The notes beneath the pieces were generated by a model. It searched no databases. It saw only the letters and a list, made by a program, of their open reading frames with translations, and had not been told where the DNA came from. From a virus (Duplodnaviria; Caudoviricetes): 43,698 nt of DNA. Both the position numbers and the translations under genes were made by a program. Positions 1-43,698 of the stretch are shown here, in pieces (positions within the stretch are counted from its first letter, which is position 1; each line of letters begins with the position of its first letter). Where the stretch lies: positions 1 through 43,698 of IMG/VR virus record IMGVR_UViG_3300020181_000003; one strand, written 5' to 3'.

Positions 1-127
1 ATCCGCGAAAGCACTGGCGCATCTACACAAGCAGGCGCGAGGCAGTGGATCGCAGACCGGCAGGCGCTTGAAGAGCGGCGCTTCCATCTAGGAGAGGAAG
101 CCGATGCGCGCGAGTTCACCTTTGCGG
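1..127. repeat. Terminal direct repeat, left copy (circular assembly overlap)
   Basis: 1-127 is identical to 43572-43698, and the integrase frame reads through the junction. Confidence 0.97.
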
Positions 128-1017
128 CAGCCGTCATGAGCTACGAGGCGACGCCAGAAATGGCGAAGCACCTGATTCCGCTGGTCGAGCGCTTGGGCTC
201 CGTGCCGGTGCGTAAGATCACGCCGAAGATGGTACGGGATCTTGGACCCGAGCTTTATCCGAACAACGCGGCCGATAGCTGGAAGCGGTGGGTCATCACG
301 CCGACACGAGCCGTCATCAACAACGCCAACGCACTTGGGCTTTGCCCGCCGATCCGCATTCCCGGATATACCAAGGAAGAGCGGGTGAAGCAGGACAAGA
401 AGCGCGGCAAGGACAGCCGACAGGCCAAGACACCTGGCTCATGGGAATGGCTGCTGAGGTTTCGGCAGCACGCCGGGCCATACCATTCCGCCCTGGCGCT
501 CTTCATGTTTGCGACCGGCGCGCGGGTCGGACAGGCCGTTGCCATGACGCCGGCTCATTTCGACGCTGCCAAGGGCGTGGCGCGCATTCCAGGTGCAAAG
601 GGCCATGCCGATCGCATGGTGAGGCTGCCGCCAGAGCTGGTCGCCGAGCTGGCAGCACTGAGACCGAAGGCGCCGAAGGACTGGAAGCCCATTCCGAGCA
701 ACCTGCGCGTGTTCGGCTTCGCGTCACGCACCGGGCCGCTTCAGGGCTGGGCTACAGCGTGCAAGCGCGCCGGTATCGAGTACCTGCCGCCGCACTCAGC
801 CGGTCGGCATGGCTTCGGGCAGGAATACCGGGTCAGACAGGGCGTGGACGGCAAGGCGATTGCCGAGGTCGGCGGCTGGGCAGACACCACCATGATAGAT
901 CGCGTCTACACCCATGCGGAGGACGCCGACGCCAAGATTCTGGAGGCATTTCGTACAGGACGCGTACAAGCCGAAAAACGGACTGGCCTTAAGCTACGGA
1001 AGGATATAGAAGAATGA
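1..1017 (+). CDS. int: Tyrosine integrase, main part (gene starts at 43488 across the junction; ~366 aa in total)
   Basis: Catalytic motifs ATGAR, PPHSAGRH, GGW...RVYTH; frame open from 43488 (MPLEAYRRGKTWW...) through position 1; adjacent to a tRNA-derived att core. Confidence 0.93.
   Translation: MRESTGASTQAGARQWIADRQALEERRFHLGEEADAREFTFAAAVMSYEATPEMAKHLIPLVERLGSVPVRKITPKMVRDLGPELYPNNAADSWKRWVITPTRAVINNANALGLCPPIRIPGYTKEERVKQDKKRGKDSRQAKTPGSWEWLLRFRQHAGPYHSALALFMFATGARVGQAVAMTPAHFDAAKGVARIPGAKGHADRMVRLPPELVAELAALRPKAPKDWKPIPSNLRVFGFASRTGPLQGWATACKRAGIEYLPPHSAGRHGFGQEYRVRQGVDGKAIAEVGGWADTTMIDRVYTHAEDADAKILEAFRTGRVQAEKRTGLKLRKDIEE
952..970 (+). promoter_or_regulatory. Putative integrase arm-type site (left)
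   Basis: CGTACA-N5-CGTACAAG, repeated with identical spacing at 1153-1171 on the other side of the att core. Confidence 0.6.
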
Positions 1018-1032
1018 GCATGTTAGAGCCTT

Positions 1033-1079
1033 CCCTCCGAAGGCAGAGGCCAGGGGTTCGAATCCCTTCGGGTGCGCCA
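1033..1079 (+). other. attP: attP core: 3' part of tRNA-Arg(CCG)
   Basis: CCCTCCGAAGGCAGAGGCCAGGGGTTCGAATCCCTTCGGGTGCGCCA contains a CCG anticodon loop, T-arm GGTTCGAATCC and a CCA end; no 5' acceptor strand; directly after int. Confidence 0.88.
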
Positions 1080-1152
1080 GCATTTCCGCCATTTGGCCCT
1101 GCCGATCCTCGCAAGACATTGCGCGAACGTGCGCGCACAAAAACGGAACGCG

Positions 1153-1171
1153 CGTACATAGCCCGTACAAG
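1153..1171 (+). promoter_or_regulatory. Putative integrase arm-type site (right)
   Basis: CGTACA-N5-CGTACAAG, direct repeat of 952-970. Confidence 0.6.
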
Positions 1172-1183
1172 GGTGTTCGCGTC

Positions 1184-1564
1184 ATGAGCGGGCAATCTGC
1201 GAGTCGCGATGATCTGCTGTCCCTCGCTGAACGGTGCGAGAAGGCGAGCGGGCCGGATCGTGAGGTGGATCGGGAGATCGAAAGGCTTGTTTTTGGTCCT
1301 GAGGTCGATCCGATGGCGGCAATAGAGCATGCCTTTGCGCCAGCTTACACCTCCTCCCTAGATGCCGCGATGACGCTGGTGCCAGGGGGAGAGCCTTGGA
1401 CCGTATGTCTTACGCGCCCTGACGGCGTGAAGGCCATTGCAAGCGCTCATTGTGGTCACGAGCGTACTGGCAATTGCTCTTGGTCGTATCGAGCCAGCGC
1501 TGAAGCCGCCACCCCCTCACTTGCTCTCACCGCAGCCTGCCTACGCGCCCGAGCAAGCGCATGA
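1184..1564 (+). CDS. Hypothetical phage protein (126 aa)
   Basis: Protein-like ORF, co-oriented with neighbours. Confidence 0.75.
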   Translation: MSGQSASRDDLLSLAERCEKASGPDREVDREIERLVFGPEVDPMAAIEHAFAPAYTSSLDAAMTLVPGGEPWTVCLTRPDGVKAIASAHCGHERTGNCSWSYRASAEAATPSLALTAACLRARASA

Positions 1565-1598
1565 TCTCAACCCCTGTCTATTATGAGGAGGTGATGTG

Positions 1599-2030
1599 AT
1601 GGCTGATAAGCCACATCGCGTGCAGCTCAGCCGCAAGAAGGGCTGGAGGATGCCTGAGAACACGGTGAGCGTCGCGCGGCCTGGCCTGTTCGGGAACCCC
1701 TTTGTCCATGACGATAGCGCAGAAGCGGTGGCGGCGTTCCGGCTCTACTGTCGAGGCGGCACGCAGAGCTTCGAGATGGGGCCGGGCAAGCTCCAGTTCG
1801 CGACCGGGCTTCATCGCAACAGCCTGCATTGGGCTTGGCCCGATTGGCTACGCACCGAAGGCCTGCCGAAACTGCGCGGCAAGAACCTCGCCTGCTGGTG
1901 CCCGGTGATAAACTCGCATGGCGAGTGTTCGCCATGTCATGCGGACGTGCTACTCTCCCTCGCGAATGACATTCCTATGGAAGAGGTAATCCGTGAAAAT
2001 ACTCGACGGGCAAAAGGGGAAGCGCTGTGA
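1599..2030 (+). CDS. DUF4326 family protein
   Basis: R.G.FGNPF and LRGKNLACWCP...CHADVLL motifs; SD GAGGAGG. Confidence 0.85.
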   Translation: MADKPHRVQLSRKKGWRMPENTVSVARPGLFGNPFVHDDSAEAVAAFRLYCRGGTQSFEMGPGKLQFATGLHRNSLHWAWPDWLRTEGLPKLRGKNLACWCPVINSHGECSPCHADVLLSLANDIPMEEVIRENTRRAKGEAL

Positions 2031-2517
2031 CGAAGCGGAGTACCTGTCCTACACGCACAAGCGCTGCCCGGCGTGCGATGCCGTCAAGGCCGTCTCTCTG
2101 TTCTACCGAAAGAACACGCGAACGGCCCGAGGGTGGTCGTGGGATAGCCATTGCATTGATTGCCGCCGCACGGCCTGCCGGGACTATGGCGCTGGATCGA
2201 AGGAAGCGCGCAACGCCAGACTGCGGGAATGGCGCAAGTCAAACCCCACCGCGGCGGCCAAGGTCGATCAGCGCAGAAGCCTCAAGCGGAAGTACGGGAT
2301 CACGCCGAGCGATGTGGAGGCTATGCGGGAAGCACAAGCCGGACGCTGCGACATTTGTGAACGCGAGACAAAGCGGCTGTTTGTCGATCACTGCCACACC
2401 AAGGGACACGTCCGAGCGTTGCTCTGCCAGACCTGCAATACGTTCTTGGGCTGGTACGAAAAGAAGGCCGATACGATCGTCAAGTTTCAGCGATACGTGG
2501 ACGCGCATCGCCGCTGA
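1993..2517 (+). CDS. Endonuclease VII-type (HNH) putative homing endonuclease
   Basis: N-terminal CxxC...CxxC; LKRKYGI...Q.G.C.IC...LFVDHCH..GHVRALLCQTCN motif. Confidence 0.88.
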   Translation: MKILDGQKGKRCDEAEYLSYTHKRCPACDAVKAVSLFYRKNTRTARGWSWDSHCIDCRRTACRDYGAGSKEARNARLREWRKSNPTAAAKVDQRRSLKRKYGITPSDVEAMREAQAGRCDICERETKRLFVDHCHTKGHVRALLCQTCNTFLGWYEKKADTIVKFQRYVDAHRR

Positions 2518-2563
2518 TCAACCGTGTCATGCCGACGTACTGCTGGAACTGGCAAATGCCTAG
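2513..2563 (+). pseudogene. Displaced original 3' end of the DUF4326 gene
   Basis: Encodes ADQPCHADVLLELANA*, a second copy of the PCHADVLLxLAN end found at 1932-1967. Confidence 0.8.
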
Positions 2564-2870
2564 CCCACCCCCCCGTTCCCGCTACGTTCTCACCATGAGC
2601 CGAGTCGTAGTCCCGCCGAAGAAGATGGTGCCGATCCTAGAGGTATGGCTGAGACACATCCCGGCCCCGGTGCGGAAGGCGTTCACGGATGAGCTTGCCG
2701 AATATAACGAGCTGGCAAAGCAGCGACGCCAGCCTGCCGAGAGACCCGATGCCATGAAGCTCATTGCCGAGCATATCGCAGGACGATTCGAGGCGCTAGG
2801 ATGGGAAGTAAGCCACCCGGCACCGGAGCATCCTGGATCGCCGCCGGCTTGGGGTGAACGGAGGGGATGA
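2556..2870 (+). CDS. Hypothetical protein
   Basis: ATG overlaps the stop region of the displaced DUF4326 end; protein-like ORF. Confidence 0.65.
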   Translation: MPSPPPRSRYVLTMSRVVVPPKKMVPILEVWLRHIPAPVRKAFTDELAEYNELAKQRRQPAERPDAMKLIAEHIAGRFEALGWEVSHPAPEHPGSPPAWGERRG

Positions 2871-3016
2871 TGGACGAAGATCGGTTCACACTGGAGCTCG
2901 CCGAAAGCGGCGACGTGATCCTCCTCATAGATGCCGATCGCATCAACCTGGGACCGAAAGATCAGGCTTGCGAGACGATGTGCAGGTTTCTTGAGGCGCT
3001 GGACTTCGGGGGGTGA
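2867..3016 (+). CDS. Small acidic hypothetical protein (49 aa, MMDEDRFTLELAES...)
   Basis: ATGA overlap with upstream stop, SD GGAGGG; below the ORF-track cutoff. Confidence 0.55.
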   Translation: MMDEDRFTLELAESGDVILLIDADRINLGPKDQACETMCRFLEALDFGG

Positions 3017-3028
3017 TGGGCGGTGAGG

Positions 3029-4015
3029 TTAGACGTCAGTCATGCATCCGCACCCGCTTGAACCCGGCTCATATTCGTATTCGAACGTTGGATTCACATG
3101 AATATAGTCGCGGACACGGAGCCCAAAGGCATCGAGCGAAAGCGGCTTTTTCTTCCCGCCTCCTCGGCGGTCATTGAGCATCGTTGCGGACGGGTTGTCC
3201 AGGAATGCGCGTATCTTGCGCTCCATCATGGCATCATAAGCGAACCGCTCGGGGTGTACCCGATACCGGTTTTGCCAGTGAGCATAGCCCGCCTTGACGC
3301 ACATGCCGCCACAGTTGTTGTGCATATAACCCATTGAATAGAGCCGAGGCGGTCGCAGGCCCTCGCGTTCCATGAGCATGGTAGGGTTCCATTCCGGCTT
3401 GCCAAGCAAAGGCGCCTCGTAGCGCCAGCCTTTCTCGGCCATTCGTGGGCCAAGGCCCTTTCCTCGTCCCTTTCCGCCGTCGAACCGATGGCGCTCATGT
3501 TCCCCAATCCCAACCACGAATACGTCGCTGAATGGATCGCAGTTCTCCTTCCGCCACCTGTCGAGCACCTGCCGCTTTGCCACTTTGGAGCAGGGGTCGC
3601 GGCGGCTATTGCCGAGGAAGCGCTCGTCCCTGAAGATTTCCCAGGGATCGCGCCCTTCAACAAGCCAGATCAGCTTGGGAATTTCAGACGCAGCGCGACG
3701 ACGAAGGTCAGCTAGAAATCCCCGCCATTCCGGATTCCCGCTATATTCCTCAATCGGCAAATCCTCAGATACGCGGTAGTCTGGAAAATCCTCGGCTCGT
3801 GGAGCCCAGTCGATTTTACGGCCGAACACGTTGGCCGCGCCCTCCAACAGGAAGCGATAAGCGTCTGCATCTTCGTAGATCGTGTCCACGAAAACCAGCC
3901 GCAGTTCGGCGTCCGGATATTGCATTCGGGCCAACTTGGCGGCTCGCCACGACCCGCCGCCCGCGCTGAACATCGCGAACACCCGAGTAGTGACTTTTTG
4001 GCGTATTTGCAACAT
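3029..4015 (-). CDS. PAPS-reductase-like / PP-loop adenine nucleotide alpha-hydrolase with Cys clusters
   Basis: FSAGGGS PP-loop-like motif, VFVDT..ED, PCS..AK, VGIG..E..R, HNNCGGMCVKAG, C-terminal GCGC. Confidence 0.75.
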   Translation of the reverse strand: MLQIRQKVTTRVFAMFSAGGGSWRAAKLARMQYPDAELRLVFVDTIYEDADAYRFLLEGAANVFGRKIDWAPRAEDFPDYRVSEDLPIEEYSGNPEWRGFLADLRRRAASEIPKLIWLVEGRDPWEIFRDERFLGNSRRDPCSKVAKRQVLDRWRKENCDPFSDVFVVGIGEHERHRFDGGKGRGKGLGPRMAEKGWRYEAPLLGKPEWNPTMLMEREGLRPPRLYSMGYMHNNCGGMCVKAGYAHWQNRYRVHPERFAYDAMMERKIRAFLDNPSATMLNDRRGGGKKKPLSLDAFGLRVRDYIHVNPTFEYEYEPGSSGCGCMTDV

Positions 4016-4050
4016 GGTTGACACTATAAGCGGAACCGTTTATCGCGCAA
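4016..4050 (-). promoter_or_regulatory. Putative sigma70 promoter of the PAPS-reductase-like gene
   Basis: TTGCGC-N16-TATAGT, 7 nt upstream of ATG 4015. Confidence 0.55.
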
Positions 4051-4085
4051 CTAAATGATGGGCAAAATGCGCCCAGTTGAGTCGA

Positions 4086-4120
4086 TTGCGCGTCGCGCCG
4101 AGGTCGCGTTAAATGGGGGC
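4086..4120 (+). promoter_or_regulatory. Putative sigma70 promoter of the RHH gene
   Basis: TTGCGC-N17-TTAAAT, 6 nt upstream of ATG 4121. Confidence 0.45.
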
Positions 4121-4285
4121 ATGCCGAAGCCTGAAATCTACCCCGAAGACTTTCATTTCCGGGCGCCGGCAGGAACAAGAGCGCGAATTGCGGACGTTCA
4201 GGCCGGAGAACCTCAAGCGGACTTCCTGAGAGAAGCCGTCGAAAGAGAGATCAGTCGGCGCAAGCGCGCGAAGAATCGAAAGTGA
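4121..4285 (+). CDS. Ribbon-helix-helix DNA-binding protein (54 aa)
   Basis: Beta-strand FHFRAP followed by two helices (GTRARIADV; QADFLREAVEREI). Confidence 0.7.
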   Translation: MPKPEIYPEDFHFRAPAGTRARIADVQAGEPQADFLREAVEREISRRKRAKNRK

Positions 4286-4383
4286 CCCGCCCCATCCTCG
4301 GAAGCTGGCAGTTCATCGCGGGCTTTCTCACCGGCCTTGCTGGGATAGGCGTCCTGTTCGCTGTGCTTGGAGCGACGCTGTAG
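4282..4383 (+). CDS. Small single-TM peptide (33 aa, MTRPILGSWQFIAGFLTGLAGIGVLFAVLGATL)
   Basis: GTGA overlap with the RHH stop; strongly hydrophobic. Confidence 0.5.
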   Translation: MTRPILGSWQFIAGFLTGLAGIGVLFAVLGATL

Positions 4384-4453
4384 GGTGCGCCTAAGGCTGA
4401 GTTCGCCCTGGTGGTGGCGCTGATATGCTTGGCAATGGTGGTGGCTGTGGTGG

Positions 4454-4587
4454 GGTAGCTGCGGGCAGGGCTCGAAACCTGCTCGTCGGGTTGCGCGAGG
4501 GCTAGGGAAGCGCCGAAGCTGCTTATTGCCCATCCCGATCTTCGCTGTGCGCCAGCTAGCCCGTCCATCCGTGCCGCCGCAGCTACC
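4454..4587 (-). ncRNA. tRNA-like structured element
   Basis: Perfect 11-bp closing stem GGTAGCTGCGG/CCGCAGCTACC; T-arm-like GCAGG-TTTCGAGC-CCTGC stacked on it; inner stem GGGCTAG/CTAGCCC. Confidence 0.5.
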
Positions 4588-4699
4588 TTCAGGCCTGATG
4601 CCGAAGCAGAGCAGGAACCCTCACCTTCTAGTCGAAACGACCTTGCCTTGTCCAGAGTCGATGTGCTACGCAGGGGTTGATTGCGGTTTCTGGTCACAC

Positions 4700-4750
4700 G
4701 GGAGGCTATCATGAGCAACGGCGGCTAACTGACAGCCGGGAAAGACCGGC
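4700..4750 (+). other. SD + minigene (MSNGG*) + hairpin
   Basis: GGGAGG-N5-ATGAGCAACGGCGGCTAA, then GCCGG-GAAAGA-CCGGC. Confidence 0.4.
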
Positions 4751-4752
4751 AC

Positions 4753-4893
4753 CTAGTCCACAGGCACCCGACGCTTCTTCTTCGTCGCCTTTTTCACTGC
4801 CTTGTCGATGAGCACCGGCCCTTGCGCCGCCAGCGCGGGCAGCACGACATTGACGAGGATATAGCGGCCGATCTTGGCGAGGTTCAGTTTCAT
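4753..4893 (-). CDS. Small cationic/hydrophobic peptide (46 aa), last gene of the late operon
   Basis: ATGA coupling with the upstream gene, SD-like AAGGAAG; net charge about +9. Confidence 0.65.
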   Translation of the reverse strand: MKLNLAKIGRYILVNVVLPALAAQGPVLIDKAVKKATKKKRRVPVD

Positions 4894-5138
4894 CGTAGCT
4901 TCCTTTCCTTCCGGATCATGCCGATGGGTATGGTAAAGAGGTCGCAACAGGTCGGGTCATCGCGACTGTCGCCGTAGCTCATCGCGAGCGTTACCCGCTT
5001 GTCGTCGCGGCGAAGCTCGAAGCCTACGGTCGTGACAATGAGCGGCTCAACCTTCTCAGGGATGGTGCCCACGTCGAGCCAGCCATGATTACCGTTATAG
5101 GCGTCCTCCCACTCGATTAGTTTGAGCGGGGGCTTCAT
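4890..5138 (-). CDS. Hypothetical protein (82 aa; IEWEDA...TVGF motif)
   Basis: ATGA coupling at both ends. Confidence 0.7.
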   Translation of the reverse strand: MKPPLKLIEWEDAYNGNHGWLDVGTIPEKVEPLIVTTVGFELRRDDKRVTLAMSYGDSRDDPTCCDLFTIPIGMIRKERKLR

Positions 5139-5521
5139 GACATCAGCTCCAATGCTCGTTGCTTGAGGGAATCCCAGTCCACGCCGCCGATGATGGGCCG
5201 CTCGTTTGCCCGCACCCATCGCTGTAAGGCTTGGGCGCCCATCTCTTCGAAGACGGCGGCGTTCGGATCGATCTCTTCGCCATGCGCCAGCCCCCACAGG
5301 ATCGGGCTATGTCTCTCCAGAAGCCATTCGCAGATCAGATGGTGGCAGACTTCGTGCTCGCGACAGTAGGCCAGCACATCGTCTCCATAGCCAAGGCGAT
5401 GAGCGATCACGTGGTAATGGTGCGTGTAGTGCGGCTGCGCTCCCCAGAACGTCCCGTCACCGAACCAGCTTATGCATCCGTCCTCGGTATAGGTGACCGC
5501 GGCGAAGCGAAGCTGGATCAC
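5135..5521 (-). CDS. Hypothetical protein with HExxH motif
   Basis: REHEVCHH; coupled overlaps. Confidence 0.7.
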   Translation of the reverse strand: MIQLRFAAVTYTEDGCISWFGDGTFWGAQPHYTHHYHVIAHRLGYGDDVLAYCREHEVCHHLICEWLLERHSPILWGLAHGEEIDPNAAVFEEMGAQALQRWVRANERPIIGGVDWDSLKQRALELMS

Positions 5522-5883
5522 CTGCGCTCTTCCACCGTGTGGACAGGATCGCCGGGCTTGCCCGTGGGCGAGTCAGATGAGCCGGGACCCGCTTCCGCAG
5601 CGGCCTTGATCGCCTCGAATGCCTTGCCGGTATTATCAGCCTTGGTCTCGTCGGCCTTGTTCGCCGCGAAGTGGAAGGCGACGATGGCGTTGACGATCGC
5701 CGTCACGATCACGACGGTGATCAGCGTCTTGAACAGCTCTTCTTTCCAGAGGTCGGGATTATCTACGGCCATCTGGAGCATCCCGGCACCCATGGCGAAG
5801 ACGGCAAGCGTCACCCATTGGCGCTCGGTAGGCCAACCGGGCAGCCGACCCAGAACGCGATCGAAGAACTGCCAGCCGTTCAT
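5518..5883 (-). CDS. Putative holin (2 TM)
   Basis: Two hydrophobic segments and a charged C-terminal tail; in the lysis cluster; ATGA coupling. Confidence 0.65.
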   Translation of the reverse strand: MNGWQFFDRVLGRLPGWPTERQWVTLAVFAMGAGMLQMAVDNPDLWKEELFKTLITVVIVTAIVNAIVAFHFAANKADETKADNTGKAFEAIKAAAEAGPGSSDSPTGKPGDPVHTVEERR

Positions 5884-6332
5884 GCTGTGCTTCCGTGATG
5901 CTGAGTGAGCAAGTAAGTCCACCAGTAGCCACCACAATCGCAGTCGGTTTCCGTGCAGACGTGCGGGCCGGTGATTCCGCAACCACCAGGATCGTGAACT
6001 TGTCCGTTGAGTGCCACGACAGCGTGTTCCATGTCGGTCGAGCGGCCCGTAACGATGAGCGCAACGCCCGGCCCCGCCCCACCCAGCCACGTGACCAACT
6101 TATCAAACGACCAGCCCTTTGCTCCGTAGCTGCGAGCAAAGATCGCCCACCCCCGTTCCACAAGCCACTGCCGTGTGGATTCAAGAAAGTCGTCACCGGC
6201 GATGTTCACGAAGTTCGGAACATCGTGCGACGGAGTCTCGATGATGGTCGCGACGCAAGCCCGCCAGCAGTCCCCCTCCTCAACGCCGGACATGTGATCA
6301 CTCAGCGAGACTAGGCACTTTTGCGGCTTCAT
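5880..6332 (-). CDS. Papain-fold (C39-like) putative peptidase/amidase
   Basis: GDCWRACVA...EHAVV...VHDP Cys-His-Asp pattern. Confidence 0.6.
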   Translation of the reverse strand: MKPQKCLVSLSDHMSGVEEGDCWRACVATIIETPSHDVPNFVNIAGDDFLESTRQWLVERGWAIFARSYGAKGWSFDKLVTWLGGAGPGVALIVTGRSTDMEHAVVALNGQVHDPGGCGITGPHVCTETDCDCGGYWWTYLLTQHHGSTA

Positions 6333-6418
6333 CGCGTCCATTCCTCTGTCTTTTTGTGAGACCGGATTGCCTCGCAGACAGCGAGGACGATGCGAATATG
6401 CGGGATCGACGCGTTCAT
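6329..6418 (-). CDS. Small hypothetical peptide (29 aa)
   Basis: ATGA overlaps at both ends bridge the endolysin and the next gene. Confidence 0.4.
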   Translation of the reverse strand: MNASIPHIRIVLAVCEAIRSHKKTEEWTR

Positions 6419-7032
6419 GCCGGCCTCCCTGTTGCGATCATCTGTGTGACGCGCTTCGCCCGGGCTGGCGTCTGCCTCGCCCACAGCGATTCCATCATGT
6501 TCGACGCCGCAGCGGCCCACTGCCGATCCGCGACTAGCCTCAGGGAGTTCTTGAACCCGGCAAGGCCCTCCACGCCCATCTGGAAAGCCATGCTGAGCAG
6601 GGCTGTGGCGCGGTATGGATCGTCCTTGACCGCCTGCCAGGCCGGCCAGTCCTCGATTGCCTCGATCTTCTCGCGAATGTCGTTGGCGAGCAGGAAGTCT
6701 ATCTCGGCGTCGGTCAGTCGCCCGCCCTTGCGCTTGTCGATGAGCCGGCCAATTCCGATGGTCCAGTATCCCAGATGATCCTGGTAGGCATGGCGCACCC
6801 TGCCCTCTTCATTCTCCAGATGCTCTGCCATGACCGCGAAGTGAGGAACGGAGGTCGGGTTCGCATCCGCCGGATTGGCGAGGGTCTTCTTGCCGGGCTT
6901 CGCGGGCTCCGGTTCGCTACGGGTGCCGAGACGGTCCAGCGTATCGTTCAGCACCTTCACGTCGGTCTGCGTCACGAACTTCGCGCCCGCTGCCTTGGCG
7001 GCGTCGAAGATGGGTTTGCGTGGGTCAGTCAT
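6415..7032 (-). CDS. Endolysin, T4-like lysozyme (GH24)
   Basis: EEG....YQDHLGYWTIGIG catalytic E-8-D-5-T motif; C-terminal WARQTPARAKR. Confidence 0.9.
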   Translation of the reverse strand: MTDPRKPIFDAAKAAGAKFVTQTDVKVLNDTLDRLGTRSEPEPAKPGKKTLANPADANPTSVPHFAVMAEHLENEEGRVRHAYQDHLGYWTIGIGRLIDKRKGGRLTDAEIDFLLANDIREKIEAIEDWPAWQAVKDDPYRATALLSMAFQMGVEGLAGFKNSLRLVADRQWAAAASNMMESLWARQTPARAKRVTQMIATGRPA

Positions 7033-7412
7033 CTCCCCTCCCTTGCTCGCTCAAGCGCGATGGAAACCTGCATGTCTTCGCCCCCGAGATCGCCAAGGAG
7101 CATCGCAGTCGACTTGCTGTTCTGCGCGATCATGCGCACCAGGCCGTCGATCTGCGCTTGCATCTCGCGACGGAGTTGAGCCTGCTCTTCCGCGCATTTG
7201 CGCTGCTGTTCGGCGAGCGCGTCCTCCAGATGGCGGATACGCTGCAGGAGGTCGCTGCGAAGGCTGGCGTCCCCTTCGTTGGCAGCCCGGCGACGTTCGG
7301 GGATCCCGCGAATCCACCAGATGATCGCGATGAGACAGAGGCCCCAACCTCCCCAGCCCTTGATGCCTTCAAGGGTCGAACGGAGATCATCCACCACCAC
7401 CGCCCGCGGCAA
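7029..7412 (-). CDS. Membrane-anchored coiled-coil lysis-module protein (start uncertain)
   Basis: N-terminal TM (GWGLCLIAIIWW) then a coiled coil; coupled to the endolysin. Confidence 0.65.
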   Translation of the reverse strand: MPRAVVVDDLRSTLEGIKGWGGWGLCLIAIIWWIRGIPERRRAANEGDASLRSDLLQRIRHLEDALAEQQRKCAEEQAQLRREMQAQIDGLVRMIAQNSKSTAMLLGDLGGEDMQVSIALERAREGR

Positions 7413-7556
7413 AGGGTTCGCATATCGACATGCGGCAGGTTACCTTTCGGGGTGATGGGGGAGTTACGGACGGGAGGCGGGGCTGATCTGTGTCAGCCAC
7501 TAGCAGGTTGGAATCGGCTCACATTCCTGTAGGCCGTCCCCAAGATTGGGGAGTGC

Positions 7557-7652
7557 GTGTTGCCGTCCGAGTTGCTGTGGTTCGTGGGCGGGTTCGTCAC
7601 CGCTACGTTGATGTTCGAAGTGTCGAGGTGGCGCTCTCGGGGGCGAGATTGA
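7557..7652 (+). CDS. Small single-TM peptide (31 aa, MLPSELLWFVGGFVTATLMFEVSRWRSRGRD)
   Basis: SD GGGGAG; hydrophobic core and basic tail; fills an intergenic gap. Confidence 0.45.
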   Translation: MLPSELLWFVGGFVTATLMFEVSRWRSRGRD

Positions 7653-7656
7653 CGCC

Positions 7657-8664
7657 TTATCTCGGCAGTTGCTTGATCCGCTCGACTGCCTCGGTCGCCG
7701 TGGTCGCCGTCAGGACGCCGGGATAATCCTTCGTCCAAGCGTCGATGTAGCCTGAAACCTTGCCGTAGGAGTTGTCGAACGCCACGTGGGGAATGTCCAA
7801 CAAGGTCGCCATGATGTGTCCGTGCAACCGGTCAGTGATGACGTGGCGCCCACGCGACAGAAGCCTGAACCCCCGATCCACCCGTTGCTCGGCAATCCGG
7901 TTATACCACGCCACGCGGCGCGCATCGGAATCGACGCCCTTCCACAGTCGATGAACGCGCCCACGTAGCCGCATCCAGCGCATTAGCTCGTCATCGTCCT
8001 TCACCCAATCCACCGCTTTCGACGATGGCAAGGACATTAGAGCAGTCGTGTCTATCTCGACTTTCTCGCTATCCGTCCGCAGGAGCATCAGCACATCGCA
8101 GGACGCCTCATGGCGCTTCTGACCGCCCATGCCGAAAGCGCCATCGGGCACCAGGTCAACATGGCAGTCGAACCGCTCTCTCGCGAGCCTATGGCTGGCA
8201 TGGTCTCGAACATACAGGTGAAAGTCGGGATGGCCGGCGACCGCGCGGGCGAAACCGCTCAGTCGCTCTTCCCCGTAGAACTTGATGGACTGTGGTAGCT
8301 GGATAAGCGGGCGGTCCCGAACGTCACGCAACAGACGTTCGCGGAAGTCCTGATGGCGGGTCCAGATGTCCCCCAGATTGCCGCCACCGTGGATGAATAC
8401 CGGCCCATCCGGCGAGGCCTTGCGAAATCGCTCCAGGTCGAAATTGCCGTGCGTTGCGACGTAATCCGGCTCTCGTCCGGTGATCTGGCGAAGAATGGCC
8501 TGCTGGCCTACCCAAATCGCGCTGTCGCCGACGTTCGCGTAGTCGGGGAAATCGACCACTGCATACCGAGAGTCAGGCCCGACATGTCGTCGGAACATGT
8601 CTGTGAGGAGGGCCTGTTGATGATCGATGACAGCAGCGTTTCTGGACAATGACAGCGTTCCCAT
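7657..8664 (-). CDS. Polysaccharide pyruvyl transferase family protein (moron)
   Basis: NVGDSAIW, HGGGNLGDIW, QLPQS, VRD..S, PD.AF, R.D.E, VITDRLHGHI, DNSYGK motifs. Confidence 0.9.
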   Translation of the reverse strand: MGTLSLSRNAAVIDHQQALLTDMFRRHVGPDSRYAVVDFPDYANVGDSAIWVGQQAILRQITGREPDYVATHGNFDLERFRKASPDGPVFIHGGGNLGDIWTRHQDFRERLLRDVRDRPLIQLPQSIKFYGEERLSGFARAVAGHPDFHLYVRDHASHRLARERFDCHVDLVPDGAFGMGGQKRHEASCDVLMLLRTDSEKVEIDTTALMSLPSSKAVDWVKDDDELMRWMRLRGRVHRLWKGVDSDARRVAWYNRIAEQRVDRGFRLLSRGRHVITDRLHGHIMATLLDIPHVAFDNSYGKVSGYIDAWTKDYPGVLTATTATEAVERIKQLPR

Positions 8665-8699
8665 AGAACGCCTCTATGCCATTGAATCCAGGGCTTCAA
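8665..8699 (-). promoter_or_regulatory. Putative moron promoter
   Basis: TTGAAG-N17-TAGAGG, 6 nt before ATG; ATTGAA/TTCAAT inverted repeat overlaps it. Confidence 0.45.
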
Positions 8700-8704
8700 T
8701 CCAC

Positions 8705-11596
8705 CTAAGTTAGTGGAATGTTCCAGCGAGCGGCCATGTCGGTGATGGCCTGCTGAACGTCGACGTCTGTTCGGGGCGTATCGTCCACAACGATCTCGTA
8801 GAAGTCGAGGCTGCACTGGACAGCAGACAATGCCGGCGGAGAGGCGTGCGCAGCGGCGCTCGCGAAGAGCCGGAAATACAGCCGCCCGAAGGTGCCGACG
8901 TCCTGCGGAGCTGCGTTCACCGCCTTCGTGAGGCTCGTATCCCAGACTGTCACAGCCGTTCCAGTGTGCCTGATGGCGAGGACCCGAGGGATAAAAGCAG
9001 GCTGCCCGCTGCCCCACGCCACGTCATTGGGTGCGGCCGTCGTCAACCCCCGTCTCACGCTAGACGCCGTGGTGCTACGGCGAACAGCCGCGATCACCCG
9101 CGCGTTCGTCGCATCGACGGTGTCACTCACTGACCAGATGAAGCCGGTATTGGCGTCGGTCGGCATGTAGGCCACGATCGCCGTGTAAGGACGGTCTGTC
9201 CCGACAAACATGGCCGATACTGCGTCCGTATCGCTTGCGGAGAAACGTGGTTCGTTTAGTGCGTTAGTGCCCGTTACATCGCGCGTAATTCGCAGAATGT
9301 CGCGTCCCACGCGTCCAGCCGGAATGCGTATGCGATTGCGCGCGGCACCTCCAGCACTCAGACTTTCTCCTGCCACTCTGCGGTTCGCGAGCGCCGTCAC
9401 TTCCGCGCCTCGTGTCACCAGTCCGGAAGAGGCATCATACCAACCGGGTCCGGTCCATGCCGCATAGGAAGGCGCGGCGGCAACAGTGAGGGTCACCTGC
9501 TTCGTGGCAGTCTGACCGGCGGAGTTGGTGCAGGTGACAGTCAAGGTCGCCGTGTAGCCGCTGTTCGTCGGCGTTCCGGTGATGAATCCGGATGTCGGCG
9601 AAAAACTCAAGCCCAACGGCAGGCCCGTCACTTTGAGCGTCTTAGGCACCAGTTGCCCGACATCGCACGCGGCATAGATGTCCAGCGCGAGCGGATCGCC
9701 CTGCGAGACGTGGATCGCATCCAGGTTGATCACGGGACCAACATTCACGGCGAATCTGGCAGGTTCGCAGGTGGACCCATCCGGCTTGTAGCCGTGCATG
9801 ACGAAGTTGAGGCGCCCCGCCTTTGTTGAGGTCGGCGCTACCGTCATCTGCCGAGTGGAAGCGTCGTATTCGACCCCTTCCGGGAACTGGAGATAGTATT
9901 CTGTGTGCGATGCCCCCGGCTCATTCTCCTCATTCATCACCGCTTGGACGTATTCTGTCACGGTCGCATCGCCCCACAGGTCCATCTTGGACGGCAGAGT
10001 GAATGTCACCGACCCTCCGAATGGCACGTCACGGTTCGGTATCCTCAAAAGGGGCGCAAAATGCTGTCGCGCCGATCTCCTCCAGACCCGGCACCAGTTG
10101 ATCGAAACAGTAGCTCCGTCAGGGTCTCCAAGCCACGCGATGCGATCGTAAGTGTCGTTGTGGAAGGTGGCGGCGAAGATGTGGTTGGTGAGATACCAGA
10201 ACTTGAGCCTTTGCAGGGCATTGGCACTCCATGCCGCGCTCTTGGTTAGGACTCCGTCGATATAGAGGCGAACTTCATCGAAGCTCTCGATCAACGTCAC
10301 GGTGTGGAAATTGCCGTCGAATATGTCCACCATTCCGGGCACGTCGTCGGTCGTGAACGTGTCGTTTCGCCAGTTATTGCGGTGCAACCAAGCCCCTTGG
10401 CTACTTCCTTCGAAATCGATTTCGTCGCTGTCCCTGCTGATTACAGGGGTTGCGGACACTGACCACAGCGTCGGATGCCATCCGACAGGGTTCGACGCTT
10501 TGGGCGAATATCGCAATCTGGCTTCGATAATAGTGTCGCCCTCGCCAGCAGCGGCAGGGAAATATCCCACGGCTCCAATCGAACCAATCATCGCGGCGAC
10601 CTGTTCGCGGCCACCCCCCTCGAAATGCTGCATCTCCTCCTCGCTGGCACGACGGGCCTGAAGGACGAGCACCCCGTTTTCGATCCGCATGTTGTCGTAG
10701 CCGACCGGGTAACCGCGGTTGCTGTCGTTGTGGCCGGTGTGCAGCGGGTCGGTGTCGTAGAGCGTGCCGAGTAGCGTATCAGATCCCCGCGCGCCGGGCA
10801 GGTAGGTTCGCGTCGTGAAATAGCGGCCACGCGGCGTGGACGGCGAGACAATATCGATGCGAGAGAAGTTGTCCCCCCAAGACAGGGTATACCCGTCATA
10901 GATCGTTCCCGCGCCACCAGCCGAGCCGACGAGCTGCCCGCCGACCGTCTGGACGGGGATGGTGACGACACTGTTGTCATACGTGGTGAGCCACTGGTCG
11001 CCGTCGCTGTAAACCATGATGCCCGTCCCGGCACCTTCAGGCTCGCCAGCCTTGCGCCCGTCCGCGAGACCCACGGGCCTGAATGGAGGAGCGTCCGCGG
11101 GGTCTGGCAGCAAGGGTCCTAGATTGCTGTCGAGATAGTAGACAGGGGCGACGATCTGCGCCGCAGATGCCGAGGCAGCACGGGCAGACGCTGATGCGGA
11201 GATGGCTTGTGCGCGGGCCTCCGCCGTAGTGCCTTCGGCAGCCGTGATTGCGGCGGTCGCAAGTGTCTCGGCGTCCGCAACGGCGGATTGAGCCTGATCC
11301 ACGAGAGGCTGAACCGCCGTCGAGACGCCGCTGAAATACCAAGTTGCTGCAACCCATGCGCCGCCTTGGCGCTGATAGACGCCATTCGCCGGATCGGAGG
11401 GAGACCCGTTGTTGGCGTAGACCACCGCTAGCGTGCCATCCGGGGCGCTAGACGCGTTCAAGGCCGACACGGTCGCGTAGGGCGTCATTCCCGCAGCTGT
11501 CGCGCCGATCCTGTTATCCAGCGTCGCGAGGAAGCTGCGGAGCGCAGGCATGTTTACGTCCTCGCCATCCCGAAGGATGGTTGCAATGTCGGCCAT
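8705..11596 (-). CDS. Tail fibre/receptor-binding protein with GH16-like, Ig-like and C-terminal lectin-like domains
   Basis: Last tail gene; GWHPTLW...DEIDFEG...FHTVTL...LYIDG GH16/ConA pattern; GLPLGLSFSPTSGFITGTP Ig (He_PIG-like) repeat. Confidence 0.8.
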   Translation of the reverse strand: MADIATILRDGEDVNMPALRSFLATLDNRIGATAAGMTPYATVSALNASSAPDGTLAVVYANNGSPSDPANGVYQRQGGAWVAATWYFSGVSTAVQPLVDQAQSAVADAETLATAAITAAEGTTAEARAQAISASASARAASASAAQIVAPVYYLDSNLGPLLPDPADAPPFRPVGLADGRKAGEPEGAGTGIMVYSDGDQWLTTYDNSVVTIPVQTVGGQLVGSAGGAGTIYDGYTLSWGDNFSRIDIVSPSTPRGRYFTTRTYLPGARGSDTLLGTLYDTDPLHTGHNDSNRGYPVGYDNMRIENGVLVLQARRASEEEMQHFEGGGREQVAAMIGSIGAVGYFPAAAGEGDTIIEARLRYSPKASNPVGWHPTLWSVSATPVISRDSDEIDFEGSSQGAWLHRNNWRNDTFTTDDVPGMVDIFDGNFHTVTLIESFDEVRLYIDGVLTKSAAWSANALQRLKFWYLTNHIFAATFHNDTYDRIAWLGDPDGATVSINWCRVWRRSARQHFAPLLRIPNRDVPFGGSVTFTLPSKMDLWGDATVTEYVQAVMNEENEPGASHTEYYLQFPEGVEYDASTRQMTVAPTSTKAGRLNFVMHGYKPDGSTCEPARFAVNVGPVINLDAIHVSQGDPLALDIYAACDVGQLVPKTLKVTGLPLGLSFSPTSGFITGTPTNSGYTATLTVTCTNSAGQTATKQVTLTVAAAPSYAAWTGPGWYDASSGLVTRGAEVTALANRRVAGESLSAGGAARNRIRIPAGRVGRDILRITRDVTGTNALNEPRFSASDTDAVSAMFVGTDRPYTAIVAYMPTDANTGFIWSVSDTVDATNARVIAAVRRSTTASSVRRGLTTAAPNDVAWGSGQPAFIPRVLAIRHTGTAVTVWDTSLTKAVNAAPQDVGTFGRLYFRLFASAAAHASPPALSAVQCSLDFYEIVVDDTPRTDVDVQQAITDMAARWNIPLT

Positions 11597-11618
11597 CAAT
11601 GTCTCCTGTGATTGCCTG

Positions 11619-13217
11619 TCAGGCGTCGGGAATGCCTGCGTTGTCGAGACGGGTTTTCAGTGCGACGATTTCCGATTGGTGCGCCGTAATCGTCTCGCTT
11701 TGCCCGCCCACCGTGATCTGAAGGCCAACAACGTCCGGGTCGGGAACCGGGTCGGCCTTGTCGATCTTTCCGGAGGTGGTCGCGCCCACTTCCTCCGAAG
11801 CGGACCACTCATACATTTCCGGGTTCTCTTCGCGGACCTGGAGAACGATGTCGAAGCTTTGGCTAAGCGACCAGCTCGCGACCGTGAAAGCATAGTTGTC
11901 GAGATTGTAGCGAGACGTGCCGAGCTGGATCGTGTCCATCGGGGCAACCCCGAGACCCATGATGTTCACCGGCCATGTGAGGGTCTGTTCGGCCTGTCCC
12001 TGATAAAGCTTGATCTTCTGAATGCGCTGGCAGCGGGCTCGGCTCTTCACGAACGGAAGGTCTAGGGACGCCTGCGCTTCATTGTCGCTCGCGATGGCCT
12101 GCGCTGGCAGCTCATCGGGTTGGTAGAGGTTGGCAGGATCGTTCCAAGTCGCCACCACCTCCGTCACCCGCTGATCACCAGCGGCAAGAAGGTCGTAGGA
12201 TATTGCCTCCGTAAGGTCGTCTTCACTGACAGTGGCTGAGACCGGCACCCAATATCCCGGCCGCGCCAGCATCAGCCCGCCGGAATAGGTGAACCGCCCT
12301 GCCATGTTCGTGACAAGCACATCGCGAACTGCGCTCGGGTCCGAACCCGTCGTCAGGAATCCGTCGAGCGCATATCGCTTTTCGGTCCCGCCGGCCTTTA
12401 GCGCCACGTCCTCGTCACAGACGTTGGCCTGCGCAGAGACCCAATCCCAATCGATTTCATCCTCATAGCAGCCGAACCCGCCCTCTGCCCGGGGAAGAGC
12501 CATCCACCAGTAGAAGGCGAGGATTGCATTGCTCGTGTAGCCGGTCGTCTCCGTGCGCGGATCGAAGATTTCGTCCGATCCTTGGATTTCCGCCGTCACA
12601 GTCGGCATTCCGGCTTCAACGACTTCCTTCGCCATCTTGAACTTGGCGTATATCTTGGCGACGCCCCTGCCGCGGTGATTGACTGTCCACTTGCCACCAC
12701 ACTCCGCCACGAAGGTCGGGTTGGCTACGGCATCGTAACTCCCCCGCTCGAACCAAAGCCATGCGTTCCCGGCATAGGGGCCGCTCGTCACTTCTCCGGT
12801 GGCAGGATTCACCGTGACTTGATCGTCGCCTAGAAACCACTTCGTGAGGCTGTGGCAACGATGCCCGGCGACCGTCCAGACGAAGTAGCGGTAATGCGTG
12901 TCCCCGTCTTTGCGCGGGTGGAAGAATGTGAGCTTCGCGCCGACGCGGCATTTGCCGATGATGATTGTGCTATCGTTGAGCGACTGCTTGACATTTAGAG
13001 GTAGGCTGCCGGGAGCGGTGGGCTTGCCTTGGAAGGCAGTCATCAGAAGGCCAGCGCCCAGTGTGAAAATAGAAGCGCCTATCCCGCCCACCACGGCGGC
13101 AGTGAGGCCGGTCAGACCCAAAGCTCCAGCGATCGAGAGCCCCCCGGTTGGCGCCGCGAGAGCCAATGCTACCGCGCCAATACCGATGGAGGCGACAGCT
13201 TTCAGAACCTTTCCGAT
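11619..13217 (-). CDS. Tail tip/central tail (host-specificity J-like) protein; probable ATC start
   Basis: Position, size and sequence character; AGGAGG-N5-ATC GGA AAG GTT in frame. Confidence 0.8.
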   Translation of the reverse strand: MGKVLKAVASIGIGAVALALAAPTGGLSIAGALGLTGLTAAVVGGIGASIFTLGAGLLMTAFQGKPTAPGSLPLNVKQSLNDSTIIIGKCRVGAKLTFFHPRKDGDTHYRYFVWTVAGHRCHSLTKWFLGDDQVTVNPATGEVTSGPYAGNAWLWFERGSYDAVANPTFVAECGGKWTVNHRGRGVAKIYAKFKMAKEVVEAGMPTVTAEIQGSDEIFDPRTETTGYTSNAILAFYWWMALPRAEGGFGCYEDEIDWDWVSAQANVCDEDVALKAGGTEKRYALDGFLTTGSDPSAVRDVLVTNMAGRFTYSGGLMLARPGYWVPVSATVSEDDLTEAISYDLLAAGDQRVTEVVATWNDPANLYQPDELPAQAIASDNEAQASLDLPFVKSRARCQRIQKIKLYQGQAEQTLTWPVNIMGLGVAPMDTIQLGTSRYNLDNYAFTVASWSLSQSFDIVLQVREENPEMYEWSASEEVGATTSGKIDKADPVPDPDVVGLQITVGGQSETITAHQSEIVALKTRLDNAGIPDA

Positions 13218-13233
13218 TGCCGCCTCCTGATAT

Positions 13234-13563
13234 TCAGCGAACGCACCAAGCTTGGTCGGCGTCGCGCATCGGCACCGTCACGCCACCCCAGAACTCAGCC
13301 AGATCTCCGCGACATATCCCGAGCGCCCACTTATGCCGGACCACATCGCCTCGCATCGCCTGCCGTAGCGCGATCGGCTGGCCCATTGCTGCCGTCACCA
13401 CTCCGCCCAGGTCCTTCACGCCAAGCCGGCGCATCATTGCCGCGAACTCGCGAGGCCGGCGCGGCATAGGTCCGATGACATCGCAGACGTCCTGGCCTGT
13501 CGCGGCAAGCACATGCTCCCGCCATAGGTCGCCACAGTGGCGGCTCCAGTCGGGATCGGTCAC
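13234..13563 (-). CDS. NlpC/P60-like small tail assembly protein
   Basis: HCG..W...ATGQD and A.RGDVV...ALGIC motifs; GTGA coupling. Confidence 0.65.
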   Translation of the reverse strand: MTDPDWSRHCGDLWREHVLAATGQDVCDVIGPMPRRPREFAAMMRRLGVKDLGGVVTAAMGQPIALRQAMRGDVVRHKWALGICRGDLAEFWGGVTVPMRDADQAWCVR

Positions 13564-14165
13564 AGAACCGCGTCTTGGCTCGCCTTCCCCCAAAGGACGG
13601 GGATCTCAGCCATTTGTCCCTGATATTCGAAGAAGCGGTCCCCCGGATATTTCGCCTGCTGATAGGCGTCCGTGTATCGGCGGATTGTCGGGCGCCGTTG
13701 GTCGATCATCCGGCTTTCGCCAATTGCTTCAACGCTCAGGTCGTTGCCGCCGTCGATAATCCTGTATGCGTCGAGCTTGGCCTTCGTCAGCAGCTTGTAG
13801 GCAACGACCTTCTGGTGAGTTTCGTCCAGAGCGCCAACGTAGATTTCGAACAGCACTCCCCTGACAGCCTGGTCAACCAGATCGTCGCGATACTCAGGCG
13901 GGATGCCGACCAGCGTGCATTTGATGCCCGTTGCCGAGCCGTCCGTCCCCTCGCCTATCGTGTCGATCGATCCGATGCCGGCCGGATTACCCTCAGTGTC
14001 TACGCCTCCAATGCCGATCCACTCAGCGTCCGCAAAGCCGATCGTCCCAAGCCCGGTCCAAATCCAAACAGGGTCAGGAAAGGCGATGTGCACAGCAAGA
14101 AAAGGTCGGACAACCGGCTTCGCAATCTCTGCGGAAAGAGTGGCGGGAAGCGGGCGAACAGCCAT
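13560..14165 (-). CDS. Minor tail (hub) protein
   Basis: Synteny; RRYTDAYQQAKYPGDRFFEY...WG motif. Confidence 0.8.
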   Translation of the reverse strand: MAVRPLPATLSAEIAKPVVRPFLAVHIAFPDPVWIWTGLGTIGFADAEWIGIGGVDTEGNPAGIGSIDTIGEGTDGSATGIKCTLVGIPPEYRDDLVDQAVRGVLFEIYVGALDETHQKVVAYKLLTKAKLDAYRIIDGGNDLSVEAIGESRMIDQRRPTIRRYTDAYQQAKYPGDRFFEYQGQMAEIPVLWGKASQDAVL

Positions 14166-14869
14166 CAGCCCAAGTCCTCCACGAAATCGAGCGTGTATTC
14201 GGTCAGCTCGCCCACCGTGGTCTCATTCTGCCCTGCATCATCCGACGCGAGCGTAAACCAGCTTGTCGGCTGCAACGTCTTTGCCATGCCGGGCAGCACG
14301 TCCACCTCTAAGGGCGGAAGGAACCGGAGCTTAGCCCGCCCGTCCTGATCAGCCACGACTTCGGGCCTGAGGACAATATGCGCGCGCCCGTCTCCGCCGA
14401 TGTAGTCCCCTGTCAGGAATACCTTCTCGCCAGGCAGGAAGCCCACGAACGTCATTTCGGTAGCACCAGCCGGAGCGAACTCGTTTGTGGGCTCGGCTTC
14501 GGCGGGCAGATGAAAGTGCTCGCCAAGCTGAAACGTCTCGCCACCGAGAAACGAATAGCGCTGGCCGGCAAACTGTCGATAGTAACGCTTCAACCCGACC
14601 GGATAGGGTCGCCGGAAGTCCCAGAGCGCGACCCGGTTGGCCCCGCCTTTCATCTCCGCAATGAATGCGTCAAGCTCCCCTCCCCAAGCACCGACGCCCG
14701 TTTCGCCATTGTAGCCGGTTCGAAAGGTCAGGCGACAGACGAACCGCGGCTTGGCAAGGTCGTAGACCTTCTGCTTGCGGGTGAAGGGGCTGACCTTCCT
14801 GTCATTGTAGGGCTGGAGGTAGAACATCGCCCGATACGGGTAGATTTCAGGCCAGATCAGGTCGGCCAT
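14165..14869 (-). CDS. Distal tail protein
   Basis: Directly after the tape measure gene; SPFT...Q and C-terminal FVEDL. Confidence 0.75.
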   Translation of the reverse strand: MADLIWPEIYPYRAMFYLQPYNDRKVSPFTRKQKVYDLAKPRFVCRLTFRTGYNGETGVGAWGGELDAFIAEMKGGANRVALWDFRRPYPVGLKRYYRQFAGQRYSFLGGETFQLGEHFHLPAEAEPTNEFAPAGATEMTFVGFLPGEKVFLTGDYIGGDGRAHIVLRPEVVADQDGRAKLRFLPPLEVDVLPGMAKTLQPTSWFTLASDDAGQNETTVGELTEYTLDFVEDLG

Positions 14870-17244
14870 TAGCGACTCCCCTGAGAGCGGCGATTGGCCT
14901 CACGAATACCATCGATCGCCGACTGCTTTGCCGCCGCTGCCACGCGATAGACCTCAGTGCGGGTTGCCAGATCGACACCGCCGGAAAACTGGATTGTCTG
15001 TTCAACGGTGATGCCTCTCGCGCTGCCACCATCCGGCGAAACCGTCAGCCGCTCCCCCCTCGACACTTTAGCAATCGGCGAACCGTTCAGGCTCAAGAGG
15101 TTAGTGTCATAGCCATGCCGCCCGCCAAGAATGCCGGAGCCCCCGCGTGCAAAGCCCGGTATCGGCGCGTAGTCCGTGAAGCCTTCCCCCACCCTCATCG
15201 TAGAGCGCGACCCGCCGCCATAGGCATTCCAGGCCGTGCCGCCACCGCCGAGAAGCCCACTCAGGAACCCTGCCGCTGCTTGCTGCAAACGAATGCGTAT
15301 CAGGTCCACGATGATGCGGTTCGCGACGTCCTCGAAAACATCGCCCAGCTCCGTCACGTTCAGCTTGGCTTCCGCCAGTCCGTCGATCAGGTCTGACACA
15401 CCGCCGGCCGCCACTCCTTGAAGGGCTTCGTCTGCCTTCGCTGCCGTGGTGGGGAGGCTGTTGAGGAAGCTCTCCATTGGTCCCATCGTGCCGCGCACAA
15501 CGGCACCTCTCGCACTCGCCTCGCGTCCCGGTAGCGCTGCCTCCCGGCGTCTCCCCTCTTCCTGTTCGTTGAAGTCCGCGGAGGCCTTCAGCCGGGCAAT
15601 CGCCAGCCGCTCCTCTTCGAAGACGTGATCGAGTATCCTCAATTCGGCAGCGCGGCGTTCGGATGCCGTCTGCGCTGCACTCGCTAGTGCCTCCAGTTGA
15701 TCGCGCCGAATATCGAGGCTCAAGTCCTCCAGACGCTGCGCGTTCTCCTGGTCTCGGCTTGTCTTTTCGGCCGCAAGCTCCTGCTGTCGCAGCTCAGCAA
15801 GAATCCCTTCATCCACAAGCAACTGGTCAGCGCGGACACGGGTCAGGTCGCCCATCTGGAACGAATGCTCGATCGCTGCCCGTTCCTGTGCGGATTCGAG
15901 GCCAAGGATTTCAACTTCCTTGTCGTAGCGATCGTCCAGGCCATCGATGAGGTTGGCTTCGGAGCGCAGTATCTCAATCTGGTTGCGGCGCTTATCAGAT
16001 GCGAACTGGTATTCGTCACGCAGCGCGTCCTTGCGCTGGCGTTCCGCTTCACGAGCTAGCTGCTCTCCGGATTTCCCCTTCGGCCCGTCAGAACCCAGGA
16101 AATCGCCGACCCCAGCCCCTCCGCCAGCCTGTTCAGCGGGAGCCGCGATGCTGCCCGACGACATGCGCCTGCGAATGTCTTTCCGTCGCGTAAGCTGAGC
16201 CTGCACTGCCGCGCTGCGAAGGACGTTTGGATCGAACCGCCCCGCCTTCGCCGCAGCGGCATACGCTCCCTTGCCCGCCACGCGATCATATGCTGACCCG
16301 ATGTCTCGCGAGTTCTGGTGATAAGCTTCCTGAAGGCGCTCGGGATTGTTGACATAGCCGTATATCGCGCCGCCAGCAGCCCCGGCGATGGCACCATAGG
16401 GCCCTGCCACGCGCCCGGCGAGCGCACCCAAAGCAGCATAGGCCGCTGTCGGATTGGTAGCCATGAAATCCACAATACTCGCCGCTAGCTTGGACAGGGA
16501 GTCGGCAAGCTTGACGATGGAGTCGGCATTGTCCGCAACGGTGCCCGCAATTCTCGCTTCGAGGACCTGCTTAACCTCACTCAGCTTGTCGGCGGTGGCG
16601 TCGGCGTTCTGGATTTGCTCGTCGCTTAGCACCAGACCGAGTTCGTTCGCCGCGCGCGCCAGCTCGTCTATACCTTTCCTGCCGCCCGCAAGGAGCGTGT
16701 CCAGCTTTGCACCGGCTCTACCGAACAGAGCCACCTCAACAGCGGCGCGCTGCGAACGATCCTCTACCTTGGTCAGAGCTTCGGCGATAACGCGTGCTGC
16801 CTCGCCCGTTTCCTTGCCTGCCACATCGCGGGCGGTGAGCCCAATCGCCTCCAATGCCTTGGTTGGGGCCTTCGCGCCTGCTGCCACTTGTCCGAGAGTG
16901 ATGGTGAGCTTGCCAAGCGCCTTGTCCATCTCGTCTTGAGAGATCCCGACTTGCGATGCCGCATATCGGTACTCCTGAAGCGATTTGGTCGAGACGCCGA
17001 GCTGCTGAGCTACTTCGCCTAGGGACGAGGCGTATTCCAGCGCGCGGTGCGCTGTCTGCACAAGCAGGCCAGCCGTAAGCCCAGCGGTTAGTCCAGTGAG
17101 GGCGCTATTGATGCCCTTAAGCGACTTCTGGATTGCCGTGGCCGACGTCGCAGCTTCACGGCGCGACTTCGCCATGCCGGACGAGAATTGAGCACTGTCC
17201 AGGCCAAGGGTTACGCGGAGAGCGCCGATCAAACCTCCGGCCAT
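14869..17244 (-). CDS. Tape measure protein (791 aa)
   Basis: IGALRVTLGLDSAQF N-terminus; Ala-rich helical; GFARGG motif. Confidence 0.92.
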   Translation of the reverse strand: MAGGLIGALRVTLGLDSAQFSSGMAKSRREAATSATAIQKSLKGINSALTGLTAGLTAGLLVQTAHRALEYASSLGEVAQQLGVSTKSLQEYRYAASQVGISQDEMDKALGKLTITLGQVAAGAKAPTKALEAIGLTARDVAGKETGEAARVIAEALTKVEDRSQRAAVEVALFGRAGAKLDTLLAGGRKGIDELARAANELGLVLSDEQIQNADATADKLSEVKQVLEARIAGTVADNADSIVKLADSLSKLAASIVDFMATNPTAAYAALGALAGRVAGPYGAIAGAAGGAIYGYVNNPERLQEAYHQNSRDIGSAYDRVAGKGAYAAAAKAGRFDPNVLRSAAVQAQLTRRKDIRRRMSSGSIAAPAEQAGGGAGVGDFLGSDGPKGKSGEQLAREAERQRKDALRDEYQFASDKRRNQIEILRSEANLIDGLDDRYDKEVEILGLESAQERAAIEHSFQMGDLTRVRADQLLVDEGILAELRQQELAAEKTSRDQENAQRLEDLSLDIRRDQLEALASAAQTASERRAAELRILDHVFEEERLAIARLKASADFNEQEEGRRREAALPGREASARGAVVRGTMGPMESFLNSLPTTAAKADEALQGVAAGGVSDLIDGLAEAKLNVTELGDVFEDVANRIIVDLIRIRLQQAAAGFLSGLLGGGGTAWNAYGGGSRSTMRVGEGFTDYAPIPGFARGGSGILGGRHGYDTNLLSLNGSPIAKVSRGERLTVSPDGGSARGITVEQTIQFSGGVDLATRTEVYRVAAAAKQSAIDGIREANRRSQGSR

Positions 17245-17576
17245 CAGCGCCTCCTTTCCACCTTCCGGATCGTCATCGGAGCGCCGCGGGCGTTCAGTTC
17301 ACGCATCGCCGCCAGCATCTCGGAGGCGCCCTGCTGTCTCTTGGGCTGTCCGCTGGCCATGTATTTGCCAAGCGGCTTAAGCCTCTTCTCGCGAGCGAAG
17401 GCTTCCCCGTGCCATGCAGCGAACAAAGCCAGATCGTAGCGAGACTTGGCGGCGAGGGCACGGCCTTCCATAGCCGTGATGAATGAGCGCGGCGTCTGTC
17501 TCCAGAAGGAGTCAGGCTCGTAATGCTCGCACCACGATTTCAGGAAGGCTTCGACGCTCCACGCCGCTTCGGAGGG
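17244..17576 (-). CDS. Tail assembly chaperone T segment (reached by -1 frameshift)
   Basis: -1 frame open from the slippery site and encodes PDSFWRQTPR. Confidence 0.7.
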   Translation of the reverse strand, partial: PSEAAWSVEAFLKSWCEHYEPDSFWRQTPRSFITAMEGRALAAKSRYDLALFAAWHGEAFAREKRLKPLGKYMASGQPKRQQGASEMLAAMRELNARGAPMTIRKVERRR

Positions 17577-17908
17577 TTTTTGCCCTTCGCTTCCGGTTCT
17601 GCCGTGGGGAATGCAGCTTCGATCAACTTGGCGAACGCCGCCCCGACCGCCTCCCCAGCCTCACCTCGTGCGAGCGCCGACGCCTCTTCAAGCGTGACCT
17701 TCGGATGATGCTCCTGAAGAAGCCCCCACACGACCCGAGCCTGAAGGCCGACCGAGGGATTTCCGGCAAGCATCTCCCCCAGGATCGTGTCGTAAGAGCG
17801 CCCGCCAAGCAGGCTTTCGGTCGCGTCGATCGTCTTGAAGTTGATGACGAGCCGATACGTCTCTTCGCCGACCGTAACGGCCTGCTCGTTGTAGTAGGGC
17901 TTGACCAT
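17540..17908 (-). CDS. Tail assembly chaperone (gpG-like)
   Basis: Between major tail and tape measure genes; ends GKNPP. Confidence 0.8.
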   Translation of the reverse strand: MVKPYYNEQAVTVGEETYRLVINFKTIDATESLLGGRSYDTILGEMLAGNPSVGLQARVVWGLLQEHHPKVTLEEASALARGEAGEAVGAAFAKLIEAAFPTAEPEAKGKNPPKRRGASKPS

Positions 17909-18345
17909 TACGCGCCGGCGGCTTCGGTCGTGGCCCCGGTGAAGCGGACAGTGAGCGTAGCCGTCATGCGGTCATCGATCGGCACGGCGCGCTCATAGCC
18001 GCGGACGATGCACTCGCCAGTGATTTCCCAGGTGCCATCACCGTCCGGAATGACGATCATGTAACCGCGCGCGTTACCGTCCGCTTGCGCGGCGCGGATC
18101 AGCTCGTCAGTTGCCGAGCCCGGCACATAGTTCATCTCGAACGTGCCTTCGCCGTCCTCAATCATGCCGGAAATGTATTCCCGGCGGCGATTGGGCGATT
18201 TGAAGTGCGTTGCCTCGACTGCCGCAGTGGTCGGGTTCGGCAGGGTGATGCCGGTGATTTCGCCAAGCGGGGTAAGGACAGCAGGGGTTGCGCCGTCCTC
18301 CAGATGAAACTCGGCTCCCCAGCCGATCTGTGCCTCAGTCGCCAT
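17908..18345 (-). CDS. Major tail (tube) protein
   Basis: VEATHFKSPNRRREYISGMIEDGE motif. Confidence 0.88.
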   Translation of the reverse strand: MATEAQIGWGAEFHLEDGATPAVLTPLGEITGITLPNPTTAAVEATHFKSPNRRREYISGMIEDGEGTFEMNYVPGSATDELIRAAQADGNARGYMIVIPDGDGTWEITGECIVRGYERAVPIDDRMTATLTVRFTGATTEAAGA

Positions 18346-18356
18346 TATGAGCCCTC

Positions 18357-18743
18357 CTATTGAGCCGAGTAATTGATGGTGAAGTCCATGCTCGGACGGA
18401 AAATGAACTGCGTCTCCGTGCGCTCTGAAAGATCGCGGGAGCGAACAAAGGCGCGTCCGAACTTCACGCCGTTGATTGTCATCTCGGGAAGAAGGCTGTT
18501 CACAACCGCTTCCTCGATCTGCGTCGCCTCAAGATACCCGAGCGCCCACACGTCCACTTGCACGAGCGCGAACTGCGTCTTCTGAAGGCCGGTCATGTGT
18601 TGGGCGTAATCGCGATCGATCACCTGAAGCGTAATCGCCGGGAAGCCTTCGTCCTGAGGTCGCTCGATCCAGTTGATCCTCTCGCCGACAAGAGACGTGA
18701 CTGCGCTATCCGCCAGCAGGCGGGCGATCAGGGCTTCCTCCAT
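18357..18743 (-). CDS. Tail terminator (DUF3168-like)
   Basis: LVGERI...RPQ...PAITL...VQVDVWA. Confidence 0.85.
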   Translation of the reverse strand: MEEALIARLLADSAVTSLVGERINWIERPQDEGFPAITLQVIDRDYAQHMTGLQKTQFALVQVDVWALGYLEATQIEEAVVNSLLPEMTINGVKFGRAFVRSRDLSERTETQFIFRPSMDFTINYSAQ

Positions 18744-18745
18744 GA

Positions 18746-19228
18746 TTACCCTTTCGCTGCGAGCCTTGCCGCCTTGCGAGCGAGACGTGCCCGCGACTTC
18801 TCGATTTCCTTGCCGAGTTCGTCACCGACGATCTTCAGCGTTTCGTCCTGCGTCTCTTCCCACGCCGGCCGGGCATGAGGCTGGGCCGCTTGATGGACGT
18901 TGCCGAACTCGGTTTGCACGCCAGCCGGATCGTTCGTGCCAGCATAGACTTCCGAGAAGTCCTTACCCTCTTTCCTTGCTGCCTTCGCTTGGCTGCGATT
19001 GAGCCTTGTCCCGGCGTGGTAGCTATCCCGAAGTGTCCCGGGCGCGCGGCCCGGGCTGCTCTTCGGGTCTTCGTCAATCGGGGCCTTCGCCTTTACCGAT
19101 CGGACGAAGGGCTCAAGAGCCTTCAGACCCGTTCTGCGAAGCGTCGCTCGCGCCGTTGCCTTCGGAAACTCTGCCATCGCTCGGTCCAGGTCCGCGAGAC
19201 CTTCCACCGCCTGCGTTCTCGCCACCAT
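18746..19228 (-). CDS. HK97 gp10 family tail-completion protein
   Basis: VEGLADL...GTLRDS...EFGN..Q.AQP..RPAW. Confidence 0.85.
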   Translation of the reverse strand: MVARTQAVEGLADLDRAMAEFPKATARATLRRTGLKALEPFVRSVKAKAPIDEDPKSSPGRAPGTLRDSYHAGTRLNRSQAKAARKEGKDFSEVYAGTNDPAGVQTEFGNVHQAAQPHARPAWEETQDETLKIVGDELGKEIEKSRARLARKAARLAAKG

Positions 19229-19358
19229 CGACGGCCTCCACGATCTTGCGGGTGATCAGCACCCCGGGCGTGGGGTGTTCGTAGATGCGGCCCGGATGCT
19301 TGGTGTAGCAGGGCGCATAGGTGTTATGGTGCCGACGCAGCGTGCGAACCTTCGCCAT
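19113..19358 (-). CDS. Small hypothetical virion-region protein (MAKVRTLRRHHN...)
   Basis: SD AAGGAG; fills the 19229-19359 gap; its tail overlaps the gp10-like gene. Confidence 0.5.
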   Translation of the reverse strand: MAKVRTLRRHHNTYAPCYTKHPGRIYEHPTPGVLITRKIVEAVDGGENAGGGRSRGPGPSDGRVSEGNGASDASQNGSEGS

Positions 19359-19359
19359 C

Positions 19360-19680
19360 TCAGACGCTCCTTGTTGCGGTGATGTGGATTTCGGCCATGC
19401 CCACAGGGATCGCGGAGGTGATGTCCCACACTCCCCCAAGGGCATTGATGCGGTGCTTCGTGCCGACCTGACGCGTTTTCGGTGTTGCCAGCACGATGAA
19501 CGTGGCGGTCTGGGATGCGCCTTCCTGTGCTGCTTGCCGGCGTTCCTGGCCTGTCCCGAACAGAACTTCCGCGAAGGCTTCCGTGAACATCGCCCACGTC
19601 TCCACCTTCTCATTCATGGCGTTGCGGGTGAAGGTGGAAGCCTCGATCGAAATGCGACGATTGCGCTGACCCGGGTCCAT
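19360..19680 (-). CDS. Head closure/head-tail adaptor (SPP1 gp16-like)
   Basis: MDPGQRNRRISI...W...AEV....ER motif. Confidence 0.85.
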   Translation of the reverse strand: MDPGQRNRRISIEASTFTRNAMNEKVETWAMFTEAFAEVLFGTGQERRQAAQEGASQTATFIVLATPKTRQVGTKHRINALGGVWDITSAIPVGMAEIHITATRSV

Positions 19681-20432
19681 TACAACGACGGGCTCCGATG
19701 AGCATCGCAGAGCGAGGTGACTGCGAGCGGGATCTCCGCCATCGCGGCATTTCCCACGCTGGATCGATTGACGAAGTAGTGCCCGATCAACAGCAACATC
19801 GCCTGAATGAGCGACTGCGGCACCTCGCCCTCGGCATATCCAGCCGTATACGTGACTTCGAACTGCTCCGGATGCGCCAGGTAAGGCCAGCTTAGGCCCG
19901 CCCCTGGAAACAGCCTGCCCGCCACGATGCGCGTGTCTGCAAAGCCCGCGACGGATGCAGAGACGATCGGGCGGCGATAGAGCGAGACGACCCCGCGCTC
20001 CGGCCTGTGGAACTCCGTGAACTCCCTCCGCACCAAAGCGAGGCCGGTGTAATTCTCGACCCATTCACGAGCGGCGCGGATATAGCCGGCGATCAACTCG
20101 TCTTCTTCGTCGGAGTCGAGGACGCGAATTTGCTGCTTGGCCTGCTCCAGACTGACAGGCTCTCCATACGGGATGACATAGACCCGCTGGAACGTCCTCC
20201 CGCCGCTCGTCTTGAGAAGTGCGGTGATCTTGATGAGCGTGCCGGGGGAACCGCCGGAGAGCCAGACAGTAACCGCATTGTCGCTGTAGGCTTCGCTGTC
20301 CTTCGTCGCACCTGTGACGGTGATGCTGGACTGCGCTTCTGCCAACGTCTCCCCATCCTGGAGAAGCCCGCTGGCATCGATGCGATAGTCCAGCACTTCC
20401 TCAGGTGATTTGGAGGGAAGCGTGCCTACCAT
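19680..20432 (-). CDS. Head-tail connector (gp6-like) with an extra N-terminal ~90-aa domain
   Basis: EPVSLEQAKQQIRV...D.LI..YI.AARE.VENYTG and QAMLLLIGHYF.NR; N-terminal KSPEEVLDY...VWLSGG domain. Confidence 0.85.
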   Translation of the reverse strand: MVGTLPSKSPEEVLDYRIDASGLLQDGETLAEAQSSITVTGATKDSEAYSDNAVTVWLSGGSPGTLIKITALLKTSGGRTFQRVYVIPYGEPVSLEQAKQQIRVLDSDEEDELIAGYIRAAREWVENYTGLALVRREFTEFHRPERGVVSLYRRPIVSASVAGFADTRIVAGRLFPGAGLSWPYLAHPEQFEVTYTAGYAEGEVPQSLIQAMLLLIGHYFVNRSSVGNAAMAEIPLAVTSLCDAHRSPSL

Positions 20433-22363
20433 GCGACCCTCCGCGCTGTTGCCGTTCTTGTGCGTGCGTTTGCCGTGCGTGTCCGGTCCCATGCCCAGGG
20501 ACGTGCCGTTCGCGCCGAAGCTGTCTGGAACTCGAACCGGAAGGAGATCGCAGGGCTGTCGGCAAACAGACCCTGCTCTCCATCATGAACCTGTATTGCC
20601 GATCGGGACACGAGCTGTGGCACTTCGACACGCTGGCGCTGAAAGGCCTCGTTGACGACGATGAGCAGAGGCTTGAACTGAACCGTGATGCGATCCGCCT
20701 GCATCGCCTGCGCTGCATCCGCTGGCGAAATCGACGTCTTGGCTGCCAACGTTATCCCGTCAGTCAGCTGTTGCTGCCGTGCGCCCTGTGCCGTGATGGC
20801 GAAATGCCCAACCACTGAGGCTTGATCGGCCGCTTGCGCCTGTGCCCCATCATGAGCCGCCGCAGCGGACTTTGCGGCAACTCCCGCGTTGTCCGCTGTT
20901 TGCACTTGCGCGACGCCCTGCGGGGCAACCGTGCCGCCCGCCAGCACCCCGGCCTGTTCTGCTACCTGGCCTTGTGTTGAATCCTGCGCCCCGATCGCAC
21001 TTTTCGCAGCAATCGTCGGGGCGTCGCTGAACTGCGATTGACGGGCATCCGAGGGAACGAGCGAAGAACTTGGGGCTTCCGCCTCAGCAAGAGGAACGCC
21101 GGACCCCTGCTTTTGCGTCCCTTCCGCCGGCTGAATCGCGTAGTGAGCAATAAGCCCCGCCAGATCAACAATCTGGGTTTGTCTCGCGTCCTGAACAGCG
21201 ATAGTCGATTGCGAGACGACCGCAGGAGCATCCGTCGTCTGCGCCTGCCTCGCGTCAGCTGGGGCGAAGGTATAGCCGCCGATCACCCCGGCAACGTCAA
21301 CAACCTGCCCTTGCACCGCATCACCAGGGCTCACAGCGGACTTCGCTGCTACCCCGGGTTGTTCGGCACTCTGGCTTTGCGATGCCTTCGCAGGGACGAT
21401 GGTGGAACGAGCGACAATACCGGCTTGATCAGATCCCTGTGGCTGGGCGGTGCTTGCGACGTTGACCGAAGAGCGAGCCGTGATGCTTGTAGCGCCCGCT
21501 GTCTGGAACATGACGACGCTTGCGGGCGTGATTGCCGTGGGCGGTAGCGCGACCGTTGCGGCGTCCGCACGTTGCGCCTGTCGTGCGTCATTGGGGCTTA
21601 GCGAGGCATTGTAGGCGAGGATTACGTTGTCGGCGGATTGGGCCTGCTTGGCTTCATCCGGCTTGACCTGGAGATCGGCGGGTTCGTCGTCATTTGCGGG
21701 GCGGAGGGCTAGAGTGACAGCCGACCATGCTGCAATGGTCGCCGTGCTGCCTCCAGACCATGCGACGGGGTCGTAAGTGCCGCCAGGCCAACTCACGAAG
21801 CCGGAGCCCGCAATGCCTTTGAAGTTGTCGTTGCTGAAGTCGGATAGGAAATGGTCTAGACCAGTTTGCGAGAATGGCGTTGCGGTCGGGGCGGCCGCAC
21901 CTCCGCAAACAACTATGAATGAGTTCTCGGTTACTGGTGTAATCGGAGGAGGATTAGGCTGTCCGCTGTCGATCCCAGTCGCGGTGGTTGGCGCAACGTC
22001 AAAGACTGCCTCGTCAACAGCCCGAAATACCTGTATTACAACTACTCCGCCATCAGCGGACGCTCCGGTAGCCGTGACTTCTACAGTTTCGTCAGGAGGT
22101 GACGGCAGTCTCTTCCAACTGACTGTTTGATTCACATCGTAGGTGTCGTTGCTATAAGGCTCTGCCAGCTTTGCGTAGCCGGGCGTGGTGACACCGATCG
22201 ATCGTTTCGCGTTGGACCCCGTCACATAGTTCACAATGACGATGTCGCCCTCCGCCGGAGTTGAGGCGACACCACCTGAAAGGTCGGTCAGCGAGATGGG
22301 GGCGGGCGCAACTGTAGTCCCAAGAAACGCAACGACTTTCCCGCCGACATACTCGATCGCCAT
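20426..22363 (-). CDS. Repeat-rich fibre protein (about 17 x 22-aa repeats), putative neck/head fibre
   Basis: N-terminal globular domain, then h-x-P-x-D-A-x-Q-x-Q-x-x-D repeats. Confidence 0.75.
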   Translation of the reverse strand: MAIEYVGGKVVAFLGTTVAPAPISLTDLSGGVASTPAEGDIVIVNYVTGSNAKRSIGVTTPGYAKLAEPYSNDTYDVNQTVSWKRLPSPPDETVEVTATGASADGGVVVIQVFRAVDEAVFDVAPTTATGIDSGQPNPPPITPVTENSFIVVCGGAAAPTATPFSQTGLDHFLSDFSNDNFKGIAGSGFVSWPGGTYDPVAWSGGSTATIAAWSAVTLALRPANDDEPADLQVKPDEAKQAQSADNVILAYNASLSPNDARQAQRADAATVALPPTAITPASVVMFQTAGATSITARSSVNVASTAQPQGSDQAGIVARSTIVPAKASQSQSAEQPGVAAKSAVSPGDAVQGQVVDVAGVIGGYTFAPADARQAQTTDAPAVVSQSTIAVQDARQTQIVDLAGLIAHYAIQPAEGTQKQGSGVPLAEAEAPSSSLVPSDARQSQFSDAPTIAAKSAIGAQDSTQGQVAEQAGVLAGGTVAPQGVAQVQTADNAGVAAKSAAAAHDGAQAQAADQASVVGHFAITAQGARQQQLTDGITLAAKTSISPADAAQAMQADRITVQFKPLLIVVNEAFQRQRVEVPQLVSRSAIQVHDGEQGLFADSPAISFRFEFQTASARTARPWAWDRTRTANARTRTATARRVAW

Positions 22364-22377
22364 CAGTCAGGCTCCGA

Positions 22378-22743
22378 TCAGGTCGGGTCGTTGATCTCGA
22401 TGTCCCAGAAGCTCACATCGGCGACACCACCGGCAGAGACAGCCTGGCTCGTCGTGGTCGTGACATAGCGCAGGGTTGAGTCCGTCGTGCGAATCAAGGC
22501 GACGTGCGTGGCTGTCCCCGAGCTGTCCACCGGGACGCCGGTCTTGGCCTGAACGCGCCGCTTCCGGCCCGATGTATCCCCATCGGCAAGAGCGTCGAAC
22601 GTCGGCACCACGTCCGCCAGCGCATAAGTGGCGTTCGCCTGCGCATAGGTTGTCGGCTGTGCCGAGCACAGGACCATCTTGTCCGCGTCGGTGTAATAGG
22701 TGAGCGCGGCGTCCATGCCGGCGTCAGGTGCGAACTTCGCCAT
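22378..22743 (-). CDS. Small beta-rich virion protein (fibre-associated)
   Basis: SD GGAGGG; GTATHVAL...LRYVT motif; next to the repeat fibre gene. Confidence 0.7.
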   Translation of the reverse strand: MAKFAPDAGMDAALTYYTDADKMVLCSAQPTTYAQANATYALADVVPTFDALADGDTSGRKRRVQAKTGVPVDSSGTATHVALIRTTDSTLRYVTTTTSQAVSAGGVADVSFWDIEINDPT

Positions 22744-22744
22744 G

Positions 22745-22969
22745 TCAGCCCTCCAGAACCTTGTTTGCCGTACCGGCAAAGACAGTGTCAGGGTCGATCG
22801 TCACCGTGCCCTCTGGATAGGGCGCCATGATCGGATCATCATCCGTCTGCTCTGCCCATCCGGCGGCGACGAAATATTCCTCCGCACGATCGTCCTCGAA
22901 GGCGAGCGCGACGGTCGGGGGAAAGGTGTTGGTGCCGTGCTTGACGGCTTCCTTGAACTTGATCGGCAT
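22745..22969 (-). CDS. Hypothetical protein (74 aa)
   Basis: Tight packing; protein-like. Confidence 0.7.
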   Translation of the reverse strand: MPIKFKEAVKHGTNTFPPTVALAFEDDRAEEYFVAAGWAEQTDDDPIMAPYPEGTVTIDPDTVFAGTANKVLEG

Positions 22970-23027
22970 CGCTTATTTGCCCTTCCGCTTGGGAGTGGGC
23001 CGCACCCGTAAGCGCGGCCCTGCCAGG

Positions 23028-23294
23028 TCAGCCGTTCTTCAGGTTCGCTTCGACCGCTTCCGGACCCGAGAGGGTCGGGTCGTTGAAGTCGATGCGGTTC
23101 TGATCGACGGTCGTGTTCTCGCGCGGATTGGCATCCACCGCCGGATGCTTGGGATCCACGTCCCCCACGATCTGAATCGGCGCGCCAGAGGTTTCGAAGT
23201 CGGTCGCTTCCTTGATGTTCGCCTTGCCCGACTGGTCGAGATCGGCAGCAGTCGTTGCATGAACCGGCTCAGCCGGAGTCTTCTTCGCAGCCAT
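23028..23294 (-). CDS. Hypothetical protein after the capsid gene (88 aa)
   Basis: SD GGAGG; MAAKKTPAEP... Confidence 0.7.
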   Translation of the reverse strand: MAAKKTPAEPVHATTAADLDQSGKANIKEATDFETSGAPIQIVGDVDPKHPAVDANPRENTTVDQNRIDFNDPTLSGPEAVEANLKNG

Positions 23295-23318
23295 GTTGGC
23301 CTCCATCTGAAAAGAGTT

Positions 23319-23343
23319 GGGGCTGGACACCGCGCCCAGCCCC
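23319..23343 (-). terminator. Hairpin/terminator after the major capsid gene
   Basis: GGGGCTGG...CCAGCCCC followed by AACTCTTTTC. Confidence 0.5.
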
Positions 23344-23354
23344 TGCGTCACTGA

Positions 23355-24617
23355 TTATGAAGCAGCGACCGTCATCGCCTTCATCGCGGCCGGGTTCTGG
23401 ACCCCGCCACCGACGCGCCGGATCGTGTAGAAGCCGACGTAAGGCTTGTTCGTCAGCGCATCGCGGATAACCCGGATGCCCATCCGATCGAGGATCAGAT
23501 AGGTTTCGGCCATGTCGCCGTAGAGCAGCGGGATCGCCGACGCCGCGATGTTCGCCATGTCGGGCATGTCCACCAGCGGGCGACCCATGAGCGTGGCCGG
23601 CTGCCCAGCCTGGTAGCTCGGCTGCCACAGGTAATTGCCCTGCCCGTCCTTCAGGAGGCGCAGCGCACCCTGCGTGTTCATGTTGCCGAAGAACCGAGCG
23701 TTGCCCTGATACTGAGACGGCAACGCATAGACGAGCTTCACGACTGCGTCGGCAGTGATCGCCGTCGCGCCCCCGCTCACCACGGTGTCGATGTCGCCCC
23801 ACGGATGCGTTGCCGCATTCGCCGCACCGGTCACGTAGGTCAGGAGGCCGTTCGGCTTGTTCGTGCCGTTGCCAGAGAGGAAGGCAATGTTCTCCTGACG
23901 ATCGAACTCCACCGCGACTTCGCGGGTCAGCCACGCCTCGATGTCGATCACGCTGTCATCAAGGAGCTGCTGGGTCACCTGCGGGTTGGCATAAATCTCG
24001 CCGTTGCCGAAGGCCAGAGGCGAGAGCTGAGGCGTGGTAGTGGCAGGACGGGAAGCCGTCTCACCAACCCAGCCGCTGCCGATCGAGCGGTCGCTGAACA
24101 GGCGGGTGAAGCCGGCCGTGCCGACTGCCTGCACTGTCGCATATTGCCGCATTGGCGAGATGAGCTTCAGCTGCTCGCTGATCGTGCGATCCCATTCGAC
24201 GGGCGCCGTATAGCCGCCGTCCGGGTTCGACCCGACCGACATCGCCGCCTGAATCTCGTTCTTGCGGACGTAAGCCTGGAATGCGCCTGTATATTCCGGG
24301 TTCTCCGGCTGCGGCTTGCTGCCGATGCCGCCGATCTTGGAGGCGGCAATCTGCCTCGCCTGCTCGTCCATAGCGGTCTGGAGCTTGCCGACCTGCTCAT
24401 TCAGCGCGTTGATCTGCTGAACGTCGAGAGGATCGACCTTCGCCTCGACAGTGTCGAGACGCTTGTCGTTCTTCTCCTGCAATTCCTTCACCGTCTTCTG
24501 GAGTTCGGCAAAGAGGGCTTTGGGGTCTGAGGCGTCGGCCCGGATGCCAAGGCCTGCGATTGCGCGCGGAAAGACCGCAGCGCCCGCCCTAAGGGCGGTC
24601 TGCTTCGTGTACTTCAT
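23355..24617 (-). CDS. Major capsid protein, HK97 family
   Basis: DGGYTAP, WVGE, LLDDS, GNGTNKPNG, KDGQGNYLWQP, RRVGG motifs. Confidence 0.97.
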   Translation of the reverse strand: MKYTKQTALRAGAAVFPRAIAGLGIRADASDPKALFAELQKTVKELQEKNDKRLDTVEAKVDPLDVQQINALNEQVGKLQTAMDEQARQIAASKIGGIGSKPQPENPEYTGAFQAYVRKNEIQAAMSVGSNPDGGYTAPVEWDRTISEQLKLISPMRQYATVQAVGTAGFTRLFSDRSIGSGWVGETASRPATTTPQLSPLAFGNGEIYANPQVTQQLLDDSVIDIEAWLTREVAVEFDRQENIAFLSGNGTNKPNGLLTYVTGAANAATHPWGDIDTVVSGGATAITADAVVKLVYALPSQYQGNARFFGNMNTQGALRLLKDGQGNYLWQPSYQAGQPATLMGRPLVDMPDMANIAASAIPLLYGDMAETYLILDRMGIRVIRDALTNKPYVGFYTIRRVGGGVQNPAAMKAMTVAAS

Positions 24618-24629
24618 GGTAGGGGTCTC

Positions 24630-25523
24630 CTAGGCGGTAATGGCCTTCAGGTTTGCGAGTGCTTCGGATGCGGCTTGCATCCAGTTGGAATCGCCAGCGC
24701 CAGGCGTAGCGGGTTCAACGGCAGCGCCCGGCGTGCCCTTGATCTTGTTGATGCGCGCTCGAGCTTCAGTCCGCGTATGGCCGGCAGCCACCAGCGACAG
24801 CTCAAGAGCCCGCAATTCGTTCACATGCCGATCGGCGGCTTTCGTCTCCTCGTCTTGCGTCACCTGATCAGCGGCGAGCATGGCATCGGCGAACCCGCGC
24901 TCGATCGCGGTGCTGCCCGACATGAACGTCTCCGCGTCCATCCATTTCTTCACGTCTTCGACGCTGCTTCCGGTGCGCTCTGCGTAGAGGTCTGCCATAG
25001 CCTGGTCGAACGGCTCCAGGAACGCCGCGGTCTCCGCCATGTCGTGCCGATTGCCGATCGCCATGACCCAGCAATTATGGATCATGATGAACGAAGCCGC
25101 GCCGATTTCGACAGTGTTGCCGGCCATCGCAATGATTGAAGCTGCCGAAGCGGCCATGCCCATGACCTTGACGGTGATGTCCTGAGGATGCTCGCGCAGA
25201 ACGTTATAGATCGCGATGCCTTCGAACATGTCGCCGCCTGGCGAATTGATCTGCACTTCGACTGGACGATCGCCAATGGCACGGAGTTGCGCCGCGACGC
25301 GCTTCGCGGTGATAGGCGTCTCCGTCCAGAAGTCCTCGCCGATCTCGCCAAACATGGTGATGATATTGTCGCCCGATGCGACAGCGCGAACGCCCGCACC
25401 GTCTTCAGACCAGCGCTCCAGCACGTTCGGCTTCGCAAGAGCTGAAATGTCCCGGTTGCCGGGCATGGGAAGTGCGCCAGGGCGAGCCTTGGCAAAGATG
25501 CGGGGCGCAGGATGTCGCTTCAC
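24630..25523 (-). CDS. ClpP-like (S14) prohead protease
   Basis: INSPGGDMFEG, AASAASIIAMAG, MIHN, ETFM...GFAD. Confidence 0.95.
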   Translation of the reverse strand: MKRHPAPRIFAKARPGALPMPGNRDISALAKPNVLERWSEDGAGVRAVASGDNIITMFGEIGEDFWTETPITAKRVAAQLRAIGDRPVEVQINSPGGDMFEGIAIYNVLREHPQDITVKVMGMAASAASIIAMAGNTVEIGAASFIMIHNCWVMAIGNRHDMAETAAFLEPFDQAMADLYAERTGSSVEDVKKWMDAETFMSGSTAIERGFADAMLAADQVTQDEETKAADRHVNELRALELSLVAAGHTRTEARARINKIKGTPGAAVEPATPGAGDSNWMQAASEALANLKAITA

Positions 25524-25813
25524 TGAGAAGCTCCTTCTACATCGGTCTTAGGCCAAACCTTGCCGTAATCGACCACTAGTGATCGCGTGACGCTCTCGGA
25601 GCCAGCAAACACCGGGAATAACTGGTTGCCTGAGAAGCTTGAGAGAAAAACCCTACGAGTGCGGCAGACTTCTTCCAGTTCGGCGTTGCTCAATTCCCAA
25701 GCAGAGACGATACAAACACCGTTCGCAAAGACCGGCAAATCTCCCACGTCTTCGCGTCCGGGAGGCGCCGTGAAGCACATGTTGGCACCGGCGAACTTAA
25801 CTGGCTGGCCCAT
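25520..25813 (-). CDS. Hypothetical protein between portal and protease
   Basis: Overlapping starts/stops; protein-like. Confidence 0.65.
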   Translation of the reverse strand: MGQPVKFAGANMCFTAPPGREDVGDLPVFANGVCIVSAWELSNAELEEVCRTRRVFLSSFSGNQLFPVFAGSESVTRSLVVDYGKVWPKTDVEGASQ

Positions 25814-27056
25814 CTGACGCTCCTGTCGGCTGTCCCCAGGCCGGCTTGTCGCCGCCGGGGATCTTGTTCATGTCCATCTTGTCGCGAGCTTCATCAGGGA
25901 CCATCCAGCCGGCCGCGCCCGGACCCCCGAGAGCCTTGGACAGGAACTCGGCTTGATCCTTCAGCGACCCGCGAAGAAGAGCGCCCTCGTTGAACTTGGC
26001 GTAGTGTGTCTCGCGTTCGGCCTCGGTCAGCAGCGATTGCGCAATGACCTCTTCCCAGGCGACGAACCACGGCATTAGGCAGTAGGTGATGAGGAACAAG
26101 CCTAGCTGCTCGATTCCCGAGCCCCAGCTCGTCTCGTCGAACATCAACAGGGGGCGAGGCACGCCGGTGAAGCGGGAAACCTCTTCGGCCTGATGCTTGC
26201 GCTGCCCCAGCCCTTCCGCTTCCCGGCCTGTCATGCCGAGGGCTTCGGCGTCCATGCCCTCTTCCAAAAGAATCCAGCGCCCGCGATTTTCCGCGCCCGT
26301 ATGCCGTTCTTCGAACTGTCCCCGCAGGCGCGAACCCGCTTCTGCCGAGAGCGACTTTGGATGCTTCAGCTTGCCGCCGACATAGGCCCCGTTCTTCATC
26401 AGCGAAGCCGCTGCCTGGTCGGCTGCCTGTGCAAGGCCAAGCACCTCGCGTGCTACATCAAGCAGCGCGGCGCCCGTAATCCCGTCCTCTGAAAAGGGAG
26501 CGCGGAGGTGGAATACCTCATCTTGCTGAAGACGCTGTTGCTGACCGTCCTTCCGCATCCAGAGATATGACAGCCGCCAATCGTCGCTAAGCTCCGGCTT
26601 CACCCGGCGCGGATCGAGGGGAATCAGTTCCCTCGTTTCTCCGCGGGACCGCACCTTGTAGGCGAATGCATCGCCGTGCAGCAGGGCCCGGCCTTGCATG
26701 TAGGCCTTGAACTGGAGCGGCGTCTGCCAGCCATTCGGTCGCTTTCGGAGCAAGTGGTTGACGGGATGGTCGGACGCCTTCTCAGTGTCGCCATTTGGCA
26801 GCTTCCGGTGCAAATTTGTCGGCAACATGCCGATGCAGCCGGAAATGAGGTTCGTCGCCCGAAAAAAGGTCGAGTTCTTGAGGGCAGACTTCTCGGTAAC
26901 GGTCGTGCCGGCGGCCGTGTCGCTTCCCAGCCTCAGCCATTCCGCGATGCGTGGGTCACTCAGATCATAAGTCGCATAAGCCTGCGGCCTGCTCTGGACG
27001 GCATTCGCAGGTCGCGAGGCACGCTTGTAATCGTCTGGCGACATGATTGCTGCCAT
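25797..27056 (-). CDS. Portal protein, HK97 family
   Basis: PNGWQT, EVFHLR, ILLEEGM, FTGVP, LLRG motifs. Confidence 0.96.
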   Translation of the reverse strand: MAAIMSPDDYKRASRPANAVQSRPQAYATYDLSDPRIAEWLRLGSDTAAGTTVTEKSALKNSTFFRATNLISGCIGMLPTNLHRKLPNGDTEKASDHPVNHLLRKRPNGWQTPLQFKAYMQGRALLHGDAFAYKVRSRGETRELIPLDPRRVKPELSDDWRLSYLWMRKDGQQQRLQQDEVFHLRAPFSEDGITGAALLDVAREVLGLAQAADQAAASLMKNGAYVGGKLKHPKSLSAEAGSRLRGQFEERHTGAENRGRWILLEEGMDAEALGMTGREAEGLGQRKHQAEEVSRFTGVPRPLLMFDETSWGSGIEQLGLFLITYCLMPWFVAWEEVIAQSLLTEAERETHYAKFNEGALLRGSLKDQAEFLSKALGGPGAAGWMVPDEARDKMDMNKIPGGDKPAWGQPTGASDGPAS

Positions 27057-27066
27057 GCCGCTCTCC

Positions 27067-28755
27067 TCAGAACACCAATACGCCGCGCTCTTCGTAGATC
27101 GAAGGGCTATTAGAAGCCTCGGGATTCCGGCTCATCAGCATGACAGCGTTGAAGCTCGCCACCAGTGGATCGATCTTGGCCTTGCCGGCGGTCTGCTTGG
27201 TTATGAGCACGGCGTTCCCCCTCTGCTCTACCTTCGCGTTCCCGACGCACCAGGCCATCAAACCCTGACCAGCGTGCCAGAGAGTACCGTCCTTCAGCTT
27301 CCGTTCGGAGCCAGCTATGGCGCTGTTGAGCTTCCAACCTTGCTGGACCGCAACCACCTGCTGTCCGCCAATTCCACGTGCGGCCAATTCGTCCACGATC
27401 GCCGCAATGCCCGCCGCATCGACCCCGACGCCGGCAATCTCCGGTAGCAATCCGGCCGCGTGAACCTGTTCCACGATGTCCGCAACGTCCGACACGTCCT
27501 GCGTCGGATCGGCACAGATCGTCAGCTCGCCAGCTTTCTCGAAATCCTTCAGCCGCGCCGCAATTTCTTTCCGACGCTCCAACACATCGTCATGCGCCCA
27601 AGCGTGGTTCCACATGAGCCAGTCGCGCGTGCGCTTGCACCGCCCGATGACGCAAAGCCCGAGAAGATCGTCCAGCCCGCCGCCGTCGATGCCAACAACG
27701 ACAACCTCAGATCGCTCCAGAAGGTTTTCCAGGGTCAAACCCTCAGGATCGACGGCCCCTTCCCAATATCGCGCCCCGGGCCATGCGTCGTTTCCGAGCG
27801 CCAGCCCAATCTCGACATTCAGGTGCTTGGCAAGAAAGACCTGCCTCTCGCCACCCTCAGCGTTCGCGACCTTGCGCAGCTCGTCTTCAAGCCACTCCTG
27901 ATCAACGGACACACCCAGGTTAGGGTTCGTGACGTAGAAGTTCTCCGGCTTCAGGAACTCCCGCCGCTCGATCATCTCCTCGGGAAACTCATAGAGGACG
28001 CCAAGGCTCTTGGGATCCTTGATCCGTCCGTCCCTCACATCCCGGAAATAGTTCAGCTTGGTCTTGAATACGCCTGCCGGGGAATCATCGGCCTGCGTCG
28101 AAAGGTAGATCACGAACCCTTCGGGGCGCGAGATCAGCCCACCCGTCGCCTCGCGCAGCATCGCGTCTGCCTTCGGCTTTTTTCCGAAGAGCCAAAGTTC
28201 ATCAACGAGGACGCCCGTCGCCTTCTTGCCCGACACCGTATCGCTGTCGGCCGCTACCACCTTCAGCACCGCACGTGTCTGGCGATGCATGATCGTCCGG
28301 GTGTGGTCCTGGACCTGGAACAGTGCATCCAGCTCCGGATCAGCCTTCACCATATCGCGCGCCGGCTGATAACAGTTGTTCGCCACCTCGATCGTCGGCG
28401 CCAGAATCAGATACTCCGCCGACTTGCGCCAGTTGAGCACCATCGCCGTCATCATGATCGCCGCGGCGTCCGTGCTTTTCCCGTTCTTTTTCGAAATTAG
28501 CAGGAAGAACTCTCGGATCATCCGCTTGCCGGAGTCCGGATCGAGCGCCCCGAATATCTGTGCCGCAAAGTCCCGGACCCACGGCAGCGCCGTCTCGCCC
28601 ATCGTGGGGCTGCCCGGTGCGTCCACGATCCGCAATGCGTCGAACACGTCCAGCGCCGCTTGCGCCTCGCCAGGAAACAGCGGCGGGCACGGCATCAGGC
28701 TCTCGCGATTGACGATGCGGTCCCGCCAGTCCGGAACCGCCGTCGTCCAGCGCAT
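27067..28755 (-). CDS. terL: Terminase large subunit
   Basis: Walker A ISKKNGKS, Walker B VLVDELW, GIDGG..DD, KIDP. Confidence 0.96.
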
Positions 28756-29081
28756 CAGTTATTCACGACCAACCGCGGCGGCGTGCGTGGAGCGAACCTG
28801 CCCGAAGCGACTTTCTCCGCCTCCTCCTGCGCCTGCTCCTTCTTGCCCTTCACCGCGTCACCAGGCTTGGCATGGACATAAGGCGCGGCAGCTTGAGCCA
28901 TCCGATCGCGGCGAGCTTCATCCGCGGCATCGTCGTTCATCACGCGCAACATATATTCCAACGGGGACAGCTTCGCCGCCTTGGCCTCACGCTTGATTGA
29001 AGCCGGGCTCACTTCGGCAACAGCCTCTTTGGTGGAGCCCTTCTTGCGGCCCGCACCCGGCCGGAAACCGCCTCGGGGCAT
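28755..29081 (-). CDS. terS: Terminase small subunit
   Basis: RGG.RPGAGRK N-terminus; SPLEYML..MND...AAAPYVH; coupled to terL. Confidence 0.85.
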
Positions 29082-29109
29082 GATTGATTTCCTCTGAAAA
29101 GATGGCCGC

Positions 29110-29200
29110 TCAAATCATACGGCTATGAAAAATCTCTCGATGTGGAGGGCGCCGGTCTCCAGCCTAGCCACCCTGAGGACTTTCAGGCTCCCCCCGCCTC
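29110..29200. other. Probable cos/packaging-site region
   Basis: Non-coding gap between HNH and terS, as in HK97-like cos phages; exact cut site not determinable from sequence. Confidence 0.4.
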
Positions 29201-29542
29201 TGCGCGCCGCTCTTCCCGCTGGATCAGCCCGTCATGGCAGGGCTTGCACGCCGTCTCCAGGTTGTCCGGGAACCAGAATAGCGCTTCGTTGCCCTTGTGC
29301 GGTGTCTTGTGGTTGGCGACGAGCTGCGACGTGTTGCCCTCCAGCTTGCCACATCGCTGGCACGTGAAGTGATCGCGCACGAGGATGGACCAGCGAAGTT
29401 CTTTCCACCTCTTCAGGCTGTACCACTTGCGCCAGGGCTGCGTGTTGCGGAAGCGGTCGTGCTCTCGATCGCCTTCGGGCATGTAGGCGACTGATGGGCG
29501 GAGGCTGCCAAGCTGTGGCTTGAGGTTGGTTAGCCTGCCCAT
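29183..29542 (-). CDS. Packaging-associated HNH endonuclease
   Basis: RD.FTCQRCG...NHK.PH.G....F....NL...CKPCHD; upstream of terS. Confidence 0.9.
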   Translation of the reverse strand: MGRLTNLKPQLGSLRPSVAYMPEGDREHDRFRNTQPWRKWYSLKRWKELRWSILVRDHFTCQRCGKLEGNTSQLVANHKTPHKGNEALFWFPDNLETACKPCHDGLIQREERRAEAGGA

Positions 29543-29607
29543 GTCACAGCCTGTAGGCGTCTGCGTCTTTGGGCTACTGCTGCTCTACCACGGAGGCGCT
29601 CGGTCAC
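29530..29607 (-). pseudogene. Probable relic 5' end of a different HNH gene (MTERLRGRAAVAQRRRRLQA...)
   Basis: SD GGAG + GTG; resembles the N-terminus of another terS-adjacent HNH type (recalled, not searched). Confidence 0.45.
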
Positions 29608-29621
29608 GGATTGCTCCATCC

Positions 29622-29672
29622 TGCTATCACTTTTTGATTGCATAGCGTGCTGTGATAGCATTATATGACTGC
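29622..29672 (+). promoter_or_regulatory. hicAB promoter/operator
   Basis: Inverted repeat TGCTATCAC (29622-30)/GTGATAGCA (29652-60); TTGCAT-N17-TTATAT-N6-ATG. Confidence 0.65.
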
Positions 29673-29927
29673 ATGAACAGCAAGCAGACCAAGACGCTTC
29701 AGGCCATCTTCTCGGACCCGGTGTCGCCATCGATCCAGTGGAGCGCGATCGAAAGCCTTCTGAAGGCGATTGGCTGCGATGTTGTCGAGGGAAACGGATC
29801 GCGGGTGAAGTTCGTGAAGAACGGCATTGTCGCCAGCTTTCACCGCCCACACCCGGAACCCGCCGCCAAGCGCTATCAGGTCCGGGACGCGCGGGAATAT
29901 CTTACCAAACTAGGGATACGGCCATGA
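29673..29927 (+). CDS. hicA: HicA toxin
   Basis: IQWSAIESLL...EGNGSRV.F......FHRPHP. Confidence 0.9.
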   Translation: MNSKQTKTLQAIFSDPVSPSIQWSAIESLLKAIGCDVVEGNGSRVKFVKNGIVASFHRPHPEPAAKRYQVRDAREYLTKLGIRP

Positions 29928-30292
29928 GCGAGAACAGGAACAATACCAGCTACAAGGGCTTCAGGGCTCGGTTCGACTTCGACCCAGAGGATATGGTGTT
30001 CACTGGCAGAATCGCCGGCATCAACGATGTTGTCGGGTTTCACGCTTCCTCGGTCGCCGAACTCATAGAGGCGTTCCACGAAGCGGTGGATGATTACATC
30101 GAGACCTGCAGCGCGGCCGGGAAAGACCCTGAGAAGCCATACTCCGGCAAGGTCATGCTTCGGGTTGATCCTGTCCTGCACGCCCAAGTGGCTCTTGCCG
30201 CCCAACTCAGGGGAGTAAGCATCAATCAACTCGGCGAAGAGGCGCTGCGGGACGCCGCTCGACGGGTTGTGCCTGAGACTACCCCAGCCTGA
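29924..30292 (+). CDS. hicB: HicB antitoxin
   Basis: YKGF...F.GRIAGINDVVGF...AFHEAVDDY...PEKPYSGKVMLRV; RHH C-terminus. Confidence 0.92.
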   Translation: MSENRNNTSYKGFRARFDFDPEDMVFTGRIAGINDVVGFHASSVAELIEAFHEAVDDYIETCSAAGKDPEKPYSGKVMLRVDPVLHAQVALAAQLRGVSINQLGEEALRDAARRVVPETTPA

Positions 30293-30444
30293 TCTATCCT
30301 ATCCTATCCTATGATGAGCGGGTCTGGCTCTACGGTTTCCCGCCACCACAGACAGTGCCGGACGCCTTGCTTTAGCATAGCCTGGAGAGGTGCGCCGGGT
30401 GTTGAGTGGCGGGTCAGGTCAGAGGTTGAACTGACCTGAATACG

Positions 30445-30474
30445 AAAAAGCCCGCGAACCTCTCGGCTGCGGGC
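30445..30474 (-). terminator. Intrinsic terminator just downstream of the putative late promoter
   Basis: GCCCGC...GCGGGC stem followed by TTTTT. Confidence 0.65.
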
Positions 30475-30496
30475 GCAATTCCAATTACGGGGAGTA

Positions 30497-30525
30497 GGCG
30501 TAACATAGCTGCGCACCGCAGTCAA
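30497..30525 (-). promoter_or_regulatory. Putative late promoter (pR'-like)
   Basis: TTGACT-N17-TACGCC, downstream of the Q-position gene. Confidence 0.5.
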
Positions 30526-30679
30526 TAGTCTGCCTTGAAGATTTCCTCGACCATGCGGCGGGACTCTCGGAGGCCGGCAGCCCTGCCAAAGCAATAGGCT
30601 GAGGAGAGCGCGCAACTTAGCGCTGCCGAGCACAACAACGTGAGAGCAATCCAATCGAACATTTCTTCCTCCTACTAGA

Positions 30680-31258
30680 TCAGTACGAAAGGCGCTCTCT
30701 CATCACGATCATGTCGGCGACCATGCAGACACAGAGGCGTGCGGCATCGATCGCCGACCGCGCATTGTTCGCGAGGCGGGATCCCGCAGTGCCGGCGGGT
30801 TCGTCAAAGCGACAGACGTTCTCGAACACATTCCAGTACGTCTCGGGGAAATAGCCCTTGATGCGCTTCAGATCGTCACGAGCCTCAATCTCCGCCAGAT
30901 TGCCGTCACCCGGACATCCGAACACGGTGCGATCAAGGTTAGCCACTAATCGGCCCGACGTATCAGTAAGCCCCCACAGGCGCTCGCAGTGCAGGATGGC
31001 CGCTTGCTGCCCGTCCGAAAGAAGGCCAGCGGCTTTCCAGCGGTGAACGGCATTCCCCCCTCGGTTCGTCACCCGGCCATTGTGGCTCGTGTAATCGCCG
31101 TGCTGCGCAGCGAAGTTGTTCACTTGCCCAGCCAATGGGTCATTGGCGCATTCGAGCCGCGTGCCACGGCGGCGGGCAAGCGCCTGCTGTTCGGCCTTCC
31201 TCCGCGCCGCCATGCCCTTCGCGAGCTCTGCGATCGTCTTGATGTCCTTGCTCGCCAC
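30680..31258 (-). CDS. Putative late-gene regulator/antiterminator (DUF6456-like)
   Basis: Lambda-Q position; RW...GLLS..Q..A...ERLW pattern. Confidence 0.6.
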   Translation of the reverse strand: MASKDIKTIAELAKGMAARRKAEQQALARRRGTRLECANDPLAGQVNNFAAQHGDYTSHNGRVTNRGGNAVHRWKAAGLLSDGQQAAILHCERLWGLTDTSGRLVANLDRTVFGCPGDGNLAEIEARDDLKRIKGYFPETYWNVFENVCRFDEPAGTAGSRLANNARSAIDAARLCVCMVADMIVMRERLSY

Positions 31259-31291
31259 CGCTCTACTCTCCCTGGTGATGTTTGATGGGCG

Positions 31292-31786
31292 TTATGCTGC
31301 GTCGTTTCGCGTGCTGGCGAAGCGCGAGGTGAGCCCGAACTGGCGCATAATCTCCTGCGCCTCCTCCGGCGTGCAGCGGTCAGGGGCGGGCAGTTGCTGC
31401 ACAGGATCGGGCCGCCGATCATTGGCGAGCTTTCGCCGGGTTGCCCAAGCTTCCCGCACCTCTGCCATGATCGCGGGCACGATCTTTGCCGGATGATCCG
31501 CGTTCTGCATCGCCGCTTCGCAGCCGCGCTTCAGGAGTCCGATGGGGATGCCGTCCAGCGCCTTGAAAGCAGCCTCCATCCAAGTGTCTTGGGATTCGAG
31601 GTCCATGCCGACCGGCGCGACGAGCTGCAGGCACGGCGCGATAGCCGTCGCGAACTCAGTAGGTGTGACGGGCCGGAGGTCAGTTGGGTCCGTGTCTCGC
31701 GACAAATCGCTGCGCCGCGTCGATGGTGCGGCCCATGCCGCTGGCCGAACGACCATTCCGGTTGTTTCCTCGGTTCGATTGCCCAT
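31292..31786 (-). CDS. Putative helicase loader/P-position replication protein
   Basis: Follows and overlaps the initiator gene. Confidence 0.55.
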   Translation of the reverse strand: MGNRTEETTGMVVRPAAWAAPSTRRSDLSRDTDPTDLRPVTPTEFATAIAPCLQLVAPVGMDLESQDTWMEAAFKALDGIPIGLLKRGCEAAMQNADHPAKIVPAIMAEVREAWATRRKLANDRRPDPVQQLPAPDRCTPEEAQEIMRQFGLTSRFASTRNDAA

Positions 31787-32390
31787 CTTTCGGCTCCCAC
31801 TTTTTCGAAAACTTGACCCAGGTTCTCCAGGACGCTTGCCAGTCCTTGCTCAGCGTCCCCTTTGCGGTGTGGTGGTCGATGAAATGCTCGACCTCCTCCT
31901 CCTGCCGACCGGGTGGCCAGCCATCGACCGTGGCGAGGGTGATGCCGCTCATGATCGGACGGAAGTCATCGGGAACGAGCGTGGGCTTACCCAAAGAAGG
32001 CTTGTCCTTCTTTGGTGATGGTTCCCTAGAAGGTTCCGTGTCCCGTTTTTGGGACTGTTTGGCGGAAAAAGCGGTATCCTTCGGCGGTAAGGGTTCCGCT
32101 TTCGGCATCCCTTTTTCGGTATCGTTTATTGCGAGAGAATAGGCTTTTACCTGCTTGGTTTTACCCACTCTCTGACCGCTATCCGAGATTAGTCCCGCCG
32201 ACTCTAGGCGGTTGAGCGCTGCCACCACCGTCTTGCGATCCAAGCAAGAAAAGTCCGCCAGCCAAGCGACCGACGGGTAAGACACGTCGCTCTCTTCATT
32301 GTGCCGGTCCGCAAGCGCGATAAGGACCATCTTGTCCGCAACGCGTCCTGGCTTCTGCTTACTCGCCCATCCGAGCGCCACCCAGCTCAT
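31680..32390 (-). CDS. Replication initiator (HTH, lambda O-like)
   Basis: KMVLIALAD...YPSVAWLA...TV..ALNRLE; C-terminal KDWQASWRTW. Confidence 0.85.
   Translation of the reverse strand: MSWVALGWASKQKPGRVADKMVLIALADRHNEESDVSYPSVAWLADFSCLDRKTVVAALNRLESAGLISDSGQRVGKTKQVKAYSLAINDTEKGMPKAEPLPPKDTAFSAKQSQKRDTEPSREPSPKKDKPSLGKPTLVPDDFRPIMSGITLATVDGWPPGRQEEEVEHFIDHHTAKGTLSKDWQASWRTWVKFSKKWEPKDGQSNRGNNRNGRSASGMGRTIDAAQRFVARHGPN
32041..32122. repeat. Putative ori iterons inside the initiator gene
   Basis: TCCCGTTTTTGGGAC (32041), TTCCGCTTTCGGCAT (32094), TCCCTTTTTCGGTAT (32108). Confidence 0.5.
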
Positions 32391-32791
32391 TGCGCCGCCC
32401 TCGCCCTGTCGCGAAGGATCGCCATGTACTCATCTTTCCGGAGGCCGACCCCATACTCATTCGCAGCCTGCTTGCATGAGAACCTAGGCGCTTGAACATC
32501 GGGAGTTTCGCAGCGCTTCCAAGCATCAACGAATGCGCGGATAGGCTCTGCGTACTGAAACCATTCCCGATGCTTCCAATAAGCAGCGAACTGCTGATGC
32601 AGCGCGTCCTCGTACCTCCCGGCAGCCCCCACCTCCTGAAAATATAGGACAAGATCGAGGCGGAGCGTTGTATGATTCCCAGCCTGAAGGTCGAGCAGCC
32701 GCCGCTCCGGATCGACAGCAATGCCGATCTTCACGCTGCTACGACGTGCGTCTGTGATGAAATATACATGCTGAGGATTGATACGGCTCAC
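32387..32791 (-). CDS. GIY-YIG (T5orf172-like) nuclease
   Basis: VYFI...VKIGIA.DP.RRL..LQ.GN...E..LH..F.....REWF. Confidence 0.85.
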   Translation of the reverse strand: MSRINPQHVYFITDARRSSVKIGIAVDPERRLLDLQAGNHTTLRLDLVLYFQEVGAAGRYEDALHQQFAAYWKHREWFQYAEPIRAFVDAWKRCETPDVQAPRFSCKQAANEYGVGLRKDEYMAILRDRARAAQ

Positions 32792-32934
32792 TCTCCCGCC
32801 TCCAGCTTGTTCTTCAGCTCCTGTGCTTCCTTGTGGGAGGTGAAGCGTCCGACAGCCTCGGAGACAGGGACAACGAGCCATGTCGTGTCCAGGAGGTCCG
32901 TATCGGTGGCTATGACGTAGCGGGGCTCGGTCAT
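32788..32934 (-). CDS. Small hypothetical protein (48 aa, MTEPRYVIATD...)
   Basis: ATGA/GTGA overlaps at both ends. Confidence 0.55.
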   Translation of the reverse strand: MTEPRYVIATDTDLLDTTWLVVPVSEAVGRFTSHKEAQELKNKLEAGE

Positions 32935-33323
32935 GCCGATAGCTCCGCGTCCAGATACGAGATGGCCCGCTCAATCTCGCGATCATCCACACGGAGCTGC
33001 TCTATGCGGCGGATGGCGTGAATGACGGTGGTGTGATCCCGGCCACCGAACCGGCGCCCAATCTCGGTCAGGGGCTGCTTGGTTAGCTGTTTAGCCAGAT
33101 ACATTGCCACCTGGCGTGGTCGGGCGACCTCGCGCGAACGGCGATCAGAGGTCATCTCGCGCCGATCCAACCCATAGAACTGCGCGACGCGTGCCTGTAT
33201 CTCGGCAATCCGAATATTTTGGCGCCGGGTGACGTCAACATAGGCAAGTTCGCCTTCGGTGATGAAACCGCGCCGACGCAGGTATTCCCTGCATCCGAAG
33301 GTGGTGATGGTGACGTGCTGCAC
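32931..33323 (-). CDS. DnaA C-terminal (domain IV) HTH protein
   Basis: RPRQVAMYLAKQLT..PL.EIGRRFGGRDHTTVIHA. Confidence 0.9.
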   Translation of the reverse strand: MQHVTITTFGCREYLRRRGFITEGELAYVDVTRRQNIRIAEIQARVAQFYGLDRREMTSDRRSREVARPRQVAMYLAKQLTKQPLTEIGRRFGGRDHTTVIHAIRRIEQLRVDDREIERAISYLDAELSA

Positions 33324-33671
33324 CTAAACCTCCCTCAGGACGATTGTGGGGAACAATGCGCGGAACATGGCGGCGCGAAGCACATAGGCTTCGGTGCGAA
33401 CTCCCTTGGCGTCCTCGACTATGTCGCAGCCGCTGTGACGATCGACGTATCGGAAGTCCGGCTTGAAACCGACCCGCCGACCGTTCTCGTGCTTGACCGG
33501 CTTACCATCGATGATGAACCAGAATTGCGGCTGCTGTTCGAGATCTTCGATATCGCCGGCACGCTGTAGAAGGTGCAGCTCGTTACACCGCCCGGCCTCC
33601 CTACGGCTGTCGTGCGTGTGGCCGTGCTGGCATGTCGCCTTCTTGGCGTGATATTTGTTCGGGCGCTTCAC
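33324..33671 (-). CDS. DUF1064 family PD-(D/E)XK nuclease
   Basis: NKYHAKK...HDSRRE...LEQQPQF...PDFRY...VEDAKG. Confidence 0.85.
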   Translation of the reverse strand: MKRPNKYHAKKATCQHGHTHDSRREAGRCNELHLLQRAGDIEDLEQQPQFWFIIDGKPVKHENGRRVGFKPDFRYVDRHSGCDIVEDAKGVRTEAYVLRAAMFRALFPTIVLREV

Positions 33672-33868
33672 CGGAGCTCGCCCGAATGATGCTTGGCGTA
33701 GTAAGCCAGGATCGCCTTCAGCAGGGCCTCAGAGCCTCGCTTTGCATCTTCCAGGCGCTTGCGGTCACCACTCATGATCGAGGAATGTGTAGGCATCCGT
33801 GAACCCGCCTCGGTCTTCGGCAGACAATGGAATGCGGAGCGCCCGCGTGCGGTGGGACTGGACATCAC
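33668..33868 (-). CDS. Hypothetical protein
   Basis: Coupled overlaps. Confidence 0.55.
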   Translation of the reverse strand: MMSSPTARGRSAFHCLPKTEAGSRMPTHSSIMSGDRKRLEDAKRGSEALLKAILAYYAKHHSGELR

Positions 33869-34020
33869 TCTCCCCTCCCCTGCTTACGTCCACGCAGGGC
33901 AGCTTCCCTGCGCTTGGCATAGGGGATGCCTATGGTGAGTTCACGATGACACCTGTCTGCCTCAAGGCGATCACAGGCGAGCTCATGAGGGGATTTGCGG
34001 GTGAAGAGGCGGAGGATCAT
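33865..34020 (-). CDS. Hypothetical protein (51 aa)
   Basis: ATGA coupling. Confidence 0.55.
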   Translation of the reverse strand: MILRLFTRKSPHELACDRLEADRCHRELTIGIPYAKRREAALRGRKQGRGE

Positions 34021-34445
34021 GCTGCGGCTGCCGATCTGGCGCGCGGGCAAATGCGGCGAGCTTTGGCTCCGATCTGAGCCTTCTCGATCGGAACTATGTT
34101 GGTGCCGCCAGGACTGCTGGGCGACCGCGCTGCGGCAACCTCGCCAGCGAGACCCAGTGCCTCCAAACCAAGAACGTCGAGATCCCCGTCGCCCTCTTCG
34201 TCTGTGCCGACGTGCTTTTGGAATGGCTGCAAGACGAGCGACGCCAGATCATCGGGAATACGAAGCTCGCCAAGCGCCCAAGCAGGCATTGCGGCACCGT
34301 CTCGCCACCCCTTGAGCGTGGACAGCGGAATATCTCTCGTGCGCGACAGGACCGCGAGCGAGAGCCCGTGCTCCTTCTCCGCGAGACGGAACATCTCCCG
34401 TTGAAGCTCGACGGAATTACGCGCGGATTGGGAAAGATCAGCCAA
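34017..34445 (-). CDS. CII-like HTH regulator
   Basis: Position after cro; HTH-like LSLAVLS...IPLSTLKGW. Confidence 0.6.
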   Translation of the reverse strand: MADLSQSARNSVELQREMFRLAEKEHGLSLAVLSRTRDIPLSTLKGWRDGAAMPAWALGELRIPDDLASLVLQPFQKHVGTDEEGDGDLDVLGLEALGLAGEVAAARSPSSPGGTNIVPIEKAQIGAKARRICPRARSAAAA

Positions 34446-34647
34446 GATTCCGTTGCCTTTCGATGTCAGATGGTCCGCTATGGAAAGTGCGCATCATCTC
34501 GGCAGACGCGGCAAGTTCGTCTCCATTGGGGAGATCGTCCGCGAATGGATCGGACGTTGGGATGACGAGCCAAAGCCTGCCGAGCACGATGAGAAGGAGA
34601 ATGGTCGCTGCGAGAGCGAGGGCGCTAAGCGCGAGGATGGGGTTCAT
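34438..34647 (-). CDS. Small membrane protein
   Basis: N-terminal TM segment. Confidence 0.55.
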   Translation of the reverse strand: MNPILALSALALAATILLLIVLGRLWLVIPTSDPFADDLPNGDELAASAEMMRTFHSGPSDIERQRNLG

Positions 34648-34766
34648 CGGGCGCATTCCCTCCGCTCTGACCTGGCTTGTGGAAGCGTCAGGAAGCGGAC
34701 GCGCTCGACTTCAGCACCGCGCTTGATGGCGAGCGGTATGCGGGTGATGGGGATATGAGGGGACAT
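34644..34766 (-). CDS. Small hypothetical protein (40 aa, MSPHIPITRIPL...)
   Basis: Starts next to the MTase stop; ATGA overlap downstream. Confidence 0.4.
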   Translation of the reverse strand: MSPHIPITRIPLAIKRGAEVERVRFLTLPQARSERRECAR

Positions 34767-35441
34767 CTATGCTGCCTCCCTCATGCCGAGGTGATGCAGG
34801 AGCTGCTTGCCGATGAATTGCGTGTAGGCAGGCGGGATGGCTTGGTTCAGCTCATCCTTAGTCATCCAGTCGATGCCCATGGCGCCTGCCGCTGCGGCTT
34901 TAGAACAGTTGCCGCCACCGGTGACCTGAACGAACGCGGTCTCCTGCTCCAAGCGACGGAAATGCGACTTCCGCTTGTCCAGCGTATAGACGAGCGGATG
35001 CTTACCATGCGGCGGGGCGACCAGCGGCCAATCTGTTTCGAACAGACGGTGGCGCAACACACGAAGCGGGGGGAACATGGTTCCGCACAGGACAGCGGGA
35101 TCAATGAGGGGCGCGCCCTCCACGTTCTCGATCACATAAGGTCTGCCAACGAAGTGCAGGAGCATGCGGACAGGCTCAACGAGATCGGGATGCTGCTCGG
35201 CATTGCCGTTCCGACGCCCCAAATCGCTATAACGCTGACATGGCGGCGAGGCGTGGATCGCGTGGAAGCCAGACATGAAACCTTCGTCCAGTCTCAGAGC
35301 GTCGGCCTGAATGAACTGAAAAGGATACCGTGGCTGCGGCTTGATATCGACGCCAACGACTTCGAACCCCGCACGATGGTAGCCCATCGCCGCTCCGCCA
35401 GCGCCGCAGAACAGGTCGAGCAAACGAGGCCGGTTGTTCAC
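34767..35441 (-). CDS. Compact DNA (cytosine-5) methyltransferase
   Basis: Motif I LDLFCGAGG, IV SPPCQ, VI IENV, VIII RHRLF, X-like QAIPP. Confidence 0.88.
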   Translation of the reverse strand: MNNRPRLLDLFCGAGGAAMGYHRAGFEVVGVDIKPQPRYPFQFIQADALRLDEGFMSGFHAIHASPPCQRYSDLGRRNGNAEQHPDLVEPVRMLLHFVGRPYVIENVEGAPLIDPAVLCGTMFPPLRVLRHRLFETDWPLVAPPHGKHPLVYTLDKRKSHFRRLEQETAFVQVTGGGNCSKAAAAGAMGIDWMTKDELNQAIPPAYTQFIGKQLLHHLGMREAA

Positions 35442-35707
35442 CCCACCCTCCCGGCAACAGGACAGTCCTGGTCAGGACATTGGGGATTGGATGGGCTGGC
35501 GTCGTGAATAGCCGAAGGACGGGCAAGCAGGTTGCGCGCGCGCCGCTTCCAAGGCTCTTGGGACGCCTCCGCCAAGAAGCCGAAGCCGCCCTGGTAGAAT
35601 GCGCCCTTGCTGCGGTTGTTCGCCACATACAGCTTGTCAGCAACAGCGTAGACAAGCCCTTGCTCGTCAGAGCCGTAGTGGCGGCGAACTTCGTCAAGCC
35701 AGCTCAT
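35438..35707 (-). CDS. Hypothetical protein (89 aa)
   Basis: ATGA/GTGA coupling. Confidence 0.6.
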   Translation of the reverse strand: MSWLDEVRRHYGSDEQGLVYAVADKLYVANNRSKGAFYQGGFGFLAEASQEPWKRRARNLLARPSAIHDASPSNPQCPDQDCPVAGRVG

Positions 35708-35904
35708 GCTGCCCTCGCCGGGTCGGCGGGACGATAGGTCGCCATGAAGCGGCGAACCTTTGCCTCGGTTTCGGGCCACACCCGCCGTCCGGCGCGAAGC
35801 TGGCGCACGAAATGGCGGTCGTTGAGCGCCGCGTCGCCAAAAGCGGTCGGCACCATCTTGTGAGTGTCGAGGAATGCCTCGATGTCGTCGCGAAGGCTGC
35901 TCAT
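35704..35904 (-). CDS. cro: Cro-like repressor
   Basis: Small HTH divergent from cI (PTAFG..ALND..FV..LR.GR). Confidence 0.8.
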   Translation of the reverse strand: MSSLRDDIEAFLDTHKMVPTAFGDAALNDRHFVRQLRAGRRVWPETEAKVRRFMATYRPADPARAA

Positions 35905-35911
35905 TCCCGCG

Positions 35912-35994
35912 ATATTAGGTGGGATTGCTCACACCGTCAAGGTGTGATCTGTCGTCGCTATCCCGAAACCGCAGCCGTGTGTGATAGGTCCCAC
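35912..35994. promoter_or_regulatory. Lysis/lysogeny switch: PR-like promoter and operators
   Basis: Minus-strand TTGACG-N17-TAATAT; operators GTGGGATTGCTCACAC (35919-34) and GTGTGATAGGTCCCAC (35979-94). Confidence 0.8.
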
Positions 35995-36603
35995 ATGGCT
36001 AACGATGAAATGACACGAGTGCGCGAGGCTCTGCGCCGCGTGATGGATCGCAAGGGCGTTAAAGCCAAGCCGCTGTCAGTGAACGCCGGCCTCGGACCAA
36101 CCGCGGTCCGCGACATTCTCGATCGCGACGGCAGCGACGTGAAGCTGGGCACCTTGCGCAAGCTCGCTGACCAGCTCGACTCTTCCATTGAGGAGTTGAT
36201 CGGTGCGGAAGAAGTGGTGCTGTCCGGCCGTGTCGGCGCGGGTGGCAGCGTGATATTCGAAGAAGAAGCGCTTAGGACCGCACCGCGTCCGCCGGGTGCT
36301 GGCAAGGCTGTCGAGGCTCTTGAGGTGATTGGAGACTCAATGCTTCCGCGCTATTCGGAAGGCGACTTCGTCTACATCAGCCGTGCTCATGAAGGGCTTA
36401 AAGAGGAGTATTTCGGCGAGTATTGTGCCGTCAGGCTCGTCAGCGGCGAGACGTTCGTGAAGATCCTTTCCAGGGGCTCCAGACCGGGGTTCTACACTCT
36501 GCGGTCGTTGAATGCGGCCGATATGGAAGACGTAGAGGTCGAATGGGCAACTCCCATCATAGCGACCGTTTCGCGAGCTGCGCGGCGGCTGCTGGGGTAT
36601 TGA
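35995..36603 (+). CDS. cI: CI-like repressor (XRE HTH + S24 peptidase)
   Basis: HTH; VGAG cleavage site, GDSM catalytic Ser, FVK catalytic Lys. Confidence 0.92.
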   Translation: MANDEMTRVREALRRVMDRKGVKAKPLSVNAGLGPTAVRDILDRDGSDVKLGTLRKLADQLDSSIEELIGAEEVVLSGRVGAGGSVIFEEEALRTAPRPPGAGKAVEALEVIGDSMLPRYSEGDFVYISRAHEGLKEEYFGEYCAVRLVSGETFVKILSRGSRPGFYTLRSLNAADMEDVEVEWATPIIATVSRAARRLLGY

Positions 36604-36976
36604 CCCAATACCGGAAGCCGCCCTTCGGGGGTTCTGGCGGTAGCCGGTTCGGATAGTAGGACACCGGCGCCACAACATCATCGGTGATGACGACGCTGAT
36701 TTGCGCGCCGACGAGGCACGCGCGGCTCATGCCCATACTGGCGATCGTCCCGGCAATGCCTCTTCCCCGCTCATGGATTAGCTTCCGCAACGGGCTGGTG
36801 CGGGGCACATAGCCGATCGTCTTCCCTGCGCTCGACTCGACCCGGATCGCCATCTCATCATGCGGATTGTCCGGCTCATGATAGAAGCGAACGGGCTCCC
36901 CAGGGCGGCAGTTGCGTAGCGCATCCTGATAGAAGGATACGCCCACAATCCTGACGTAGCATAGCTCGTCTTCCAC
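36557..36976 (-). CDS. HIRAN domain protein
   Basis: IVGVSFYQ...EPDNPHD.MAI.V.....IGYVP. Confidence 0.88.
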   Translation of the reverse strand: MEDELCYVRIVGVSFYQDALRNCRPGEPVRFYHEPDNPHDEMAIRVESSAGKTIGYVPRTSPLRKLIHERGRGIAGTIASMGMSRACLVGAQISVVITDDVVAPVSYYPNRLPPEPPKGGFRYWVNTPAAAAQLAKRSL

Positions 36977-37022
36977 GCGACTCGCTCCTCATTGCCTCTG
37001 CTCTACGATTCCCGATGCGGAA

Positions 37023-37037
37023 GAACATTGCAAGAAC
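37023..37037. promoter_or_regulatory. Alphaproteobacterial LexA (SOS) box
   Basis: GAAC-ATTGCAA-GAAC, a perfect GTTC-N7-GTTC on the minus strand, upstream of the HIRAN gene. Confidence 0.65.
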
Positions 37038-37038
37038 G

Positions 37039-37091
37039 GTGTGATGGGTCCCATTTAGAGATTGACAGGGTGGGATGTGTCCCACTATACA
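37039..37091 (+). promoter_or_regulatory. PL-like early promoter with two operators
   Basis: Operators GTGTGATGGGTCCCAT (37039-54) and GTGGGATGTGTCCCAC (37070-85); TTGACA at 37062 and TATACA at 37086. Confidence 0.8.
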
Positions 37092-37151
37092 GACCTCATC
37101 GCCACTTGATCAGCTTCGGCTCAAAGACGGTGGCTCTGATGGAGGCAGCGC

Positions 37152-37448
37152 ATGACGGATTTCATCACCGAGAACGAGAAACGCGCGCAAAGAGCGTGTC
37201 CAGGTATCAAGATCGCCGCGCGTATTGATGGCACAAGCGTCTACGTCGGTGATCCCCTTGGCGAGGGAATTGGCCTCTACGTATACCACGACCCTGAAGG
37301 GCCGTGGGAACGCATCCCAGTGAGCGCCCAGGAGAGAATTGCCAGCGGCGATCTGAGAAGCCTTCGCATCGAGGCTGTGCGGTGCAGCGGCGGCGACGTG
37401 TGGCGTGCCCGCGAGATACTCGCCTTCCTGCGTGACGGGCGGATATAA
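37152..37448 (+). CDS. First early gene, hypothetical
   Basis: SD GGAGG. Confidence 0.7.
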   Translation: MTDFITENEKRAQRACPGIKIAARIDGTSVYVGDPLGEGIGLYVYHDPEGPWERIPVSAQERIASGDLRSLRIEAVRCSGGDVWRAREILAFLRDGRI

Positions 37449-37561
37449 TGCGCCCGCTCCCCAAGCCACAACCTTGCCCCAAATGCTTCTCTTATCACCC
37501 AAGGGATAGAGACTGCGTATTGGCTGCGAGGGCTGCTGTTCCGGAAAGGATGGCGGCGTGA
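37448..37561 (+). CDS. Small CxxC protein (37 aa)
   Basis: TAATG and GTGA coupling; CPKC..H....C. Confidence 0.5.
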   Translation: MRPLPKPQPCPKCFSYHPRDRDCVLAARAAVPERMAA

Positions 37562-37779
37562 GCGAAGCCCAAATCAAAGTGCGCTGCGGCGACTGCCGGT
37601 ACTTCGTGCGTGATGGCTTCTGCGGTTATCTCCGCAGTGAGGCGGGACGCGCGCCGGGGAAACCCTTTGCGCACGCTCCTTTCTGGGTTTGGTCTGACTG
37701 TTACAGCGACCGCGAGCAGGTCCGCTATAACGTACAGACCTGTTGCCCGACATTTGAAGCCCGTGGAGAAACCGCATGA
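37558..37779 (+). CDS. Cys-rich hypothetical protein
   Basis: CGDCRYF...C...CC; coupled. Confidence 0.6.
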   Translation: MSEAQIKVRCGDCRYFVRDGFCGYLRSEAGRAPGKPFAHAPFWVWSDCYSDREQVRYNVQTCCPTFEARGETA

Positions 37780-38120
37780 ACGCGTCCTCTCCAAAGGGAA
37801 GCCTGACTGTAGCCGATGTGCTGGATCGAGCTGCTGACCTGATCGAGCCGGAAGGCGCTTGGACGCAGCGGGAGGATGCTCGGAGTAAAAATGGCAGGTA
37901 TGTCGAACCTCTAAGCAGGGATGCGGTGAGTTTCTGCATGTGGGGCGCCATTGAGAGAGCGGCAGGCCTCACGAGCCCTATGGTGGCCTTGAATGTCGTC
38001 GGCGGACTAGTGCCGCTTGGTTTGATCGCGGGTTTCAACGACGCCCCCGAACGCACGCAACCAGAAGTAGTCGCCAAGCTTAGGGAGGCCGCTGCGAAAG
38101 CACGCGAGCAAGGGCTGTGA
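37776..38120 (+). CDS. Hypothetical protein (DUF6197-like)
   Basis: AADLI....WTQ...FC..GAI...FND..ERT..EVV..LR. Confidence 0.75.
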   Translation: MNASSPKGSLTVADVLDRAADLIEPEGAWTQREDARSKNGRYVEPLSRDAVSFCMWGAIERAAGLTSPMVALNVVGGLVPLGLIAGFNDAPERTQPEVVAKLREAAAKAREQGL

Positions 38121-38476
38121 CCGCCCTCCCGAAGCTCTCCACCCTAGAGCAAGAGCCGGGGTTCAGGTGGACGGATGACGCGTCTTCCGTGCTCGAGGAC
38201 TACCGCGCCCGCCTGCAGGTGGTGATCGCCGACAACGCGTTCCTCTGCACGACGGAACTGGCGAAGTCGTATCTGGCGAAGCTGGAATGGTGCCTCGCAC
38301 AGCCTGTTGGCGAGCAGCTTCACGTCTTCCGGGATCTGATGATCGAAGCCGGGATCGAGGACGTCATCCGGGAAGCCGAGTGGCACCGGAACTGGCTCGC
38401 CAATGAAGACAACCTTGCTGACCTGGTGAGGGCGACGCCTGCCCTGTCGGCACGTTCCGAAGGAGCAAGCCTGTGA
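38117..38476 (+). CDS. Hypothetical protein
   Basis: GTGA coupling. Confidence 0.7.
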   Translation: MTALPKLSTLEQEPGFRWTDDASSVLEDYRARLQVVIADNAFLCTTELAKSYLAKLEWCLAQPVGEQLHVFRDLMIEAGIEDVIREAEWHRNWLANEDNLADLVRATPALSARSEGASL

Positions 38477-38826
38477 CCGAAGAGGAAATCATGATCCGCG
38501 CGCGGGAGGCTTATATCGTTGCTGATCGCGTCACGTCAGACAGCTATTTGATAGCGGTGCGCGATGGCGAGTTCGACGGCAGGCTCGCTTTGAAAACAGC
38601 CGCGCAAGCCCTTCGCGATGCTTCCAAGCCCCTGTCCGAAATCCAGCCTGTCGATCCTGACCTGATCGAGGCGCGAGAATGCGCAGCACTGGTCTATGAG
38701 GAGCGAGAAAACAAAGAAGGAGCCGAAGAACTCCGGCGTGGCGAGTACGATGACAACGCGGGCGTGCAGGTCGCACTTCTCGCGATCAAGCGGGCCAAAG
38801 AGCGCACCCAAGGCGGTGCAGCATGA
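38473..38826 (+). CDS. Hypothetical protein with an internal duplication
   Basis: Two ARE...R.GE(F/Y)D...A modules. Confidence 0.7.
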   Translation: MTEEEIMIRAREAYIVADRVTSDSYLIAVRDGEFDGRLALKTAAQALRDASKPLSEIQPVDPDLIEARECAALVYEERENKEGAEELRRGEYDDNAGVQVALLAIKRAKERTQGGAA

Positions 38827-38987
38827 TCTCGCACATCGCACCTCATGTGAAGCGCCAGCAGGCGGAGAGTAGGGCCTTCAAGCAGCCTATGTTCGTGGAC
38901 GCCCCGGGCCTTGGCGGCATGACCGGCTTACTCGTCACCCTTCTGGGGGCTGTGGTGATCGGCTTTGCTTTGGCGGGGTCGCTGTGA
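38823..38987 (+). CDS. Small C-terminal-TM protein (54 aa)
   Basis: ATGA overlap; C-terminal hydrophobic helix. Confidence 0.55.
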   Translation: MISHIAPHVKRQQAESRAFKQPMFVDAPGLGGMTGLLVTLLGAVVIGFALAGSL

Positions 38988-39439
38988 TGGCGACTCCTTC
39001 AGGCTTCGATCCTTCGCGCGTTGTGACGCAAGCTGACCGTCGCTGGTGCACACGGTTCGACCGTTCGAGCGGCTTCCTTGAAGGCAAGTGGGACAACAGC
39101 ACAGTCACCATGAAGCCTGTGCTGGAGCATCGGTTCGAGGTTGAGGGAGATACGGCGCGGCGGATTTTCGCGGAAATCGTCGCTGACCTTGATATCAGCA
39201 CGGACGCAACATGCCGGGTGTACGCTGCGATAAAGCGGGCGCTTATGAAGCCGACAGAGCCCGCGATACGTCGCGATAGCGATGGAAGCGGTGAAGCCGG
39301 CGAGACGCAGAGTGACGCGGCCGTAGGCGAGAGCGCGGACCCGAAGGGTGACGCCCAATCTCCTTCGTCCTCCTCCCCCAAATCACAGAGCCAATCCCAG
39401 GAGGATGCCCGCCGCCAACCATCGGAGAACAGGTCATGA
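38987..39439 (+). CDS. Hypothetical protein
   Basis: TGATG coupling; 3' part runs through hairpin element A. Confidence 0.6.
   Translation: MATPSGFDPSRVVTQADRRWCTRFDRSSGFLEGKWDNSTVTMKPVLEHRFEVEGDTARRIFAEIVADLDISTDATCRVYAAIKRALMKPTEPAIRRDSDGSGEAGETQSDAAVGESADPKGDAQSPSSSSPKSQSQSQEDARRQPSENRS
39279..39356 (+). repeat. Multi-hairpin element, copy A (degenerate)
   Basis: GATGGAAGC..GGCGAGAC..GCCGTAGGC GAGAGC..ACCCGAAGGGT GACGCCC. Confidence 0.65.
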
Positions 39440-39675
39440 GTGAACATCCTATCGAGCAGCCGATCCGCGCGATCGACATAGATACCATTCCCGACGTTCA
39501 GGGCGGCTATGTGGTGGGACGCAACGGCGTCACCCGCATCGAGGCCTGCCAGAAGAGCGGCATGTATTCTAACATCCCCTACGTCCGCGTCTGGAAAGGC
39601 GACGTCTGCGAGGCCGAGTTCTGCCAACACAACATCGTCGGCGTCTACTTCGGCGAGCCGGAGAACAGGTCATGA
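39423..39675 (+). repeat. 17-bp direct repeats CGGAGAACAGGTCATGA flanking one gene
   Basis: Exact copies at 39423-39439 and 39659-39675. Confidence 0.9.
39436..39675 (+). CDS. Hypothetical protein (79 aa)
   Basis: ATGA coupling; SD GGAG within the repeat. Confidence 0.7.
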   Translation: MSEHPIEQPIRAIDIDTIPDVQGGYVVGRNGVTRIEACQKSGMYSNIPYVRVWKGDVCEAEFCQHNIVGVYFGEPENRS

Positions 39676-40418
39676 CAGAAGCAGAGGAAGCGCGGATCGA
39701 TGCACTCGCAAAAGCACTTCGGCTGCTCGACTTCGCCGCCGATGAAGGCTTTCACTATGATGCAGGGGACGGCCAAGTCCTGGACGCCGCCGACGTGTGT
39801 ACCGACCTCTGTGAGGAGTATGGGATCGAGCCGGAGCCGGGCTGGTGGAGGATTATTCCCGCCCTCTCCCGCCCCGTCCAGCAGACGCAGGTAGCGGGGG
39901 AAGCGGAGGTCACGAGAGCTGATCGGGATGCACTAATAGCTCTGCATCACCACAAAGTGGCGCCGATTATTGCGGATCATCTGGAGATTTCCCTTGAGCG
40001 CAGTCGCACGGATGGCGGTGGCTGGGTAACGACCGGTCACGAGAGCTGCGCAGTCATCGATGCCGCTCGATCTGTTATCGCTTACTGCCTGGCATTGCCC
40101 GCCGCTCTCACCCCCCAGGTAGCAGGAGAGGCCGATCGGTCTACTCAGCTTGAGGAGGTTGCAGCAGCTGCTGATGCTGTTTTCCCCATCATTATCGAAA
40201 TGTTTGAGGCCTTTCCCTACGCGGAAAAGAGCGGTGATGATGAGAAGGTGACGAGGCTTCGGCAGGCTTTACGCGCCTTAGCCGCCCTTTCTCCCGATCA
40301 TGGGATGGGGGATGGGCAAGTAGGGGCGTCCCTTCGGGCAACCTGCTCTCGTCCTTCGGATCAAGCCCCTTTGGGTCTTGACGCTCCGCGCGTCGATCAG
40401 GCGCAGGGAGGACGCTGA
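39672..40418 (+). CDS. Mosaic multi-module hypothetical protein
   Basis: Modules separated by QVAGEA linkers. Confidence 0.65.
   Translation: MTEAEEARIDALAKALRLLDFAADEGFHYDAGDGQVLDAADVCTDLCEEYGIEPEPGWWRIIPALSRPVQQTQVAGEAEVTRADRDALIALHHHKVAPIIADHLEISLERSRTDGGGWVTTGHESCAVIDAARSVIAYCLALPAALTPQVAGEADRSTQLEEVAAAADAVFPIIIEMFEAFPYAEKSGDDEKVTRLRQALRALAALSPDHGMGDGQVGASLRATCSRPSDQAPLGLDAPRVDQAQGGR
40323..40398 (-). repeat. Multi-hairpin element, copy C (inverted)
   Basis: Reverse complement: GATCGACGC GCGGAGC GTCAAGA CCCAAAGGG GCTTGA TCCGAAGGA CGAGAGC AGGTTG CCCGAAGGG ACGCCCC. Confidence 0.75.
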
Positions 40419-40948
40419 TGGGATGGGGAAATTGCGGTGAGGACAGCCGTGGTCGCGCAATCGGTTACTATCACACTGCGACCTGTGATCACGCGGGTTG
40501 CGGTGAGGCGATAGACCGCGGGCTGGCGTATGCTTGTGGGGGCATGCACGGGACCGGGTGTCTTGGCGGCGACGCTCGCATCGATTGGTCTGCTGATTTT
40601 CCGTCGTGCGAAGGCTATTTCTGCGAGCAGCACCTCCGCGCTCCCGACTTGGAGCATGAAGACGGCACTGAGATATGGGCGCCTACGTATTGTCCGGCGT
40701 GCTCTTCTGAGATCGAGCGGCTCTACCGCATAGACCCCGAATATCGCGATATGTGGCCTACGTCGGCGCCACCGGTGCCCCTGCCCGATAGGGGATTGAA
40801 GCCTTTGGTCGAGACCGAAGGGCTCGATGCGCAGCACGAAAGCCCCGCAAGGCAATCGCCAGAACCCTTCCCCTCCCCCACCCAAGGAGACTCCCATGTC
40901 GATCGCACTCGATCGGAACATGCTCGACGCCCTGAACAAGGCAGGTGA
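40418..40948 (+). CDS. Cys-rich (Zn-binding) hypothetical protein
   Basis: MGWGNCG...IGY...CDH.GC...IDRGLAYACGG.H...C..YFC..H...CPAC. Confidence 0.75.
   Translation: MGWGNCGEDSRGRAIGYYHTATCDHAGCGEAIDRGLAYACGGMHGTGCLGGDARIDWSADFPSCEGYFCEQHLRAPDLEHEDGTEIWAPTYCPACSSEIERLYRIDPEYRDMWPTSAPPVPLPDRGLKPLVETEGLDAQHESPARQSPEPFPSPTQGDSHVDRTRSEHARRPEQGR
40792..40860 (+). repeat. Multi-hairpin element, copy B
   Basis: GGGATTGAAGC CTTT GGTCGAGA CCGAAGG GCTCGA TGCGCAGCA CGAAAGC CCCGCAAGG CAATCGCC. Confidence 0.75.
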
Positions 40949-41201
40949 TGCCCTGAAGGCTGCCGGCGAGCCATACATCTCTCTCGGTTATCACCCGGCG
41001 GGCCCGCTCTTCGTGCAGGATGGCTATTCGATCCGTCTGGAATGCCCCGGTGTCACGATGGGGATCCACGGCAGCGGCTCTACGCCTGAAGAGGCTTACA
41101 TGGATGCCTGCGCCAAGCGTGCGGCTGCCATTGCCGAACAGGAGGAGCGGGAAGCATTCGAGGCTGAGTATCGTGCGCGTCGGGCAAGGATGGCGGCATG
41201 A
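40896..41201 (+). CDS. Hypothetical protein (101 aa)
   Basis: SD AAGGAG. Confidence 0.7.
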   Translation: MSIALDRNMLDALNKAGDALKAAGEPYISLGYHPAGPLFVQDGYSIRLECPGVTMGIHGSGSTPEEAYMDACAKRAAAIAEQEEREAFEAEYRARRARMAA

Positions 41202-41908
41202 CCACCATCGGCCACAACCTCCCTCCGGAACCCTTCGTTCTCATCACCGAGAGCATTGAAGACCTGCTTCTAGAGGCGAACAATCATCTCGACGGCAGCG
41301 AGATTGAGACCGAGCAACAGGAAGCCGCCGTAGCGAGCATCCTCACTCGTCTCCGTCGCGAGCTTAACGCTGCCGACGACATGCGCAAAGCCGAGAAGAG
41401 GCCGCATGACGAAGCTGCCAAGGCTGTCCAGGCAAAGTGGGCTCCCCTGCTTTCCAAGGGCGACCTGGCTGTCAACGCGGCAAAGGCGGCGCTCACCAAG
41501 TTCCTCCGCAAGCGGGAGGATGAAGCGAGGGCGGTGGCTGAAGCTGCTGCACAGGAGGCTCGGAGACAAGCCGAAGCCGCCGCCCGAGCAGCCGAGCAAG
41601 CGCGCCCGGATGATCTGGCAGGGCAAACAACTGTGCGCGTCCTGAAGGAAAGCGCCGCCGCTGCCGAGAAGGCTGCCGAGAAGGCGAGCAAGACGAGAGT
41701 ATCGGCAAAGGGCGGAGAGCGCGCCGTGTCGCTGCGCACGTCCTACACTGCCGAGATTACTGACGGCGTGGCGTTCGCCCGATGGGCTTGGGAGCACCGT
41801 CGCCCCGAGCTTCTCCAGTTCCTCGAAGAGCTGGCCGACCGCGAGTGCCGCCACGGCCCGCAGAATATCCCAGGAATCAACGTCATCACAGAAAGGAAAG
41901 CTGCATAA
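41198..41908 (+). CDS. Coiled-coil recombination-module protein
   Basis: IGHNLPP N-terminus, long helices, IPGI C-terminus; precedes the SSB-like gene. Confidence 0.7.
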   Translation: MTTIGHNLPPEPFVLITESIEDLLLEANNHLDGSEIETEQQEAAVASILTRLRRELNAADDMRKAEKRPHDEAAKAVQAKWAPLLSKGDLAVNAAKAALTKFLRKREDEARAVAEAAAQEARRQAEAAARAAEQARPDDLAGQTTVRVLKESAAAAEKAAEKASKTRVSAKGGERAVSLRTSYTAEITDGVAFARWAWEHRRPELLQFLEELADRECRHGPQNIPGINVITERKAA

Positions 41909-42510
41909 TGGCTATCATCGCATCGGACAGCGGCGGCGGCGACTTCAAGATCGTGCCGGCAGCAAATCATGTTGGCGTCTGCTCTATGGTCGTGGACCTC
42001 GGCAAACAGCGCACCGAATACATGGGGCAGTCCAAGCTCAAGCATCAGGTCTACATCGCGTGGGAATTGCCGCACGAACAGATCGAATGGACCGACAAGG
42101 ACGGGAACGAACGCAAGGGTCCGATGCGGATCGGGAAGACCTACACGGTTTCCCTCGGCAAGAACGCCGTCCTACGTGCCGAGCTTGAAAACTGGCGTGG
42201 TCGGCCATTCTCCGAAGAGGAGATCAAGGGTTTCGATATCACCCGGTTGGCCGGCGCTCCCGCCATGATCAACGTCACGCACGTCGAGAAGAATGGCCGC
42301 ACCTATGCCAACGTCGTCGGCGTGACGCCGCTGCCGAAGGGTATGGAGAAGCCGGGCCTATTCGATGCCGCGCTCGTCTATGACGATGAGCATCTATCGA
42401 CGTTCGAATATCTCCCGGAATGGCTGCAGAAGAAGGTCCAGGAGCAAGTTGTCGAAGAGAAGCCCCAGGCTTCCTACGATCGCGAGCTTGAGGATGAAAT
42501 TCCCTTCTGA
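41908..42510 (+). CDS. ssDNA-binding-like protein (acidic DEIPF tail)
   Basis: SD AAGGA; SSB-type C-terminus ELEDEIPF. Confidence 0.7.
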   Translation: MAIIASDSGGGDFKIVPAANHVGVCSMVVDLGKQRTEYMGQSKLKHQVYIAWELPHEQIEWTDKDGNERKGPMRIGKTYTVSLGKNAVLRAELENWRGRPFSEEEIKGFDITRLAGAPAMINVTHVEKNGRTYANVVGVTPLPKGMEKPGLFDAALVYDDEHLSTFEYLPEWLQKKVQEQVVEEKPQASYDRELEDEIPF

Positions 42511-42899
42511 TGTTCGCTCGCCGTTCCCTCCTAAAGCAGCGCAAGCCGCTGGCGAAGAAACGCCTGCTACCCCGCCGAGATGAAGGACGGGTGCAGCACG
42601 GCCGCGTCAAGCGCAAGCTGGCACCGACTGATGAGGAGAGGCGGCACCTGGACCGTGTAGCTGCCATGCCGTGCATTGTGACCGGCAAGCGGCCGATCCA
42701 CGTCCATCACGTCATGCACATGCCGGGAAAGTGCCAGCGGCGCGATCACCGCTTTGTCGTGCCGCTGTCTCCCGATCTGCACAACATGGGAGACCAGAGC
42801 GTCCATGCGCTTGGGGGCGAGGATGCTTTCTATCAGGTGCATGGCGTGGATTTGAGGATCGAAGCGGTAAGGCTCTGGACGGAGACGACGAGTGGCTAA
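42510..42899 (+). CDS. Ref/DUF968-like HNH-fold nuclease
   Basis: VAAMPCIVTG...VHHV...RDHRFVVPL...H....SVH. Confidence 0.7.
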   Translation: MFARRSLLKQRKPLAKKRLLPRRDEGRVQHGRVKRKLAPTDEERRHLDRVAAMPCIVTGKRPIHVHHVMHMPGKCQRRDHRFVVPLSPDLHNMGDQSVHALGGEDAFYQVHGVDLRIEAVRLWTETTSG

Positions 42900-43242
42900 C
42901 GATTTGATGCCTCTTGAAGAGAAGATCGAGCGCGCCCTGCACAACCTTGGCGAGTGCCTGGAGCAAGCCGGGGAAGCGCGGGCGATGGCCGAAAGTCTGG
43001 ACGAAGCCCGCAAGCAGAAGCGCGCTGTCCTCTTCATCAAATACAAGTCGGGCGGGGAAAGCGCTGCCACTGCGGAGCAAATGGCGATGGCCGATCCGGT
43101 CTATGCCGAAGCGCTGGCGGAATGGACCGCGGCGAACCTCCGCTACCGGCGTCTTGATGCCCAGGCGGAGAAGCGGCGATTGGCTTTCGAAGCGTGGCGC
43201 ACTGCGAACGCCAACGAGCGAGCGAGGATCAATCTAAGATGA
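42892..43242 (+). CDS. Helical hypothetical protein
   Basis: A.ADP.Y...EAWRT..ANER; coupled. Confidence 0.7.
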   Translation: MANDLMPLEEKIERALHNLGECLEQAGEARAMAESLDEARKQKRAVLFIKYKSGGESAATAEQMAMADPVYAEALAEWTAANLRYRRLDAQAEKRRLAFEAWRTANANERARINLR

Positions 43243-43296
43243 CCCCCCTCATGACCGCAGAGCAGGTGGAAGATGGGTGCTGAGGAAAGGCATGTG

Positions 43297-43662
43297 ATGG
43301 GCAGCGCGACCGTCCTGGACCGCGGCAAGACGCCTAGCCAATGGTGCGCCGAGTTCAAGGCGCGCGGCCTCACCATATCCGAACGGACGCTCCGGGCCCG
43401 GGCTCGCGAGCTGTCCGAATGTTACATCTTGGGCGCGGCGATGCTGATCACTCCGGAGCAGATCGACCGCATATTGGAGGAAGGCTCATGCCGCTCGAAG
43501 CCTACCGCCGGGGAAAGACCTGGTGGGCGCGAGGCAAGGTCGAATACAACGGCCTCCCGATCACCGGTTACATCCGCGAAAGCACTGGCGCATCTACACA
43601 AGCAGGCGCGAGGCAGTGGATCGCAGACCGGCAGGCGCTTGAAGAGCGGCGCTTCCATCTAG
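43297..43662 (+). CDS. Putative excisionase/HTH protein overlapping the int start
   Basis: ISERTLRARAREL...LITPEQIDRI; directly upstream of and overlapping int. Confidence 0.65.
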   Translation: MGSATVLDRGKTPSQWCAEFKARGLTISERTLRARARELSECYILGAAMLITPEQIDRILEEGSCRSKPTAGERPGGREARSNTTASRSPVTSAKALAHLHKQARGSGSQTGRRLKSGASI

Positions 43663-43698
43663 GAGAGGAAGCCGATGCGCGCGAGTTCACCTTTGCGG
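43488..43698 (+). CDS. int: Integrase N-terminal part (continues at position 128)
   Basis: SD GGAGG at 43476; MPLEAYRRGKTWWARG...IRESTG arm-binding-type N-terminus. Confidence 0.85.
   Translation, partial: MPLEAYRRGKTWWARGKVEYNGLPITGYIRESTGASTQAGARQWIADRQALEERRFHLGEEADAREFTFA
43572..43698. repeat. Terminal direct repeat, right copy
   Basis: Identical to 1-127. Confidence 0.97.

What the first reader, a model, noticed from the sequence alone, without database searches (positions are those of the whole stretch)
39279..40880. Dispersed multi-hairpin element on both strands, built from C-GNA-G mini-hairpins: candidate folded-ssDNA system
Seen: three diverged ~70-80 bp copies, A 39279-39356 (+), C 40323-40398 (-) and B 40792-40860 (+). 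They share the order GATNGA(A/C)GC-[variable hp]-G(T/G)C(G/A)AGA-[hp]-GCT(C/T)GA-[hp]-CGA(A/G)AGC-[hp]-CGCC, and each is followed by C(C/A)TCCCCCA; A is degenerate in the central stem. That stem covaries (TCGAG/CTCGA in B, TCAAG/CTTGA in C). Most small loops are C-GNA-G: CC-GAA-GG, TGC-GCA-GCA, TCC-GAA-GGA, GCC-GTA-GGC, GC-GGA-GC, CCC-GAA-GGG. Each copy lies at the 3' end of a different ORF and is read in different frames or strands, so protein coding does not explain the conservation. Established: d(C-GNA-G) triloop hairpins are exceptionally stable in DNA but not in RNA, and are used in ssDNA signals such as N4 virion-RNAP promoters. Inference: the element works as folded ssDNA. It could be an attC-like recombination site that shuffles early-gene cassettes, a priming/ssi signal, or a tiny mobile element. 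It lies in the most mosaic part of the genome, just upstream of the SSB-like and Ref-like nuclease genes.
Basis: partly seen in the sequence, partly recalled or inferred. Interest (0 to 1): 0.85.

Follow-up and report, generated by a model that had tools for sequence, protein, structure and literature searches.

The report
Folded DNA signal on travelling strands
The three repeats in this phage belong to a widespread family of roughly 90-base DNA elements, predicted to fold as a single strand into a four-way junction, that sit almost always on the strand that travels alone in plasmids and single-stranded viruses and likely tell the host where to start copying that strand back into double-stranded DNA.

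Summary
A covariance model finds exactly three copies in this temperate phage (71, 59, 46 bits). They belong to a family with hundreds of members and no Rfam match. Loops are DNA-type: 469 of 816 are GNA triloops, 15 GNRA, no UNCG. Strand use points to single-stranded DNA: all 20 matches in microviruses and all 30 in Pf inoviruses are on the virion strand, the microviral ones beside the nick-like hairpin; 26 of 28 copies in 13 plasmids (F, R46, R388 included) are on the predicted transferred strand. Best explanation (0.5): a single-strand initiation signal, probably PriA-type. A hand-made descriptor of its core helix also hits the phiX174 primosome site, but post hoc; trained models do not. 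AttC-like, mobile-element and RNA readings are not supported. Function is untested. The scan's notes showed no earlier report of this sequence.

The parts
39270..39363 (+). Copy A: degenerate member (G.G in place of the covarying core pair; central stem partly broken); inside the 3' tail of ORF 38984-39439
   Evidence: CM 45.6 bits, E 2.6e-9; sequence
40317..40409 (-). Copy C: full member on the minus strand, antisense to the 3' end of ORF 39672-40418 and just before the ribosome-binding site of ORF 40418
   Evidence: CM 71 bits, E 2e-15
40783..40868 (+). Copy B: full member; inside the 3' tail of ORF 40418-40948
   Evidence: CM 59.3 bits, E 1.3e-12; meets the core-helix descriptor
40792..40801 (+). 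Copy B, 5' arm of the core helix P1 (two variable pairs, G-C, A.G, T-A, covarying Y-R pair, tandem G.A, bulged A, G-C at the junction); partner 40837-40845
   Evidence: covariation counts; the non-canonical pairs are inferred from register
40802..40836 (+). Copy B, the three other arms of the four-way junction: hairpin A 40802-40808, stem P2 with hairpin B 40809-40827, hairpin C 40828-40836
   Evidence: sequence; structure counts on alignment A2
40837..40845 (+). Copy B, 3' arm of P1
37558..43698 (+). Context: early leftward-type operon between repressor (35812-36603) and integrase (wraps 43572-1017); all three copies lie in it
   Evidence: PHROGs, gene calls
41908..42510 (+). Context only: 200-aa protein ending in an acidic DEIPF tip (resembles an SSB C-terminus, recalled); family not identified
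   Evidence: phrog_862 unknown function; no Pfam; Atlas nearest named cluster DUF669 on 10% of members
42510..42899 (+). Context only: DUF968/Ref-like small nuclease; its family is the commonest neighbour in tailed-phage loci (46 of 66) but absent from the plasmids and ssDNA phages
   Evidence: Pfam RecA_dep_nuc E 1e-4 and DUF968 E 1e-3, both under cut-off

Best explanation
The three copies are members of a family of cis-acting DNA elements predicted to fold, when their strand is single, into a four-way junction on a G.A-zipped helix, and this fold likely serves as a single-strand initiation signal at which host proteins, most likely PriA and the restart primosome, start synthesis of the complementary strand. 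Shown: family, covariation, DNA-type loops, strand placement, absence of a shared replicon protein. Inferred step 1: the fold survives SSB coating because GNA triloops and tandem sheared G.A pairs are very stable in DNA (established knowledge, recalled). Inferred step 2: a host factor reads the conserved P1 helix beside the junction, the variable hairpins being scaffold; PriA is the candidate because it is the only restart protein present in all phyla (PMC5778457) and it reads the phiX174 site. Inferred step 3: DnaB and DnaG are loaded and prime. In microviruses and Pf phages this would be a minus-strand origin or a helper to it; in plasmids a rifampicin-resistant route to convert the transferred strand; in this temperate phage, where both strands carry copies, it would let exonuclease-resected or fork-stalled single-stranded DNA in the recombination operon be refilled or restarted.
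For: Fold: in 238 hits of a pattern that left the pairing positions free (1 hit in 2.76 Mb shuffled), the core pair was Watson-Crick in 219 (T-A 113, C-G 96, G-C 10), the P2 pair in 228 (G-C 211, A-T 13, C-G 3, T-A 1), the two flanking pairs in 215 and 206; sliding partners drops pairing from 94% to 24-48%. DNA not RNA: 469 of 816 loops GNA triloops, 101 two-base TT/TC loops, 43 GNYA, 15 GNRA, no UNCG; triloop register beats an opposite-strand UNCG register 494 to 10, 4 ties. Strand: 20 of 20 matches in 19 of 80 capsid-selected microvirus loci on the virion strand, one per genome (12 of the 19 loci were new to the analysis); 15 of 17 end within 30 nt 5' of a hairpin whose loop matches the phiX174 nick site, the usual place of a single-strand origin (recalled); 30 of 38 Pf loci, all on the virion strand; 26 of 28 copies in 12 of 13 plasmids opposite to the relaxase/tra strand, and all 10 multi-copy plasmids keep every copy on one strand; 1345 of 1527 plasmids with a BLAST match are conjugative. 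PAS link: a core-helix descriptor met by 254 of 280 family members hits phiX174 once, at 2309-2350 on the virion strand in the F-G gap where the primosome site lies (PMC9865509), 0.04 expected; none in G4 or alpha3; with one mismatch it also hits the known F ssiE. Need: F conversion persists in rifampicin and uses host factors only (bioRxiv 10.64898/2026.01.09.698686).
Against: No experiment. The phiX174 match is post hoc: neither trained model finds the phiX174 or ColE1 site, ColE1 fails the descriptor, and the relaxed descriptor gives 13 hits in F, 10 with one mismatch. The two F copies lie outside the two leading-region ssi fragments listed in PMC11541004 supplement (one starts about 90 nt 3' of ssiD), so an E. 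coli ssi screen apparently did not isolate them. 61 of 80 microvirus loci and 3 of 5 further plasmids (ColIb-P9, RA3, pCTX-M3) have no match; in microviruses the slot can hold other folds or be empty, and another conserved fold lies upstream, so the element may be accessory. One plasmid (Aeromonas pB) and one GTDB locus (L420) have it on the relaxase strand. In tailed phages it is on both strands (98 antisense, 50 sense) and a need for priming there is not established. Pf loci are near-identical, so not independent.
Confidence: 0.5

Rival explanations
1. A protective fold or decoy: the Holliday-junction-like structure binds host junction proteins (RuvA, RecG, HU) or blocks single-strand exonucleases, RecA loading or an ssDNA-sensing defence, helping incoming or resected DNA survive.
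For: Perfect four-helix junction; sits among anti-defence and recombination genes in plasmid leading regions and phage early operons; multi-copy and dispensable in sister microviruses; works on either strand in tailed phages.
Against: Microvirus variants keep P1 and lose the four-way junction, so junction mimicry is not the conserved part; fixed place next to the nick-like hairpin is not needed for a decoy.
Confidence: 0.17
2. A priming signal read by something other than PriA (DnaG alone as at G4-type origins, or RNA polymerase as at Frpo), or a helper module of such a signal.
For: Same strand evidence as the best explanation; in F both copies are part of the roughly 530-bp repeat that contains Frpo; in microviruses it follows a second conserved fold.
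Against: No match to the G4 or alpha3 origin; no -10/-35-like AT-rich arms in the consensus; lies outside the mapped ssiD fragment.
Confidence: 0.12
3. A replication roadblock or template-strand terminator that delays conversion and prolongs expression from single-stranded promoters, as shown for F ssp2.
For: In F each copy lies on the 3' side of an Frpo, where the complementary-strand polymerase arrives first; precedent in bioRxiv 10.64898/2026.01.09.698686; template-strand bias in plasmids and, 2:1, in phages.
Against: A roadblock needs stability, not invariant internal-loop bases; the fold is weak by energy; no evident benefit beside a microvirus origin; the mapped F stall is at ssp2.
Confidence: 0.1
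4. An attC-like recombination site or a tiny mobile element that shuffles early genes.
For: Up to six copies within 20 kb in one phage; 289 different neighbour families; usually at gene junctions.
Against: Multi-branch fold, both orientations, single copies in microviruses; no empty site among 19 homologous flank pairs (set biased to element-bearing loci); no shared recombinase.
Confidence: 0.06
5. A structured RNA (antiterminator, leader or small RNA).
For: Sense copies lie at ORF 3' ends close to the next start; tandem G.A pairs also occur in RNA.
Against: Loop classes and register; two thirds of phage copies and the plasmid copies are antisense to the local genes; strand follows the single-stranded DNA (sense in microviruses, antisense in plasmids); no Rfam match.
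Confidence: 0.03

Closest known systems
phiX174 primosome assembly site (n'-pas)
   Same: Folded ssDNA on the virion strand in an intergenic gap; its long hairpin can be drawn in the same register as P1 (purine.G mismatch, two pairs, tandem G.A, A-T, G-C) and is followed by a GNA mini-hairpin; read by host PriA (PMC5778457, PMC8246471, passages)
   Different: No four-way junction; flanking bases differ; not found by either trained model; the new family also occurs in plasmids and dsDNA phages
Plasmid ssi signals (F ssiD/Frpo, F ssiE, ColE1 ssiA)
   Same: Short cis elements on the transferred or displaced strand; F copies adjoin Frpo1 and Frpo2; ssiE meets the P1 descriptor with one mismatch; the ColE1 origin-proximal region uses the same G.A and GNA vocabulary
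   Different: The element is outside ssiD and ssiE; no promoter arms; ColE1 fails the descriptor and the model
G4/alpha3 primase-only origin (G site)
   Same: Multi-hairpin ssDNA origin with GNA/GNNA loops
   Different: No match by model or descriptor
IncN CUP repeats and IncW long direct repeats
   Same: The R46 and R388 copies lie in the repeated leading-region units (assignment to CUP/LDR is by position and recalled)
   Different: Those repeats are described as promoters with ArdK sites (PMC5371602, passages); no ssDNA fold was mentioned in the passages seen; the 1997 CUP paper was not available
Integron attC sites
   Same: Folded ssDNA near ORF 3' ends
   Different: Single long hairpin with R/L boxes and fixed orientation (recalled); none of this holds here

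Membership tests
phiX174-type PAS | Lies on a strand that becomes single-stranded | tested here: met
phiX174-type PAS | Stable hairpin or fork-like ssDNA structure | tested here: met
   covariation; energy models not significant
phiX174-type PAS | Sequence/structure similarity to a proven PAS | tested here: inconclusive
   post hoc descriptor hits phiX174 (0.04 expected) and, with one mismatch, F ssiE; trained models and ColE1 negative
phiX174-type PAS | Stimulates PriA ATPase and supports PriA/PriB/DnaT-dependent priming on SSB-coated ssDNA | not testable with these tools
   needs bench work
Frpo/ssp single-stranded promoter | Long stem rebuilding -35 and -10 boxes; part of the mapped ssiD fragment | tested here: not met
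   consensus has no such arms; F copy starts about 90 nt 3' of ssiD
G4-type primase site | Similarity to the G4/alpha3 complementary-strand origin | tested here: not met
attC site | One long imperfect hairpin, fixed orientation to its ORF | tested here: not met
   four-way junction; 98 antisense versus 50 sense
Non-autonomous mobile element | Empty-site alleles or target duplications | tested here: inconclusive
   no empty site among 19 flank pairs, but the loci were chosen for carrying the element
Rfam RNA families | Match to a covariance model | tested here: not met
   0 matches on the window; on 20 homologous loci only a 20-bit chance match overlaps an element

The most novel reading that the evidence does not exclude
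One host-read DNA fold serves as a portable complementary-strand origin across four unrelated kinds of replicon (microviruses, filamentous phages, conjugative plasmids including F, and temperate tailed phages), and its G.A-zipped core helix is the long-missing structural code of primosome assembly sites, shared with phiX174. It would identify the rifampicin-resistant priming sites of the transferred strand and show that tailed phages seed their recombination operons with restart signals.
Probability: 0.33. Interest if true: 0.88.

Novelty: new variant of a known kind. Interest (0 to 1): 0.74.

Why it matters
How a transferred plasmid strand is primed in the recipient when transcription is blocked, where non-phiX microviruses and Pf phages start their second strand, and what PriA recognises at an assembly site are open questions. 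This family gives exact 90-base candidates in F, R46, R388 and Pf, with compensatory pairs ready for mutation. It is also one of few natural ssDNA folds supported by covariation on the scale of an RNA family. No description was found in nine searches of the open-access library; the classic ssi, PAS and CUP papers of 1980-1999 are not held there and could describe individual copies.

Tried and rejected
Rfam on the window and 20 homologous loci: nothing. Energy folding as DNA or RNA: no significant z-score, and the models do not recover the comparative fold. RNA on the opposite strand with UNCG loops: rejected by register. Exact-repeat finder: does not see the family. Trained model against phiX174 and ColE1: no match. 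A second model from eight microvirus variants: misses phiX174, G4, alpha3, ColE1, and also the window copies, so it is too narrow to decide. The idea that sister microviruses carry the ColE1-type G.A hairpin in the same slot: 3 loci do, but genome-wide counts are 6 plus versus 4 minus, so dropped. The idea that the Shigella plasmid match was an IS91/ISCR end: it is a copy cut by a Tn3-type end and resembles the partial R751 copy; dropped. Empty-site search: none. Cognate protein: DUF968/Ref-like (46 of 66 loci) and ERF (39 of 66) are common neighbours but at no fixed distance, no control set of element-free phages was run, and they are absent from plasmids and ssDNA phages. Anti-correlation with plasmid-encoded primases (ColIb-P9, RA3, pCTX-M3 lack the element; F, R46, R388 have it): primase status is recalled and pTer331 seems a counter-example, so not used as evidence. 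RSF1010 and the 2010 hairpin review were not available. No RNA-seq, structure or complex prediction was run.
Full report
Window. A complete 43.7-kb phage record with terminal repeat: HK97-like head, long tail, integrase, repressor and O-like initiator. Relatives by DNA are Caulobacter and Sphingopyxis phages, over short stretches only. The three copies lie in the early operon between repressor and integrase.

Observation. No Rfam family matches the window at E up to 1. Single copies do not fold better than shuffles as DNA (z +0.95, -1.20, -1.68) or RNA (+0.75, -1.58, -0.63).

Family. Pattern scans of IMG/VR gave about 130 and 122 stretches for two variants, 203 distinct elements by a strict pattern and 238 by a pattern that left the pairing positions free, against 1 in 2.76 Mb of shuffled sequence. 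A GTDB scan stopped at 6 of 64 parts; 23 of its 122 loci held a full element, from Alpha-, Beta- and Gammaproteobacteria and Bacteroidales. Of 11 such loci examined, 8 had plasmid, ICE or phage-type genes nearby, 2 defence-type genes, 1 nothing named. BLAST with one plasmid copy matched 1527 of 72,556 plasmids, 1345 typed conjugative.

Fold. Anchored counts on the 238 hits: core pair of P1 Watson-Crick in 219 (T-A 113, C-G 96, G-C 10); P2 pair in 228 (G-C 211, A-T 13, C-G 3, T-A 1); flanking pairs in 215 and 206; part of the remainder are mis-registered pattern hits. The scan patterns fixed the 5' base of the core pair and both P2 bases, so the G-C, A-T and C-G variants come from neighbouring copies that were not selected for. 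On a 90-sequence alignment the structure P1 / hairpin A / P2 with hairpin B / hairpin C closes a four-way junction without unpaired bases: 93.6% of cells paired, 11 of 17 pairs change on both sides, slid partners 24-48%. That alignment was chosen for four pairs being Watson-Crick, so one search is the unbiased count for those. In register, P1 holds an A.G mismatch, a tandem G.A/A.G and a bulged A, and P2 an A.G; these are inferred. A fourth hairpin (GNA/GNNA in 146 of 231) and a closing GCG/CGC helix (204 of 273) complete it. The model built from this finds exactly three copies in the window.

DNA, not RNA. Among 816 hairpin slots in 272 of 280 elements: 469 GNA triloops, 52 TT and 49 TC two-base loops, 43 GNYA, 42 other triloops, 15 GNRA, no UNCG, 60 unassigned. 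Because C-GNA-G reads as UNCG on the other strand, both registers were compared: triloop stem longer 494, UNCG 10, tie 4. That these loops are stable in DNA specifically is established knowledge, recalled.

Strand. Microviruses: five small contigs with the element encode a microvirus capsid and Rep. Of 80 loci then fetched by capsid alone, 19 had matches (20 rows, 14 at E up to 0.013), all on the virion strand, one per genome; 7 of the 19 were known before and three of them are in the training set. Fifteen of 17 examined end within 30 nt upstream of a hairpin whose loop matches the annotated phiX174 nick site. The slot also holds P1-only variants, unrelated folds, or nothing, and a second conserved fold lies upstream. 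Inoviruses: a Pf1-like prophage has it just before the gene-5 ssDNA-binding gene, and 30 of 38 Pf loci searched (38 of 80 fetched; 80-100% identical in Zot) have it, all on the coding strand. Plasmids: taking the transferred strand as the one opposite the relaxase or tra genes (a rule that fits F by PMC9849209 and is assumed for the rest), F 2 of 2, R46 3 of 3 (two weak), R388 2 of 2, R751 1 partial, pTer331 2, pALIDE201 3, p5E34 4, pIPM1H6 1, and plasmids of P. syringae 2, Serratia 3, Burkholderia 1 and Klebsiella 2 follow it; Aeromonas pB (2 copies) does not, though its copy examined is antisense to the neighbouring genes. That is 12 of 13 records, 26 of 28 copies; two close relatives of p5E34 and R46 were not counted. 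One GTDB locus with a relaxase is a second exception. ColIb-P9, RA3 and pCTX-M3 have none. Tailed phages: of 182 elements, 98 antisense, 50 sense, 24 mixed context, 10 near an edge (p 1e-4, home-made gene caller, non-independent loci). So the strand is sense in ssDNA phages and antisense in plasmids: it follows the single-stranded DNA, not the transcript.

Reader. No gene is common to F, R46, microviruses, Pf and the tailed phages, so a host factor is inferred. In tailed phages the neighbours are DUF968/Ref-like (46 of 66), ERF (39 of 66), integrase, NinB and SSB, at no fixed distance.

Link to known signals. F's copies (58084-58175 and 63472-63563, minus) end the two repeats that contain Frpo2 and Frpo1, about 470 bp upstream of the first genes, but lie outside ssiD and ssiE as listed in the supplement of PMC11541004. 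After noticing a resemblance by eye, a descriptor of P1 that frees the paired bases was written; 254 of 280 family members meet it. It hits phiX174 once, 2309-2350 on the virion strand ahead of gene G, where PMC9865509 places the primosome hairpin; expected 0.04; G4, alpha3 and ColE1 give none; single probable chance hits appear in R46, RA3, F and pALIDE201. With one mismatch allowed it hits F ssiE, among 13 hits in F, and adds one hit each in ColE1, phiX174 and G4. Trained models do not reproduce the phiX174 link, and the second model also misses the window copies. The link is a lead, not a membership proof.

Mechanism. Best reading: an ssi-type priming signal, probably for PriA, which PMC5778457 calls the only restart protein conserved in all phyla and which loads DnaB at the phiX174 site. 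The bioRxiv study of F conversion reports that rifampicin does not abolish complementary-strand synthesis, leaving room for such a signal, and also shows that a leading-region fold (ssp2) can be a roadblock, which is a rival. For the window's phage the benefit (refilling resected DNA or restarting forks in the recombination operon) is inference only.

Literature seen. Passages: PMC11541004 (plus supplement rows; one supplement was an unreadable scan), PMC9849209, PMC12672017, PMC9865509, PMC5778457, PMC8246471, PMC4129139, PMC3167613, PMC7690428, PMC5371602, PMC7414963, PMC5935869, PMC6854812. Parts 1-2 of 4 and passages: bioRxiv 10.64898/2026.01.09.698686 (its supplements are closed and may show deletion limits around the F copies). 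Not seen: the original PAS, ssi and CUP papers. Nine searches showed no description of this family in listings. The scan's notes had no look-alike sequence and two unrelated GNA-hairpin findings.

Verdict. Real, widespread, apparently undescribed folded-ssDNA family; works like an ssi/PAS by placement; membership of the PAS class untested. New variant of a known kind; interest 0.74.

Noticed in passing
L266, L508-L581, intergenic region after the capsid and following gene: A second conserved fold (GGAGCC ... TGGTGAG) precedes the slot in at least 31 of 76 microvirus loci; it may be the more constant part of the minus-strand origin.
   Followed up: no
L509, L510, L513, L516, L532, L534, L554, L573 (same slot): A third family of folds with GNA loops and G.A pairs replaces the element in sister microviruses; L524 and L527 hold a fourth.
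   Followed up: partly
L501:18176-18280 and 23564-23660 (F, minus strand): Further conserved GNA-type hairpins lie between Frpo and the element in both F repeats.
   Followed up: no
L503:3683-3784, L502:20076-20208 and 24082-24214: Pf and R388 share a sub-variant in which the tandem G.A region reads differently and hairpin C is longer.
   Followed up: no
window 40418-40948 and 38984-39439: These ORFs run through the elements; only residues 1-77 of the 40418 protein match PHROG families, so the tails are probably read-through of non-coding DNA.
   Followed up: partly
window 41908-42510: Unclassified phage protein family with an acidic C-terminal tip like that of SSB (recalled); could recruit host SSB partners such as PriA.
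   Followed up: partly
window 39418-39439 and 39654-39675: Two consecutive small ORFs end in the same 16-base sequence (same last five codons and overlapping start), a possible short recombination linker.
   Followed up: no
L373:3811-3880: A copy truncated by a Tn3-type end travels between strB and tetR(A) in many resistance plasmids and explains most 19-nt BLAST hits.
   Followed up: partly
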